From Candidatus Latescibacterota bacterium (GTDB lineage Bacteria > Latescibacterota > UBA2968 > GCA-2709665), in contig OZ250150.1 of the NCBI GenBank assembly GCA_965237675.1, positions 3,488,001 through 3,552,000 of the forward strand: a stretch of 64,000 nt of DNA. The letters are read 5' to 3'. The position numbers and the translations under genes were made by a program. This document shows, piece after piece, positions 1-64,000 of this stretch; within the stretch, counting starts at the first letter, position 1, and every line of letters starts with the position of its first letter. Under the pieces are notes generated by a model. The model worked only from the letters and a program-made list of their open reading frames with translations. It was not told where the DNA came from and did not search any database.

Positions 1-552
1 TATGCCTTTGAGGGTCTCAAACGGGTCTACCGGCGTCTTGTTTACGCAAGCGCCGTGTGTGATTTGCTGGATCGCATGACGCCTGAAGAAGATCCCAGTT
101 CCATTCTATGCGGTATCACCCTGGACACGCTGCGGTGGATGGAAACGGTTGAGGAAGTGGCGGTTGAATTGCCGCTCTGGTATTTTCAGCTCAAAGCGGC
201 TGAGGCACTGGGCTACCGGCCCCATCTGAGCGGCTGTGTCCAATGCGGCGGTCGGATTACCGGCGGCCGGGTGTGTTTCGACGCTGGGCGGGGCGGTACG
301 GTCTGTCGACGTTGCGAAAGCGGGGGCCTTGCGGTCAAAATGGCTACCATTCAATACCTGGAAAAACTCCAGGTCACACGGGCAGACCGAATCGAAGAGA
401 AGAGTTTCCAGGCGATCGACACCATTGAAGCGCGCCGTGTATTGCGTGGCTTCTTGTGGCGTCATATCGAGAACCGGGGCCAGGTCAAGTCATTGGATTT
501 CCTGAATCAGATGTTGGCGGCAGAGGGGCCGTCCGTGCCCTATGGCAGTTGA
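1..552 (+). CDS. recO: DNA repair protein RecO, C-terminal part (5' end outside window)
   Basis: Frame open from the window start; 'ALGYRPHLSGCVQCG...FDAGRGGTVCRRC' C4 Zn motif and terminal 'KSLDFL' typical of the RecO C-terminal domain. Confidence 0.85.
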   Translation, partial: YAFEGLKRVYRRLVYASAVCDLLDRMTPEEDPSSILCGITLDTLRWMETVEEVAVELPLWYFQLKAAEALGYRPHLSGCVQCGGRITGGRVCFDAGRGGTVCRRCESGGLAVKMATIQYLEKLQVTRADRIEEKSFQAIDTIEARRVLRGFLWRHIENRGQVKSLDFLNQMLAAEGPSVPYGS

Positions 553-631
553 GGGCTGGTCGACGGCAGACCATATACGGAAATAATCGACGGGATATCC
601 GTCTTTTGGGAAAGGGGAACGGGATAGCGGA

Positions 632-3319
632 ATGGGAGAACAGGCCTTGCTCGAAAAAAAGTACGATCCAGGGTCGGTTGAAAAGACCTGGTACGCCTTC
701 TGGGAGAAGAAGGGGTATTTCCGGCCGGAATATCGGGCCTGCGGAAGGCCGTATTCCATCACGATTCCACCGCCAAATGTCACTGGAGAGCTTCACATGG
801 GGCACGCGCTTCAGCATGCAATTCATGATGCGGTGGTGCGGTGGAAGCGAATGCAGGGGCACCGGACGCTCTGCCTGCCCGGTACCGACCACGCCGGCAT
901 TGCCACCCAGATGAAGGTTGAGCAGCAGCTTTTTGAGGAGGAAGGGAAGGGACGACACGATATTGGCCGGGAGGAGATGTTAAAACGGATCGGTGTCTGG
1001 AAACAAAAATACGGGGGAACCATTCTGAACCAGCTCCGGGAAATGGGTTGCAGCTACGATTGGGATCGGGAGCGGTTCACCATGGACCGTGGGTACGCCC
1101 GGGCGGTTTTGTCGGCCTTTGTGAGATTTTATGAAAAGGGATGGATCTACCGCGGTAAGCGGATGGTAAATTGGTGTCCGCGGTGCGGCACGGTCATTTC
1201 GGACCTGGAGGTGGAGGAGCGGGAACACGAGGGACATCTGTGGCATATTAGGTATCCGGGTCTGGAGGGTGCGCCGGACGTGGTGGTAGCCACGACGCGC
1301 CCTGAGACGATGTTGGGAGATACGGGTGTGGCGGTACATCCCGAAGACCCGCGCTGGCAGCGGGCGATTGGCCGCCGTGTCATGTTGCCGCTGATGGAGC
1401 GGTCGATCCCGATTGTGGCCGATCGGTACGCGAATCCAGAGATGGGTAGCGGTGCGGTAAAGGTGACGCCCGCGCACGACCCCAATGACTACGAAATCGG
1501 GTTGCGGCACGGGTTGCCGGAGATCCAGGTCATTGGATTCAACGGAGAGATGAACCACGAGACCGGTTCGTTTAGCGGCATGGACCGGTTCGCCTGCCGA
1601 GACGCGGTGATTGCGGCCCTGAAGGAATCGGGACTTCTAGAGCGAATCGAGGATTACGAACATATGGTGCCGCACCACGACAAGTGTGGCACTCCCATCG
1701 AGCCACTGCCGATGGATCAGTGGTTTCTGGCCATGAGGTCCCTTGCGGATCAGGCTCTGCCCGCTTTGAGGAAGCAGCAGATCAGATACGTACCCGATCG
1801 GTTTCGTGAATATTCCGTTGAGTGGCTGGAAAACATCCAGGACTGGTGCATCTCCCGTCAGATCTGGTGGGGACATCGGATCCCTGTGTGGACCTGTGCC
1901 GGCTGCGGAGAAATGCTTGTTCAGGTGGATGCACCCGTACGCTGCAATGCGTGCGGCAACGAAGCACTTGTGCAGGATCCGGACGTGCTAGACACATGGT
2001 TTTCGTCAGCTCTGTGGCCCTTCGCCACCCTCGGATGGCCGGAACCGGCAGAGGACCTGAAGGTGTTCCATCCAACCGATCTGATGATAACGGGCAGGGA
2101 TATTCTCTTCCTTTGGGTGGCACGGATGATCATGACGGCAGCGGAGTTTGTGGATGAGATTCCGTTCGGAACGGTATTTGTGCATCCGACCGTCCAGACG
2201 CGCGACGGGAAACGGATGAGTAAATCGCTGGGTACCGGGATCGATCCGAGGGAATTGATCGAACGGTACGGCGCGGATGCAACCCGTCTGTCGTTGCTTT
2301 ACCAGTGCGGCAGTTCACAGGACATTCGTTTCGACGCCGACGTCGTGGACAACCATATTCAGGATTCTCCTATAACAGAGTCCTGCAGAAATTTCTGCAA
2401 CAAGATCTGGAATGCGGCCCGATTTGTACAGATGAACCTTGATGAGGACGCCTTGAGATGCACAACGCCTCCGCCAGTGGCGCCTGGAGATCCGGCTGAT
2501 CGATGGATACTCAGCCAGTATAATCGGACGGTTCGCGCCGTGACGGAATCTCTTGAGGCGTATCGTTTTGACGAGGCATCCAAGACCCTTTACGAATTCG
2601 TATGGAACACATTCTGCGACTGGTACCTGGAGATCGCCAAAGTGCGGTTGAGTGACAATGACCGGGACGAAAGAGATAACGCACGGAGCACGCTGGTTCA
2701 TGTGCTGGAGGGCGCCCTGCGTTTACTTCATCCGATGGCGCCGTTTATCTCCGAGGCGCTGTGGCAACGGCTTCCTCACTCTGGAGACGCACTGATTGTT
2801 GCGAAATGGCCGGAGGTGAACTCGGAACGATTCGACGAGACCGCGGAGCGCGAGATGGCACTTCTGCACGAGGTAGTGGGTGCGGTAAGGAATATTCGCG
2901 GGACGATGCGGGTGCCGCCCGGCAAACGCGCGGATGTACTCCTGAAGGTGAATTCGGCCGAAATCGGGGAGATTCTGACCCGATTCGAGGTCTATCTTCG
3001 CGCACTCGCCAGGGTTGCGGAACTTCGGATCGGTACGGATATCACCCGTCTGCCGGCATCTGCCAGCGCCGTGTTGAGGGATGTCGAGATCTTCGTGCCT
3101 TTGCACGGTCTGATCGATCTCGACGTGGAGCGCCGCCGTCTGCGGAAGGAAATCGAGAAGCTGGAGGCGTTGCTGGGCGGGCTGGATAAGAAGCTCGATA
3201 ACGCTGGATTCCTGAATAATGCGCCTGCGGAGGTGGTCTCCCGGGAGAGGGGGCGTCACGCACAGTACCTGAATGCACTTGGCCGGTTGAACGACAATCT
3301 TGCCGCGGTGTTGTCCTGA
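632..3319 (+). CDS. valS: Valine--tRNA ligase
   Basis: PPPNVTGELHMGH (HIGH), RMSKS (KMSKS), DWCISRQIWWGH, C-terminal coiled coil; 895 aa. Confidence 0.97.
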   Translation: MGEQALLEKKYDPGSVEKTWYAFWEKKGYFRPEYRACGRPYSITIPPPNVTGELHMGHALQHAIHDAVVRWKRMQGHRTLCLPGTDHAGIATQMKVEQQLFEEEGKGRHDIGREEMLKRIGVWKQKYGGTILNQLREMGCSYDWDRERFTMDRGYARAVLSAFVRFYEKGWIYRGKRMVNWCPRCGTVISDLEVEEREHEGHLWHIRYPGLEGAPDVVVATTRPETMLGDTGVAVHPEDPRWQRAIGRRVMLPLMERSIPIVADRYANPEMGSGAVKVTPAHDPNDYEIGLRHGLPEIQVIGFNGEMNHETGSFSGMDRFACRDAVIAALKESGLLERIEDYEHMVPHHDKCGTPIEPLPMDQWFLAMRSLADQALPALRKQQIRYVPDRFREYSVEWLENIQDWCISRQIWWGHRIPVWTCAGCGEMLVQVDAPVRCNACGNEALVQDPDVLDTWFSSALWPFATLGWPEPAEDLKVFHPTDLMITGRDILFLWVARMIMTAAEFVDEIPFGTVFVHPTVQTRDGKRMSKSLGTGIDPRELIERYGADATRLSLLYQCGSSQDIRFDADVVDNHIQDSPITESCRNFCNKIWNAARFVQMNLDEDALRCTTPPPVAPGDPADRWILSQYNRTVRAVTESLEAYRFDEASKTLYEFVWNTFCDWYLEIAKVRLSDNDRDERDNARSTLVHVLEGALRLLHPMAPFISEALWQRLPHSGDALIVAKWPEVNSERFDETAEREMALLHEVVGAVRNIRGTMRVPPGKRADVLLKVNSAEIGEILTRFEVYLRALARVAELRIGTDITRLPASASAVLRDVEIFVPLHGLIDLDVERRRLRKEIEKLEALLGGLDKKLDNAGFLNNAPAEVVSRERGRHAQYLNALGRLNDNLAAVLS

Positions 3320-3459
3320 AGCCCGCGACCATTAACGCGGATGAGCCGCCTGGTTCGATCCAACACGAGATTCCGGGTCAAACCGCGGCTGAGGTAAGAA
3401 TACCTGGATGTCGGTCCGGCTTGTCAGAGTTCGACTGATTTATATCGGAAGACCGTGAG

Positions 3460-5613
3460 ATGTTGAGAATCTATGTACGGCGGATTCTGCTCTATTGTGG
3501 GATCTGTGTCCTGGTGTACGCGGGCATCGTCGGGGCGGTGGTGCTTCGATTCAAAGATGAGCTGCCTTCATTTTCACAACTGGAGGAGGTGGAGCCCGCG
3601 CGAACCACCAGCATCATTTCCGCCGACGGCGTGGTGCTGAAGCGGTTCTGGGTCGAAAATCGGGTGCCGATTACCTACGGCCAGATTCCGGAGGCGGCGA
3701 TTTGGGCTCTGACCGCCACGGAGGATCAGCTCTTCTGGCGGCATTGGGGTGTGAGCCTTCCCGATATCGTCCGTGCGGTATTGCGCAACGTGTTGGAGGA
3801 AGGAAGTCTGAAGGGACACGGGGCCAGTACGATTACGCAGCAACTCGCCCGAAATCTGTTTCTGGATCAGAAACAGACGTGGACCCGGAAGGTGAAGGAG
3901 CAGTTGACAGCCGTGCTGCTGGAGCGGACGTATACGAAACGGGAAATTATCGAGATATATTTCAACAAGGTTTTGTTCGGCAATGGCGCATACGGCATTC
4001 AGTCCGCGGCAGAGCGGTTTTACGGCAAGGACGCCAAGGAATTGACGCTGGACGAATGCGCGCTGCTGGTAGGACTGCTCAAAGGACCCTATTTCTACTC
4101 ACCCATCAATCATCCCCGCCGGGCTCGAGATCGGCGTGACTTGGTACTTCGTTTAATGCGCAGCACGGGCGGAATCACTCATGCGCAATACCTTTCAGCC
4201 ACGCGGCGACCCATTGTCTTAAAGGATACCCAGGTTGAAGAGATCGGTGAAGCGCCGTATTTCACGGAGTACATTCGTCGTTACCTCGAGAAAAATTACG
4301 GTTGGAATCTGTTGTACAAAGACGGCGCATCGGTGTATTCGACCGTAGACAGCCGTATCCAGTCAATTGCAGAGGAGACACTCCTGAAGCACCTGGAGAC
4401 GGTGCAGAAAAGGGTGGCGGCGAAACGACGGTGGAATCCGCCGGATTCGACGTTTTGGGCTGGCATCAGCACCCTGGAAGACTCGCTGAGGGCCACGGTG
4501 GTGCAGGGTGCGCTGGTTGCACTGGACACGCATACAGGACACATTCTGGCCATGGTCGGTGGCCGGGATTTCAAACAGAGCAAGTTCAATCGGGCAGTTC
4601 AAGCGCTACGCCAGCCAGGATCGGCATTTAAACCGTTCATCTATGCGTCGGCGATCGCGCAAAAGATCCCATCCACGCGTCGGTATCCGGATACGGCCGT
4701 TTCGGTCGAGATGTACGACGGCAGCCTGTGGCGACCGCAAAACTACGATCGCAAATTTCTCGGCTGGATGACGATGCGGGAAGGCCTTGCCATGTCCCGG
4801 AATGTCGTGTCGACCAAAATTCTCGAGGAGGTCGGGCCCCGAACTGCGGTTCGCCTGTCGAAACGCATGGGAATTTCCAGCAGGATCCGGGCCGTGAAGT
4901 CCCTTGGAATGGGTACAAGTGAAGTGAAATTGATCGACCTGGTAGCCGCGTACGGGACGTTTCCCAACGGCGGTATCCGTGTGGATCCGGTTGCGATTCT
5001 GAAGATCACGGACAAGGACGGAAACGTTGTCGAAAGCCGGGTTCAGGGCAAGGAACACGAAGCGCTCAGTGCGGAAGCGGCCGCCGTCGTGACAAGCATG
5101 CTCCGGTCCGTTATGGATATGCGCAAGCAGACCCCGAAGGGAGTCTGGCGCGGCACCGGTTCAAGCGCCCGATCGGCACATGGGTTCCGGCGACCGGCGG
5201 CGGGAAAGACCGGTACCACTCAGAACTTCGCGGACACGTGGTTTGTGGGCTTCACGCCCCGGATCGTGGCGGGCGTCTGGATCGGGTTCGACGACTATCG
5301 TGTCTCTCTGGGAAGCGGGATGTCGGGTGCGGCCGTGGCGCTGCCGGTGTGGGCGAGATTTATGAAAAAGTTACACGAAACACTCGATTTGCCAGAGGAA
5401 GAATTTGAACTGCCTCCAGGCGTCGCCCAGTTGGAAGTGTGCGGCGACACGTTTGAGGTGGCGTCCATCTATTGTCCCAGTCGATTGGACGAAGTGTTTG
5501 TGCCGGGAGCTGAGCCGACATCTCCCTGTCCCATCCATACGGCGGCCGTCGTCCGGCATCCTGACCTGAAGAAACAGGATCGCGAGAACGCGAATCGAGC
5601 GTATCAGTTCTAG
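3460..5613 (+). CDS. Class A penicillin-binding protein (PBP1A family transglycosylase/transpeptidase)
   Basis: N-terminal TM; TEDQLFWRHWG, GASTITQQLARN, RKVKE; SAFK (SxxK), SRN (SxN), KTGT. Confidence 0.95.
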   Translation: MLRIYVRRILLYCGICVLVYAGIVGAVVLRFKDELPSFSQLEEVEPARTTSIISADGVVLKRFWVENRVPITYGQIPEAAIWALTATEDQLFWRHWGVSLPDIVRAVLRNVLEEGSLKGHGASTITQQLARNLFLDQKQTWTRKVKEQLTAVLLERTYTKREIIEIYFNKVLFGNGAYGIQSAAERFYGKDAKELTLDECALLVGLLKGPYFYSPINHPRRARDRRDLVLRLMRSTGGITHAQYLSATRRPIVLKDTQVEEIGEAPYFTEYIRRYLEKNYGWNLLYKDGASVYSTVDSRIQSIAEETLLKHLETVQKRVAAKRRWNPPDSTFWAGISTLEDSLRATVVQGALVALDTHTGHILAMVGGRDFKQSKFNRAVQALRQPGSAFKPFIYASAIAQKIPSTRRYPDTAVSVEMYDGSLWRPQNYDRKFLGWMTMREGLAMSRNVVSTKILEEVGPRTAVRLSKRMGISSRIRAVKSLGMGTSEVKLIDLVAAYGTFPNGGIRVDPVAILKITDKDGNVVESRVQGKEHEALSAEAAAVVTSMLRSVMDMRKQTPKGVWRGTGSSARSAHGFRRPAAGKTGTTQNFADTWFVGFTPRIVAGVWIGFDDYRVSLGSGMSGAAVALPVWARFMKKLHETLDLPEEEFELPPGVAQLEVCGDTFEVASIYCPSRLDEVFVPGAEPTSPCPIHTAAVVRHPDLKKQDRENANRAYQF

Positions 5614-5646
5614 TTTCCTGGCCCGTAAAAACAGGATACGAATAGA

Positions 5647-5687
5647 TAAAAATTAAACCCGGCGAACATCGCCGGGTTTAATTTTTA
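5647..5687. terminator. Bidirectional intrinsic terminator between convergent PBP and secDF
   Basis: Perfect 19-bp inverted repeat TAAAAATTAAACCCGGCGA-aca-TCGCCGGGTTTAATTTTTA with A/T tracts at both ends. Confidence 0.9.
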
Positions 5688-5703
5688 GGTTCAGACTGCC
5701 GTC

Positions 5704-8256
5704 TTATGCGCGCGCGCGGCGGGACCCAACAACTGCGGTCTCTTTCCGGCGGTCGACCGCATTCTGCCATATAAGTACCAAGGGACTGGCCACGAATGAG
5801 GAAGAATAGGTGCCTACGATCACTCCGATCATCAGAGCAAAAGCGAAATCGCGAATGACCTCCCCGCCGAGGAGAAGCAATCCCAGGACAACGAGCAGTG
5901 TCGTACCTGAGGTGAGAACCGTACGGTTAAGGCATTCGTTGATGCTCCGGTTGATGACCTCGGCAGAACTGTCTCGCCGGTAGAGCTTTCGATTTTCGCG
6001 GATGCGATCGTAGACCACGATGGTATCGTTCAGGGAATAGCCAACGATTGTAAGCAATGCGGCGACGATGGCCAGGGAAATCTCTTTGTCCATCAGGGAA
6101 AAAGCGCCCAAAGTGAGCAGCACGTCGTGGAACAGCGCCACGACCGCGGCGATACCGAACTGGATCTGCTTGAAACGCCACCAGATGTAAAAGACGATCA
6201 GGATCAGGGAGACGATTATTGCGTGGATGGCGTTTTGTTTAAGTTCGCTGCCGATCTTTGGTCCAACCGCCTCCTGGCGCCTTAACCACTGCGTCGGATC
6301 GGGAATGCTGGACGCGAATTTTGTCTTGAGCGTGTTGTTTATGGCGTCGGCGGTGACTGTCCCTTCTGCTTCTTCCTCCACGCGAATCAGAATATCGGAA
6401 GCCGGACCGAAAACTTTGATTTCGCTGTGTCTCAGGTCGCGTTTTTTGCCCTTCACGTCGACGTCTTGAAGGGCATCGCGCAGGTCTGCGACCTCAACTG
6501 GAGGATCGAAGTGTAACTCCAACAGGGTGCCGCCTGCGAAGTCTATGCCGAGGTTGTAGCCTCCCTTGGTGACCGTGGAACCGAGACCAATCAGGATAAG
6601 CAGCGCCGAAAGCACGAACGCTGGTTTGCGCAGGCCCAGGAAGTCAAAAGATGGACGCCGGAAGATGGTTAGTCTGCCGATACTGATGGAAGTGAGTTGC
6701 CAGCGATTGATTGCGATTCTGAAGAGGGTCCGTGTGACGAATAGTGCCGTGTACATACTGCAGAGAATCCCGACCATGAGCGTAAGTGCGAAGCCGCGGA
6801 TGGGACCCGTACCGAACTGATAGAGTACAACGGCGGTGATAACGGTGGTGATGTTGGCGTCGACGATGGTGAGTAGCGCTTTGCCGTACCCGTCTTCAAC
6901 GGCGACGCGGGGGGTCTTGCCGTTGCGCAACTCTTCGCGGATTCGCTCGAAGATGAGCACGTTGGCGTCGACGGCCATTCCGATCGTGAGAATAATACCG
7001 GCAATTCCCGGCAAGGTGAGGGTGCCGCCGAATCCGGCCAGGATGGCCACCACAAACAGGAGATTCAGAACCAGGGCAAGGTTGGCCACGACGCCGGAAA
7101 GGCCGTAGTAGAGAACCATAAAGGCCATGACCACGGCCAAACCGATCAGGGCGGCCTTTCGGCTCTGTTCAATGGAGTCTCGTCCGAGCGACGGGCCAAC
7201 GGTTCGGTCTTCTACAATCGGCGCGTTTGCCGGCAAGGCCCCCGCCCGAAGAACAATGGCCAGGTCTTTCGCCTCCTCAAGGTCGCCACTGCCTTCAATA
7301 ATGGACCGTCCATCACGAATTTTGGCGCGAATGGTAGGCGCTGAGTAAACCTGATCATCGAGAATGATGGCCATGCGTTCGTCGAGGTGGGCACCGGTGA
7401 CGCGGGAGAAGCGTTTGATGCCGTCGTTTGTTGTGGTAAAGTTGATAATGGACTGCCCTGCATTTTCAAAACTCTGACCCTTGGTAACCTTGGCGTCCTG
7501 AACGATGTCGCCGGTCATTTCGATGCGCTTGTAAAGATAATAGAGTCGCCGGTATTTCTGACCATCGCCGAATTCTTCCACTTCGTTTCCCCAGAGGAAC
7601 TCGGAATCGTCCGGAATGAGCTCCCGGATTTCCTGATCTTCGAACATGATGGCTCTTACGGTCTGTATCCTGTCGGCAGGAACGATCAGATCTTCGCCCA
7701 GGGAGAGCACATATCGTTTTATCGAGGGTTTTTCTTCGACGGCTTCCTCTTCAAAGAGGCTGGCGGCATCCTTTATTGTTGGGTCTTCTGCCGCCCTTGC
7801 CGCCAGTCGCGTTTCTATTTTGTCGAGTATGGCGAGGCGGTCGGTTACCGGCGCGAGGATTTTGAATTCGAGGCGCGCCTGCGTCTGTATGAGATTCTTG
7901 GCACGCTCCACATTCTGCACGCCAGGAAGCTCGACCACAATGCGCCATTCTCCTTCGCGATGGATAATGGGTTCGGCCACACCGAACTGATCGACCCGGT
8001 TCGTGATGATTTCTTTTACGCGGTCCACAACATCCGCCCGTTCGTCTTCGGAAAGGCCGGTCGGATCCACCTCAAGAACCAGGTGGATGCCGCCCTGGAG
8101 ATCCAGCCCCAGGTTGACGGCTTCCCGTTTGACGGCTGAGAGTTTGTCGGGATCCGTCGGCGGGTCGAAATAATACCGGTACGTGGGAAAAAGGTAATAC
8201 AACGCGAGCACGATCGTAGCGAGGATAATCAGGACGCGAAGGTTATCTCTTTTCAT
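5704..8256 (-). CDS. secDF: Fused protein translocase subunit SecD/SecF
   Basis: LGLDLQGG, GMAVDANVLIFERIREE (SecD); LGIDFAGG, GYSLNDTIVVYDRIRE (SecF) in one 850-aa ORF. Confidence 0.96.
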   Translation of the reverse strand: MKRDNLRVLIILATIVLALYYLFPTYRYYFDPPTDPDKLSAVKREAVNLGLDLQGGIHLVLEVDPTGLSEDERADVVDRVKEIITNRVDQFGVAEPIIHREGEWRIVVELPGVQNVERAKNLIQTQARLEFKILAPVTDRLAILDKIETRLAARAAEDPTIKDAASLFEEEAVEEKPSIKRYVLSLGEDLIVPADRIQTVRAIMFEDQEIRELIPDDSEFLWGNEVEEFGDGQKYRRLYYLYKRIEMTGDIVQDAKVTKGQSFENAGQSIINFTTTNDGIKRFSRVTGAHLDERMAIILDDQVYSAPTIRAKIRDGRSIIEGSGDLEEAKDLAIVLRAGALPANAPIVEDRTVGPSLGRDSIEQSRKAALIGLAVVMAFMVLYYGLSGVVANLALVLNLLFVVAILAGFGGTLTLPGIAGIILTIGMAVDANVLIFERIREELRNGKTPRVAVEDGYGKALLTIVDANITTVITAVVLYQFGTGPIRGFALTLMVGILCSMYTALFVTRTLFRIAINRWQLTSISIGRLTIFRRPSFDFLGLRKPAFVLSALLILIGLGSTVTKGGYNLGIDFAGGTLLELHFDPPVEVADLRDALQDVDVKGKKRDLRHSEIKVFGPASDILIRVEEEAEGTVTADAINNTLKTKFASSIPDPTQWLRRQEAVGPKIGSELKQNAIHAIIVSLILIVFYIWWRFKQIQFGIAAVVALFHDVLLTLGAFSLMDKEISLAIVAALLTIVGYSLNDTIVVYDRIRENRKLYRRDSSAEVINRSINECLNRTVLTSGTTLLVVLGLLLLGGEVIRDFAFALMIGVIVGTYSSSFVASPLVLIWQNAVDRRKETAVVGSRRARA

Positions 8257-8342
8257 TGTTGAGTTTTGACTCCTGTGAACACGATGGATCCGGGATCGGG
8301 ATGGCGTCGGGCGCCGAATGCTGTTCTTGAGGCCCTGTCGGC

Positions 8343-9308
8343 CTACTTCTGCCGATCAACCACATGTCTCACCGCGAGTTCCAGCGCATCTCGCGCTTCC
8401 GACGTTTTCAGTTCGGACAGACGCTTCAGTCCGGAGGAGGCGTACTGCCGTGCTTCCTGGCGGGCGGCTTCGATGCCCTGGTAACGCCGTACGAAGCGGA
8501 AGACTTCCTGGAGGTCGGCATCGGACTCAATGCCGTTCCGCACCTTTGCCTGTATCTGTTCGGCATCGCCGTTGGGGCAATTGGCCAGTGCGCGAATCAG
8601 CGGTAACGTCAGTTTCTTTTCGCGCACGTCGCTGCCCACCGGCTTGCCCAGGGATTCTTCGTCGCCAATAAAGTCCAGCAAATCGTCGGTTATCTGGAAG
8701 GCGATTCCCACTTCTTTTCCGAATGTGGACATCCGTGAGACCTGCTCGGTTGTGCCGCCCCCCAAAATAGCGCCAACCTCGCATGCCAGGGCCATCAACG
8801 ACGCGGTCTTCTTGCCGATCATGTTGAAATAGCGCGTGGCCTCGGCATCGTTTCCGCTTTCGACCTCTAGAATTTCCCCCTCAATCATCCGGCTGACGGC
8901 GCGCGTGGCGGCTCGCATCACGTCCATGGAGTCGAGGCCGACCAGAAGTTGCAAAGCCCTGGCCAGCAGGAAGTCTCCCATAAGGACTGCTGCTTTGTTG
9001 CCCCATTTGAGGTTGAGCACCTCAGCGCCCCGGCGTTTGTCGGCATGATCGATAACATCGTCGTGGATAAGCGTCGCTGTGTGGATGACTTCAATTCCGG
9101 CCGCAGCGTCCACAACCCTGTCGGAACATTCTCCGATGGCCTGTGCGGTAAGCAGAGAGAGAGCCGGACGAATGATTTTGCCCCGCGTCGTAAGAATATG
9201 GCTGCCCATGGCCTGAACCAGATTGACGTCGGAGGCCAGCGTCTCTGTGAAACGCTTTTCAAAACGCTCGATCTTGGGTTGTATGGGCTGAAGAATTTGA
9301 TCTAACAT
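8343..9308 (-). CDS. Polyprenyl diphosphate synthase (IspB/HepT-like)
   Basis: GKIIRP, HDDVID..RRG (FARM), FQITDDLLD (SARM). Confidence 0.93.
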   Translation of the reverse strand: MLDQILQPIQPKIERFEKRFTETLASDVNLVQAMGSHILTTRGKIIRPALSLLTAQAIGECSDRVVDAAAGIEVIHTATLIHDDVIDHADKRRGAEVLNLKWGNKAAVLMGDFLLARALQLLVGLDSMDVMRAATRAVSRMIEGEILEVESGNDAEATRYFNMIGKKTASLMALACEVGAILGGGTTEQVSRMSTFGKEVGIAFQITDDLLDFIGDEESLGKPVGSDVREKKLTLPLIRALANCPNGDAEQIQAKVRNGIESDADLQEVFRFVRRYQGIEAARQEARQYASSGLKRLSELKTSEARDALELAVRHVVDRQK

Positions 9309-9388
9309 AGTGTATTGGGACGGCCGTCTGCCAGGTGGCGGGTCAAACCCTTCGATACCGCGGTTTCAATATTGGAATAAGACCTTCC

Positions 9389-9417
9389 AACGTAACAAAA
9401 ACGAGTGTGCTTGTCAA
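9389..9417 (-). promoter_or_regulatory. Putative sigma70 promoter for the polyprenyl synthase-secDF genes
   Basis: TTGACA-17 nt-TACGTT; the -35 overlaps the stop codon of the upstream gene. Confidence 0.5.
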
Positions 9418-12149
9418 TCAATAGCTAAATGTCCGGTGCTCACACTGCTCACGATTTTCCAGGTTTCGGCGGGAATGGCATCATATCCGAGACCGCCGGC
9501 TTTCGTGTAGATCCTCGCGGACTTTTGGTCGGATTCAATGTGGACAATGGGGAATCCCGTGTCATAGGGTCCGCCCCGGACCAGTAACGTGTTGCCGATC
9601 AGATTCCTGTCTGGGAGCGGCCGGTCGATCCGGTAGAGGCTGTGTGCGTTATCGGTGATGACGTCCACAATTGCACCACCGAGAACCGGATGGTCCAGTT
9701 CGAGCACGTGGACGTTGAGGTTGGCCCGTGTACCGCCAAGAAGATAGGCAAACGCCAGGTCCCCGTTCGCCGCCAGTGAGAATACGGAAACACGGCCGTT
9801 TGTTTCAAGGGTTCCCTCCGGAGTTTCAAAAACAGCGGGTTGGCCGTCCGGACAGACGGCCACGAGATCCGTGCCCGATTCGCGGGTGACGAGGACACCC
9901 ACGGCGTCTCCGGCTCGGGGTACCAGGTTTTCCACCGCCCGAACGAATGGAAAGGAGCGGGGGCTGACGTCGAAGAGGCTTAAGAAGACGCTGTGGGCGG
10001 GTAACCCGGTGCGGCGGCGGATCACGTATGGGACGGTTTCGCCCGTTTGGATGTTGTCGCGGGAGCCTGTGCCCCGTTCGCCCCAGCCGTTTCCGATGAG
10101 CACCTGCTCGTCGCCGCAGGGCAGCGCATATGCGGTGAACCGCTGCTGGTCCATGTCGAAGTGGATGGACCAGGGAGTGTCGCCCTGACCGGTGGCCAGG
10201 TTCTCTAAATCGTGCCATTCGGTGTCGGTCGGCTGAAGGTCCAGGTTCCGGGTTCCGCCGCCGGCGACCGGGCCGTGGAACAGATAATCGTGAACGCGGC
10301 CACCGTTCACCCGAAAACAGTCGATCAGATAGCTGCCACCGCTGCCATGGTCGATAGTGGCGCACAGGCGATGATAGGTGTCGATATCGTAGGCCCGGGA
10401 AGAAACCCCTGCGACCTTCACGCGTCGGGTGCTGTCGAACAGGTGGAGGCTGCCGCCGCGGCCGTCGCGTTTCTGGTCTTGCCCGTCGACGATCACGGTG
10501 TTGTGCGCAATGGTTCGTACGGTATTGTGTTTGTCCGGCCGGTCCCAGAGGTACCCGAGGTCGGTAAGGGCTTGCTGTCCGTCTTTCCAGTAGACCAGGT
10601 TCAGGCTGTCTTCGTGGTGATGCCCGCCCCAGTCCGAGGCGCTCAGAAGCGCGGTACTCGCCCGTCCGTGTTCGCCTGTCCGCAGCAGGCCGATGCGCAG
10701 GGCCGGAAAGAACTGGTCGGTCAGGATCAGGGGAGCCAGCGGGTCGGCTCTCAAATCCGGGGCACGGTGAAAAAGGGCGTACTCCCCGCCGTAGTTTTCC
10801 AGATCGTATTCGCACAGTTCGGCAAGCAGGGCGATGTGGTTTGTGTCGCCGTAGCGGCTGGCGATTGTATCCGCAATGTCCACGGACATCCTGCATCCGG
10901 TTGCGTCATCAGCGATTACGCCATAACCCAGATCGGGCATCGGACTCTTGACATATCCCTCCAGTACCGAACGGTAACGACTGTCACCGTAAATGTCCAC
11001 GTTCTGCAGGCGGCATTCCGGCGAGTCGGATCCGTCCGAATCGGAATACCCGTGCACTGCGTCGGCGAAGTGGCGAATGCCGTTGAGCGTCATGAATCCA
11101 TATCCGGGCGATTCGGAACTCATGCCATCGTCCAGAAACCAGTTGTAGACGAAATGATTGAACCCGTCGAGGCCGTAACGGACCAGATCCGTATCGGCAA
11201 GACAAAGGCCGACCAGACCCGCGGCAGAGCGGTTGGTTGCGCTCTTATTGTTGAAATCCGGATCCGCGAGGAGAAGGACAGTGCTTTCCCGAAGGAGATC
11301 CCGTTCAATCCTGAGGCGGCATCCGGGTGTATAAACTGGACGGCCATCTGCTTCTGCTCCGCACGTGAGGTCGTAAGCGACGGTGACATCGGTAACAAAG
11401 GTGCCTTCCATTCCGACCCCCGTGGCGCGGCCAGCCATCCAGTAACCCACGTGTAGTCTGCCGTCCGGCCTGTTTGGCGGGACCACAAGTTCCGGTTTGG
11501 GCAGGTCAAGGATGTTTCTCGCGGCGACGTCAGCAGGCGCGTCGGAGAATTCACCATACCCGGAGTGAACCATGTAACCGGGATAGACGTCGGCGAATCG
11601 CAGGAGGATGTCCCGGGCTTTTTCGGCGTGGCCGATCTCTTGCGTCAGGGCATAGGCCATGGCACACTGACGTGCGATGCGCGCCATATGTTCGCATTTG
11701 CGGGCGCGGATATTGGCGGTCCAGGAGGAGACAAATGGAAATCCGATGAGGTCCCAGTGTTTTCCTGTATAGTACGTGATTTCCTGCCCGCCTCCGAAGT
11801 CGGTCTTGAACACGACGTCTTCGGGATAGTCGGAATGGGGATAGACGGTCTTGCAGGTCGTACAGACCAGTTGATCGGGACTCTCCGGCACCCATTCATA
11901 GTTTCCGTGCACAGGGGCCGCCTCGCAGGCGGGGCACATGGTAAAGAGGTGGCTGCCCGGTGTTTCCGGAGGAATCCAGTTTATGAGGTCGTCGACAGTT
12001 GTGTTGCTCATCGGAGCGACTGAGGACAGGAGATCCTCCAGAAACTGTCGTGCCCAGGCGTGACGTTCGATGTTCGCACGAGCGACTTCGATATCCCCTG
12101 CCTTAAACAGCGTGGCAGGGCGCCGGGTTGTATTTGCACTGTTCTTCAT
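9414..12149 (-). CDS. Heparinase II/III-family (oligo)saccharide lyase-like protein with N-terminal Cys4 motif
   Basis: GMSSESPGYG, GHHHEDSLNL...DLGY...TIAHNTVIVDGQDQ pattern; CPAC...CTTC; no obvious signal peptide. Confidence 0.75.
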   Translation of the reverse strand: MKNSANTTRRPATLFKAGDIEVARANIERHAWARQFLEDLLSSVAPMSNTTVDDLINWIPPETPGSHLFTMCPACEAAPVHGNYEWVPESPDQLVCTTCKTVYPHSDYPEDVVFKTDFGGGQEITYYTGKHWDLIGFPFVSSWTANIRARKCEHMARIARQCAMAYALTQEIGHAEKARDILLRFADVYPGYMVHSGYGEFSDAPADVAARNILDLPKPELVVPPNRPDGRLHVGYWMAGRATGVGMEGTFVTDVTVAYDLTCGAEADGRPVYTPGCRLRIERDLLRESTVLLLADPDFNNKSATNRSAAGLVGLCLADTDLVRYGLDGFNHFVYNWFLDDGMSSESPGYGFMTLNGIRHFADAVHGYSDSDGSDSPECRLQNVDIYGDSRYRSVLEGYVKSPMPDLGYGVIADDATGCRMSVDIADTIASRYGDTNHIALLAELCEYDLENYGGEYALFHRAPDLRADPLAPLILTDQFFPALRIGLLRTGEHGRASTALLSASDWGGHHHEDSLNLVYWKDGQQALTDLGYLWDRPDKHNTVRTIAHNTVIVDGQDQKRDGRGGSLHLFDSTRRVKVAGVSSRAYDIDTYHRLCATIDHGSGGSYLIDCFRVNGGRVHDYLFHGPVAGGGTRNLDLQPTDTEWHDLENLATGQGDTPWSIHFDMDQQRFTAYALPCGDEQVLIGNGWGERGTGSRDNIQTGETVPYVIRRRTGLPAHSVFLSLFDVSPRSFPFVRAVENLVPRAGDAVGVLVTRESGTDLVAVCPDGQPAVFETPEGTLETNGRVSVFSLAANGDLAFAYLLGGTRANLNVHVLELDHPVLGGAIVDVITDNAHSLYRIDRPLPDRNLIGNTLLVRGGPYDTGFPIVHIESDQKSARIYTKAGGLGYDAIPAETWKIVSSVSTGHLAID

Positions 12150-12338
12150 AAGGTTCTCGTTTGTTGGTTGAGGTCAATATTGTACGGTTGCCGGTGGCGA
12201 TTCCCGCGATGCCGGCATGCAGGGACCGGCGGGGTTCGGATGCGTCTATTCGATGTCGATGTCTCGTGGACGCGCTATTCCCCATGCTGCCTCCGCCGCA
12301 TTCGTCACGCGGATGACAACACCGCATCCCGCAGGATA

Positions 12339-13085
12339 TCATCCCCCTGCCCGGTGCAGAAAATCGGCGGCTCCCGCAGCGATCCACGGACCGATGTTGG
12401 TCAGCAGAAAGCGTGCGCCAAGGCCCGTGTATTTTTCTACATTACTGTTAACGGTCAGGGTGCCCGGCGTGCGTCCCGCGTCCCTGATCCGGTTGAGGGT
12501 TTCATCGACGGTGCGTTGTACGTCCGGGTGATCGTTGTTTCCGATATGGCCCATCGAGGCGGCCATGTCCGACGGAGCGACAAAGAAGACGTCGATTTCA
12601 TCCACGGCAAGGATGGTTTCCAGGTTCTGTACCGCGATTATGTCCTCGATGAGGACAATGAAGAGAGTCTCGTTGTTTGCGGCATGCAGGTAGTCGGGTA
12701 CGTCATATCCATGGCGGCTGGTGAAAAGGCCGCGTTTGCCCACCGGCGCGAATTTGCCGCCGTCAACGACGTTTCGCGCCTCCGCTTCCGTGTTGACATG
12801 GGGAACAACGATGCCCTGCGCGCCCCGGTCCAGCGTGCGGTATATGAGGGCCTGATCGTTGCGGTTGACCCTGACGATTGAGGTCATACCCCAGATATCG
12901 CAAGCCCTCGAGAGGTTGCCCAGGTCGGCCGCGTTGACCGGCCCGTGTTCGCCCTCGAGCCAGACACCGTCGAAGCCGGTAGGGCCAAAGGCATCGATGT
13001 CGTCGGGATGGGTCAGGCCGGCGATGACGCAGGCGATTCCGCCGTCAGCCAGTTTTCGTTTGACACGGTTTGGTCGGATCGTCAC
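12339..13085 (-). CDS. HpcH/HpaI aldolase family protein
   Basis: DGVWLEGEHG, LDRGAQGIVVPHV, LIEDIIAV, FVAPSDM; GTG start after AAAGGAG RBS. Confidence 0.9.
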   Translation of the reverse strand: MTIRPNRVKRKLADGGIACVIAGLTHPDDIDAFGPTGFDGVWLEGEHGPVNAADLGNLSRACDIWGMTSIVRVNRNDQALIYRTLDRGAQGIVVPHVNTEAEARNVVDGGKFAPVGKRGLFTSRHGYDVPDYLHAANNETLFIVLIEDIIAVQNLETILAVDEIDVFFVAPSDMAASMGHIGNNDHPDVQRTVDETLNRIRDAGRTPGTLTVNSNVEKYTGLGARFLLTNIGPWIAAGAADFLHRAGG

Positions 13086-13139
13086 GGGCGATTCTCCTTT
13101 TTGAATGGATCGACGAGTCATCAGAAGCTGACGACCCGT

Positions 13140-13925
13140 TCATGTTGAATGCGGGTTGCCGTACAGATCGATGCTGACGGGAGCATGGTCGGAAACGGTG
13201 AGACCGGCCTGGCGGTGTACGGCGGCGGAACGGAAATGTCTGGCGACAGTGGCGTTGCCGAGCAGGTAGTCGATTCGCCAGCCCCGGTCGAGTTCGCGGG
13301 CCCGCCCGCGATTGGACCACCAGGAATACGGACCCTGCGCATCTCCAAAATGCTGCCGGACAAAGTCGTTCCAGCCGGAAGCCAGGAGGTCGGTTATCCA
13401 CTGCCTCTCGTGCGGGAGGAATCCCGAGTTTTTTTGGTTCCCTTTGGCATAGAAGATGTCCTTTTCCGTGTGAGCAATGTTGAAGTCTCCACCGAGAATC
13501 ACGGGCTCGTCCCGAAGCGTGAAGTGCTTTGACCAGGGAAGAAACCGAGCCATCCAGAGATCTTCCTTGATCTTCTGGCGATCTTGGCTGGATGAGCCCG
13601 AAGGCAGGTAGACGTTTACGATGCGGACGCCCTTTACCCGCGCCTGGAGGATCCGCCCTTCCGGATCGGTCTCGTGAATGCCAGTGCCGAGGACTTCAAG
13701 CCGATGCCGGGACCAGATCGCAACTCCGGAATACCCTTTTCGTTCGGCGGGGTGCCAGTGGACATGCCAGCCGCGGGGATTGATCCACTCGTCGGGAAGT
13801 TGCTCGGGGAGCGCGCGGATTTCCTGGAGGAGAAGGACGTCCGGCGCGATCCGGTCGAGGTGTCGGGCAAAGCCCTTTCTGAGTGCGGCGCGCAGGCCGT
13901 TCACGTTCCAGGTGGTAATTCGCAT
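13140..13925 (-). CDS. xth: Exodeoxyribonuclease III (AP endonuclease)
   Basis: MRITTWNVNGLRA, LLLQE, GYSGVA, GDFNIAH, WRIDY, SDHAP; start set at ATG 13925. Confidence 0.95.
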   Translation of the reverse strand: MRITTWNVNGLRAALRKGFARHLDRIAPDVLLLQEIRALPEQLPDEWINPRGWHVHWHPAERKGYSGVAIWSRHRLEVLGTGIHETDPEGRILQARVKGVRIVNVYLPSGSSSQDRQKIKEDLWMARFLPWSKHFTLRDEPVILGGDFNIAHTEKDIFYAKGNQKNSGFLPHERQWITDLLASGWNDFVRQHFGDAQGPYSWWSNRGRARELDRGWRIDYLLGNATVARHFRSAAVHRQAGLTVSDHAPVSIDLYGNPHST

Positions 13926-13977
13926 GTACCAAACGCGGGGTGAGAATGTCGCCGGTTTGACAACGGCAGGTGTGGAT

Positions 13978-15849
13978 TTACACGAGGGCCGTTGCGACAC
14001 TGAGGGTTTGTGTGTTACGTGAGACGGTGATGCGGCCGTTTTCGGATCGGAACGCAACGTCCGCCGTGTCGCAGTCGATGCCAAAAGCAACTGCGAACCT
14101 GGCCCGGCCAGGTTGCAGGACGGTTTCGACTTTGAGGTATTCGACTTCCAGACTCTCGGCGTCGGCGTGCCCGGGCTTGAGGTCCTGGTGTTTTCCCTTG
14201 ACGAATGCGGTGTTTCCTGGGGTCAGCAGGCGGGTGTTCACAACTGTGTGTCCGGCCATGATTGTAGCCGAAGCGCCGGTCACCTCGGCCGCGCCCGCAA
14301 AGTGAATGCGGGACTCCATTCCGGTCGGGTCTGCGACTTCAATCTCGTCAATGACGACAAACAGATCCGGTCGCAGGTAGAGGAAATGACGGTCGAAGAC
14401 CGTGAGTTTGTCGATACCGTAAGCCGAGGCGATGGAAGCCCGGAGGTAATCGTGCGTGCCGGTGAGTTCGAACGTTTCCACGGTACCCACGAGGCGCCGT
14501 TCGCCGGGCTGACCGTGTCCGTCGAAGAGCGGAAGGTTGTGACCGTGGGTCGATTTGAAGATCCATTCGCCGGGGTCCCCGTAGCGTCCGATGCCGAGTT
14601 CACGGACGACGGTTCTGCGGCCGGCGTGGATAATATAGTTTCCTACGTCCGCGTGGCCGTGCGGTTCGACCGTGGCGCCGATTTTCAGCGCCATGATCGG
14701 TGCGTCGGGATCGCGCCAAGATCCGCGCATGACGCACCAGCCGGCGTCGGGAAAGTAGGCCGACGGGTGGGGCGGGGACGGCAACTCGGGAACGGTATTG
14801 GACGCATCCCAGAAAAGCTCCGCCAATTTCAGGGAAGGCCGCTGGTCCGTGGTGAGTCGATCGAAGTAGGCTGCGGCGCTGTGGCCGAATTCTTGCGAGA
14901 ACTTGCGGAAGGCCATACCTCCCGGGAAGTGTTTGCCGCAGTCGGCGAAGTTGACCACGCGGTCGGGCGGGAGAAAGCAGTTGATGGGAAAGTCGACCGT
15001 ATTCTTGAGTTTGGGATGATCGTAGAGGTTAATCTGTCCACCTGTGAGCCGCCTCAGTGCATCGGAAAAGGGGAAGGAAGTACTGATGCCGTAGTTCCAA
15101 TACCCCGGGCCCTCCTTCCACGAACCGTCGTTTTCGATGGCATCGTAGAATCTTGTAACACGTTCAACGCATTCCCGAATGACGCCGAGCATGGCTTCGC
15201 GAGCCCGAATACCCATCCGAAGATGGATATGTTTTGCATCGAGCATGCCAAGCGCACAGAGTCCCATGTTGGAGACGCAGACAGAACACCAGTTGCTGTC
15301 GTACCTCGTCGCCCAGAAGTGATGCTGCATGCCGTCGATGCAATGGGCCAGACCACGTGCAAAGATCATGTATTCGAGTTCGCGGCGCTGGTTTTCGGAA
15401 AGGGTGTCGTAAAGCAGGTCGTAAGCAGCGGCAAAACAGGTACAGGTATGGCTTCCGTCCAGATCCAGAAGCATGAATTCGTGGACCGGGTGAACCCAAG
15501 AGGGCCAACTCATCATTGAAGCAAGGCCCTCCCAGGCTTTTTCGAAGTAGGCTTGATTCCGGTCGATCGCATAGGCCAGCACATAGTCTTCGAGTAGGGT
15601 CCGGGCTTCGCCGGAAAGGCGGCTGTACGTTTCCCAGATGCCGTTCCGGTAGCTTTCCTCTCTGGGTGGCGGCATCGGGAACGGTTGATCGAGGCGGAGG
15701 TTGAGTTGGTCGCGCTTCTGCCTGTAGATTTCAGCATGGGTGCCGTCAAGGCAGAGTCCTCGCAGACGGTCAAGATCGGACCTGGAGAAGAAGAGGTAGG
15801 GATGTTCCAGCGTTTCGGGAATGAGACGGTCGACGTCGGGGACGGACAT
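13978..15849 (-). CDS. Heparinase II/III-family / oligoalginate lyase-like protein
   Basis: HPYLFF N-terminus, SNWCSV, DGSWKEGPGYWNYG, NFADCG, HGHADVG, STHGHNLP. Confidence 0.8.
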   Translation of the reverse strand: MSVPDVDRLIPETLEHPYLFFSRSDLDRLRGLCLDGTHAEIYRQKRDQLNLRLDQPFPMPPPREESYRNGIWETYSRLSGEARTLLEDYVLAYAIDRNQAYFEKAWEGLASMMSWPSWVHPVHEFMLLDLDGSHTCTCFAAAYDLLYDTLSENQRRELEYMIFARGLAHCIDGMQHHFWATRYDSNWCSVCVSNMGLCALGMLDAKHIHLRMGIRAREAMLGVIRECVERVTRFYDAIENDGSWKEGPGYWNYGISTSFPFSDALRRLTGGQINLYDHPKLKNTVDFPINCFLPPDRVVNFADCGKHFPGGMAFRKFSQEFGHSAAAYFDRLTTDQRPSLKLAELFWDASNTVPELPSPPHPSAYFPDAGWCVMRGSWRDPDAPIMALKIGATVEPHGHADVGNYIIHAGRRTVVRELGIGRYGDPGEWIFKSTHGHNLPLFDGHGQPGERRLVGTVETFELTGTHDYLRASIASAYGIDKLTVFDRHFLYLRPDLFVVIDEIEVADPTGMESRIHFAGAAEVTGASATIMAGHTVVNTRLLTPGNTAFVKGKHQDLKPGHADAESLEVEYLKVETVLQPGRARFAVAFGIDCDTADVAFRSENGRITVSRNTQTLSVATALV

Positions 15850-15938
15850 GGAATCTCCTTAAGACCGAAGACAGATTAAAGGCGCGGACCGCCGCCTCTG
15901 TCGGATCCGGATATCCGGTTTTGTGCGGTACGTGCGTT

Positions 15939-15967
15939 AATATAGCGATCGGGCATTTGAGGGTCAA
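15939..15967 (-). promoter_or_regulatory. Putative sigma70 promoter
   Basis: TTGACC-17-TATATT about 90 nt upstream of the heparinase-like gene. Confidence 0.55.
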
Positions 15968-15995
15968 GGAGATGTGTTCGAGGGATGAAAGTCCG

Positions 15996-16871
15996 CTACG
16001 CATTCTTTTTAGCCAGCAGAATGCGTTCGGTACCCGTGAGATCGGGGAGGGTCCGCACGTGAATGAGCCCGGACGACCTTACCATCAGATTCGCCACGTC
16101 CGTGGCAGTGTCGTCGGCCACCTCCAGGGCCAGCCAACCGCCCGGATTGAGGTGCGCCGGAGCACGGGCGATGATTGAGCGATGGAATGCGAGCCCGTCC
16201 GGCCCGCCATTGAGGGCGAGCGGGGGATCGAAGTCGCGGACTTCGGGTTGCAGGCCCGACATGTCGCCGGAGGCGACGTAGGGTGGGTTCGAGACGACCG
16301 CATCGAATGCGGCTCGAAATCGAAATGCGGCAAAGAGGTCAGCGCAAAGGAAGGCGATCCGCTGGTGAACGTCGTTGCGTCGGGCATTCCTGACCGCCAG
16401 GCGCAGGGCTTTCGGGGAAACGTCGGTGGCGATCAGGCGGCTCGTCGGAAGCGCGTGCGCAAGCGTGACGGCGATGGGACCGGCCCCGGTGCCAATATCC
16501 AGAACCCGCGGCCCGGCGTGGGTATACAGGCGGTCAATCAGCGTTTCAACCAGAATTTCGGTTTCGGATCGGGGGATGAGCGCGTCGGGGCCGACGTGGA
16601 ACGGCAGGGAGAAAAATTCGGTTTCCCCAAGCAGGTGTTGAAGCGGCACACGGCCGCGACGCTGTTGAACCAGGGCCTGGAGACGTTCATACTGCGTCGG
16701 TGTGAGCGGGCGCCGGGCGTTAGCGTATATGCCGGAGCGGCTTGTATTCAGAACCGACGCCAGCAGCCACTCAGTGTCAACGCGTGGATTCGGTACGCCG
16801 GCTTTCGCCAAACTGCGGGTCGTTTTGGCAAGGGCATCGGAGGTGGTGGGGGGAGTCGAGAGTTCGGTCAT
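15996..16871 (-). CDS. prmC: Release factor glutamine methyltransferase
   Basis: PLQHLLG, LIPRSETE, LDIGTGAG, SNPPY; directly downstream of prfA. Confidence 0.95.
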   Translation of the reverse strand: MTELSTPPTTSDALAKTTRSLAKAGVPNPRVDTEWLLASVLNTSRSGIYANARRPLTPTQYERLQALVQQRRGRVPLQHLLGETEFFSLPFHVGPDALIPRSETEILVETLIDRLYTHAGPRVLDIGTGAGPIAVTLAHALPTSRLIATDVSPKALRLAVRNARRNDVHQRIAFLCADLFAAFRFRAAFDAVVSNPPYVASGDMSGLQPEVRDFDPPLALNGGPDGLAFHRSIIARAPAHLNPGGWLALEVADDTATDVANLMVRSSGLIHVRTLPDLTGTERILLAKKNA

Positions 16872-16906
16872 AGTCTGCCCGGCGAAGCCCCGAGACCAGG
16901 TTGGCG

Positions 16907-17995
16907 TCAGACAGAAATGGCGGTGTTTTGTTCGCTGTCTTTGATTTTCTCGGTATGGTCGGCCAGTCGCAGGGCGTTAATGAGGTCGTCCAGGTCGCCC
17001 TCGAGTGTCTCTTCGAGTCGGTGGACAGTGAGTTTGATCCGGTGGTCCGTGACCCGTCCCTGGGGGAAATTGTAAGTGCGAATTTTCGCGCTGCGGTCCC
17101 CTGTGCCCACCTGCGCCCTCCGATGCCGCGAGGTTGTCTCGCGTTGAGCCTGGACGGCGCGATCCAGAAGCCGGGCACGGAGGACCTTCATGGCTTTGGC
17201 TTTGTTCTTGTGTTGGGACTTCTCGTCCTGGCATTGTACGATAAGGCCGGTGGGCAAGTGGGTGATCCGTACGGCCGAATCCGTGGTATTCACGCTCTGG
17301 CCTCCCGGACCTGAGGAACGGTAGACGTCAACCCGAATTGCATCGGGTTTGATTTCGATGTCGACCTCTTTCGCTTCGGGCAAGACGGCAACCGTGGAAG
17401 TGGATGTGTGGATGCGTCCGCTGGATTCGGTCTCCGGAATACGCTGAACGCGGTGCACCCCGCTTTCGTACTTCAGGTTGCCGTAGACATCGCTTCCGCC
17501 AACTGAGAAGATGACTTCCTTGAACCCACCGATTCCGGTGGGTTTGGCGCTGAGCAGTTCGGCCTGCCACCCTTTGGATTCGGAATAACGAGTATACATT
17601 CTATATAAATCGGCAGCGAACAGCGCCGCCTCTTCGCCGCCGGCGCCAGCGCGAATTTCCACGACTGTGTTTTTGCTGTCGTTGGGATCCTTGGGGATCA
17701 GCAGGTATTGGAGTTTCTCGGCAAGACGGGCCTCCTTCTGCTGAAGCTCCGCCTGCTCCTCGCGGGCAATCTCGACAAGTTCCGCGTCATTCGAGTCCCG
17801 TATTATTTCTCCGGCTTCCTCTAGGCCCTTTACGATGTTTCGAAATTCACGGTACGTGTTGACGACTTCTTCCAACCCGCGAAATTCCATCGTGAGTTTC
17901 CTGTATCTGTCGGGGTTGGCCGCGACGCCGCGACGCGCCATTTCCATACTGATCTCATTGAAACGCTTTTCCACGTTTTCCAGTTGATCGAACAT
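16907..17995 (-). CDS. prfA: Peptide chain release factor 1
   Basis: GGQ motif (GPGGQSVN), PET anticodon-like tripeptide (RIPETE), EIRAGAGG. Confidence 0.97.
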
Positions 17996-18251
17996 TCAAC
18001 TCCCTCAGGCTTGTGTTTGTGGAGGTTGAACCTTCCAAAACGCCGACAAGCCGAAATGATGAAACAGGAATATCACCTCGCAGGCTGCGACTATGCCTCA
18101 ACGGACTGTCCGGAAAGCGGGATACCTTCAACGCCCGGCCGTCGTCTTCCAGCCGGTACCCTCGGGCTGGCAACAAAAAAGGCGAAGCGGTACGCACGAC
18201 CACCGGTAGGCGGACGGTGCCGTTTCACCTTATCTATGACAATCAGGATGG

Positions 18252-18509
18252 CTAACCTTCGGCGGCTTTCGTCACTACGGCCGGTGAAGGCACATCGCCG
18301 ACTTCATCTTCGGTTATTTTGTAACGCCGCCGGTAACGTTCCACCATTCCTGCGGTATCCACCAATCGCTGCTTGCCCGTGTAAAATGGATGACAGTTGG
18401 AACAGATATCCACCCGCAGGCCCGGCACCGTCGCGTGCGTGGTCAGGGTGTTCCCGCAGGCGCACGTAATGGTGGTTTCCACGTACTCGGGATGAATTTT
18501 CGTTTTCAC
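18252..18509 (-). CDS. rpmE: 50S ribosomal protein L31 (zinc-binding type A)
   Basis: GTG start; [25 protein letters not shown]; located between rho and prfA. Confidence 0.95.
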
Positions 18510-18568
18510 CTGGTATGGGTCCTCAAATCCGGAAGCATCGACGATTACGTTCTTGCAAACGGTAATGG

Positions 18569-18597
18569 AATATATACAATACAGAATTCTGATGCAA
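18569..18597 (-). promoter_or_regulatory. Putative sigma70 promoter of rpmE
   Basis: TTGCAT-17-TATATT. Confidence 0.55.
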
Positions 18598-18690
18598 GGA
18601 CATAAAGGCCAGTCTCCGGAAAGAGTATCTGAAACCGCCACCGTCCGTACTTTCGTTTTGGCGGATCCTGAGTGTCCTGCCCCGCCCTCC

Positions 18691-20010
18691 TTACAACTGC
18701 CTATTCATCGAATCGAGGAAGGCCTCGTTGTTTCTGGTGCCCGCCATCTTCTCTTTGAGGAACTCCATGGCATCCAGAGCCGGCATCTGGTTGAGCAACC
18801 GCCGCAGGATCCATACCCGGTTGAGCTCCTTTTCATCGAGCAGCAGTTCCTCTTTTCGAGTTCCGGACAGGGTCACGTCGATCGCGGGATAGATACGCCG
18901 GTTGCTCAACCGCCGATCCAGTTTAAGTTCCATGTTGCCGGTACCCTTGAATTCTTCGAAAATGACCTCGTCCATCCGGCTTCCGGTTTCGACAAGGGCC
19001 GTGGACAGGATGGTCAGACTGCCGCCCTCTTCAATATTCCGCGCGGCGCCGAAAAATCGTTTGGGCCATTGGATGGCGCTGGAATCCAGACCGCCGGTGA
19101 GGATGCGGCCGCTGTGGGGAATCACGTTGTTATATGCCCGCGCAAGCCGCGTAATGCTGTCAAGCAGGATGACGACATCCTGTTGGTGTTCCACCAGGCG
19201 CTTGGCTTTCTCAATGACCATATCCGCCACCTGTACATGCCGCGTCGGAGGTTCGTCGAATGTTGAACTGATGACTTCGCCATTGACGGACCTCTGCATT
19301 TCGGTGACTTCCTCGGGACGTTCATCTATCAGGAGTACGATGAGATTGACTTCGGGGTGGTTCTCGGTGATTGCGTTGGCTATTTTCTGTAGCAACATGG
19401 TCTTGCCGGTAAAGGGAGGGGCTACAATCATGCCGCGCTGACCCATGCCGATAGGGGTGAGCAGGTTCATGATTCGCGTCGAGAAGTCGTTCGCATCGTA
19501 TTCCAGTTTCATGCGTTGCCGGGGATGCAGCGGAGTGAGGTTGTCGAAAAGGGTTTTCTGTTTGGCCTGTTCCGGATCTTCGAAGTTCACCGCTTCAACC
19601 CGAATGAGCGCGAAATATTTCTCGTCGTTCTTGGGCGGGCGAATCTGTCCGGAAATGGTATCACCCTTGCGAAGATTGAACCGTTTGATCTGCGAATGCG
19701 AGACGTAGATATCGTCGGGGCCAGGGAGATAATTGTAATTCGGTGACCGAAGGAAGCCAAAGCCGTCTTCCAGAATTTCCAGAACGCCTTTCGCAAGAAT
19801 CAGCCCGTTCTTCGCGGTCTGTGCCTGAATGATGGAGAAAATCAACTCCTGTTTTCTGAGGCTACCAAAACCCTGGATCTCAAGGCCCTGGGCTAACCTT
19901 GCGAGTTCCGAAATGGTCATGTTCTGGAGTTCCAGAATATCCACATTACTTGCCCGTACAGGCGTCCTGGGAATTTCTCTGGTCGTTTCGGTTGCCATTG
20001 GTGGATCCAA
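18691..20010 (-). CDS. rho: Transcription termination factor Rho
   Basis: [41 protein letters not shown]. Confidence 0.98.
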
Positions 20011-20239
20011 TTTGTTGGAGTTGTGGAATGTTTGATATGCGTGGCTAATCTCTCGGGTATTCCGGTCGAAACTTAGGGAGCCGGAGGGTACGGCGGAATA
20101 GGAAACTGATGGATTGCCAAATGTTTGACAAAAGGAGGCGAACCGAGGAAGTTTGTGTATCTGTAGGATGCCTAAAGCGAGGGACCGTCTGCATGTGTGC
20201 GGTGCAATAGTGGGAAGGAAGCAGGAAAATTACACGAAA

Positions 20240-20268
20240 AAAATAATCCAAGACGTGTGTGTTGTCAA
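20240..20268 (-). promoter_or_regulatory. Putative sigma70 promoter of rho, giving a ~220-nt leader
   Basis: TTGACA-17-TATTTT in an AT-rich context. Confidence 0.5.
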
Positions 20269-20717
20269 GTTTTTTCTTTATTTTTTCGGAAGATAGAGAA
20301 ATTGTTACCCGATTGTAACATGGGATCGATCCCGATTTCAAGCACTTTGGAAGAATCTGAAATAGCAGGTCGCCCCGGTGCCACGCATGGACGTGCACTC
20401 GTGGACATATGAACTGCCCTGTTGTCCGTGCCGTACCGCGGGTGGGTTTTCCGGAGATAAACTACGGTCAGGTTCCGGATGAGGTTCAGACGCCCTATCG
20501 ACGATTCGCTTGTCTCATGTGATCCGATCGGAGTCTCAAGAGGTTCTTGTAGAGTAAGTTGTACGTTGAAGTTGTGGGATCGGGGATGAGGGTGTCCTTT
20601 GGGCAGTGCCCTGATGAGAACAAGGTCCGTCGTGGATTTCGGGCGGTTAATCGGGCTTGCCTTTTGAGGATGGGTTGCATAGGTTGGATGGGACAGCAGG
20701 TGACCAGGAGAGCCATC

Positions 20718-21791
20718 ATGCCGAAATCTTCGGCGGAATACAGCGCCGCGTTGGTGCAGAGTTTGAACGAAGGCGTAATCGCGTTCGATCACCATCGGTT
20801 TGCCGTGTTGGCAAACGGGGCATCGATTCGCCTCCTGGGACTGGCGGGGCGCAAGGTGATCGGACGTACGGCCGACGATCTGTTTGCCGGACTCCCGGAA
20901 CTGCTGAAAATCCTGGAGGCGGGGTTTGTAGGGAAGCTGTATTTGGAACCAACCGATCTGATGTTGCAGGAAGAAGAGGGAGGGATGCGTCGATTGGGGG
21001 CCACCACGTCGTATCTGAGAGCGGAATCAAGACAGGGCGTGGTTCTTTTGGTACAGGACGTTTCGGCTCTGAAGCGTATGGAATGGGAGATGTACCAGGT
21101 GGCCAAAATGAGCGCACTGGGGCGTCTGGCCGCGTCGGTTGCGCACGAGGTCCGGAACCCTCTGGGTGCGGTGGATATCCAGTTGCAACTTCTGGAAGAC
21201 GACCTGACGGACGTCGAAGCGGGATTGCGTGGCCGGGTTTATCGCAGGCTTAATATCGCGCATATGGAAATGAAGCGGCTTGACGGGATTGTGCACAATT
21301 TTTTAAGGTTCTCCAGGACACCTAGGCTGGACCTGCAAAGAATAAGCCTGAACGACGTCGTTCAACATGTCTTTGACCTGGTCTCCCCGGAAGCCCGGGA
21401 TCGGAGCATTCGCCTGATGCTGGATCTCTCTGATGGTCTTCCTGCAGTGGATGGAGATGAAAGCCAATTGGGCCAGGCCGTCTTGAATATGACGGTTAAC
21501 GCGTTCCAGGCCATGGAATCCGGCGGAGAACTGTCTGCACAGACACGGTCGGATTCCGACGGACGCCAGGTTTGCCTGGCGATTTCGGATACCGGCTCTG
21601 GGATCCCAGACGAGGAAATCGATCGAATATTCGAGTTCTATTATACAACCCGTGATGACGGAACCGGTCTCGGACTTTCCATCGCACAGCAGATCATCTA
21701 TCAGCACCGGGGCCACATCGAGGTGGAGAGCAAAACGGGTAAGGGTACCGTGTTCAGGATTCATATGCCGGTTACCGAGCCTTCCGATTAG
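20718..21791 (+). CDS. Cytoplasmic PAS-domain sensor histidine kinase (NtrB/AtoS-like)
   Basis: AGGAG RBS; PAS-like N-terminus without TM; AHEVRNPL H-box; NAFQAM, DTGSGIP, GTGLGL. Confidence 0.92.
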   Translation: MPKSSAEYSAALVQSLNEGVIAFDHHRFAVLANGASIRLLGLAGRKVIGRTADDLFAGLPELLKILEAGFVGKLYLEPTDLMLQEEEGGMRRLGATTSYLRAESRQGVVLLVQDVSALKRMEWEMYQVAKMSALGRLAASVAHEVRNPLGAVDIQLQLLEDDLTDVEAGLRGRVYRRLNIAHMEMKRLDGIVHNFLRFSRTPRLDLQRISLNDVVQHVFDLVSPEARDRSIRLMLDLSDGLPAVDGDESQLGQAVLNMTVNAFQAMESGGELSAQTRSDSDGRQVCLAISDTGSGIPDEEIDRIFEFYYTTRDDGTGLGLSIAQQIIYQHRGHIEVESKTGKGTVFRIHMPVTEPSD

Positions 21792-21956
21792 CGCCCCGGT
21801 CCCCTTGAACCGGTCCCGTTTTCGCTGAAATGCCCGGACTTCGTCATCGTGAACGCGTGCGAATCGATTCAATGCACGCGAGGCGATCCGGCATCGGGAC
21901 CAGGATTGTTCCGGCGCTTGCGAACGTATAATGACGCGTGCGTGGACGGAGTGACA

Positions 21957-23318
21957 ATGAAAACAAGAGAGATACGGATTTTTGTGGCCGACGACGAGTA
22001 CCATATATGTGAAGGACTCAAAGAGTCGCTGAAGAAGGCAGGATACTCGGTTGATGTCGCCTATGACGGCGTCGAGGCGGCTGAAAATCTGGACGCAAGG
22101 GTCTATCACGCGGCCATTCTGGATTTAAAGATGCCGGGAATCGATGGAATTGCCCTGTTGAAGCAGTTAAAGAAAACCAGCCCGGATACGGGCGTCATCA
22201 TCATTACAGCCTTTGGTGACATCTCGACCGCGGTTGATACCATGCGCATGGGCGCGTATGATTATCTGGCGAAACCCGTGGATCTGAAACGGTTGCATCT
22301 GTCCTTGCAACACCTCCTGGAGCATCAGGCTCTGGTTGCGGAGAACAAGGAACTCAGGGCCTGGCTGAGTTCGACGGAGGCGTTTGGTCAGATCATTCAC
22401 CGGAGCCCCGCCATGCGGCAGGTCTGCGACACGCTGGCGCATGCCGCAATGACCGATGTGCCGGTTCTGGTCATGGGCGATACCGGCACCGGTAAGGAGC
22501 TTGTCGCCCGGGCAATCCACCAGCGAAGTAACCGGCGCGACGGTCCCCTGGTGGCGGTGAATTGCGGAGCCATCCCGGAAACGTTGTTCGAACGCGAGTG
22601 GTTCGGCCACATCAAGGGTGCGTTTACCGGCGCCCACGCCGACAAACCGGGCCGGTTCGCCGCAGCGGAGGCCGGTACTTTGTTTCTGGATGAAGTGGGC
22701 GAGATTCCGTTGCTCAACCAGGTGGACCTCCTGCGCGTTCTCGAGGAGAAGGTGTACACGCCTGTTGGCAGCACCTTGCCGAGAAGAGCCGATGTACGCA
22801 TCATTTTTGCCACCAATAGAAACCTGGAGTTAGAGGTCAGAGAGGGTCGATTCCGGCAAGATCTGTATTATCGGATCAATGTCGTACCGATTCGGCTTCC
22901 CTTATTGAAGGATCGGAAGGAGGATATTCCCCTGCTGGTGGAGACCTTTCTGGACGAGCTCTGCACGCTGCATCACAAGTCCAGGAAGCAGCTTTCCCCC
23001 GATGCGATGCGGTTGATTCTGGATCATGCGTGGCCGGGTAACGTTCGAGAGCTGAAAAACACCGTGGAACGAATCGTGGTGACGTGTCCGGAGACCGAGA
23101 TCCGCCCGGAACGCCTCCCTTCCGGCGTCCGTGCATCCGTCCCGGTTCCCCAGGAACTTGTGGTTCCACTGAATTCCTCCATAGAGGAAATGGAACGCCT
23201 TTTGATCGAGAAAACGCTCGCACACGTAACGTCCAACCGGAAGGCAGCCGCCCGTCTGCTGGGTATCAGCGTGCGAGCGCTGCATTACAAGATCAAGAAA
23301 TACAGCCTGGGCCCCTGA
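21957..23318 (+). CDS. Sigma54-dependent response regulator (NtrC/AtoC family enhancer-binding protein)
   Basis: Receiver (ADDE, LDLKMPG); Walker A GDTGTGKE; intact GAFTGA; LFLDEVG; WPGNVREL; Fis-type HTH. Confidence 0.96.
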   Translation: MKTREIRIFVADDEYHICEGLKESLKKAGYSVDVAYDGVEAAENLDARVYHAAILDLKMPGIDGIALLKQLKKTSPDTGVIIITAFGDISTAVDTMRMGAYDYLAKPVDLKRLHLSLQHLLEHQALVAENKELRAWLSSTEAFGQIIHRSPAMRQVCDTLAHAAMTDVPVLVMGDTGTGKELVARAIHQRSNRRDGPLVAVNCGAIPETLFEREWFGHIKGAFTGAHADKPGRFAAAEAGTLFLDEVGEIPLLNQVDLLRVLEEKVYTPVGSTLPRRADVRIIFATNRNLELEVREGRFRQDLYYRINVVPIRLPLLKDRKEDIPLLVETFLDELCTLHHKSRKQLSPDAMRLILDHAWPGNVRELKNTVERIVVTCPETEIRPERLPSGVRASVPVPQELVVPLNSSIEEMERLLIEKTLAHVTSNRKAAARLLGISVRALHYKIKKYSLGP

Positions 23319-23370
23319 GTACAGGTAGACGGTGTCAGGGGCGCATGAAGTCGCGCCATCGCGACCACGC

Positions 23371-23416
23371 TGCAATTTTTGCGCGCCGGGCGGAATTTTC
23401 AGGTGCAAATTTTGCG
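23371..23416. promoter_or_regulatory. Putative enhancer (UAS) pair for the sigma54 activator
   Basis: TGCAATTTTTGCG (23371-83) and TGCAAATTTTGCG (23404-16), near-palindromic, 33 bp apart, ~100-145 bp upstream of the -24 box. Confidence 0.65.
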
Positions 23417-23483
23417 CCATCGGGAATAGTTTAGGACAGAACATGCGCCCGGGCATTGGAGTTTTCGGGCACATGTTCATTTA

Positions 23484-23496
23484 TAACAAATACTTA
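23484..23496 (+). promoter_or_regulatory. IHF-like binding site between UAS and sigma54 promoter
   Basis: TAACAAATACTTA, one mismatch to WATCAANNNNTTR, in an AT-rich tract. Confidence 0.5.
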
Positions 23497-23514
23497 TGTG
23501 ATAATCCGAGAAAG

Positions 23515-23531
23515 TTGGCATTAAAGTTGCT
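23515..23531 (+). promoter_or_regulatory. Sigma54 (-24/-12) promoter
   Basis: TTGGCATTAAAGTTGCT: GG-N10-GC with flanks matching YTGGCA...TTGCW. Confidence 0.85.
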
Positions 23532-23770
23532 AATATTTAGAGTGACAATACCACGAGACTCGCTAAAATCGCTGAAATTGGTTAAAAACAGTTGTTCTAC
23601 AGCGAGTTTCAATTGCTCGTTACCGAGTTGGCAATCGGAGTGAATACGACGGTTCTGCAAAATTTGCATTTCCAAAAGTACCGAATCCCGATTCAACACG
23701 CATTTTCCGGCGTGAGACATAAATCGTAGGCCCGGATCGGACTGATGTCCAAAATATCGGCGCTATAGCC

Positions 23771-24319
23771 ATGGCGATCTCAGAGTATTACAACGGCAGT
23801 GAACGGGAAGTGGACTTGAGCGGTGTGGTTGGTTTCCACCCGGCGACGATGGTCGAATGCCTGCAACCGCGGGATCGGATGGGCGCAATCAAGGCGCTTG
23901 TGAACCGGTTACACGGCGCGGGTTATGTGACCGACAGTTTGCGCTTTTTGCAATCGGTCCTGGACCGGGAAGACCTGGAAAGTACCGTTGTTGGAAACGG
24001 GATCGCGTTTCCGCATGCCCGCTGTCGGTCTGCCGCCCACCTGGGTATGGCGCTGGGCATATCACCGCGTGGGGTGGATTTTCACTCCGAACTCCATCCG
24101 GAACCGGTTCGCCTGATTTGCCTGGTGGCGGTACCGGGGGAGGGGGATATCCGATATCTGCCCCTTCTCGGCTATTTGTGCAGGCTGTTCCATGAAGATT
24201 TTACGGCAACTTTTCTCAAGTCCCGAACGCCAGCGGAGATGAATCGCCTGCTGTTGCGTCAGATGAGCTCGCACGGGGCTCTGCGGGAGGCGTGCAGAGC
24301 GTACGTCTCCGCACCGTAG
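23771..24319 (+). CDS. PTS EIIA-domain protein (PtsN/fructose-mannitol type)
   Basis: VLDREDLESTVVGNGIAFPHAR with the conserved phospho-His; PVRLICLVA. Confidence 0.88.
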   Translation: MAISEYYNGSEREVDLSGVVGFHPATMVECLQPRDRMGAIKALVNRLHGAGYVTDSLRFLQSVLDREDLESTVVGNGIAFPHARCRSAAHLGMALGISPRGVDFHSELHPEPVRLICLVAVPGEGDIRYLPLLGYLCRLFHEDFTATFLKSRTPAEMNRLLLRQMSSHGALREACRAYVSAP

Positions 24320-24358
24320 AGGTGTGGACGACACCTACATTTCCGGGAGGTTGTACAC

Positions 24359-25210
24359 GTGGCTGGAATACTGATTCAAGATAGCGAGTCTCTGGATCTC
24401 TATCTGAGGGATATCGCTTCTTCAGAGCCCCTTACGGCGAAGACCGAGATAGAACTGGCGGACCGGATCCGGAAGGGAGATCAGCGGGCCAGGGACAGGC
24501 TGGTCGGGTCGAATCTCCGTTTTGTCGTCAGCGTCGCCAGGGAATACCAGAATCATGGCGTGCCGTTGGCCGATCTTATCAGTGCGGGGAACATGGGTCT
24601 GATGACGGCCGCCGAACGATTTGACGGGACGCGGGGATTCAAGTTCATTTCCTACGCGGTCTGGTGGATCCGCCAGGCCATCCATCAAAGCCTCGCGCAG
24701 GATTCGCGTGTGGTGCGGTTGCCCATCAACCGGATCGATCTGTTGCACAATATCGCAAAGGTGTCGCGGGAACTTCGACAATCGGCGGAGGCCGATCCCG
24801 ATCCTGAGACGATTGCAGATAAGCTCGGTGTTTCGGTTGAGATGGTGCAGGATACCCTCCTCCGGGCGCGCGACGTATGGTCTCTCGATGCATCGTTCAA
24901 GGACGACGACGACCACAGCCTGCTGCATATCCTGCCGGATAGCTCCCAAAAGGCGCCGGACCTGGAAGTGGTCGACGAGTCGGTGAAGGATCAGGTCAAG
25001 ATGGTTCTGGATTCGCTCGACGCGCGCGAAGCGGAAGTGTTACGGCTTTATTTCGGGTTAGGCGACGAGGAAGCGATGACCTTGGAGGAAATCGGCACCC
25101 GATTCAGCCTCACTCGGGAACGGGTGCGGCAGATTAAGGAGAAGGCCCTCCGAAGACTTCGCCATCCGCGCCGACGGCTGCAGCTAGAGCCGCTTATGGA
25201 GTCGGCATAA
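24359..25210 (+). CDS. RNA polymerase sigma70 factor (RpoD/SigA-like, no region 1.1)
   Basis: LDLYLRDI (1.2), NLRFVVSVA, FISYAVWWIRQAI (2.3/2.4), TLEEIG..LTRERVRQI (4.2); GGGAGG RBS. Confidence 0.95.
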   Translation: MAGILIQDSESLDLYLRDIASSEPLTAKTEIELADRIRKGDQRARDRLVGSNLRFVVSVAREYQNHGVPLADLISAGNMGLMTAAERFDGTRGFKFISYAVWWIRQAIHQSLAQDSRVVRLPINRIDLLHNIAKVSRELRQSAEADPDPETIADKLGVSVEMVQDTLLRARDVWSLDASFKDDDDHSLLHILPDSSQKAPDLEVVDESVKDQVKMVLDSLDAREAEVLRLYFGLGDEEAMTLEEIGTRFSLTRERVRQIKEKALRRLRHPRRRLQLEPLMESA

Positions 25211-25476
25211 GGCCGCACCGCCCCGTTGCCGAGCACACCGGTGCCCGATCCCGGCCGCAGGCCCACGACGACCCGGGCGCTGGTTCTCGCGGGGCGGGAC
25301 GGGTAACTGGTTTCCGCCGTCTCTTTGCCGCGCCTGGTGTCCAGCCCGCCGGCCGATTCCGGAAACGACGTCGGAAATCCCGGCAAAATGCGAGTTGCAA
25401 TCTCCTTTGATGTGAAAATTGTTCGATTATCGTTGAAAAGAGAGTGGTCTTTTTGTGTCGCATGGCAACGCCGCAC

Positions 25477-25506
25477 TTGACAAGTTCCCACAATCGGCCC
25501 TATATT
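25477..25506 (+). promoter_or_regulatory. Sigma70 promoter of the HU gene
   Basis: TTGACA-18-TATATT. Confidence 0.6.
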
Positions 25507-25538
25507 CTGGGCATATTCCAGAAAGGGGGTGAATTGCC

Positions 25539-25814
25539 ATGTCGAACAGGACCGATTTAGTCGATGCGATTGCGAATCAGGCCGGTCTGTCTAAAAAGAA
25601 CGCGGAAAATGCGCTGCGTGTCGTTCTGAACGAAATCGAGGATTCGCTCAAAAACGGTGAGCGTGTCGCCATTTCCGGTTTCGGGACGTTTTCAGTTGGA
25701 ACCAGAGCCGCACGGACCGGTCGAAATCCTCAGACGGGTGAGACTATTCAGATTTCCGCGGGTAAGACCGTACGATTCAGAGCCGGAAAGGCGCTTAAAG
25801 ACGCTGTCAATTAA
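25539..25814 (+). CDS. hup: HU family DNA-binding protein
   Basis: GFGTF, RAARTGRNPQTG, FRAGKALKDAVN. Confidence 0.95.
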   Translation: MSNRTDLVDAIANQAGLSKKNAENALRVVLNEIEDSLKNGERVAISGFGTFSVGTRAARTGRNPQTGETIQISAGKTVRFRAGKALKDAVN

Positions 25815-25839
25815 CAAATAGAGTCAATTCTGCCCATGG

Positions 25840-25874
25840 AGCCTCGAGAGCACCCCACGATCGAGGCTTTTTTT
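25840..25874 (+). terminator. Intrinsic terminator after HU
   Basis: AGCCTCGA...TCGAGGCT stem followed by a T-run. Confidence 0.65.
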
Positions 25875-25875
25875 C

Positions 25876-25904
25876 TTGACAGGGCGGGTTTCTGGGAATA
25901 TACT
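25876..25904 (+). promoter_or_regulatory. Sigma70 promoter
   Basis: TTGACA-17-TATACT immediately after the terminator. Confidence 0.7.
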
Positions 25905-25977
25905 GTTCCGCGTGCAACAGGGTGAGGCGTTCAATGACATCAGACCGTGCGCCTCGATGGTGTTTTTGGAGATAGGG

Positions 25978-26496
25978 ATGATTCGCCGACTGATGATCGT
26001 TCTTATGATGGTGAGCGCATGGTTTGCGCTGGGCTGTAGCGACCGTCTGGCACAGATGCAGCAGCAACTTGCGGGCACGTGGGAACTGGAGTCCCGACTG
26101 CTGCCCGATGGAACGGTGCTTCGAAAACCCGAGGTATCGGGCGTATTCTCCTGGCAGCCCATCGATTCGCGGAAAGCCCACGTCACACTGAACATGCGGG
26201 TCGAGGCGGGTGGCGAAAAACCCAGGACATTTGAATTTGCCGCAAGCAAGTACGAGATCTCGACCTCCGCGATTACGCGTTCCCGATATCTGCTGATCCG
26301 ACAGGGTTATCGTTCCTCGTCCGACTCGCCTATCACGATATATCATAAAGCCAAGGTCGAAAAGGGTAAGATCACGCTGGAAGAAGGTCTGATTCGCATC
26401 ACGCACGAGCGTGGTTATAGTGAGGAATTCCGGGGCGATCAGATGGTCGGGGCGTTTCCCGATGTGTTTGTGGATACCTGGAAGCGGGTACGGTAG
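25978..26496 (+). CDS. Hypothetical lipoprotein, lipocalin-like beta fold suspected
   Basis: Signal peptide MIRRLMIVLMMVSAWFALG-C; 'LAGTWEL' GxW motif; terminal 'TWKRVR'. Confidence 0.65.
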   Translation: MIRRLMIVLMMVSAWFALGCSDRLAQMQQQLAGTWELESRLLPDGTVLRKPEVSGVFSWQPIDSRKAHVTLNMRVEAGGEKPRTFEFAASKYEISTSAITRSRYLLIRQGYRSSSDSPITIYHKAKVEKGKITLEEGLIRITHERGYSEEFRGDQMVGAFPDVFVDTWKRVR

Positions 26497-27141
26497 CGTG
26501 CCCGTATTCAGGATCGACAACGCCCGGCGGCGGTGTTTCGCGCCTTCGAAGTGTTCAAAAAAAAACCGTTGTACGGTTTCCGAACCCGGCGCGGCGGGAT
26601 CTTGTCGCCGGTCAAACACGGGATATTATGAATTCCTACAAGGGATATTGGACCCCTGATGAATGAACGACATCCGCATCGTAGCCGAACCGGACAAAGG
26701 AGAGGCCGGGTATTTCCCCGAGCCTCTTTCTCTTTTGCGCAATCTCACGGAACGTGAGACCGGCGTCGCTGCCGCCGGCGACACGGCGGGTCGTCCGGTC
26801 GACGCTCTCATTCCACTTCGACCCCTTCCGGACCTGGTCGACTGGAATCGATGGTGGAAGACCGGCTTCTCGCGGTTGTCGGGTCGTTGCCAAATCCGCA
26901 CGTGGCGTTCAATCGAGGACGCTGGGTCCAACGTTTGTGTTTTGCGCTTGCAGCAGGTATTTTAGGTGCATCCAGGGAATGTGGAACCTGGCTGAACCAC
27001 GTACACCGGGCTGTCACGCCTTGAGGATCCGGTCGAAAAGACAACGGAATCTGTCGTGTTCACGCCGCATGAGGGACACTCGCCGTCTCCGACCGGACAA
27101 CTGGTACAGCCGGCTTTGCCGAAGCCGTAAGGAGAGTTTAA

Positions 27142-28563
27142 ATGGCGCGTCTTTTTGAGCCATTGAAGGATTTCGAAGTCAGAAAAATGCCGGAGCTGAA
27201 ACGGTCTTTCTGGAAACTGGCCGGACCGGGCGCTATTCTGGTGGGGCTTTCCATCGGCGCGGGTGAGATCGTTATCTGGCCGCGTATCGTGGCGGAATAC
27301 GGATCGAGCATGGTGTGGGCGGCCTGTCTCGGCATTTTTCTCCAACTCTGGATCAACTTTGAAGTGGGTCGTTGGACAGTTGCCACGGGTGAAACGGTGT
27401 ATACGGGATACAGCCGCGTGTGGCGCGGATTTGCTCCTGTATTTATTCTGCTGACGGTATTCAGCTGGATCGCACCGGGGTGGGGCCGCGCTTCGGGGTT
27501 GGCCTTGAAGGCGCTACTGGTGGGGCCACATGGAGGGGGTTCGGACACGTTCTGGACGGTAATCACCTTTGCTGGCGTGGCATTGATTCTGTTCGGACCA
27601 AAGCTGATCTACCAATCCGTCGAGCGGAGCATTGAGTTCCTCGTGGTGGTGGTTACGATTGGCCTGATTGTGGTCGCGTACGCGGTTGGATCTGCGGAGA
27701 CCTGGGCATCGCTCGGGAGAGGCGTCGTCAATGTTGGCTACATCGATCCGGGGATGAGCGTGAAGGCTATGTTCATCGCCCTCGTCTTTGCGGGGGCCGG
27801 AGGTACCGCCAATCTCTTCTATACGTTCTACTTGCGCGATAAGCATATTGGGATGGGAGCACATTTTCCCAAAATGCGGAACCCTCTTCGAGGGCGGACC
27901 GAGGCGATGCCCTCCACCGGATTTCAGTTCGAGGAGACGGAAGAGAATATCGGTCATTTCAGACGCTGGTTGGACTACGTGAAGAAAGATCAGATGCTGT
28001 TTTTCTGGGCCCTTAATTCCGTAACCATTTTGCTCTTTATTTTTGGTGCGCTTGCGGTGTTGCATCCGAATGGAATCGTACCGGCCAGTGGTACGCTGAT
28101 CTGGGACGAAGCCGAGGTCCTGGCGACGGTTTGGGGAGAGCCGGGGAGGTACGTGTTTCTGATTGTGGGGCTGGCCACCCTGTTCAGCACTCAGCTTGCT
28201 CTGGTCGATGGGGTGTCACGATCGATCGCGGACATGGTGTACACCAATTTCAGAGGGGCGCGGAAGCGGGATTTAAGCTGGTGGTACCTGGTGGTGGCCG
28301 CAACCTGGATTGTTGCCGGTTGCGTGATTACGTACGTGATGGAAGCCCGCGGGGTGAGTGAATTGGGATTTTTGTTCAACGCTGCCTATATCGGCGGATT
28401 TGCAATGGCGCTTTATACGCCGCTAACGCTCTACATCAACCATCGTCATCTGCCCAGGGCTGCCCGGCCCGGGCGGGTGTGTACCGTGATGATGGGGATT
28501 GCATCGCTCGTATATATCGTATTTGCCGTGGCGTGTCTGATTTGGGAGTTCAGGCGGGTATAG
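27142..28563 (+). CDS. NRAMP-like (YcsG-type) secondary transporter
   Basis: About 11-12 hydrophobic segments; GPGAILVGLSIGAGEIVIWP; lacks the canonical DPGN; AAGGAG RBS. Confidence 0.75.
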   Translation: MARLFEPLKDFEVRKMPELKRSFWKLAGPGAILVGLSIGAGEIVIWPRIVAEYGSSMVWAACLGIFLQLWINFEVGRWTVATGETVYTGYSRVWRGFAPVFILLTVFSWIAPGWGRASGLALKALLVGPHGGGSDTFWTVITFAGVALILFGPKLIYQSVERSIEFLVVVVTIGLIVVAYAVGSAETWASLGRGVVNVGYIDPGMSVKAMFIALVFAGAGGTANLFYTFYLRDKHIGMGAHFPKMRNPLRGRTEAMPSTGFQFEETEENIGHFRRWLDYVKKDQMLFFWALNSVTILLFIFGALAVLHPNGIVPASGTLIWDEAEVLATVWGEPGRYVFLIVGLATLFSTQLALVDGVSRSIADMVYTNFRGARKRDLSWWYLVVAATWIVAGCVITYVMEARGVSELGFLFNAAYIGGFAMALYTPLTLYINHRHLPRAARPGRVCTVMMGIASLVYIVFAVACLIWEFRRV

Positions 28564-29640
28564 ATGAGATCCGAGGAGGATGCCTCGAGTATGTCCCTGG
28601 ACGGTGCGATTTTCCGCGTGGCGCTGACCGCCGATTTTTTCGAATCCGACGGGTCGTGCAAATTCAAGGATATGGGCCTGTCGGTATTTGACGACCAAAC
28701 CCATATTCGAGCGTCGATATTCGATGTACATCGTCCGGAGATCGGTGCTGACCAGGTAAAGGACGTGCAGGGTGTGGTTGTACTCACGCCGGCCGTGACC
28801 GCGGAGACTGTGGCGGCATCGGAAAATCTGCTGGCCATCGGCCGGTTCGGTGTGGGGTACGACTCGGTCGATGTGGGCGCCTGTACGGAAGCGGATGTGG
28901 TCGTGCTCATCACGGCAGGTGCGGTAGACCGGTCGGTGGCAGAGGCAACCGTGGGTTGGATGATTGCCCTGACCCATCACACGCGGGTCAAGGATCGCCT
29001 GGTGCGTGCGGGCCGGTGGGATGAAAGAACCCGATATATGGGACGTGAGTTGAGAGACCGTACGTTTGGAGCTGTGGGGCTCGGTGGAATCGCGAGGGAG
29101 ACAGTACGGTTGCTCGGTACGTTCCGGATGAATTCACCCATGGCATTCGACCCATACATCGACCTGCGCGAGGCTCGAAACCTGGGGGTGTCCCTTGTAT
29201 CGCTAGACGAGTTGTTGGCGGTTTCCGATTTTGTATCCATTCACTGCCCGTTGACAGACGAGACGAAGGGACTGATCGGCCCGCGGGAACTGTCGGCGAT
29301 GAAGCGCGACGCCTATCTGATCAATACGTCGCGGGGCGGGATCGTGGATGAGGATGCATTGTACGTGGCCCTGGAAGCCGGCGAGATTGCCGGTGCGGCG
29401 CTGGACTGCTTTGCGGTGGAACCGGTTGTGGAACCGCACCGTTTTGCAAGATTCGACAACGTCCTGCTCGCACCGCATTCGGTGGCCTGGACGGATGAGT
29501 TATTCCGTGATATCGGAAGGGCGGTCTGCAAGGGTATGGTGGACCTGTCACTGGGGATTCGCCCCCGGGGTGTGGTGGATCCAGTTGTATTCGACCGCAG
29601 CGGCTTTCAGGAAAAATGGGCACGGCTGCGAAGAAGCTGA
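28564..29640 (+). CDS. D-isomer-specific 2-hydroxyacid dehydrogenase (SerA-like)
   Basis: GVGYDSVD, GAVGLGGIA, IHCPLT, INTSRG, APH; true start may be 28591. Confidence 0.9.
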   Translation: MRSEEDASSMSLDGAIFRVALTADFFESDGSCKFKDMGLSVFDDQTHIRASIFDVHRPEIGADQVKDVQGVVVLTPAVTAETVAASENLLAIGRFGVGYDSVDVGACTEADVVVLITAGAVDRSVAEATVGWMIALTHHTRVKDRLVRAGRWDERTRYMGRELRDRTFGAVGLGGIARETVRLLGTFRMNSPMAFDPYIDLREARNLGVSLVSLDELLAVSDFVSIHCPLTDETKGLIGPRELSAMKRDAYLINTSRGGIVDEDALYVALEAGEIAGAALDCFAVEPVVEPHRFARFDNVLLAPHSVAWTDELFRDIGRAVCKGMVDLSLGIRPRGVVDPVVFDRSGFQEKWARLRRS

Positions 29641-29723
29641 AAGATCAGCGCGTTAAAGCCTGACAACAGCACGAAAACGGTCCATCGAAGCCTGGCGGAC
29701 ATTTTACAGATAGGGGAAGCGGC

Positions 29724-31196
29724 GTGTCTGAGGTCATCAGGATTCATTCGGAAAATGCGAAGGTTTTCGATTATCACGGGCGCCCGATGGTACTGCTTTG
29801 TGCGACCGAACACTACGGCGCGGTTGTGAACAGACCGTTTCGGTTTGAGAGATACCTGGCGGACGCGGCCGAACGGGGGCAGACGCTCACACGGCTGTTT
29901 ACGCTGTTCAGAGAGTTGCAGACGCCCGTGAATCCATATTCAACCTGCAAGCCCGAATCGCCGGATTATATCGCGCCGTTCGAGCGGACCGGGCCAGGAA
30001 ATGCACTGGACGGACAACCGCGGTACGATCTGACGCGGTGGAATCCCGAGTTTTTCGAGCGCTTGCACGCATTTCTGTCTCTTGCGGAGGGGTATGGGAT
30101 TATTGTCGAAGTGGTACTCTTCAGCAACACCTACAAGGACGAGGTCTGGGCGCTCAACCCGCTGAATCCCGCCAACAATATTACAATGGATCCGCCGGAT
30201 ACGCCAGTCCCCTGGCAGGAGTACATGACGTGTCGGCGGAAGGATCTGCTGGACTGGCAGCGCGCGCATGTTCGGCGTATTATAGAGGAGACCAACCGGT
30301 ACGGAAATGTGATCTATGAGATCTGCAACGAACCCTGTCACTTTCCAGGGCCCGACGATCTGCCCGATGCGGAGGAGGTGAACGGCTGGCAGGCTCAATT
30401 CATCGCGCAGATTCGCGACCTTGAAAAAGCGATGCCGAATCGGCATCTGATCGCCGGACAGGAGGCGATGACGATCCGGCCATTCGACCAGCCCAGCGAC
30501 GGTTCATTCGAGTCGATGGATTTCGACGTTGTGAATATCCACCCGCTGCCCAATACCCTCTGCAAGGGCCGCAGCTATGATCTTGGTGACTTCATGTCCA
30601 AGCAGCTCAAGTTACTGGCGTTTCGGGAGTTTACGCTTGCAACCTACGATCGGTCCAAGCCTCTCAACCACGATGAAGACAACATCGCCACCCAGTATAA
30701 GGAAGTCGAGGGATGGACGGTGCACCGCAAGCGGGCCTGGACGGCGCTGTTTTCCGGCGCTCACTATGATATGATCGATTTTTCGATCTTGCCGTACCTC
30801 GAGGCGGGAACACCCGACTCGCGGGACGGGATTCGGAGGTGGATGGGTCATTTGTCCGGCTTTATCCATTCAATGGATCTCGAAAGGGCGCGGCCGATAA
30901 GGGGCTGGTTGCACGAACAACCGGAACATACGATCGAATCGGTGTTCGCCGTTTCGGGCGAGGACTATTGCGTCTATCTGGCAGACGGACGCGAGCGGGA
31001 CGAGGGTGGATGCGGTGAGCCGATCGCAGGAAGGCTCTGTTTTGATCTGCCCCATGGTGCATTTGACGCGGCCTGTTTTTCGCCCGTAGACGGTGTCTAT
31101 TCTCCCTGGCTCCCGCTCTGCGGCGGCGAAATGAAACGCGTGGTTTTACCCGCGTTTCAGCACGATATCGTGGTACGTATCAGGAAATCGGAGTAA
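29724..31196 (+). CDS. TIM-barrel glycoside hydrolase-like protein (GH5-like fold)
   Basis: YEICNEP acid/base motif; YDLTRWNPEFFERL; C-terminal beta-sandwich-like segment. Confidence 0.65.
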   Translation: MSEVIRIHSENAKVFDYHGRPMVLLCATEHYGAVVNRPFRFERYLADAAERGQTLTRLFTLFRELQTPVNPYSTCKPESPDYIAPFERTGPGNALDGQPRYDLTRWNPEFFERLHAFLSLAEGYGIIVEVVLFSNTYKDEVWALNPLNPANNITMDPPDTPVPWQEYMTCRRKDLLDWQRAHVRRIIEETNRYGNVIYEICNEPCHFPGPDDLPDAEEVNGWQAQFIAQIRDLEKAMPNRHLIAGQEAMTIRPFDQPSDGSFESMDFDVVNIHPLPNTLCKGRSYDLGDFMSKQLKLLAFREFTLATYDRSKPLNHDEDNIATQYKEVEGWTVHRKRAWTALFSGAHYDMIDFSILPYLEAGTPDSRDGIRRWMGHLSGFIHSMDLERARPIRGWLHEQPEHTIESVFAVSGEDYCVYLADGRERDEGGCGEPIAGRLCFDLPHGAFDAACFSPVDGVYSPWLPLCGGEMKRVVLPAFQHDIVVRIRKSE

Positions 31197-31199
31197 GCG

Positions 31200-32009
31200 A
31201 TGGGACGGCTCCAGGGGCAAGCTGCATGGGTGAGCGGCGGCGCATCCGGCATGGGAGAAGCCACGGCCGAGTTGTTTGCTGCCGAAGGCGCCCGGGTTGC
31301 CGTTGTGGACGTACAGGTGGAACGTGGCCGCCAGGTGGTGGAACGCATTGCCGAACAGGGTGGAGAGGCGATTTTTCTGTCGTGCGATGTGGCGATGGGA
31401 GAGCATGTGCGGGATTCAATCGAAGCAACCGTGGCGCGTTTCGGTGAGTTGCAGACGGTTGTGAATTGTGCCGGAATTGTGCATGTCGCCTGTCTGCATG
31501 AGTATTCCGAAGAGGATTGGGATCGGTTGATGGGGGTCAATCTCAAGTCAATCTTCTTCTCGCTCAAGTACGGTATTGCCTATTTCAGGCGACACACGCG
31601 CAGTTATATGGTGAATATCGGATCGGTAGGCAGTTTTATCGGTCAGGCGGCCACACCCGCCTATACCGCATCCAAGCACGCGGTGCTGGGATTGAGCCGG
31701 TCGATCGCTCTGGATTATGCCGTGGACGGGCTGCGCTGTAACTGTATCTGTCCCGGCATTACGGATACACCCATGCTGCGGTACCATCTGAATACGACAC
31801 CGGATCCGGAAGGTACGCTGGCACAACGCCTGAAACGCGTTCCGACAGGAGCCGTCATCAGACCGTCGGACGTGGCACGGGCAGCGCTTTACTTCTGTTC
31901 CGCGGCGTCCGAAGGAATTACCGGCACGTCCCTGGTGATCGATGGCGGGTATATCGCCGCCGCGGAGTGGGACACGCCGGGTCCGACACGTTTTACGGAG
32001 GAGCCGTGA
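31200..32009 (+). CDS. SDR family oxidoreductase
   Basis: SGGASGMG, NCAG, YTASK, VIDGG. Confidence 0.93.
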   Translation: MGRLQGQAAWVSGGASGMGEATAELFAAEGARVAVVDVQVERGRQVVERIAEQGGEAIFLSCDVAMGEHVRDSIEATVARFGELQTVVNCAGIVHVACLHEYSEEDWDRLMGVNLKSIFFSLKYGIAYFRRHTRSYMVNIGSVGSFIGQAATPAYTASKHAVLGLSRSIALDYAVDGLRCNCICPGITDTPMLRYHLNTTPDPEGTLAQRLKRVPTGAVIRPSDVARAALYFCSAASEGITGTSLVIDGGYIAAAEWDTPGPTRFTEEP

Positions 32010-32842
32010 CCACGAGACTGGCATGCTCTGATTTTACTTTTCCCCTGCTTACGCACAATGGGGCGCTTCAACTGGTCTCCATGCTGGGATTTGCGGGTGT
32101 GGACATAGGCCTCTTCGAGGAGCGTTCTCATCTATGGCCATCCAACGAGTTTCGGAATGCGGCGCGGTCGGCGCGCTCGCTGAGAAGGAAACTGGATGAC
32201 CTGGACCTGGAGCCCGCGGATATTTTTTTGCAGATGTCGATGGATTTCGCGCCGTATGCGATCAATCATCCACAGCGTACACGTCGGCAAAAAGCGCGAG
32301 ACTGGTTTCTGAAAGCGGTGGAATACGCCGCTGAGTGCGGGTGTCGGCACGTAACGACATTACCGGGTGTGCGCAATCCTGGTGAATCGCGCGCCGATTC
32401 CTTTGCCCGATCAGTAGAGGAATTGAACTGGCGTGTGGCGCGGGCCGGTGCGCACGATATTGTTTTTGGTGTGGAACCGCACGTCGGTTCTCTGGTTCCC
32501 CGGCCGAAATCGGCGGAAAGACTGGTGGAGGCCGTTCCCGGTCTGACGTTGACGCTGGATTACACACACTTCACGCGGATCGGGCTGCCGGATTCGGATG
32601 TCGAGCCGCTCATGAAATATGCCAGCCACTTCCATGCGCGCGGCGCGCGGCGGGGTCGGTTGCAGACGTCGTTCGATAAAAATGCAATTGACTACAGACG
32701 GGTTGTTGAAGTGATGAAGGCGACGGGATATGCGGGATGGCTTGGCGTCGAGTACATATGGATCGACTGGGAGCATTGCAACGAATGCGACAACGTATCC
32801 GAGACGGTGAGGTTTCGAGATTTCTTCAGATCCCTGTATTAA
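32006..32842 (+). CDS. Sugar phosphate isomerase/epimerase (xylose isomerase-like TIM barrel)
   Basis: GVEPH, LDYTH, HFHAR, GYAGWLGVEY; GTGA overlap with the SDR. Confidence 0.85.
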   Translation: MTTRLACSDFTFPLLTHNGALQLVSMLGFAGVDIGLFEERSHLWPSNEFRNAARSARSLRRKLDDLDLEPADIFLQMSMDFAPYAINHPQRTRRQKARDWFLKAVEYAAECGCRHVTTLPGVRNPGESRADSFARSVEELNWRVARAGAHDIVFGVEPHVGSLVPRPKSAERLVEAVPGLTLTLDYTHFTRIGLPDSDVEPLMKYASHFHARGARRGRLQTSFDKNAIDYRRVVEVMKATGYAGWLGVEYIWIDWEHCNECDNVSETVRFRDFFRSLY

Positions 32843-33005
32843 AACACGCATGGGAATCATCAATCCGACCATGGACACGAACCTGCAGTCTTGATGTGAC
32901 GCTTTCCAGGCGAGGAATTTGGGTGTGTTTCATTCAGTTCGCATCGAGACGCGTGCTTCGTTCGGCACTTCGGCGGCGGCCGGGCCCGGCTGGTTTTTTG
33001 ACCTA

Positions 33006-33034
33006 TTGACAAGCCTTGAAATCAAGAGTATATT
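33006..33034 (+). promoter_or_regulatory. Sigma70 promoter of ssb
   Basis: TTGACA-17-TATATT, preceded by a GC hairpin and T-run. Confidence 0.75.
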
Positions 33035-33112
33035 CGTTTGATCGCTCTTGCGGAAGGGATGGTGCCATCATTTCTATCAGGTTGTTTTTATTTTATTTAA
33101 AGGAGGCCTATT

Positions 33113-33619
33113 GTGGCACGTGGAGGCGTAAACAAGGTGATTCTGATTGGCAATATCGGGGCGGATCCTGAGTTGAGATACACACCCAACGGGACTGCCG
33201 TTTCAAACTTCAATGTGGCGACCAACGAAAATTGGACGGATAAATCGGGAGAACGCCAGGAACGAACCGAGTGGCACCGGATTGTGGTATGGGGCCGGCT
33301 GGCCGAGATCTGCAATCAATATCTGCGGAAAGGCAGCAAGGTCTATATTGAGGGGCGTCTGCAGACCAGTAGCTGGGAAGGGCAGGATGGTCAGAAGCGA
33401 TACACCACCGAGGTGGTAGCCAGAGACATGCAAATGCTGAGTTCTCGCGACGACCCCGATACCGATACCGGTAGCGGTTATTCTCAGGGGCAGCGCGCGC
33501 CCGCGGACGGAACACCGGACAATCGACAGGGCTCCGTCGACACCGGGGGCGGCCCCGATACGGGGTCAGGCGAGTCGGGCCCGCCGACCATTGGCGCGGA
33601 CGACGACCTTCCGTTCTGA
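33113..33619 (+). CDS. ssb: Single-stranded DNA-binding protein
   Basis: [20 protein letters not shown]-terminal DDDLPF; AAGGAGG RBS. Confidence 0.98.
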
Positions 33620-33981
33620 ACGGAGGGCGCCGGCATCGCGAAATCGTCTTGAGTTCTGTCCCGGGAATAATTGCCGAAGTTCGGCCGCCGAGCGCGTCCC
33701 GACAAGCCCGTTTCGACGAGCTCAACGCACGCAACGCAGCGTGTCGGGATGAACCGGCGCCTGCCTGTGCGTGCTGCCTCACGCACGCAGACAGGGAAGA
33801 ATGGCGACATATTTCCGGGGCAGGACTCCAGGATATCCCCAGATCCGAGGGCTGCGAAATCTTGTTGCAGCCCCATGTTCTGTACGTAAATTGAGGGCAC
33901 TTGTATGGCCGGGACGAGTTTCGCATCCGCCGGTCGGCCGGACATCCGGTGGTCCGGTGTGGAATTTCATTTGGTACGGGT

Positions 33982-34611
33982 ATGTTGAGATTAATTGCGT
34001 TTTTTTCGGGTGCGGCGCTCATGGGGTTGGAAATTGTGGGTAGCCGGGTGCTGGCGCCGTATTTCGGCAGTTCGGTTTTCGTCTGGGGCAGTCTGATCGC
34101 AGTCGTGCTGGCCGCGTTGAGTCTGGGAGCGTATACCGGAGGGAGGCTGGCGGACCGGATGCCATCGGGACGGCCGCTGGCGGGGATGTTGAGCCTGTCA
34201 GGACTGATGGCGCTGGTTCTGCCCTGGGTGGCGGCGACGGTCAACCGGGCCGTTTTTGTTATGGAACTGGGTCCACGCGGCGGTCCGTTGCTGGCCTCGG
34301 TCGTGCTCTTTGCGATACCGGGAGCGGCTTTGGGAGCGATCACGCCGTTTATCGTCCGGATGCTGGCGGACCGCGTGGACAGGGTTGGAGGTGTTGCGGG
34401 GACGGTGTCCGCATTGTCAACAGCGGGTAGTATTGCGGGGACGCTGGGCACTGCGTTTTATCTGATACCCACAATGGGGGTGCGGCTTATACTGCACCTG
34501 ATCGGAGTGGTGCTTCTGGTGTTGGCGGCGATGGCTCTGTGGGGAACGGATAAGCGTGCCGGAGAAAACGAGAGCCCGCGGCAAGAACCCACGAGGCGAA
34601 GAACAGGATGA
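33982..34611 (+). CDS. Membrane domain of the 'fused MFS/spermidine synthase' family, encoded alone
   Basis: FFSGAALMGLEIVGSRVLAPYFGSSVFVWG...ALSTAGSIAGTLGTAFYLIP; about 6 TMs. Confidence 0.85.
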   Translation: MLRLIAFFSGAALMGLEIVGSRVLAPYFGSSVFVWGSLIAVVLAALSLGAYTGGRLADRMPSGRPLAGMLSLSGLMALVLPWVAATVNRAVFVMELGPRGGPLLASVVLFAIPGAALGAITPFIVRMLADRVDRVGGVAGTVSALSTAGSIAGTLGTAFYLIPTMGVRLILHLIGVVLLVLAAMALWGTDKRAGENESPRQEPTRRRTG

Positions 34612-35636
34612 CAGACGTATACGCGACGTGGAACCGTGGGGCGGTTGGAGCGAGGCAAGGATACGTAGATACGAAGACCGCATCCGGACCGACCTTGAAC
34701 CGTCTCAAACTCAATCTGCTCCCATTCAAAATATCCTTTCTCAATGTCCTTATTTTTCTTATTACAGCATGCGACGTCCGGCCGGAGATACCCGAGCGAG
34801 AACGGCTGGTCTACGTCCATGATTCGTTGTATAATCATATCGTGATTTCGGAAGACAGTGAAGCCCGGTATCTGAGGTTCGGTTATCGCCAGAAACAGAG
34901 CGCGATGACGCTATCAGATCCAACGGCGTTGCGCGTACCGTACACCGCGTACCTGGCGGTTGGAATGGCATTTACGAATCCGGAATCGATGCTGATGATC
35001 GGGCTGGCGGGGGGTTCGGTGGTCCGATTTGTCCGGTCCTACCGTCCGGCAGTAACCATGGATGTGGTCGAACTGGACGCGGACGTGGTTCGCGTGGCCA
35101 AGCGGTATTTCGGTGTCGAGGAAGGCGCCGGTCACAAGATTCACGTGGACGACGGGCGGATGTTTGTGAAGCGGACGGCGGGCCGGTACGACTGGGTCAT
35201 CCTCGACGCGTTTCACGCAGATTCGATGCCGTACCATCTCGCAACGGTGGAGTTTTTCAAGGAGGTCAGGAAAATCCTGAATCCGGGTGGCGTCGTGACA
35301 GTGAACGTGGCGCCTCTGGGTCCGGGTGTGTTGTATCTGTCAATCATTCGAACCCTGGCGGAGGCGTTTCCGCAGGTGTACCTGTTTCAGGTTCCTGAGC
35401 GAAGCAATGTCGTGGCGGTGGCCACACTGGACGACGAGCGGCGTTCTGGACGCGATATCGCACAGGCTATAGGCGTGTTGAAGTCGGAAATGGGTGACGC
35501 GCTGGAATTGCTGAACGTGACAACTCCGTACGGAGACCATAAGCCGGTGGTTCGAGGCAGTCCGGTGCTGACGGACGATTATGCGCCGGTTGACTGGCTG
35601 AGATACTGGCGGGCACCGGCGGCGAGCATCAAGTAG
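34608..35636 (+). CDS. Spermidine-synthase-like SAM-binding (methyltransferase) domain protein, possible lipoprotein
   Basis: DSLYNHI, IGLAGGS, VELDADVV, DDGR, YDWVILDAF, LTDDYAPV; lipobox ITA-C if translated from TTG 34695. Confidence 0.8.
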   Translation: MTDVYATWNRGAVGARQGYVDTKTASGPTLNRLKLNLLPFKISFLNVLIFLITACDVRPEIPERERLVYVHDSLYNHIVISEDSEARYLRFGYRQKQSAMTLSDPTALRVPYTAYLAVGMAFTNPESMLMIGLAGGSVVRFVRSYRPAVTMDVVELDADVVRVAKRYFGVEEGAGHKIHVDDGRMFVKRTAGRYDWVILDAFHADSMPYHLATVEFFKEVRKILNPGGVVTVNVAPLGPGVLYLSIIRTLAEAFPQVYLFQVPERSNVVAVATLDDERRSGRDIAQAIGVLKSEMGDALELLNVTTPYGDHKPVVRGSPVLTDDYAPVDWLRYWRAPAASIK

Positions 35637-35640
35637 AGGC

Positions 35641-35674
35641 GGTATTGCGCGGTGTTGTCACACCGCGCGATGCC
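35641..35674. terminator. Intergenic hairpin (possible terminator or processing signal)
   Basis: GGTATTGCGCGGTG...CACCGCGCGATGCC 14-bp stem with two G-U pairs; no U-tract. Confidence 0.4.
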
Positions 35675-35695
35675 TTAAGGTAAGGGAGGCATGCA

Positions 35696-37351
35696 ATGGC
35701 CGAGATATGGAATCCGGAACCCGAGTTGCTGGCGTCTCTGGATGCGGCTGTACCTGGGATTCTGGCGTCTCAGAAGGAGAACGGGGAGTTTGGCACAGAG
35801 CCGTGGGTCTGTGGGGATCAGAATATTATTTTTCCTCTGGCTGCGGCGTGGCATCTTGAAGAAAGTCGATATCACCGGAACAACGACGTGCTGGCGGCAA
35901 TCGTCCGTGGCGGGGACGCTCTGATTGATGCACAGGATGAACAAGGGAAGTGGACGTTCTTGAAGAAGGACTATTCGGAGTGGGGCCAGATCTTCATGCC
36001 GTGGACGTACAGCCGATGGATCCGTGCGTATCAGATCGTGCAAGAAGCAATGGAACGCGATGCTCTTGTCCGGTGGGAGGAGGCGCTTCTGAAGGGGTAC
36101 GACGGGATTTCCCGGACGTGTCTGCATCACGTTCACAATATACCGGCCTATCATTCAATGGGCCTGTTTTGCGCTGGCACGGTATTCGGGCGGGAAGACT
36201 GGAGTGCGCAGTCGCGAGCGTTTATGGCAAGGGTGGCGGGCCGGCAGTCGCCGCAGGGTTGGTGGGCCGAGCACAATGGGCCCGTCGTGGCGTACAACTT
36301 CGTATATTCGGATGCATTGGGGATCTATTACGGGATGTCGGGCGACGGGGAGGTGTTGCCCGCGCTTGAACGGGCGGCGCGATACCACGCGAGTCTGACC
36401 TATCCGGACGGGAGTCCCGTGGAGACTGTGGACGGGCGCAACCCGTACCACCGCGGCATCCATCTTGGCAATCCGGGGTTCAGCCATACGGCGTCGGGAA
36501 GAGGGTACCTGGCGCGGCAACACGAGCTGTTTCTGGAAGAGGGCAACCGGTTTGACCCGGATTATGCTGCAAGTCTACTGCTTCACGGCGGCCGGGGTGA
36601 GGCTAAGGAGACCACCGCCGGGCAGGAGCGGCACGTCTATCGGATGGGGAATGAAGCGACCGCAGTGAGACACAGCCCATGGTTCTTCTGTCTGTCGGCT
36701 TTCGTGGTGGATTTTCCTCAGAATCGGTGGGGTCAGGATCGACAGAATTTCGTAAGCGTGTTTCACGATAAGGTGGGGTTGGTTGTGGGCGGCGGGAACA
36801 CAAAGCTGCAACCGTTGTGGAGTTCGTTCACCGTAGGGGACAAGCGCCTCTTGGCACACACCCCCGGGGATGAAGATCCGGATTTCGATGTGCCCGAGGG
36901 ATTGATCCACGTGCCCGGCGAACTTTCCTACGTCTCCGGAGAAGATCGTGGCCGGTTGAGCATGGGTTACGGCGAGGAGACGTGTGGGATCGAGGTTGCG
37001 GTTGAGACAGAGACGAAACTGACGCTGGTGTACGAGGCGACGGCAAATTCCGGGATGCCTGTGGCCGGGCATGTGACGCTGATGCCGCATCTGGATCTGC
37101 CGGTTGGTCTCGCCTCGGGTGCGTCGGTCATGCTGGCTGACGAGAGGCTGGAATGGTCGGAGGAGGCATGGATAGACCATGCAGGCTGGCGATTGCATAT
37201 GTCGCCTGGCAGCCAGGTGGTCTGGCCGGTGTTGCCGCACAATCCGTATCGGAAGGCCGGTGATTCGACCATTGAGGAGGGGAGACTGGTGGTGGTTCTG
37301 CCCTTCTCAGCCGATGTACGCCGCCACGTGTTGAATTTGGAGGTGTTGTAG
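35696..37351 (+). CDS. Hypothetical protein (helical N-terminus, beta-rich C-terminus; lyase-like architecture suspected)
   Basis: 551-aa ORF with GGGAGG RBS; 'QSPQGWWAEHNGPVVAYN' resembles alpha/alpha-toroid motifs. Confidence 0.6.
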   Translation: MAEIWNPEPELLASLDAAVPGILASQKENGEFGTEPWVCGDQNIIFPLAAAWHLEESRYHRNNDVLAAIVRGGDALIDAQDEQGKWTFLKKDYSEWGQIFMPWTYSRWIRAYQIVQEAMERDALVRWEEALLKGYDGISRTCLHHVHNIPAYHSMGLFCAGTVFGREDWSAQSRAFMARVAGRQSPQGWWAEHNGPVVAYNFVYSDALGIYYGMSGDGEVLPALERAARYHASLTYPDGSPVETVDGRNPYHRGIHLGNPGFSHTASGRGYLARQHELFLEEGNRFDPDYAASLLLHGGRGEAKETTAGQERHVYRMGNEATAVRHSPWFFCLSAFVVDFPQNRWGQDRQNFVSVFHDKVGLVVGGGNTKLQPLWSSFTVGDKRLLAHTPGDEDPDFDVPEGLIHVPGELSYVSGEDRGRLSMGYGEETCGIEVAVETETKLTLVYEATANSGMPVAGHVTLMPHLDLPVGLASGASVMLADERLEWSEEAWIDHAGWRLHMSPGSQVVWPVLPHNPYRKAGDSTIEEGRLVVVLPFSADVRRHVLNLEVL

Positions 37352-37408
37352 CAACGCAAAATCGTATTGCAGCGGTAATTATCGCTTCGTCTGATATGCC
37401 AGGTTTGT

Positions 37409-38263
37409 ATGGGGTGGTTCAATATACGCGTGAAACTACCGCGCAACGCTTCGGATACAGCCGCCGGGCTGCTGTTTGACCTGGGAAGTTGCGGCCTCGA
37501 GGTCGAAGACGGCCTGGCCAACGCGGCGACGCGGCTGACGGCATACTTCCCCGACAACCCGGACCGTTGCAGCGTGGCGTCTGACTTCAGGGATCGGCTG
37601 AATACACTGGTTGCAGGCCTGACGGGTGTGCGCGTTGACGTCGCGACGGTGCCGCCGGAAGATTGGTCGGCCACCTGGAAAGCCTGGTTTAAGCCCGTTT
37701 TTCCGATCCCGTCTCTTGCAATATGCCCACCCTGGGAACGGGTCGCCGACTCCGATGGAGGAGTCAGTCTGGTTATCGAGCCGAAGACGGCTTTTGGAAC
37801 CGGGCACCACGAGACAACCCGATTGGCCCTGCGGATGATGCACGCCGTTCTGGAATCCGGTAACGAAGTGCTGGACGTCGGCACGGGCTCCGGCATCCTG
37901 AGCCTTGCGGCGGCCAAGTTGGGCGCAGGTCGGGTGATGGGCATCGATACTGATGCTCTGGCCGTAGAAAATGCCCGCGCGAATAGGGGATTGAACGAAA
38001 TAGCAGTCAACGTGGAGTTTCGCAAGGGAACGGTTAGCGACGTGTCGGGCATGTTCGACGTCGTCGTGGCGAATATCTCAAGCCGAACGCTTGTGACACT
38101 GCTGCCTGCGCTGGCTTCACGGCTTGGGCCGCGGGGGAGTCTGATCCTCGGGGGGATGCTGGTTGGAGAAGAGGCAGTGATGCTGGATGCACTCGGAGAG
38201 GCCGGGTTGCAGGCCCTGGACGTATGCGCCGAGAACGGCTGGTTGGGCATTCGAGCCGCTTGA
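37409..38263 (+). CDS. prmA: Ribosomal protein L11 methyltransferase
   Basis: EDWSATWK, AFGTGHHETT, LDVGTGSGILS, VVANI. Confidence 0.93.
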   Translation: MGWFNIRVKLPRNASDTAAGLLFDLGSCGLEVEDGLANAATRLTAYFPDNPDRCSVASDFRDRLNTLVAGLTGVRVDVATVPPEDWSATWKAWFKPVFPIPSLAICPPWERVADSDGGVSLVIEPKTAFGTGHHETTRLALRMMHAVLESGNEVLDVGTGSGILSLAAAKLGAGRVMGIDTDALAVENARANRGLNEIAVNVEFRKGTVSDVSGMFDVVVANISSRTLVTLLPALASRLGPRGSLILGGMLVGEEAVMLDALGEAGLQALDVCAENGWLGIRAA

Positions 38264-38452
38264 AGAATCGGGATTGAAACCTGCGGATCACGTGTGCCGG
38301 TGAAACCGTCGCTACCTGGATTACGATCGATTTGGAGACGTTCGGTAAGCAGGCCCCGACGCATTGCAAGAGCCGATTCAATCGGTTGACGATGAACGCC
38401 GGGAACCGGGGCTCGCGGACGACGTTTCGGGCGATATGACGGGGATCGGCTT

Positions 38453-39565
38453 CTATGCGAGTTTCAGCATTTTCTCGGTCGACTTGAGACCATGTCCCGT
38501 CAGGGGTGCCACAATGCACTCGTCTCCGTGCGCGGAGATTTTTTTAAAGGCCGCTATAGCGGTTGCAGACGTCGGTTCGGCGTATAAGCCCTGTTTACAG
38601 ATATCCAGCAGGGCTTTTTCAATTTCTACATCGGTGACGGCGATGACCTGGCCACCGGTCTCGTTAATGATGTCCAGGATTTGAGAGGCACGCGTGGGTT
38701 CCGCGATGGCGATTCCTTCGGCAACGGTATCGCCCCAGGAGGTGGGGGGAAGCTCCGACAGCTGATCCCGCCACATTCGATAGAGGGGGGCGCAGGCGGC
38801 GGCCTGCACAGCGATCATTTTGGGCAGCCTGGCGATCAGCCCGTTCTTCAGCAGATCCTGGAACCCAAGATAGGCGCCGATCAGCAGGGTGCCGTGCCCT
38901 GTGGGAACGATTAAGGTATCGGGTGCGTGGAAATCGAGTTGTTCCCAGATTTCGAATGCGTAGGTTTTGGTGCCCTGAAAAAAAAACGGGTTCCAGACGT
39001 GGCTTGCGTAAAAGTGGCGTTCGGCCGCTTCCATTGCCGCGCGGGCGGTGGCTGCCCTGGAGCCGGGAACGCGGTTCAGTTTCGCGCCGTAGAGCCGGAT
39101 TTGCGCGAGTTTTCCTGGAGAAGTGGATTCGGGCACGTATATTTCGCATTGGATGCCCGCCTTTGCCGCATACGCGGCCACAGCGGCGCCGGCGTTGCCC
39201 GAGGAGTCCTCCACGACTTTCTCGATGCCCAGTTCGAGAGCGCGGCTGATCAGGAGAGAGGCGCCTCGATCCTTGAAGGATCCCGTTGGAAAGAGGTTTT
39301 CCTGTTTGACGGTAATGGGTTTGCCGTCGATCTGTGTCCGAATAAGGGGTGTGGACCCTTCGTTGAAAGAGACGATGTGGGTATCCGCCCTGATCGGCAG
39401 CGCTTCTCGATACCGCCACATTCCGGGCGGCCGCATCCTGATCCTGCTGGCGTCGATGGTACCCTCGAAACCAACATCCAGGGGCGCGCCGCAGTCACAT
39501 CTCCAAAGTCGGGTGTCCTCGGAATGGATCGCGTCGCAGGCCCGGCAGAGGATCTGTAATTTCAT
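38453..39565 (-). CDS. Threonine synthase-like PLP enzyme with N-terminal Zn ribbon
   Basis: PTGSFKDRG, SSGNAG, PTGHG, EPTSA, LTGHGLK; CRAC...CDCG. Confidence 0.88.
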   Translation of the reverse strand: MKLQILCRACDAIHSEDTRLWRCDCGAPLDVGFEGTIDASRIRMRPPGMWRYREALPIRADTHIVSFNEGSTPLIRTQIDGKPITVKQENLFPTGSFKDRGASLLISRALELGIEKVVEDSSGNAGAAVAAYAAKAGIQCEIYVPESTSPGKLAQIRLYGAKLNRVPGSRAATARAAMEAAERHFYASHVWNPFFFQGTKTYAFEIWEQLDFHAPDTLIVPTGHGTLLIGAYLGFQDLLKNGLIARLPKMIAVQAAACAPLYRMWRDQLSELPPTSWGDTVAEGIAIAEPTRASQILDIINETGGQVIAVTDVEIEKALLDICKQGLYAEPTSATAIAAFKKISAHGDECIVAPLTGHGLKSTEKMLKLA

Positions 39566-40350
39566 GACAGGGTTCTTCCTTTGAGCATGGCGGAGGTGAC
39601 AGCGATCGCCGTGCGGCGCGGAATGAATCGTCCTGTGAAATTGAGCATTTTATTGGTAAGGCCATGGATTACAGAGGGTTTTCTGCCGAGTTTCTTCAGG
39701 GCAAGCGATACGACGGCATCGGGTGTGGCCTCTCTGAAGCCGCTGGCATCCTTGATATGGGCAACCCGAGTGAATTCGGTTCTTGTGAATCCGGGAGAGA
39801 GCGCCAGGCAGTCGACGCCTCTTGCCCTGTATTCTTTCCAGAGGGATTCACCCATCAGCAGGTTGAAGGCTTTGGTGGCGCCGTAGACGCCGAGGTACGG
39901 GGTCGCCTGGTATGCAGCAGTGGATGCAAGAAAGATGAGGCCCCCGCGACCTCTTTTGAGCATTAAGGGCAGATAGTGGTTGGTGAGCAGAACCGGCACC
40001 ACGCAGTTCAACACGGTCATATTAACGACGCGATCGGGGTCCAGGTCCGCATGTGCGCCTGAAAGGCCAAATCCGGCATTGTTGATCAGCAGGCCGATTT
40101 CCAGGTCGCTCGTTTGATCCCCGACCAGGCAACAGGTATTGTGACCCGTGAGGTCGGCGGGAACGACGCGGGTCTGTACGCCGTGAGCCCGTTCGACACC
40201 GTCGGCGAGGGCCTCCATTCGTTCTGCCCGGCGGGCTACGAGCGCCACGTTCAGGCCTCTGGCCGCCAGTTGCTTCACAAATTCCGCTCCGAGGCCGGAT
40301 GAAGCGCCGGTGACGAGGGCCCAGGGGCCATACTTCTCGTGCCATTGCAT
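39562..40350 (-). CDS. SDR family oxidoreductase
   Basis: TGASSGLG, NNAG, YGATK; ATGA overlap with the downstream gene. Confidence 0.92.
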   Translation of the reverse strand: MQWHEKYGPWALVTGASSGLGAEFVKQLAARGLNVALVARRAERMEALADGVERAHGVQTRVVPADLTGHNTCCLVGDQTSDLEIGLLINNAGFGLSGAHADLDPDRVVNMTVLNCVVPVLLTNHYLPLMLKRGRGGLIFLASTAAYQATPYLGVYGATKAFNLLMGESLWKEYRARGVDCLALSPGFTRTEFTRVAHIKDASGFREATPDAVVSLALKKLGRKPSVIHGLTNKMLNFTGRFIPRRTAIAVTSAMLKGRTLS

Positions 40351-40432
40351 AGAGACGGCTCCTTCCCGGTCGGTGAGACCGCCGCCGGGTCACGTCCTGC
40401 GAAGCGGTACGTAAATTCTCCTGTGGGGGAGT

Positions 40433-41284
40433 CTATTCTTTCAGCGCGGCCTCAGCCAATGCGTCGGTATCGGCCACCATCTCTTTCCAGGCGACGTTGG
40501 TATAGTCGGGACCGAAGTCAAATGGCGGGGTCTCGATGCACATTGTACGTTTGTAGCCGATGTGAGCGGCATGCCGGAAGAATCTGCGCCAGTCGACCCG
40601 TCCGTGGCCGGGCGCGAGGTGGGAATCCCGGTCGCCCGCGTTGTCCGCCAGATGAAATGCGACAATCAGGGGGCCCATGACTTCAAAGAAGCGGTGCGCA
40701 TCCCCGCGGCCGGCCACCAGCGCGTGGCCGGTATCCAGGCAGAAGCCCAGCTTGGGGTGGGCGAAGTCCCGGATGATCCGCTCGAAATGCTCGGGTGTGG
40801 AGGTGAATCGCCCGCCGCCGGACGGCAGCATATTTTCCAGGGCGATCGTGAAGTTGAGGGCTTCCGCTTCCCGCAGGAGGACGTCAAGGCTCTTTCCGAT
40901 TTGACGGAAATAAGTTTCAAGGCCTTCCACATCGGCGTCCGTCCGGTTGGTAGTGGGATGCTGGATGCCGATCCTGGCGCCGATCAGCGAGGCTTTTCCC
41001 ATCCAGAGGCGCATTTTGTCCACGGCTCGCCGGCGTACGGTTTCATAGAAGGAAGCGATGTCGTCATCGGGAGAAAACGGCAGATGAAACGTCTCAACGT
41101 GCAGTCCCGCCGCTCGATAGCTTTCGCCCATGGCCTGCAATTCGGCTTCCGTTTTTCCGTTGAACAGCGGCGGCGCGCCTTCGATGCCTGCCAGACCAGC
41201 GAAGTGACAGGTTTCCATGATCTCGCCGTGGGACTTTTCAGCCAATCCATAACCTGTCGTGGTCCACGTCCAGGTTTTCTGCAT
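40433..41284 (-). CDS. Sugar phosphate isomerase/epimerase
   Basis: ALENM, LDTGH, FHLADN, HLAPGHG, CIE. Confidence 0.87.
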   Translation of the reverse strand: MQKTWTWTTTGYGLAEKSHGEIMETCHFAGLAGIEGAPPLFNGKTEAELQAMGESYRAAGLHVETFHLPFSPDDDIASFYETVRRRAVDKMRLWMGKASLIGARIGIQHPTTNRTDADVEGLETYFRQIGKSLDVLLREAEALNFTIALENMLPSGGGRFTSTPEHFERIIRDFAHPKLGFCLDTGHALVAGRGDAHRFFEVMGPLIVAFHLADNAGDRDSHLAPGHGRVDWRRFFRHAAHIGYKRTMCIETPPFDFGPDYTNVAWKEMVADTDALAEAALKE

Positions 41285-41401
41285 GATGGTTTCCTTCCCG
41301 TATGGGCGAACCCGGTGTGGTCATCGTTTGACTTGAATGGTTTCCTGATACCCGCTTTTTTGCTGATCAGATCGAATGCGAAGTGCGATATCATCCTGAA
41401 T

Positions 41402-42178
41402 CTATTCCTTAGCTGGTTGCGCCCGTTTGCGTTCCCAGCGATCATACCAGTCCAGCAGTTCAGAGCTCGGCGCGAAATCGTGAATGGTAACGCGTCTGCG
41501 TCCGGGCAGATAGTTGCCGATGTGCCAACCGTTGGGATGGTAGAGCGCGAAATCGCCTGCATCCATATACAACCGCTCCGACCGCGGCATCGCCTGGGTA
41601 TACTCCAGACATGCGCGTTCCCGTTCTTCGTACGATTGGTCTTCCGGTGGTAGCGGCCCCCCTGCGGCGTCGATTTCATCCGGCAGGTCGTCTCGCAGAT
41701 AGCTGCCAGGTACATACCACGTGCAGTTGTCTTCGTAGAGCGGGCAGTTGACTTGGTTGAACCAGAGCGGATCGTGGCTCACCCGGCGAAACTCTTCCAC
41801 GTCGGGTACGTTTGATGTTTCACGCAGGTCCCGGTGCCACCGTGTGCACCAGGGTTTTTCCTTCGGGTCCAGCAGAAGCCCCAGTCGTTCAAGTTTGCCA
41901 TTGGCTATCTTGTGCCGGGGCGTGAGGACTCTACCGATGGCATCCACCAGCGGTGGCAGCTCCGCATAGTCCTGTAAGGGCTTCATGTCGATGGCGTAGT
42001 TGACGATGGGCTGAAGGCGCTGTGCCTGAGAACCGCGTATTTCGCGCGCATAATGCTGCGCTTTCGCAGTGGCCCGACGAAGGTCCCGAATGAGCGATGG
42101 GGGCAGGATCTGCCGGAACACGACGCAACCACGCGCGCGATAGTTGTGGATCATTGAATCACAGAACTTGAAACCCAT
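41402..42178 (-). CDS. Phytanoyl-CoA dioxygenase (PhyH)-family Fe(II)/2OG enzyme
   Basis: WHRD (HxD), YVPGS, distal WHIG..R. Confidence 0.72.
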   Translation of the reverse strand: MGFKFCDSMIHNYRARGCVVFRQILPPSLIRDLRRATAKAQHYAREIRGSQAQRLQPIVNYAIDMKPLQDYAELPPLVDAIGRVLTPRHKIANGKLERLGLLLDPKEKPWCTRWHRDLRETSNVPDVEEFRRVSHDPLWFNQVNCPLYEDNCTWYVPGSYLRDDLPDEIDAAGGPLPPEDQSYEERERACLEYTQAMPRSERLYMDAGDFALYHPNGWHIGNYLPGRRRVTIHDFAPSSELLDWYDRWERKRAQPAKE

Positions 42179-42355
42179 GTGTTACCCCCGGTTAGCCTTT
42201 CATCGATTCACGGACGATGCAGTGGATATCGGAAATCGGCTGTCGCCGGGTTCCACGGGATCCGCAGGTTCTGCTTCGCCTGTTTTGATGCCCCGATCCG
42301 GTGCGGATTACGACGATCGGGCATCGGAATCACTCCATGTCGTCTCCGCCCGCGT

Positions 42356-42901
42356 CTACACTTTTTTTATGGCGTCTCCCACCCGCACGGTTCCCGGTTG
42401 AACAACTCGCGCGTTCAGGCCGCGCAGGCGGAGACGCTTTCCCACGCGCGAATTGACGAATTTCATGGCATCCACCCCAAACCGCGACACGAATTTCCGG
42501 CAACCCGTGTGGGGGATTTCGGTCACCTGGATTATCGCGTTGTCGAGCGAGAGCCGAGTTCCCGGCGGCAGGTTTTCTTCGCTCAGATTCAAGTCCACGT
42601 AGAGCTGATCTCCAGCCAATTCCCAGCGGTGGTTATTTTGTGCGACAAGAGCGGCGCACCGGGCGTTCATGACGTTGAGTTGCGTGTCGGGATCCGGCGT
42701 CCGGGAACTGCCGCGTGTTTTCCAGTTATCGCCGACGAGGCCCTCCGACGGGCTTAGTTCGCCTTCGGCAAGGACTTCGCGCTGGCCGATTGCCGGCCGT
42801 CGCACAATCAATTTTAGGATGCCCTCATCCTCCGGTGAATCACAGACCTCGTCCAATCCCGCTTCGAGTTCTTGCATTGTCAGATGTCTCACACTAACCA
42901 T
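42356..42901 (-). CDS. MOSC domain protein
   Basis: GLVGDNW, AGDQLYVD, PHTGCRKF, LRGLNARV..G.VRVGD. Confidence 0.88.
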   Translation of the reverse strand: MVSVRHLTMQELEAGLDEVCDSPEDEGILKLIVRRPAIGQREVLAEGELSPSEGLVGDNWKTRGSSRTPDPDTQLNVMNARCAALVAQNNHRWELAGDQLYVDLNLSEENLPPGTRLSLDNAIIQVTEIPHTGCRKFVSRFGVDAMKFVNSRVGKRLRLRGLNARVVQPGTVRVGDAIKKV

Positions 42902-43020
42902 TACCGGCCTCCGTTTTCGTTAGCGATTGGATCGTCCGTGGAATTTCAGGCCCTTCTCGGGATACGATCCGGATCGGGCCCGCATGATGCTGCAAATGCG
43001 CAATTGTCTTGCTGGACCTG

Positions 43021-43716
43021 TTACGTTGACGGCACTGGCCAGTCAAAGCCGTAACCCACTCCCCTCACGGTGGAGATCGCGGCGCCAATGCCAGCCAACT
43101 TCGTACGGAGACGCGCGACGTGCACGTCTATGGTGCGCATCCCGCCGTGATAATCGTATCCCCAGATCCGGTCGAGCAGATCGGACCGCGTAAAGACGCG
43201 TCCGCTGTTGGCAACGAGGTATTTCAACAGGTCGTACTCTTTCAACGTGAGTTCAATCAGTTCGCCTCCGACGCGAACTTCAAAGCGCGCCAGGTCAATG
43301 ATCAGATCGTCTACCTTGATCGTGTGCTCGTCGTCTCGCCTGACGGCGCGCCACAGTGCCAGGCGCAGGCGAGCTTCCAGTTGACCGAGAGAGTAGGGCT
43401 GGATGATGAAGTCGCTTATCCCCGTGGAGAAGTCCAGGTTCGGGGCGCGTTCCTCGTCGGCGACCAACAGCACCGGGGTGTTCCGGGCCCGGGAAGTTCG
43501 TCGCAAATTCAGAACGGTTTCAGGCAGACGGTCCGGGAAGGATTCGTCGTCAACGACGATCAGGTCCGGGGGTTCGACCTGTACGCTGCTGGGAACCGGC
43601 GTGTCTCCGTGGCTCGGATTCCACGGGGGGTATGACACGGTATACCCGATCGATTCCAGGTCTGACTTCAGCCGGTCGCCATAATTTTTATCAGCCAGCA
43701 GCAGTATATTGGACAT
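43021..43716 (-). CDS. Orphan OmpR-family response regulator (GlnR-like)
   Basis: Atypical receiver; winged helix LTLKEYDLL, RVFTR, IWGYDY.GG.RTIDVHVARLR.K, TVRGVGY. Confidence 0.88.
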   Translation of the reverse strand: MSNILLLADKNYGDRLKSDLESIGYTVSYPPWNPSHGDTPVPSSVQVEPPDLIVVDDESFPDRLPETVLNLRRTSRARNTPVLLVADEERAPNLDFSTGISDFIIQPYSLGQLEARLRLALWRAVRRDDEHTIKVDDLIIDLARFEVRVGGELIELTLKEYDLLKYLVANSGRVFTRSDLLDRIWGYDYHGGMRTIDVHVARLRTKLAGIGAAISTVRGVGYGFDWPVPST

Positions 43717-44057
43717 AGCGTCGGCCTGGCGTCGTGTCGATGGCGCATCCGGGATCGGGACAAGGACCGGGTTCCACCCTGTCCCGTCCGAATTGAGACT
43801 TGCAATCCGCAAGTCGGAAAATTACAGCGCGGAGAGCAACGTTGTCAAGAATTATCTGGCCGTGGCGGGGTCCCGAAGCGCGGCGGATTTTTGGGATGGG
43901 AGGCAGGACGGCCGGGCTTCAATTCGGTTCGGATTGAGCAGGAAGAGACCGATACGTCTCGCGCTTTGAACCAAAGCCACATCTGCAACGGTTTATATAT
44001 TACGATATTCCGGCGCGAAGTCAATAAATTTAAATCCTTTAAAAACAATTTATTATA

Positions 44058-44086
44058 TTGACTTTTCCGGGTTCAGTCCTTATTTT
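44058..44086 (+). promoter_or_regulatory. Putative sigma70 promoter of the Zn-finger operon
   Basis: TTGACT-17-TATTTT in an AT-rich divergent intergenic region. Confidence 0.5.
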
Positions 44087-44175
44087 CATGGGAAGTATAT
44101 CCGATCCGGTTCAATGCTCTCTTTTTCCAGCCACGTCCGGAGGGATCTCATTGTCTTACGAGGGAGAGGATACCT

Positions 44176-45189
44176 ATGGTCCCGAATCCGCATAGGTCCG
44201 AGCAGAAGCGATGTGAGGTTTGCGGGGTTGAGATTCCGACAGTCCGCATGGCAGAGGTGCCGGGCGTAATGAGGTGTGTGAAGTGTCAGAAGCTGCGCGA
44301 ACTGGGTAGACGATCCGACGTTGTTCAAAAGGGCCTGGTTGACCCGTCGTCGCCAGGTGAAGAGGAATCGGTGGAGGTAAGGGGGGATCAGGTCGTGTTG
44401 GGCAATTGGTCGGGGAGTTTAATGGAACTCGCAGGACGCGGCAGTCAGCTGATACGACTTGCGCGTATGGGCGACGTCAGCCGGGCTCGAGCGCTGGTGC
44501 AGGCGCTGCCGGTCGAGGAACAGGCGGCGTTGGTGGCGATGAGTGAAGAGCCCGAAGAGATGCTTTCGATGACCGGTGGAGACAGTTCCGGTGGACCCGG
44601 CTACAGCCGGCAGGTAGTGGAACTGCTGCCCACAGAGATTCTGGGAAACCTGATTTCAGTGAACCCGGACGAACGTAAGTTCAACACGGAACTGATCCGG
44701 GCGATGTCGCCGCCGGCTTTCCGGCGCGCAATGGCCGAAACCCTGGATCGAGTGGACGATTCCCGTTTGCGAACACGCGTATCCTGGGAGTGGCTCCAGG
44801 CCCTCGCCACACTTACGGATGTCGACCACCGGACAAAGTTGCTTCGCGCCGTGGATCCGGCCTTATTGGAGGATGCGCTGCTGGACCGCCAGACACATCT
44901 GGATTTGAACGCGGTCGTCGGCTTCGGCGGTTTTCAGGTGTATCGTTTTCGCCTCTTCTCGATCGAGGGGCTGGGCGGTACCCGCCCCAGCGCGTTCATC
45001 GACGATCCGGAAACTGGTATCGTGCTCGACGCGCTTTATGAAGCGTCGCCCGCCCTGCTTTCCAATATTATTCGCGTGGCCTGGGAACGAGGGAGGGACG
45101 ACGTCCAAGAGCAAATCACGGGTGAAACGCGCAAGCAGGAGTCGGCAGAGAACGGAGAGCAGACCAATGAGTGTTCTCGCACGAGTTGA
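44176..45189 (+). CDS. Hypothetical protein with N-terminal DksA/TraR-type C4 zinc finger fused to a helical domain
   Basis: CEVCGVEIPTVRMAEVPGVMRCVKCQ (C-x2-C-x17-C-x2-C); purine-rich RBS. Confidence 0.75.
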   Translation: MVPNPHRSEQKRCEVCGVEIPTVRMAEVPGVMRCVKCQKLRELGRRSDVVQKGLVDPSSPGEEESVEVRGDQVVLGNWSGSLMELAGRGSQLIRLARMGDVSRARALVQALPVEEQAALVAMSEEPEEMLSMTGGDSSGGPGYSRQVVELLPTEILGNLISVNPDERKFNTELIRAMSPPAFRRAMAETLDRVDDSRLRTRVSWEWLQALATLTDVDHRTKLLRAVDPALLEDALLDRQTHLDLNAVVGFGGFQVYRFRLFSIEGLGGTRPSAFIDDPETGIVLDALYEASPALLSNIIRVAWERGRDDVQEQITGETRKQESAENGEQTNECSRTS

Positions 45190-46075
45190 TTTTGAAAGTC
45201 TCAGGGGCGAGTCGGATGGGTTTTTGGGTCAGGCCATCACCCTGGGGGTAACGTATGGGAAACTGCCGGAACATACGCCGGACGCCCTGTTGGCCTATCT
45301 GCGAGCAGAAGGCACGAGGTTTGGACTGCGGTATCGCACAGGAATCGCAGTATCACGCGATGTACTCGAACGAGGGGTGCGCCAGGCGCTGGTCTGCCTG
45401 GAACTGGGTCTGATCGTCGCCGCGAAGGAAGACTTGAACCGGGCCGTGGAACTGCTTGCGGGGACCGATTTCGACGTGATCCGCAAACAAGGTTGGGAGG
45501 AAGCGTTTGTCCGCCTGGACGAGATGCGCCGAGTCTGCCGTTCCATAGCGGGGAGGCCTGAAGCGAATCTCCTGCAGGATTACAACTGGCAGATCGATCG
45601 TTGGTCCCGCATTGTCCAGGAGACGTGGACGGTTTCTGAGGGAGGGGATAACGACGAGGGTGAGATGCCGGTGGATCCGTTGCGGGACTTCGGGACGTTT
45701 CGAGAATTGCACGCCCGGTTTCGCTTTATCCGCCTTTTGCCGCCAGGGGTTTTGCGGGGTTTCGCGGAAGCTGTGAACGAGTGCACGTTCAGGGATTTCC
45801 TTCGACACCTGGTTCTGGCGCTGGCGCTGGACCTCAGGACGCTGGTCCCGACGTCAAGCCAGATAGCCGCATTCGAATCTGAATGTCTCGGGGACCGTGG
45901 GATGGCGGCCTGGGCGGGCGACAAGGTGACGACAAAAGCGAAGGAAATGGCACGCAGGGCGGTTGATGATTCCGGTTTACAGGTGCTGCTGATTCAGGAG
46001 GTGGAAGCGGAGATCGCTTCTCTTGAAGGGTGCTCTCACGATTCGCTATCCGGGTCTTTTGTGGCGGGCGTTTGA
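45167..46075 (+). CDS. Hypothetical all-helical protein overlapping the upstream gene
   Basis: Start MSVLARVDF after GGAG, overlapping the upstream 3' end; 302 aa. Confidence 0.7.
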   Translation: MSVLARVDFESLRGESDGFLGQAITLGVTYGKLPEHTPDALLAYLRAEGTRFGLRYRTGIAVSRDVLERGVRQALVCLELGLIVAAKEDLNRAVELLAGTDFDVIRKQGWEEAFVRLDEMRRVCRSIAGRPEANLLQDYNWQIDRWSRIVQETWTVSEGGDNDEGEMPVDPLRDFGTFRELHARFRFIRLLPPGVLRGFAEAVNECTFRDFLRHLVLALALDLRTLVPTSSQIAAFESECLGDRGMAAWAGDKVTTKAKEMARRAVDDSGLQVLLIQEVEAEIASLEGCSHDSLSGSFVAGV

Positions 46076-46083
46076 GCGGATCT

Positions 46084-46340
46084 GGCCGGCTTTGTCCGTA
46101 TGAGACACCCGAGGGGCCCAATATCGGGCGAATCCGGGTGTTCGCACTCGGGGCTGAAATCCGCAGCGGCAGGGTGACCACGGTAGGCGAAGGGCGGCCG
46201 TCGGTCTGGGGGCGTCGTTGGTTCCTTTTCTTTAGCACAACGACTGTAATCGGGTGTTGATGGGTGTGAATATGATGCGGCAGTGGTTGGAGCAGGACGA
46301 CCCCGCCCCGGCCGCTTGTGCAGACGGGAAACGAGCCTGT
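46084..46340 (+). pseudogene. Degraded fragment of a divergent RNA polymerase beta-subunit (RpoB)-like gene
   Basis: Frame 1 GRLCPYETPEGPNIG (46084-46128); frame 3 [27 protein letters not shown] (46203-46286, TAG at 46233 replacing Glu); frame 1 PLVQTGNEP (46312-46338). Same order as RpoB GRxCPIETPEGPNIG, ASLIPFLEHDDANRALMGxNMQRQ, PLVGTG. Confidence 0.85.
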
Positions 46341-46369
46341 GCCGATGCACGGGCCACATTTGGACCGCT

Positions 46370-47869
46370 TCAGGAAACGGATTTTCCGAAATGCCTGGCG
46401 AAGGCCAGAAAATCGGGGAAATTGACCTGACCGTCCCCATTCAGATCGAAGGTCGAATCGAAGTCGAGCGCGCCCTCCTCTCTGCCAAAATTCCGCGCGA
46501 ACAGGACGAAATCATTGAAATCCACCTGACCGCTGGCATCGAAATCGACGCTGATGATCGCCTCCCGCTCCCACGTGCGCATCCTGCCCATAAACGCGAG
46601 AATCGCTTCGGAATCGACGAAATCGTCACTTTCCAACATCAGCACGTCCCGCCCGTCTTGGGATACGGCAATTGATCCGGTGTCGGACGGATACTTCAAA
46701 GTGAGCAATTCACGATAGGCATCCACGAAGTCGTCCGCGTCGTCCTCCGTATCCCAACTCGTGTACACCAGAAGCAGCAGGTCCCGTCCGTCCCGCGACT
46801 GGAAGACCGCGTATCGGTCTCCGTTCCATCCTTGTGCCGCCGATTCACCGCGGACCTCCATGTCGAACTCGGCGAATACGATCCGCCACGTCAATTCTCC
46901 GATCGTATCCTCGTCCAGCAGCATCCAGTCGTCGAACAGACCCGCTTCCTGAAACGGCGGCCACGTAAACCGGTCCGGTTTTTCCCCGGTGACCCATTTT
47001 CCCGGATGCAGGATCTGTTCGGTCGAAACCGGGGGGTCCGCGTAGAGCCGGTTGACGGTGTTCCATCCGTACCCCTGAATCTGGTGGACAAAATTCATAC
47101 CGAAGATGTAGACGATGGCCTGCTGCAATATCATGAAATCAGGAAGTTTATCGATTGTCTGCAGTTCCTGTGGTGAACTGCCCTGCAATCTCGCAACTTG
47201 CTTCATCCCGCCCCGGAGTGACTCGACATCAAATCGCATCTGGCTTCCGATCATGCTCTGTAACAGCCCGCGTCCCGGCATCCGCCCATTGCGGTTGTTC
47301 AGGGCCCAGATGGTCTCGATGTACGTGGCCTCGCCCTCCCCGACCGCCTGGCGCGCGAGCTGTTCGTCGGAATTTAAAGAATCGACTTGCGCGGGCAGGT
47401 ATCGGTTCAGATCGAAATGCTGGTCCTGAAGACCATGGCAGAGTTCGTGAGCCAGAACAGCGTCCAGCACATTCTCAGGAAGGTTTTGCTTCAGGATGTA
47501 AAACCGGTCCACGTCGGGATCGTAATATGCGAGCGCGCCGGCTTGCAGAAACGTGAGTACCAGCGAGCGATCGAGGATGAACGCTCCGCTGTACAGCCCC
47601 AGTTTTCGAATCACGGGATCGTAATATTCCCAGTCCATAGCGGAATATTGCCGGTCGATCTGGCGTTCGGCGTACGCCTGAAACTCGGATGGACTCTGCA
47701 CCGCGACGTCGATGGACCACTTGAACTGCAGCCCCCGGATCTGCGAGATCTCTCCTTCAATCTGCCTGGCCCTGCGCCTGAGTTGAGCCAGACTCTGCGC
47801 CCTTGCGGGGACCTCCGAAAGGACGACTGCAAGACAGGCGAGCGGCGCCAGATATCGGATGAAGCCCAT
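46370..47869 (-). CDS. Secreted HExxH metallopeptidase-like protein with C-terminal EF-hand/dockerin-like repeats
   Basis: Signal peptide MGFIRYLAPLACLAVV..ARA; AHELCHGLQDQ, EGEA, PPVSTEQILHP, GWNGD; DFDASGQVDFNDF / DLNGDGQVNFPDF. Confidence 0.75.
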   Translation of the reverse strand: MGFIRYLAPLACLAVVLSEVPARAQSLAQLRRRARQIEGEISQIRGLQFKWSIDVAVQSPSEFQAYAERQIDRQYSAMDWEYYDPVIRKLGLYSGAFILDRSLVLTFLQAGALAYYDPDVDRFYILKQNLPENVLDAVLAHELCHGLQDQHFDLNRYLPAQVDSLNSDEQLARQAVGEGEATYIETIWALNNRNGRMPGRGLLQSMIGSQMRFDVESLRGGMKQVARLQGSSPQELQTIDKLPDFMILQQAIVYIFGMNFVHQIQGYGWNTVNRLYADPPVSTEQILHPGKWVTGEKPDRFTWPPFQEAGLFDDWMLLDEDTIGELTWRIVFAEFDMEVRGESAAQGWNGDRYAVFQSRDGRDLLLLVYTSWDTEDDADDFVDAYRELLTLKYPSDTGSIAVSQDGRDVLMLESDDFVDSEAILAFMGRMRTWEREAIISVDFDASGQVDFNDFVLFARNFGREEGALDFDSTFDLNGDGQVNFPDFLAFARHFGKSVS

Positions 47870-47882
47870 ACGGATCCGACCC

Positions 47883-48293
47883 TCAAGTCCCGGATTCTTT
47901 CTCAGCGGCGCGGTGGCGGGCCTCCCGGCCCTTTTCGGGGGTGGAATCTTTAACGAGGCCGTAGGATTCCCTGCCTTCGTGTCCTTCCGGCAGGTATTCG
48001 GTGATGGGCAGGCCTTCGGGGGTAACAAAGAGCAGGCAATGGCAGTACTTGTAGATTTTCATCTCGTCGCAGGCGCAGATCCACTCTCTGCTGCGTTCGA
48101 GTTCCGCTTTCTTGTCAGGGTAAAAGTTGCATGGGCACAGGGGACGGCCGAGTTCGTCGACGTGTGCGGCCAGACCGTTGACAACGGCTTCCGTGATGCC
48201 CCGGTCGGGATGGCCGGTCGTGCCGGTTTTCTCGCAATATTTCTCAAAGTAGACCCACATTCGCTTCAGACTTTTTTCCGATGGCTGGTCCAT
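47883..48293 (-). CDS. Ferredoxin-thioredoxin reductase catalytic (beta) subunit-like protein
   Basis: GRPLCPC...WICAC..M..YKYCHCLLF. Confidence 0.9.
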   Translation of the reverse strand: MDQPSEKSLKRMWVYFEKYCEKTGTTGHPDRGITEAVVNGLAAHVDELGRPLCPCNFYPDKKAELERSREWICACDEMKIYKYCHCLLFVTPEGLPITEYLPEGHEGRESYGLVKDSTPEKGREARHRAAEKESGT

Positions 48294-48431
48294 TGGGGAT
48301 CTCCGGGGTTCGGGGGCGTGTCAGGGTCGATGGGTGAAGCGGAAGCGTCGGCGTGGCGCCCGCTGGCATCTGCGGGAACCGACAACAGCACGCTGTTGCA
48401 TTTTCGCAGCATGTGCGGTTCCGTGTTGACC

Positions 48432-48806
48432 CTATACATGTTGATCGACAAGAATCGGATTGCCGTCCGGGTCGACGACGACGAAGTTGGCAGGCCCTGA
48501 TGTATCTTCATCCGCTTCAGTGTGTATTTTTACACCCTTTTCCTTGAGTTGGCGCTGTAATTCTCTAACGTCCGTGTATGAATTCAGTTTCGCGGCATTT
48601 TCGTCCCATCCAGGGTTGAACGTCAGGATGTTCCGTTCAAACATCCCCTGGAACAATCCGACTGTACATCCCCCATTTTTCATAATCAGCCAGTTTTGCG
48701 ATACGTCGCCACCAAAGACGTGAAAACCCAGCTTCTCGTAGAATGATTTTGAGGTCTGAATATCGTTAACGTTCAAACTTACCGAGAATGCACCCAATAT
48801 CATCAT
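48432..48806 (-). CDS. VOC/glyoxalase family protein
   Basis: [29 protein letters not shown]. Confidence 0.9.
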
Positions 48807-48957
48807 TTCTCCCGGGCAGGCTTGCTACGTTGTGGTTGACTCTGCCGTTTGACAGTTCTTGATTCGATCCGTGCGGCCGATCGGATTGGTTGTGAACGGG
48901 CGGCAAGGGATAACAGAAGCCCGCCGTGGCCTCAACCCTAAATGTGGAGGAAAATTC

Positions 48958-48980
48958 AAAACCCCGGGTTTACCGGGGGT
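48958..48980 (-). terminator. Intrinsic terminator after the isomerase gene
   Basis: Minus strand CCCCGG-taaac-CCGGGG followed by a T-run. Confidence 0.6.
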
Positions 48981-49086
48981 AAATTGGTCTTTTCTTTTCC
49001 AGTTTGACAAACCGTTTCGACAGTCTCAGCCACAGCAGCATTGGGATACAAGACACCAGGGGTGTGCGATTGGGGAATTCCGGCCC

Positions 49087-49902
49087 CTAATATAGACTGT
49101 TGAGATAGTTCATCGATTTCTTGAGCTCGGCTTTGGGATCGCTCCCCCGCGGGATAGCGCATTCAAAGCCGCTGAAATGTCTATAGGATATGTCTTCCAG
49201 GGCTTCGAGGACAGGTCTGAAGTCCGTATGCCCGTAGCCCGGGAGGATTCGGTTGCTGTCGGCCAGGTGCACATTGGTGATCTGTTCGCCGCCGTTGCGA
49301 ATGGCTTCGGCCATATCGGACTCTTCAATACTCATGTGAAAGAAGTCGGCCATTAAAGTGACGCCGGGGCTATTGACGGCATTGCAGATCTCGAGCCCGT
49401 CCGCAATGGTGCACGGCCACCACTGTTCGTATCGGTTGAGCGGTTCAATAATGACACTGCATCCGCAGGCTTCGGCGTGCGGGGCGATATCGTGCTTGAG
49501 AATGTCGGTGAGCAGGCTGGATTCCAGCCGCGCGGTGGTCGCAAAAGGAGATAGATCCGGAATGCGGTGCCCATCCTGGAGTTTTATTGCAATCAGCGGA
49601 GGGAATATGACCCCGACGCCGCCCAGGTCGCCGCAGAGTGTGAGCGCGTCTTTCAGGTCTTGCGCCGCCTGCTTTCTTTCCGTGAGCCGTGCATCCAGAA
49701 GGCCCATCGTTCCCCGGATTGAAAAGATGTTGGGGATGACGCCGGTCTCCGCCGACGCATTGCGGATTTCGTTGGCGTGTTCCGCTGTGCTGCTGGTTGT
49801 GATTTCGATGCCTTCGATGCCGATCTCCGCAAGGATGCGGAATTTTTCCAGGATGGAATTTCCCGGCGCCATGGTTTCACGAATGGAGTATCTTAACGAC
49901 AT
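49087..49902 (-). CDS. Sugar phosphate isomerase/epimerase (D-psicose 3-epimerase-like)
   Basis: IEPLNRYE, ADFFHM, HLADSNR.LPG.GH, GFEC. Confidence 0.9.
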   Translation of the reverse strand: MSLRYSIRETMAPGNSILEKFRILAEIGIEGIEITTSSTAEHANEIRNASAETGVIPNIFSIRGTMGLLDARLTERKQAAQDLKDALTLCGDLGGVGVIFPPLIAIKLQDGHRIPDLSPFATTARLESSLLTDILKHDIAPHAEACGCSVIIEPLNRYEQWWPCTIADGLEICNAVNSPGVTLMADFFHMSIEESDMAEAIRNGGEQITNVHLADSNRILPGYGHTDFRPVLEALEDISYRHFSGFECAIPRGSDPKAELKKSMNYLNSLY

Positions 49903-50003
49903 CTGCGGTTCCCTGGAAATTTGGCCGCCGGCCTACGGGTCGAAGTGAATTGGCGGAGCCCGTAAGTAGGTGGGAATAAGGCCCCGCGTCGCGTCGCGCG
50001 CGC

Positions 50004-50032
50004 AATATAGGGTCCGTGACGTGAAATGTCAA
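50004..50032 (-). promoter_or_regulatory. Sigma70 promoter
   Basis: TTGACA-17-TATATT. Confidence 0.7.
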
Positions 50033-50105
50033 GGTTCGCCCCCGACGCGTTAGCAGAACCGTTCGAATCTCGTCGGACGCCGGGACGTGTAAGACCCGGG
50101 TCCCA

Positions 50106-52673
50106 TCAGCCCTTTTCTGTATAAGAGCGACGTTCGCCAGTCAACCGGGCGTTCCGAATTCTGTCAAGACGGAACATCCGCTCTCCTTTGCGTTGCCTGC
50201 AAAAGCCGTAAAGTACACCATCAACTTCGAAGATCGGTTCGATCGAACGAGATGAGGTATTGGCACCGCGTTCGGCGCGGTAGTCAATTTCAAGGCATAG
50301 GCGGTGGCCAATAGCGTATTCAATGAGACACCGTATGTCGGCCGCGACGGTGGCGGGGTTAATACCCGGGTATTGTACAAGCGCCTGGATGCCGTCACGT
50401 GACGGAGGACCGCTAAACAGCGCTTCAAACGTCCTGCAATAGTCGTCCAGCGCGTCACGACACTCGCTATCAGGAATGCCCCGAAGACTCCGGCGCAGGC
50501 GTTTCAGCAGACGGTCCAGGTCTTCAGGCAGCGGAACCGACCGGGCCGCAAAGGCCTGTATGGCGGTTTCGAGAAATCCCGCCAGCTGCAACAGCTCCGA
50601 ACTCTTCAGAACAATCCGGTGTTGGTCGACGTGTGACTCCTGACAGGCCATTTTCGGCATATAGCCCCTGCTGCTCAGGATATCGAGCAGTTCATCGACG
50701 CGCGACGACGGGTTGAGTGCGGCCGTCGTTGGTGAGAGTCGAGCGCCAAGATGGGTTGCGATCTTTTTCTGAACGTAAAGTTCGTCCAGTAGCTCGGGTC
50801 GCACGCCCGTAAGATAGCCGGACGCTGGCGCGATTTCAATTTCACCGTGTTTGCTTTCGCACTCGTGGATCAGGGCGTCCACAATTTCCGGCAATCCCGA
50901 CGTGCTATGGGTCCGAAGAAACTCTCTGAGAGACGTTCCGTTCCAGCCCCTGCTCATTGCCTTGTGAACGGATTGAGGCGAAATCCGAAAACGTCCCAGG
51001 ACGTCGACTTCCTTGAGTTCCGCTACGGAGAAAAGTCGGATGTAAAGGGCAAAGCAGAGGTCCGGTGGAGAAAGTATTTCAAGGTTTGGTTGTACGATAA
51101 ACTGCCCAACGGGATTGGCCGTCGATTCTCCGGGAATATCCGCCGATTCACGTCCACGGAGAAGCGCCACGCCGGGGCCGGTGAGTTTGAAGACACCCCG
51201 GTGGTCCGGTTGAAGGGGCTCCTTGAACGAATCAGGGTTTCCCAGGCCGACCAGACCCATCCATGTCAAAGCCGAAACGAAGATACGCCGGAGCAGTTCG
51301 TCCGCGCCGCCGCCGATCAGATCTCCCCCGGCCGGTGGGCGTCCATCGAGGTGGGCGAAGGTATCGGACCTGCGGGTGAGTAGCTTGTAGAATTGTGGAT
51401 ACGATATCCAGCTGTCCTCGGGACACCGGGCAAGGCTGTCGAGCAGGTCGCGGCGAAGGGCTCTCAGCGTGTCAATCCGGTTGCGGGTCCGCCCGGGGGA
51501 ACGTTCCGCGGCCCACTCATTCCATCGGTTGGTTTCGCGCCAGACCGTGAGCATTTCCTTTCGGACGTCAAACACCCGTGAAAGTCTGTCCGCAGCGTCA
51601 CCGGCGAGTCGCCACGTTCTGGCTTCGCACCTGATGAACCCGGCCGTTTCTGCAAAAAGGAGGAGAAACTCGGAATAACCCGGATCGATGTGGCCGCGGT
51701 AGTATTTGCTGACATCCCGGAGTTGGGCCCTGGAAACACCTCCCTGTTTGAGCGCGCGCGGCCTGCGTTGCTCGATGAAACCCAGCAGGGTGCTCAGATT
51801 GGGCACCAGGCAGGACGTCTGCTCCCGGGTCTGGGTGGGCTTCTGACCGGTGGGTACGACGATCTCCTCGGATACGTTCTCAATATGGTCGTCCACGGCC
51901 TGAATTCCCGGCTTCAGGTCGGAGGCCAGCCGGAACGGTGTATCGCTCCGGAGCCGCTCGTTTGAATAAAAAAACAGGGGTGTTTTCCAGATCATCTCGT
52001 CGAGTGCTCGAAGCCCCCCTTCTCCCAGAGAATTCAGGATTTCATCCTGCGTGATGGCATCCTTGCCAAGGGCCAGGTTGAGAATGGCCTTCTTTGTTTC
52101 CGGCAAGGCGGTGATATAAGTCTTCAGGTGCTCGTGATCCATTAAGCGGTTGCGGATGGCGCGTGCCACGAAAGCACGTCGCGCATCTTCGTATGGACAG
52201 CCCAGTTCGCTCGCGAAGGCGCGCAGGAGACCGATGGATCGAGACTGCATCAGGCGGCGGAGCCGCCCCTGATCCTTCGCCGGCAGGTCAATCGCCTTGA
52301 GCACCGGTTCCGGAATACCCACCAGACAACCGTCCGCGCCAAGTGTTTCGGCGTCTTCAAAGACCAGACCCAGGTCGGAGACCACGTCTTGCATCGCCTG
52401 GAAGCGATGGGTAAAGCCGGCCCCCAACTCGTCAATGGCATCTGCCTTGAGCAGTTCGCCTCCCTCGGCGGCCAGATTGACGACAAACTCGCGATGTTCG
52501 GCCTGAAGCGAATCCAGTCGTTCCTGTACACGCGATGGGTTGGAAAGATGGCTGCACAGCAGGTCTATCAGGACCGTTTTGTTCGCGCCTGCGTGAATCG
52601 GCAGATCAGTCGAAGCGGCGGTCCGGCAGAGCCTGTCGATGGGTTGGAGGCTAAGGACGGCTCGCAATTTCAT
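50106..52673 (-). CDS. Helicase-associated (XPB N-terminal-like) domain protein with C-terminal WYL domain
   Basis: FIVQPNLEIL...FRISPQSVHKAMSRG..LREFL.TH...LP; C-terminal IDY...RSIEP...LYGFCRQRKGERMFRLDRI. Confidence 0.8.
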   Translation of the reverse strand: MKLRAVLSLQPIDRLCRTAASTDLPIHAGANKTVLIDLLCSHLSNPSRVQERLDSLQAEHREFVVNLAAEGGELLKADAIDELGAGFTHRFQAMQDVVSDLGLVFEDAETLGADGCLVGIPEPVLKAIDLPAKDQGRLRRLMQSRSIGLLRAFASELGCPYEDARRAFVARAIRNRLMDHEHLKTYITALPETKKAILNLALGKDAITQDEILNSLGEGGLRALDEMIWKTPLFFYSNERLRSDTPFRLASDLKPGIQAVDDHIENVSEEIVVPTGQKPTQTREQTSCLVPNLSTLLGFIEQRRPRALKQGGVSRAQLRDVSKYYRGHIDPGYSEFLLLFAETAGFIRCEARTWRLAGDAADRLSRVFDVRKEMLTVWRETNRWNEWAAERSPGRTRNRIDTLRALRRDLLDSLARCPEDSWISYPQFYKLLTRRSDTFAHLDGRPPAGGDLIGGGADELLRRIFVSALTWMGLVGLGNPDSFKEPLQPDHRGVFKLTGPGVALLRGRESADIPGESTANPVGQFIVQPNLEILSPPDLCFALYIRLFSVAELKEVDVLGRFRISPQSVHKAMSRGWNGTSLREFLRTHSTSGLPEIVDALIHECESKHGEIEIAPASGYLTGVRPELLDELYVQKKIATHLGARLSPTTAALNPSSRVDELLDILSSRGYMPKMACQESHVDQHRIVLKSSELLQLAGFLETAIQAFAARSVPLPEDLDRLLKRLRRSLRGIPDSECRDALDDYCRTFEALFSGPPSRDGIQALVQYPGINPATVAADIRCLIEYAIGHRLCLEIDYRAERGANTSSRSIEPIFEVDGVLYGFCRQRKGERMFRLDRIRNARLTGERRSYTEKG

Positions 52674-53036
52674 AGGGCACCGTTAGACTCAGCGTTGTCG
52701 AAACAGGGATACATCCGCATCCCGAATCGGGTCCCGGCAGTTGGCTCACGACATCGAATGCGTTGTCGTCGTCAACCTCCGCGTGCCACGCCATGGACGG
52801 TAGGAATCGGCAGTTGGGTAGCGCCGGGCGTAAATAATAAGGATTCCTGGGTGGGGCGCATCATCGTGCCTGGACTCCACTTATTAGCATACACATCGGC
52901 CGTGAGCCGGGGCGGGGTGAGCCTGGCAGGTACCGCCAGGAATGCGGATGCGTAGAAAGGCTTCATCGATGCGAGAGTCGGGGACCCGGTGTACGAAAAA
53001 AACCGACTCCCTCCGGCCGGTAAACCATCCTAAAGC

Positions 53037-53065
53037 AGTATATAATAAACAGTAAGCCTTGTCAA
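53037..53065 (-). promoter_or_regulatory. Sigma70 promoter ~360 nt upstream of the WYL gene
   Basis: TTGACA-17-TATACT. Confidence 0.72.
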
Positions 53066-53090
53066 GCCGCAATATCCGGGTCGCGTCTGA

Positions 53091-53258
53091 GAAGCTGTCT
53101 TAAAACACTCAGAGGTCTTCGCGCGGCTGCAAAAGCGTCGGTCTGCGTTGGGTCAAACCCACCCGTATCTTCAGTCGAGGCTGCGCGCCCCTCGCGCCTC
53201 ATCACCGACACCTCTTCGCTCGCGCTCGGGAACGCAACGGGAATTTGAAAACAGCTTC
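53091..53258. mobile_element. MITE-like palindromic element (168 bp)
   Basis: Terminal inverted repeats GAAGCTGTCTTAAAA / TTTGAAAACAGCTTC (13/15), flanked by TGA on both sides (53088-90, 53259-61); internal GTCGGT/ACCGAC pairing; no ORF. Confidence 0.65.
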
Positions 53259-53368
53259 TGAATCGAAAAAAGAGGAATTTCGAGCATTCAATTCGTATAT
53301 TGTCGCGTCGCTTGACAACCGTTTATTCGGGGTTTCGCCCGCGATACCTGGAAACTTTCAGAGGATCG

Positions 53369-53968
53369 ATGACCCGGCTCTACGTTCAACAGGTTGTGGC
53401 ACGGACAATATCGGCGGTACTCAGCCCGCCGTTCGCAGCGGCCGGCCTGTCGATACTGTTGATTTGCCGGCTTCCAGCGCCCTTGGTGCACCGCGCAGGA
53501 TGGCTGGGCATCTGTTTGCTATTTGCGACATGTTTGCCAACGATATATGTTGGATTCCTGGTGGCGCGCAAGGTGGTGGATGGCTTCTATATTTCAATTC
53601 GATCCCGCCGGAGGAAGCCGCTGCTGGTGAGTTCCGCGAGTTGTTTTGCCGGATTTGTCCTGTTGTGGGCCACGGACGCGCCGCCGATGGTAAGTGCACT
53701 TATGCTCAGCTATGTTGTGTTGGGGCTTGTGGCCGCGGGGACGAACGCACGATGGAAGATAAGCCTGCACGCGGCGGGTCTGTGCGGTCCATTAGCGATG
53801 CTTCATCATTTGCTCGGACCCTCGTCCGTATACTGGCTGCCGCTGCCAGTGGCGGTTTGCTGGGCGCGTATTGTTCTGGGCGCGCACACTTATCCGCAGG
53901 TTCTGGCTGGCTGCGGGATGGGATTTCTTGTCGTCTGGACAGTAGCCGCCGTGTATATGGCCGTGTGA
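53369..53968 (+). CDS. PAP2-like membrane protein
   Basis: About 6 TMs; WKISLHAAG and WARIVLGAHTYPQVLAG motifs. Confidence 0.8.
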   Translation: MTRLYVQQVVARTISAVLSPPFAAAGLSILLICRLPAPLVHRAGWLGICLLFATCLPTIYVGFLVARKVVDGFYISIRSRRRKPLLVSSASCFAGFVLLWATDAPPMVSALMLSYVVLGLVAAGTNARWKISLHAAGLCGPLAMLHHLLGPSSVYWLPLPVAVCWARIVLGAHTYPQVLAGCGMGFLVVWTVAAVYMAV

Positions 53969-54146
53969 ACCGCCGAACCCGGTCCGAATTTCGATCGGGA
54001 TGACAAGAGATGCGGTCGATCTGGTCGACTCGGCAGTGCGGTTCTGTGAGGGGAAACGGACGGGGGCGAGCTCCGGGATTTCGTCTCAGCCTCCTGACGA
54101 AAACTCCGTGTAATCGCTTGTCGGGCTCTGGAAAAACTGGAACCAA

Positions 54147-55379
54147 CTATTTTTCATAAACTTCCGTGTCCTGCCAGAACGTGATCCAGGCGAACCAGAA
54201 GGCGCCGTGCCCGGGAATTTGTAGCAGCACATTGTCTTTCATGGGCCCCGCAATAGCCCGGCCCTTCAGATCCCAGGTGGAATGGGTCTCCCGATCTCGC
54301 AACATAAATGGGTAGGTCTGCAAGCTAGACGGAATTTTGTCGAAGTTCAGGGTCAGTTGTGCGTAGTCCCGACTGAAGGCGACAGCCATCTGTTCGGCGC
54401 CATACCATACCACAACGATGTTCCTCTCCGCCAGCGTGTCATTGATCACCGCCTCTTCGCCCAGGGCCGACAGGGGATATGCCTTTGCTTTCTCGACAAA
54501 CCGAATCCCGAACGTCAGGTTTTTTGGCGAAAAGAGCCCCGCGAGCGGATTGTCTTCAAGCCGTGGAAACACCTGGGACCACGGGGCCGATTCGGTGTCC
54601 CGGTATAGTCCATAAGGATATACATTATATTCATTTACGCCAAATGTCCCAGGTGTGTTACTGCTGATGACGAAAGTGTCGGGATAGAGTTGTTTCCAGT
54701 ATCGCCAGGTGGTTTCAACAAAGGGCGGAGTATTCAGAATCCATCCGGTCCTCACGCCTGAGATGCCCGTATGTGTCATCTGGGGAAAGCGAATCTGTTC
54801 GTCGTTCAGATCGTACATAATCAGGTTGTTGTTGAAGAGTTCTCCGGATGCGCCGAACATGAGCCGGTTGATCGCGCCCCCGCTCCATGCGGCAAATACG
54901 ATGCCGCTGCCTGTGAGCGGAGAGAATGTGACCACAATCGGCTGGCCACCGATGCGGTCGTTGACGATCTGGTGGTACCAGGCCATCTTGTGCGGATAGG
55001 CTTTTGAGATGCCGTTGAGACGCACGCCGATCACCACGTCGTCGTCCGACAGATAGGCGGCTTCAGCGGAAGCGGCCGGAACAAATCGCGGGTCGATCAG
55101 GGCCTGCGTGGCGTCCTTTTGATAAACCCGCTCGATTTTGTCGTGGGGAAACGTCAGCGGGTCGAGGAAATTGCGCCCGTTGAAGACGGCGGACGGGGTT
55201 CCGCTCGAGTCCGAATTGCCGCCCGCGCCGTCCTGGACGATGGTTCTGAAGGTCTCGGCGCCGGAACTTTCCGACGAGTCGGTTGAATCGGTGGGTGGTT
55301 CCCTTCCGCAGTTGGAGACGCTCAATAGAAGAAGGGACAGAAGAAGAGGGAATGGGTTTCGGGCAATCGAGGATATCAT
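54147..55379 (-). CDS. DUF3179-like exported protein (paralog 1)
   Basis: KAYPH...HQIVND, TFSPLTGSG, SGELFNNNLIMYD, RDRETHSTW, FWFAWITF; hydrophobic signal ending VSN-C. Confidence 0.82.
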   Translation of the reverse strand: MISSIARNPFPLLLSLLLLSVSNCGREPPTDSTDSSESSGAETFRTIVQDGAGGNSDSSGTPSAVFNGRNFLDPLTFPHDKIERVYQKDATQALIDPRFVPAASAEAAYLSDDDVVIGVRLNGISKAYPHKMAWYHQIVNDRIGGQPIVVTFSPLTGSGIVFAAWSGGAINRLMFGASGELFNNNLIMYDLNDEQIRFPQMTHTGISGVRTGWILNTPPFVETTWRYWKQLYPDTFVISSNTPGTFGVNEYNVYPYGLYRDTESAPWSQVFPRLEDNPLAGLFSPKNLTFGIRFVEKAKAYPLSALGEEAVINDTLAERNIVVVWYGAEQMAVAFSRDYAQLTLNFDKIPSSLQTYPFMLRDRETHSTWDLKGRAIAGPMKDNVLLQIPGHGAFWFAWITFWQDTEVYEK

Positions 55380-55535
55380 GTCGATTCGTCATCGGCGTGG
55401 AATTCGGATGGTATGGTTTCCGACCACGTTTGTTTGCGAACGAAACCGCTCGGTGTGACAAGCCCGTTCCTCGCCGTAAATGGCCCGGCCTCATCGATGC
55501 GGGACCGGGCCGACCGTATTACGTTCTACCGAGGT

Positions 55536-56159
55536 CTATTTGAAGAACATCGATACCCCCACCGTCGCAACGTGCCGGTTCATACGCCGGCCTTCGGTGA
55601 ACAGGGCCACGTAAGAGTACCGGGTGGTGAGTGCCGTCCGGTAGGACAGGACGCGCCTGAACCCTATTCCTCCGCCCAGCTCACTTACACCCGCCCATCC
55701 CCAGAAATCTTTCCCGGCGAACGCCTCGAGGAATGGCGACGTGCGCTTGTCCACCTTCAGCGGAATATTGAGCCGGTAAAAGCCGGAAACCGACGAGCCA
55801 AATCCGTCTTCGGCCGTTACGGGGAATCCGGCCGTGGTTTGCACAGGCGCCCGCGGCGTATCGATTATCTCCCTGCGTTCTCCCCAGCGATCGTCCGCCC
55901 GATTGCCCGCCACAAAGGCCCCGCCTATCTGGTGCAGGCGGCTCAACGAATAACCTACCGATACGCCGCCCTGATAAACCACTGAACCATCGGATATGCC
56001 GACCGACAGGATGGGAATGACCTCCAGACGACCTGCGCGCACGGGATTCAGCGTCACGCCAATTCCCTCTTCAGGTTCTTCCCCCGGAAAAATGTCGGCG
56101 TTCGCGGGGGCCCCCCAGGCCAGCAGTCCGGCTGTCAAAAAGACGACTGCATGTCTCAT
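55536..56159 (-). CDS. Putative small outer-membrane beta-barrel protein
   Basis: Signal peptide ending ANA; amphipathic strands; C-terminal VGVSMFFK. Confidence 0.65.
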   Translation of the reverse strand: MRHAVVFLTAGLLAWGAPANADIFPGEEPEEGIGVTLNPVRAGRLEVIPILSVGISDGSVVYQGGVSVGYSLSRLHQIGGAFVAGNRADDRWGERREIIDTPRAPVQTTAGFPVTAEDGFGSSVSGFYRLNIPLKVDKRTSPFLEAFAGKDFWGWAGVSELGGGIGFRRVLSYRTALTTRYSYVALFTEGRRMNRHVATVGVSMFFK

Positions 56160-56266
56160 GGTTCGATTCCTTTCGTTCTGAGGTGTGCGTTCAGCGCGCC
56201 GGCGGACCACCTTTATAAAATGGCGACGGTCCAGGTGTCATTGCCTTCCCCGAAAAGGATACATCC

Positions 56267-57031
56267 TCAGATACAACCCGGGATGGAGGCGCCCCTGACC
56301 AGCATGGCGTCGTTGTTTTCGGCCGGACCTGTATAGCGGCACCTTGCGCTGACGTAGTGCGTGGCATAACCGCGACGGCGCAGATTGGACTGGTTTGGCC
56401 TGCTGGAGTGCAGAATCAGACCATGGTGAAAACTGCAACTGCCCGCCTTCAACTCGATGGGGCGCTCTGCCGGCAGACTTCCGTCGAGTGACATTTGTTC
56501 GCAGTCCGCCCATTTCTCCTTGGGCATGATCCCGAACCTGTGGGTACCCGGCAGCATCCAGAGGCATCCGTTTTCTATGGTTGCATCATTAAGCGCTGCC
56601 CAGCATGTGACCATATCGGGCGGGTCGATGAAGAACCCGAGTGGCATATCCTGGTGATAGGGCTGCCTGGAACCAATCCTGGGTGGCTTCATGAACCACT
56701 GGTCCTGGTAGAGCTTGAGGTCCGGCCCGATGAGAGACTCGATGACGTCCAGTACCTTCGGGTTGCGCGCATGCGCTTCAAAGACTTCGTCGCAGAACGC
56801 GAGGTGGCTCATCTTTCTCAGCGAATCCGCATAGGTGTGGGCGGCCGTCTTTCCCTCGCGCACGTCGGGTTCCACCTGCAACCGCTGTTTCGAGACGTGG
56901 GGCGCCCGGCCGCTGGCCACCCATTCGGCTCTGTCGAGGAGCGCGTCGACTTCATCCGCGTTCAGCAGGTCGTCAACCACCAGCACGCCGTCTTCCCGGA
57001 ACCTCGTCACCTGGGTTTCGGACAGCTTCAT
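56267..57031 (-). CDS. Phytanoyl-CoA dioxygenase (PhyH) family
   Basis: FMKPP, YHQD, ENGCL..LPGTH, LHSS.PN...RR. Confidence 0.92.
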   Translation of the reverse strand: MKLSETQVTRFREDGVLVVDDLLNADEVDALLDRAEWVASGRAPHVSKQRLQVEPDVREGKTAAHTYADSLRKMSHLAFCDEVFEAHARNPKVLDVIESLIGPDLKLYQDQWFMKPPRIGSRQPYHQDMPLGFFIDPPDMVTCWAALNDATIENGCLWMLPGTHRFGIMPKEKWADCEQMSLDGSLPAERPIELKAGSCSFHHGLILHSSRPNQSNLRRRGYATHYVSARCRYTGPAENNDAMLVRGASIPGCI

Positions 57032-57193
57032 TTCAAACCTCTCTTTCACCGAGTTCCAAAATCCAAACAGGGGTGATGGACCCCTGGGAGGTTGCCGGCA
57101 AACTCAGGCAGACGCTTCCGGTCTCTACGCTGCCGATGCAACCCGATATCCGATACGCACGGTCCATGAACCGCCAGGATCGGGACCGATTCT

Positions 57194-58141
57194 TCATCTC
57201 GCGCCGGGCATAGAGCCCTGAGGAAAAGGGTTGCCTTTATAGGTGATGCCAATGACTGCCATCCAACCGGCGGGATAGTTCCGGCCGCCGACGGAAATGT
57301 TCATGGCCGTTTCCAATGTAAACGCGCGAAATGGTCCCAGGTTAATAGTAGGGGAAATATAGGTAATTCTCTTTATGTCTGAAGGGATTCTGGCGTTAAA
57401 GACGGTGGCGGCCTTTCCCCGGATGCCATGCAGTTTTACGCCGATCAGCGCCATTCGGTGCGCCTGGAGGCCGGCCTCCGCGACAAAGACCCATTCGTTG
57501 CCGGGATCCCTGTCGATCTCGCGGTTCTTGAGCCGAAACCGGTATCCGACATCCGAGTTGACGTATGCCGGAATGGGCCAAAAGGATCGTCCGAGTTGGA
57601 ATACGACATCGAAGTCCCACTGTCCTTCCCCGACGGGGATCAGACCGTCTTCGTTGACAAACTCGCCGGTAGGCGCCTTGAATCCCAATTTCAACGTGCC
57701 CACGGCGCGCTGGTTCAACAGGTTGACTTTGAGGAACCCCCGGATATCACCGAACCCGGTTGCCGTTCGGGGTTCTCCGAAGCCGGTGAGAAGGGCCACG
57801 TCCTGGTACTGCTGCCGGAAAAAGGGTGCCTGTAGTCCGACATCGAATCTGTCCGTTGCACCGTAGAACAGATCAAAGAACAAGGCACGAGAGCTGTACC
57901 TGCCGTTAAACCGAAACCTGGCGCGGTTTCCTTCCTCGTAGACGCGGGTGGGATCCGGCCCCCTTCCCGATCCACTCGCGCCGACGTATTCCTCGTCGGT
58001 CGCCTGGCTCAGGAAGGCAACCTTGCACCACATGTGTTTCCTGGGCAGTGTCCAGGCGCCTGCAATCACGTCGATTGGCGTAAAGCATTCGACGATCAGG
58101 AGCAGGGCGAACGCGGCCGGGCCCGGGAACACTGTCTTCAT
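57194..58141 (-). CDS. Putative outer-membrane channel (MetA-pathway phenol degradation/SphA-like barrel)
   Basis: Signal peptide, AWT N-terminus, GFGDI...KAPTG...VGEGQWD, terminal aromatic strand. Confidence 0.7.
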   Translation of the reverse strand: MKTVFPGPAAFALLLIVECFTPIDVIAGAWTLPRKHMWCKVAFLSQATDEEYVGASGSGRGPDPTRVYEEGNRARFRFNGRYSSRALFFDLFYGATDRFDVGLQAPFFRQQYQDVALLTGFGEPRTATGFGDIRGFLKVNLLNQRAVGTLKLGFKAPTGEFVNEDGLIPVGEGQWDFDVVFQLGRSFWPIPAYVNSDVGYRFRLKNREIDRDPGNEWVFVAEAGLQAHRMALIGVKLHGIRGKAATVFNARIPSDIKRITYISPTINLGPFRAFTLETAMNISVGGRNYPAGWMAVIGITYKGNPFPQGSMPGAR

Positions 58142-58260
58142 GAAATTGCCCACTGGGCGGGATTTGGACCCGGGAGCCGCGTCGGCGGTACACGGTAAGC
58201 CGGAGTAGCCGATAGCCCGTCCTTTTGGGTTCAGTTTGCCGCGTGTTTTCTGTCGTGTCG

Positions 58261-59436
58261 TCAGGGCGAATAGACCCCGGTGTCCTGCCAGAAGGTTGCC
58301 CAGGCGAACCAGAATGCGTTGTGCGCCGGGATCTGATAGAGTTGGCTGCCTCTGAGCTCGCCCGCCAATGCCTGCCCCAGAAGGTTCCAGCTGGTACCGG
58401 TTTCTCTGTCCCTTAACGCAAAGGAAAACCGTCGATCTGTCGAAGGCGCCCTGTCGAAGGTCAGTGTCCGATCGCCCAGATCCCGGCTGAAAGGCAGGGC
58501 CATCTGCGCTTCGGCATCGTAGAGTACGAGCACGTTGTGCCCTCCGATCTTATCGTTGATCACGGCCTGGTCGTCGCCCATTTGCGAATAGGGATAGGCC
58601 TTGGCGACGGTCCCGAATCGAACGCCCAGTACCATCTCTTTCGGAGGGTAGTCGAAAATGATGGGATTGTCGTCCGGTTCCGGATAAAGGGGGAACAGCG
58701 GCGCCGACCCCGGGTTGCGGTAGCCCGTGTACGGGTACACGGTGTAACGTTCCGAGTGGAACGTTCCCCTGGAGCCGGAACTGACGACCGACGTGCCCGG
58801 GTAGAGCCTCTTCCAGTTGCCCCACGTGGTTTCGATCACGGGCATCAGCGCGAGTTCCCTTTCCGTACCGTATCCCTTAATGCCTATGTGAGTCATCTGC
58901 GGGTACAGGGTGTCGTCATGACGGCGGTCGTACATCACGAGATTGTTATTGAATAGCAGTCCGGATACACCGAGTTCCAGTCGCTCTTCGCCCTCGCCCA
59001 GTCCTTCGAAGACCATGCCCGTGCCGGTGAGCGGGCAAAGCGTCGCAACAACCTGCTGGCCGCCGATGACGTCGTTGATGATTTCATGGTGCCAGCCGAT
59101 ATTGTGGGGGTAGGCCTTTGCGACACCGTTGAGGTAGAGGCCAAGTACGAGATCCTCGTCTTTCAGATAGGCCGCGTAAACGGAACCCTCGCGGACAAAG
59201 TCAGGATCGGTCAGCGCGGGAATTCCTTCTTTGGCCGCGCCGCCGCTGATCAGGCGGTTGAGGGGAAAGCGGGAGACGTCGAGGAAATTCCTGGCCGGCA
59301 CCGACGTGGAACTTCCGGCTTCGCCGCTGCTTCCGGTTCCCGCCGGGGCCACGGGACTGGGGGGACTCTTGCCGCCGCAGGCCGATAGCGCGCCGGCAAC
59401 AAACAACGGATACAAGAGATGGAAGAGGCGTTTCAT
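58261..59436 (-). CDS. DUF3179-like lipoprotein (paralog 2)
   Basis: Lipobox LSA-C; KEGIPALTDP, HEIIND, TLCPLTGTG, SGLLFNNNLVMYD, FWFAWATF. Confidence 0.88.
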   Translation of the reverse strand: MKRLFHLLYPLFVAGALSACGGKSPPSPVAPAGTGSSGEAGSSTSVPARNFLDVSRFPLNRLISGGAAKEGIPALTDPDFVREGSVYAAYLKDEDLVLGLYLNGVAKAYPHNIGWHHEIINDVIGGQQVVATLCPLTGTGMVFEGLGEGEERLELGVSGLLFNNNLVMYDRRHDDTLYPQMTHIGIKGYGTERELALMPVIETTWGNWKRLYPGTSVVSSGSRGTFHSERYTVYPYTGYRNPGSAPLFPLYPEPDDNPIIFDYPPKEMVLGVRFGTVAKAYPYSQMGDDQAVINDKIGGHNVLVLYDAEAQMALPFSRDLGDRTLTFDRAPSTDRRFSFALRDRETGTSWNLLGQALAGELRGSQLYQIPAHNAFWFAWATFWQDTGVYSP

Positions 59437-59763
59437 ATAGGATCCGACTCAATCGGGAGTGCCCGTGGGTGTCCCTTTCGGACACGAGAGAGACGCCGGT
59501 CCTGCGGATGCCTCCAGATAATTAAATTTAACCAGTTTATAAGGAAAATAAAAGTACAATCAGTCCGAATCCGATGTATTTTTATGGCCGTCTCTCCGAA
59601 CACGGATTCTTCGCGCGCCGCCGCATAGCGCGTCGGTCGGATAACATTGATCGTCACGTCGGAGAACATGTGCATAGTTCTTGCTTTTCCCTCGTTCCAT
59701 GTCTAAATTATCTATACATTTGGTCACTGTCTTTTAGACTACGAAAACACCGCGAGGTTGATC

Positions 59764-61773
59764 ATGGCGAGGTTCCGGGTCCAGGCACCGTTCGAACCGT
59801 CGGGCGACCAGCCAGAGGCCATTGCCGAATTGAGCGAGGGCGTTCGACGGGGCGACCGGTTTCAGACCCTGATGGGGGCGACCGGCACGGGCAAGACGTT
59901 TACCATTTCGAAGGTCATCGAGGTGGTACAGATGCCAACCCTGGTCATCTCGCACAATAAGACGCTGGCGGCTCAGCTCTACGGTGAATTCAAGACCTTC
60001 TTCCCGGACAACGCGGTGGAGTTTTTTATATCCTATTACGACTACTATCAGCCTGAGGCCTATAAGCCGGTAACCGATACGTTCATCGAAAAGGAAGCGG
60101 ACATCAACGATGAGATCAACCGGCTGCGCCTGCGCGCGACGAGTGCGTTGATGGAACGCCAGGATGTGATTATCGTGGCCAGCGTATCCTGCATTTACGG
60201 AATCGGCAATCCGGAAGAGTACGAGGGCATGCACGTCATGATCGACCTGGGGGACAGACTGGACCGGGACGAACTGCTTCGCCGGCTGGTGGATATTCAC
60301 TATACCCGGAACGACGTGGACTTCGGTCCTGGTACGTTTCGGGTTCGCGGCGACGTGGTGGAGATCTATCGACCTGAACGGGATGATCCGGTTCGCGTGG
60401 AATTCTTCGGCGACGAAGTGGATGCGATCAGTATGGTGCGGCCAGTGACCGGGGAGGTGCTGGAGACGCGAGAACGAGCGGCGATTTACCCGGCGCGGCA
60501 TTTCGTGACCAGCGGGCAGCGGATCGAGCAGGCGATCGAACAGATTGAGATCGATATGGCCAGGCAACTTGACGATTTCAAAAACCAGGGAAAATTACTG
60601 GAAGCCCAGCGGCTGGAGACCCGCACGCGGTACGATATCGAGATGATGCGTGAGATCGGCTACTGTGCCGGAATCGAAAACTACTCGCGGTATATCGACG
60701 GGCGGGAACCCGGGCAGCCACCCCACGTTTTGCTGGACTATTTCCCGGAGGAGTTCCTGGTTGTAATCGACGAGTCCCACGCGACGCTGCCCCAGATACG
60801 GGGGATGTGGAACGCGGACCGGTCTCGGAAGACGACGCTTGTGGATCACGGGTTCCGGTTGCCGGCGGCACTGGACAACCGCCCGCTCTATTTTCAGGAA
60901 TTCGAAGGCATGGTGAACACGGGGATTTTCATGTCGGCCACACCCGCGGATTATGAGCTGGAGAAGACGCAGGGCATTGTGGTTGAGCAAATTATTCGTC
61001 CGACCGGCGTCCTGGATCCGGAGATGCTTGTGCGCCCCGTCCGCGGGCAGGTGGACGATCTGATCGACGAGGTCCGTGAGCGGGTGGACCGGAAAGAACG
61101 GGTGCTTGTAACCGCACTGACCAAGAGAATGTCGGAAGACCTGGCGGAATACATGCGGGATCTGGGTATTCGGGCCCGCTATATGCATTCTGAAATCGAC
61201 TCATTGGAGCGTGTGGAAATCATCAGGGGATTGCGGCTGGGCGAGTTCGACGTTCTGGTGGGTGTGAATCTGTTGCGCGAGGGGTTGGATCTGCCGGAAG
61301 TGTCCCTGGTCGCAATTCTGGATGCGGACAAAGAGGGCTTCCTGCGCTCGACGCGTTCGCTGATTCAGACGGCAGGCCGGGCGGCCCGGAATCTGGCCGG
61401 CAAGGTCATATTGTACGCAGACAAAGTGACGGACTCGATGCGGCGGGCAATCGACGAAACCGACCGCAGACGGCAGGTGCAGCAGGCATACAACGAGCGA
61501 TCGGGCGTTGTGCCGCAGACGGTCTACAAGAGCAGGGATGAGATTCTGCGGGCGACGGCAGTCGCTGATGTCAGGCAGGAGGAGGTGTCGCTCGCCGCGG
61601 AGGAGGCGTCCGGGTACGAGGCGGGCGCGAACCTGTTGGACGTCATCGCGGATCTGGAAGACAAAATGGCCAGGGCCGCGGCGGAACTGGCGTTCGAGAA
61701 AGCGGCCGGATACCGCGACGAGATTACCCGGCTGAAAGCGGGCATGAAGGGGGTCGTGGACGGCGCTGTATAG
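59764..61773 (+). CDS. uvrB: Excinuclease ABC subunit B
   Basis: [43 protein letters not shown] domain. Confidence 0.98.
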
Positions 61774-61791
61774 GCTGGAAGATGGAGTGGC

Positions 61792-62655
61792 ATGGCGAAC
61801 CTACCCGAACGGGATGGCATCGACCACGTTGTCGACGCAGCGATTCTGGAAGATGTGGGCGACGGAGACATTTCTACTGCATGGACCGTGCGCGAGCATA
61901 CCACGGCCCGAGCCGTGCTGATCGCAAGGACGCCGGGTGTGGTCGCGGGGTTGAGGGTAGCGGAACGGGTGTTTCGGCGGGTTGATTCGCGAATCGCGGT
62001 GACACCGCAAATTTCGGATGGCGCCCGCGTTGAAGTCGAGGATCTGCTGGCGAACGTCCTGGGCCCCGCCCGGGGCATCCTGACGGCGGAACGGACGGCG
62101 TTGAATTTTCTGCAGCGCATGTCCGGAATCGCAACGACGACGGCGGCCTTCGTGGCCGCAGTTGCCGGGACGGGCGTCAGGATTCTGGATACGCGGAAGA
62201 CCGCGCCCGGCCTGAGGATGCTCGACAAGTATGCGGTTGTCGCGGGGGGAGGAACGAGCCACCGGATGGGACTCCACGATATGGTGCTCCTCAAGGATAA
62301 CCACATCCAGGCGGCAGATGGAATCGGGCCGGCGGTTGCTGCGGTGAAGGCCGCAATGGCCCGGGACCGGAGGCGCGTGATGATCGAAGTGGAGGTGAAA
62401 ACCCTTCGCGAACTGGACGATGCGCTGGCCGTGGGGGTGGAGCGGGTGATGTTGGACAATATGGATCTGCAGACTACACGTCTGGCGGTGGCGCGGGCGA
62501 AGGCGCTCGGACCGAAAAGACCCCTTCTGGAAGCATCCGGCAACGTCACACTCGATACCGTTCGCACCGTGGCCGATACCGGTGTAGACCTGATCTCGGT
62601 CGGTGCGCTGACGCATTCGGCGCCCGCCATGGATATGAGCCTGTTATTCCGATGA
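61792..62655 (+). CDS. nadC: Nicotinate-nucleotide diphosphorylase (carboxylating)
   Basis: ERTALNFLQ, DTRKT, HRMGL, KDNH, EVEV, LDN, SVGALTHS. Confidence 0.96.
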   Translation: MANLPERDGIDHVVDAAILEDVGDGDISTAWTVREHTTARAVLIARTPGVVAGLRVAERVFRRVDSRIAVTPQISDGARVEVEDLLANVLGPARGILTAERTALNFLQRMSGIATTTAAFVAAVAGTGVRILDTRKTAPGLRMLDKYAVVAGGGTSHRMGLHDMVLLKDNHIQAADGIGPAVAAVKAAMARDRRRVMIEVEVKTLRELDDALAVGVERVMLDNMDLQTTRLAVARAKALGPKRPLLEASGNVTLDTVRTVADTGVDLISVGALTHSAPAMDMSLLFR

Positions 62656-63689
62656 GCGCCAGGCGGCCGTGTTTCGCCACGGAATCACACACCAGACGCG
62701 GTTGCGTTGAGACCCCATGTGCCTATCGTGTTCTCGAGGCGCTGGGCGAACCGCGGAAAGAGCCGGTCTCGGTCGAAAATCTGGCCGCGGCACTGTCATG
62801 TAAGCCCAACGATGTTCTGGGAGCCATAGGTGTAATGCGGCGCCTGGGATATTCCGTTTCGGATTGTCCCGGAGCAGGGATACGTCTGGACACCGAAATG
62901 GATGTGATCCTCCGTGCCGACCTGCTCGGACGCCTGAGGACCCGTGTCCTGGGCCGGTCTCCCGTATGCTTCCTGGAGTTGGATTCAACAAACAACGTGG
63001 CCACGCAGGCCGCTCGCGCCGGCGCGCCGCACGGCATGGTTGTCGTTGCGGAACATCAGAAGGCCGGTCGCGGCCGACTGGGTAGAGAGTGGTTTTCGCC
63101 GCCCGGCGTGGGACTCTGGTTCTCACTGATTCTCCGATACGACCTGGCGATTTCACGTGCCTGGATGCTTACACTCGGCGCGGCCGTCGCACTGGCCGAT
63201 GCCGTTGAGGAGGTAACAGGCGCCCGGCCGGACGTCCGGTGGCCGAACGACCTCTACCTGAATGGTCGCAAACTTGCAGGCATCCTGACGGAGGCGCGCG
63301 GCGCCGACAGGTTGCGCTTCGCCGTTCTCGGCATCGGGATAAACGTGAACCAGGAAGCGGCAGACTTTCCTGCGGGTTTGCGAGAAACCGCAATATCCGT
63401 CCGGTGCGCAACGGGTCGGTTGTTCGAGCGGACAGTGCTTCTGGCCGAGGTGCTGTGGGCGCTGGAGCAGGTATACGCCAACCTGGATGCCGAGCGGATT
63501 CGAGAAATGTGGAAGGGCAAGGCCCGGATGCTGGGTAAGCCGGTTCGTATCACGACGGATGCAGGCCTAATTGATGGCCTGGCGGAGGATTTGGGGACCG
63601 ATGGCGCCCTTCTGGTACGGGGTGTCGACGGTGGAATCAGGAAGGTCATGGTCGGAGACGCACGAAGCACAAGAACGGTCTTGCGTTAG
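62652..63689 (+). CDS. birA: Bifunctional biotin ligase/repressor
   Basis: N-terminal wHTH-like region, DSTN, QKAGRGRLGR, WPND, KLAGILTE, GIGIN. Confidence 0.93.
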   Translation: MSARRPCFATESHTRRGCVETPCAYRVLEALGEPRKEPVSVENLAAALSCKPNDVLGAIGVMRRLGYSVSDCPGAGIRLDTEMDVILRADLLGRLRTRVLGRSPVCFLELDSTNNVATQAARAGAPHGMVVVAEHQKAGRGRLGREWFSPPGVGLWFSLILRYDLAISRAWMLTLGAAVALADAVEEVTGARPDVRWPNDLYLNGRKLAGILTEARGADRLRFAVLGIGINVNQEAADFPAGLRETAISVRCATGRLFERTVLLAEVLWALEQVYANLDAERIREMWKGKARMLGKPVRITTDAGLIDGLAEDLGTDGALLVRGVDGGIRKVMVGDARSTRTVLR

Positions 63690-63758
63690 ATAACCGAATG
63701 ATCGCTGTCTGCGGCAGGCATGTGGTTTCGGGCCTGGTTGCCGCTATTGAGTACGTCT

Positions 63759-64000
63759 ATGTTTCTTGCGCTTGACATCGGGAATTCCAGTATCGGCTGT
63801 GGCATATTTGATGAAAGCGAAATGCTGGCTCGCTGGTCCATGGAAACCGACGTCGGTCTGGATAGCCGCGCCTACTCGACGCGCCTGAGCGCCGTACTGG
63901 ACAAATCGGGTATCGATATCCGGGCGTTGGATGGGGCCATTGCTTCGTCGGTGGTTCGGGGAATGACAGAAGTCATTGGAGGGGCCGTCCAGGCATTGTC
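63759..64000 (+). CDS. coaX: Type III pantothenate kinase, N-terminal part (runs off the window)
   Basis: MFLALDIGNSSIGCGIF...IASSVV; conserved position after birA; absent from the ORF track because truncated. Confidence 0.9.
   Translation, partial: MFLALDIGNSSIGCGIFDESEMLARWSMETDVGLDSRAYSTRLSAVLDKSGIDIRALDGAIASSVVRGMTEVIGGAVQAL

Follow-up and report, generated by a model that had tools for sequence, protein, structure and literature searches.

Dead relic of a gene for what looks like a new compact single-chain RNA polymerase, possibly sigma-dependent, in a bacterial chromosome

To our knowledge, bacteria are taught as having one RNA polymerase core, with the exceptions of phage and plasmid enzymes and of full-length rpoB duplicates. 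Polypeptides in which beta is followed by beta' are represented by the NCBIfam models NF011417 and NF007172, which we take to be the fusions of Helicobacter and Wolbachia. Among the smaller enzymes, YonO of the SPbeta prophage is presented, in the accessible part of its report, as a single-chain RNA polymerase homologous to the multi-subunit RNA polymerases (PMC5467207). Furthermore, Orf6 of the yeast killer plasmid pGKL2 is a 982-amino-acid Rpb2::Rpb1 fusion according to the available text of PMC2919709.

The window analyzed here, a stretch of 64,000 nucleotides, carries a scrap of about 290 bases of a broken gene. It is a dead relic, a pseudogene fragment, and a functioning gene is absent. 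Judged by its sequence, the window holds a fragment of the gene of a compact fused beta-beta' polymerase and not a member gene of that family. An example of an intact member is P0002, the 1,041-amino-acid protein of the related genome G028, of which the N-terminal half is RpoB-like and the C-terminal half RpoC-like. Like canonical RpoB and RpoC, the compact protein is homologous in both halves, keeps the fork motif, GDK..RHG.KG and DFDGD, and gives a model that superposes on beta chains. Unlike them, it is one chain of about 1,040 amino acids, compared with about 1,270 and 1,380 amino acids for the open frames of the host, and P0002 scored 168.6 and 105.6 bits with the NCBIfam rpoB and rpoC models, for which the cut-offs are 801 and 963. 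The order of beta and then beta' in one polypeptide is shared with the NF011417 and NF007172 fusions. However, these models span 2,839 and 2,890 positions with all domains, and the compact protein scored 172 and 164 bits, where 4,632 and 5,372 are required. No NCBIfam model was passed by the compact protein.

Compared with YonO, the family shows a likeness of design only, namely a mass of about 100 kDa, a single chain, both barrels and no flap-type insert, as far as the accessible part of PMC7824862 describes that enzyme. YonO is phage-borne and a very distant homolog of the multi-subunit enzymes, whereas the compact family is chromosomal, plainly of bacterial type and paired with a sigma gene; the two are set apart here by the description in the available text. 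Similarly, Orf6 of pGKL2 has beta-like and then beta'-like sequence in a chain of about 1,000 amino acids, with about half of the coding sequence deleted (PMC2919709, available part). By the same partial description, Orf6 differs from the compact family in its eukaryotic descent, its linear cytoplasmic plasmid and its lack of a sigma factor. Moreover, the killer-plasmid and cellular enzymes retain a flap-type insert, as stated in the accessible text of PMC7824862, and the compact family is without it. NCgl1702 is of similar design in the part of PMC2919709 at hand, but the compact family differs from it in being chromosomal, near to bacterial beta and beta', flapless and sigma-linked. The second rpoB of actinomycetes, for example of Nonomuraea, is likewise a second beta-type chromosomal gene beside the housekeeping one; in the accessible part of that report, however, these paralogs form a second host polymerase and not a fused, trimmed enzyme with its own sigma (PMC5431353). 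No description of the compact family was found in the full-text literature; with subscription journals and supplements beyond reach, an earlier description is possible. The compact beta-beta' polymerase with its own sigma is thus apparently undescribed.

The features of the locus, in window coordinates, are as follows.
44176 to 45189, plus strand: intact gene for a 337-amino-acid DksA/TraR-type zinc-finger protein (PF01258, E 2e-5, at the cut-off)
45038 to 46075, plus strand: intact gene for a 345-amino-acid protein, family not recognized; left syntenic neighbor of the sigma/polymerase pair in relatives
46076 to 46369, plus strand: whole remnant, the 294-nt gap separating two conserved convergent genes
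46084 to 46194, plus strand: block 1, frame 1, like residues 185-221 of P0082 and 191-226 of P0003
about 46190 to 46200, plus strand: first frameshift, at the left edge of block 2
46194 to 46310, plus strand: block 2, frame 3, like residues 224-262 of P0082 and 230-267 of P0003
46233 to 46235, plus strand: in-frame TAG, replacing the Glu of 'LEH' in the compact family and RpoB
46297 to 46338, plus strand: block 3, frame 1, like residues 258-271 of P0082 ('LVQ.GNEP')
about 46297 to 46310, plus strand: second frameshift, from frame 3 to frame 1
46370 to 48028, minus strand: convergent gene for a 552-amino-acid protein, bounding the remnant on the right

A preliminary description of this DNA had reported three RpoB-like blocks interrupted by two frameshifts and one TAG, and the same were seen when 45700-46800 was retranslated in three frames, with the blocks collinear at 46084-46338. 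Frame 1 from 46084 translates as GRLCPYETPEGPNIGRI..., and the counterpart of this block in RpoB is the 'GR.CP.ETPEGPNIG' motif of the fork domain. Frame 3 from about 46194 gives a 27-residue RpoB-like block with the TAG inside it at 46233-46235, and block 2 carries the signature 'PFLEHND.NR.LMG.NMMRQW'. Frame 1 from about 46297 reads ...PLVQTGNEP and ends at 46338. The surviving stretch comprises about 87 contiguous codons from the middle of the RpoB-like half, and its lesions are the two frameshifts and the one stop. The sigma gene and about 185 codons are missing on the 5' side of the relic and about 770 codons on the 3' side; more than 90% of the polymerase gene is deleted, and the sigma gene too. 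No sigma gene lies between 46075 and the relic, where about 10 nt remain, and the relic is without a full-length frame carrying both barrels (GDK..RHG.KG and DFDGD). The interval 46076-46369 is all that survives of a sigma and fused-polymerase pair that takes about 3.8 kb in relatives.

Contigs from four runs in four studies were compared with the window over 45900-46500, and zero indels were listed. Two of the contigs were identical across the whole interval and one across 45900-46439, and the fourth consisted of two pieces of about 200 nt with 1 and 6 substitutions; one of the four runs may itself be the source of the assembly. The TAG letters at 46233-46235 were identical in the contigs of all four runs. 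Because these contigs reproduce the letters, the stop and the frameshifts belong to the organism and are not assembly errors, as the preliminary description had asked to be checked. For the annotation of the host genome the consequence is small: what lies here is a piece of a pseudogene, for which the label rpoB is inappropriate. The list of runs also gave small shares in RNA runs labelled sponge metagenome, which carry no weight here for habitat or expression.

The zinc finger encoded at 44176-45189 is N-terminal and of the C4 type, and the NCBIfam TraR/DksA models remained below the cut-off. This gene is the first of a syntenic block, with an orthologous arrangement in the genomes G028, G008, G012 and G015. 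Just upstream of it lies a gene for an OmpR-type response regulator (43021-43812, minus strand; Trans_reg_C, E 5.6e-25). The 345-amino-acid gene was matched in 36 of the 40 relatives, including all 14 of the same genus. It adjoins the polymerase locus in G028, and the coordinates place it there in G019 and most genomes of the genus g6 as well. Its product had no Pfam, NCBIfam or PADLOC match, and the Protein Atlas gave no usable match. The 552-amino-acid product has a weak metallopeptidase-like match (DUF6782/YgjP-like, E about 0.04) and an EF-hand/dockerin-like C-terminus, and its gene is kept as the right neighbor in G008 and G012.

In G028, the order is the zinc-finger gene (344 amino acids), a 320-amino-acid gene, an ECF-type sigma gene (204 amino acids) and the 1,041-amino-acid polymerase gene. 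The window keeps orthologs of the first two, and the relic starts about 10 nt past the stop of the second. Its place matches the chromosomal position of the intact sigma and polymerase pair in related genera, where the left neighbor of the pair is a gene for 320-345 amino acids. In G008 and G012, both of the window organism's genus, only unrelated DNA of about 403 and 105 nt separates the 345-amino-acid ortholog from the convergent gene seen in the window; homology to the window breaks off with the stop codon of the former and returns where the latter ends. The zinc-finger and 345-amino-acid genes are not tightly tied to the polymerase, because they persist after its loss and are replaced in the Latescibacterota and Caldilineaceae loci.

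Very probably, the stretch is the non-functional remnant of a gene whose product was a compact RNA polymerase of about 1,040 amino acids, a single chain with two barrels, made of a trimmed RpoB-like N-terminal half and a trimmed RpoC-like C-terminal half. The sigma and polymerase pair would have been inherited at this locus and then deleted in the line of this species, and the loss is taken to be fairly recent, given that the identity between the surviving blocks and intact proteins is still 53-69%. Other lines have probably lost the pair independently as well. G015 is of the same family as the window organism but of a different genus; after its copies of these two genes, all that is left of the polymerase is two C-terminal fragments. 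G019, a congener of G015, has an intact polymerase gene. The G015 relic (L125, G015:C1:638500-644500, 2794-3071) adjoins the zinc-finger gene and a 307-amino-acid gene. Its fragments resemble the G017 protein over residues of about 885-915 and 1000-1045, and the deletion here took the sigma gene and about 885 codons. C-terminal partial copies alone were also seen at G077:C2:2438881-2439582 and G135:C1:3423468-3424367. The scraps in G015, G077 and G135 therefore suggest that the pair was repeatedly lost by deletion at the locus, with different scraps surviving.

Instead of decay in place, a piece of a compact-polymerase gene could have been acquired laterally, for example from co-resident carriers, and inserted between the convergent genes; we consider this improbable. 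DNA and protein searches found no trace of the polymerase gene in the 14 other genomes of the genus, which fits such an acquisition, and because none of these congeners carries the gene, decay in place needs several losses within the genus or late retention here only. Moreover, at the DNA level block 2 shares 79-81% identity with genus g6, which is of another family, and 73-75% with genomes of the window's own family, in a comparison that spans only about 85 highly constrained nucleotides. Possible donors also co-occur, as other contigs in the same runs match only 46248-46286 and have flanks that read like an intact g6-type gene. On the other hand, the fragment stands right after the 345-amino-acid gene, on the same strand and exactly at the position of the gene in relatives, which would be a coincidence under random insertion. 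In addition, a repeat search found no repeats or mobile-element marks flanking the relic, and block 1 is nearer to the short-form protein P0082 (68%) than to the g6 member P0002 (57%). The contigs with intact g6-type flanks were seen in runs X1, X4 and X8, where they match this 39-nt core at up to about 85x word depth; because they co-occur in the runs, organisms with the intact gene share samples with the window organism.

The decay of an inherited compact-polymerase gene was also compared with an origin from the host's own rpoB. The housekeeping rpoB (C1:3333427-3337248) lies 197 kb upstream of the relic and is intact, its open frame having 1,273 codons. When the host RpoB was used as the query against the whole 5.6-Mb genome, three matches were obtained, namely rpoB and two relic blocks (E 8.8e-4 and 0.02), whereas compact-family queries found the relic blocks at E 3.5e-10 and 2.7e-5, or 1.1e-10 and 2.6e-6. 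No other compact-family fragment was found in the whole-genome family search, in which only rpoB and rpoC matched besides the relic. Block 1 aligned to P0082 with 68% identity and without gaps (53.1 bits, E 1e-14) and to P0003 with 53% identity (E 4e-12), compared with 46%, 37.4 bits and 13 gap positions for the host RpoB. Block 2, with the TAG read through as X, was 54% identical to P0082 (51.2 bits, E 6e-14) and 63% identical to P0003 (58.2 bits, E 2e-16), compared with an alignment of only 28 residues (42.7 bits) to the host RpoB. Block 3 matched P0082 ungapped (64%, 21.6 bits, E 0.003) and residues 274-302 of P0003 at E 4e-4 with an 11-residue gap, which reflects the long form of P0003. 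Overall, the alignment of the relic to residues 185-271 of P0082 and 191-302 of P0003 is collinear and nearly free of gaps, with better scores than on canonical RpoB; on the host RpoB, the two relic blocks lie 60 residues apart.

The spacing from ETP to NMMR, earlier put at about 57 codons, was measured as about 56 (E at 46102, N at 46269); it is 58 in P0082 and P0003 and 122 residues in the host RpoB (E345 to N467 of P0001). The relic is accordingly without an Rpb2_45-type domain, having about 56 codons from fork to barrel against the 122 residues of the host, and so departs from housekeeping RpoB as defined by TIGR02013 and by PF04563-PF04565, PF10385, PF00562 and PF04560. The earlier view that an intervening domain is missing was right as to the short spacer, but the spacer is a trait of the compact family. 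The short-form members P0057 and P0082 have the same short MMRQW-LVQTG link as the relic, and because they share its spacing, no internal deletion is needed. The residues previously noted as odd (NMMRQW and HND) are invariant or nearly so in the compact-family alignment; of the relic's signatures, HND, MMRQW and LVQTG.EP all fall in such columns. A duplicated piece of the host rpoB with an internal deletion and point changes can hardly be credited: the host RpoB detects both blocks, with 46-64% identity in the conserved cores, but the compact family scores higher and ungapped, the residues that diverge from RpoB are family invariants, and the spacing fits that of intact homologs. The proposal of a separate, shortened beta-like paralog distinct from the housekeeping rpoB is thus upheld. 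The contrary outcome, with the host rpoB as the best match and no intact homologs with the short spacer, was looked for, and the opposite was found.

It is extremely unlikely that the remnant was retained for a new role as a short peptide, a 3' UTR or terminator of the convergent genes, or a small RNA. In favor of such a role, two plus-strand terminator-like hairpins (46040-46056 and 46208-46226) and one minus-strand promoter-like site were seen, compared with shuffled-sequence averages of 0.8 and 0.1, and ORFs of 76 and 58 amino acids overlap the remnant. However, consensus scans give no evidence of function, there was no Rfam match at E up to 1, and the remnant is not conserved as a feature, being absent from the two closest genomes (G008 and G012, with unrelated DNA).

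The intact relatives of the vanished gene were then of interest in their own right. In another family of the order, DNA matches to the relic (about 80%, equally short in spacing) lie within long intact ORFs. Full-length members were found in 20 of the 40 relatives, that is, in all 16 g6 genomes, in G038 with two copies, and in G017, G019 and G020. In addition, 66 of 167 other genomes of the phylum had a family match at E up to 1e-60, distributed over the families f1 (3/21), f2 (25/31), f3 (2/3), f4 (33/76), f7 (1/1) and f9 (2/2); in the same search, the eight other families of the phylum gave zero matches. The preliminary description had called for intact homologs with the short spacer and with the double-psi barrel or beta' parts, and both were present: the two barrel motifs are kept and the beta' half is fused. 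By the sequences of these homologs, the paralog is a beta-beta' fusion with an ECF-type sigma gene of its own, which goes beyond the earlier reading. The suggested non-canonical polymerase system in this lineage stands for the related genera, where it is intact, but it has been lost from the host genome itself.

Beyond the phylum set, loci were found in MAGs labelled Candidatus Latescibacterota and Caldilineaceae, besides Candidatus Poribacteria. The contig scan gave 4 family members among the best 80 loci listed, from which close relatives of the window were possibly excluded, and it serves for names and not for counts. Proteins labelled Gemmatimonadota, Armatimonadetes and Poribacteria matched as well, every one annotated as 'hypothetical protein', and the family spans MAGs of Latescibacterota, Chloroflexota and Armatimonadetes. 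A search of 1.84 billion cluster representatives was headed by proteins of nearly full length (about 980-1,100 amino acids), together with fragments, and long canonical fusions (for example, of 2,309 amino acids) appeared only from E of about 1e-124, far below the family members. No full-length member was found in 50,697 phage or 72,556 plasmid records; 33 and 68 records matched, none with a query cover of at least 80%, and the annotated ones listed were canonical rpoB-rpoC. Among the best 80 IMG/VR loci, with 21-36% identity, there was no full-length member either. Many of the IMG/VR loci L126-L205 carry beta-like and beta'-like stretches of 3.7-4.4 kb that align with family residues of about 170-978; presumably, these are phage multi-subunit RNA polymerase genes outside the compact family. 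PADLOC-DB 2.0 returned 0 families for the four proteins (polymerase, sigma and the two neighbors).

The Pfam matches of P0002 were Rpb2_6 (3.9e-40), Rpb1_2 (7.7e-15) and Rpb2_3 (1.6e-4), and there was no Pfam match to Rpb2_1, Rpb2_2, Rpb2_45, Rpb2_7, Rpb1_1, Rpb1_3, Rpb1_4 or Rpb1_5. By Pfam and alignment, the beta lobes, the fork-barrel domain, the flap and the N-terminal clamp of beta' are absent, and only about 10 residues stand at the position of the RpoB flap insert. What remains of beta' is largely the barrel, the bridge region and a conserved short tail at the C-terminus, with nothing past the C-terminal motif; over residues 890-978, the protein matches cyanobacterial rpoC2 models at their start. 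When 11 members were combined in a profile, it matched solved chains of bacterial beta at E 1.4e-71 and of beta' at 3.7e-48, and its N-terminus aligned weakly to the start of beta. DFDGD, which we take to be the metal-binding aspartate triad, and GDK..RHG.KG do not vary in any of the 11 sequences; across 63 sequences, they are invariant or conserved to at least 90%.

The AlphaFold2 model from 63 sequences is a confident single globule (pLDDT 93.4, pTM 0.92) and supersedes a run with 11 sequences (pLDDT 57.4, pTM 0.45). Its top 50 Foldseek matches in the PDB were all RNA polymerase beta chains, with E down to 5e-24, and these together with all 60 listed PDB profile matches were cellular or plastid RNA polymerase chains. 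In the model, a helical hairpin (596-632) immediately precedes the beta'-like barrel and presumably represents the clamp helices, on which sigma region 2 docks; a helix of 32 residues (961-992) is what we take to be the bridge helix. From the conserved sequences and the model, we infer that the intact family is a predicted active DNA-dependent RNA polymerase.

An ECF-type sigma gene lies directly upstream of the polymerase gene in six of the seven loci examined, in three phyla according to the labels; in the seventh it is one gene removed. The polymerase-linked sigmas are 46-69% identical to each other across phyla, which fits co-inheritance. The sigma encoded upstream probably directs the compact polymerase to promoters. 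In canonical RNA polymerase, the flap docks sigma region 4; because the compact family is without a flap, sigma use is not to be assumed. A complex prediction of the sigma with residues 540-1041 scored 0.32, compared with 0.00 for the best of three controls, and weakly supports an interaction (partner pLDDT of at least 63, contact agreement of at least 26%). Of 80 solved complexes, 58 reached that mark, as did 2 of 110 mismatches, but only 7 of the 80 did so at 0.60 or below. Because sigma-beta' complexes are already solved, the prediction may have passed through likeness alone. A P.WMI motif in the linker between regions 2 and 4 was seen in the sigmas at L018, L034, L030, L047 and L046 and is kept across phyla; as a sequence motif, it might be a family-specific contact.

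The intact system looks like a new, predicted compact single-chain RNA polymerase and is possibly sigma-dependent. A wider reading stands at about an even chance. It holds that the pair is a self-contained second transcription machine, in which bacterial beta and beta' would have given rise to one chain of about 115 kDa, stripped to the two barrels, the fork, the bridge helix and a clamp-helix-like hairpin; this chain would reach promoters through an ECF-type sigma of its own that is inherited along with it, with no alpha, omega, flap or full trigger loop, and it would be chromosomal in several little-studied phyla and repeatedly lost. If this reading is true, it would be the smallest sigma-dependent cellular-type RNA polymerase. 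What sets the family apart is that beta and beta' are cut to about 40% of their combined length, fused, chromosomal and accompanied by a dedicated sigma gene, and that it is kept both in those 66 phylum genomes and in at least three other phyla. If active, the enzyme would define by experiment which parts of the bacterial core can be spared in sigma-dependent transcription, and it would offer a small orthogonal polymerase/sigma pair for engineering. Its activity would also raise the question of which regulon needs a private polymerase and why its loss is so frequent.

The exception to the gene order is the locus of G040 (L017, G040:C1:3958000-3974000), where a gene for a 620-amino-acid ABC transporter (11990-14344, minus strand; ABC_membrane and ABC_tran) lies between the sigma and polymerase genes; the longest sigma ORF there has 157 amino acids, with a partial region 2 match. 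Furthermore, the copy number and the decay of the polymerase gene vary widely within the phylum. The two full-length copies of G038 (G038:C1:1427405-1430590 and 3368600-3371737) are 49% and 42% identical to P0002. In five g6 genomes (G034, G022, G035, G027 and G023), the query matched two overlapping pieces, of about 9-491 and 471-1041, in a single open frame of 1,055-1,130 codons, which suggests an insertion or a short duplication near residue 480 in these members.
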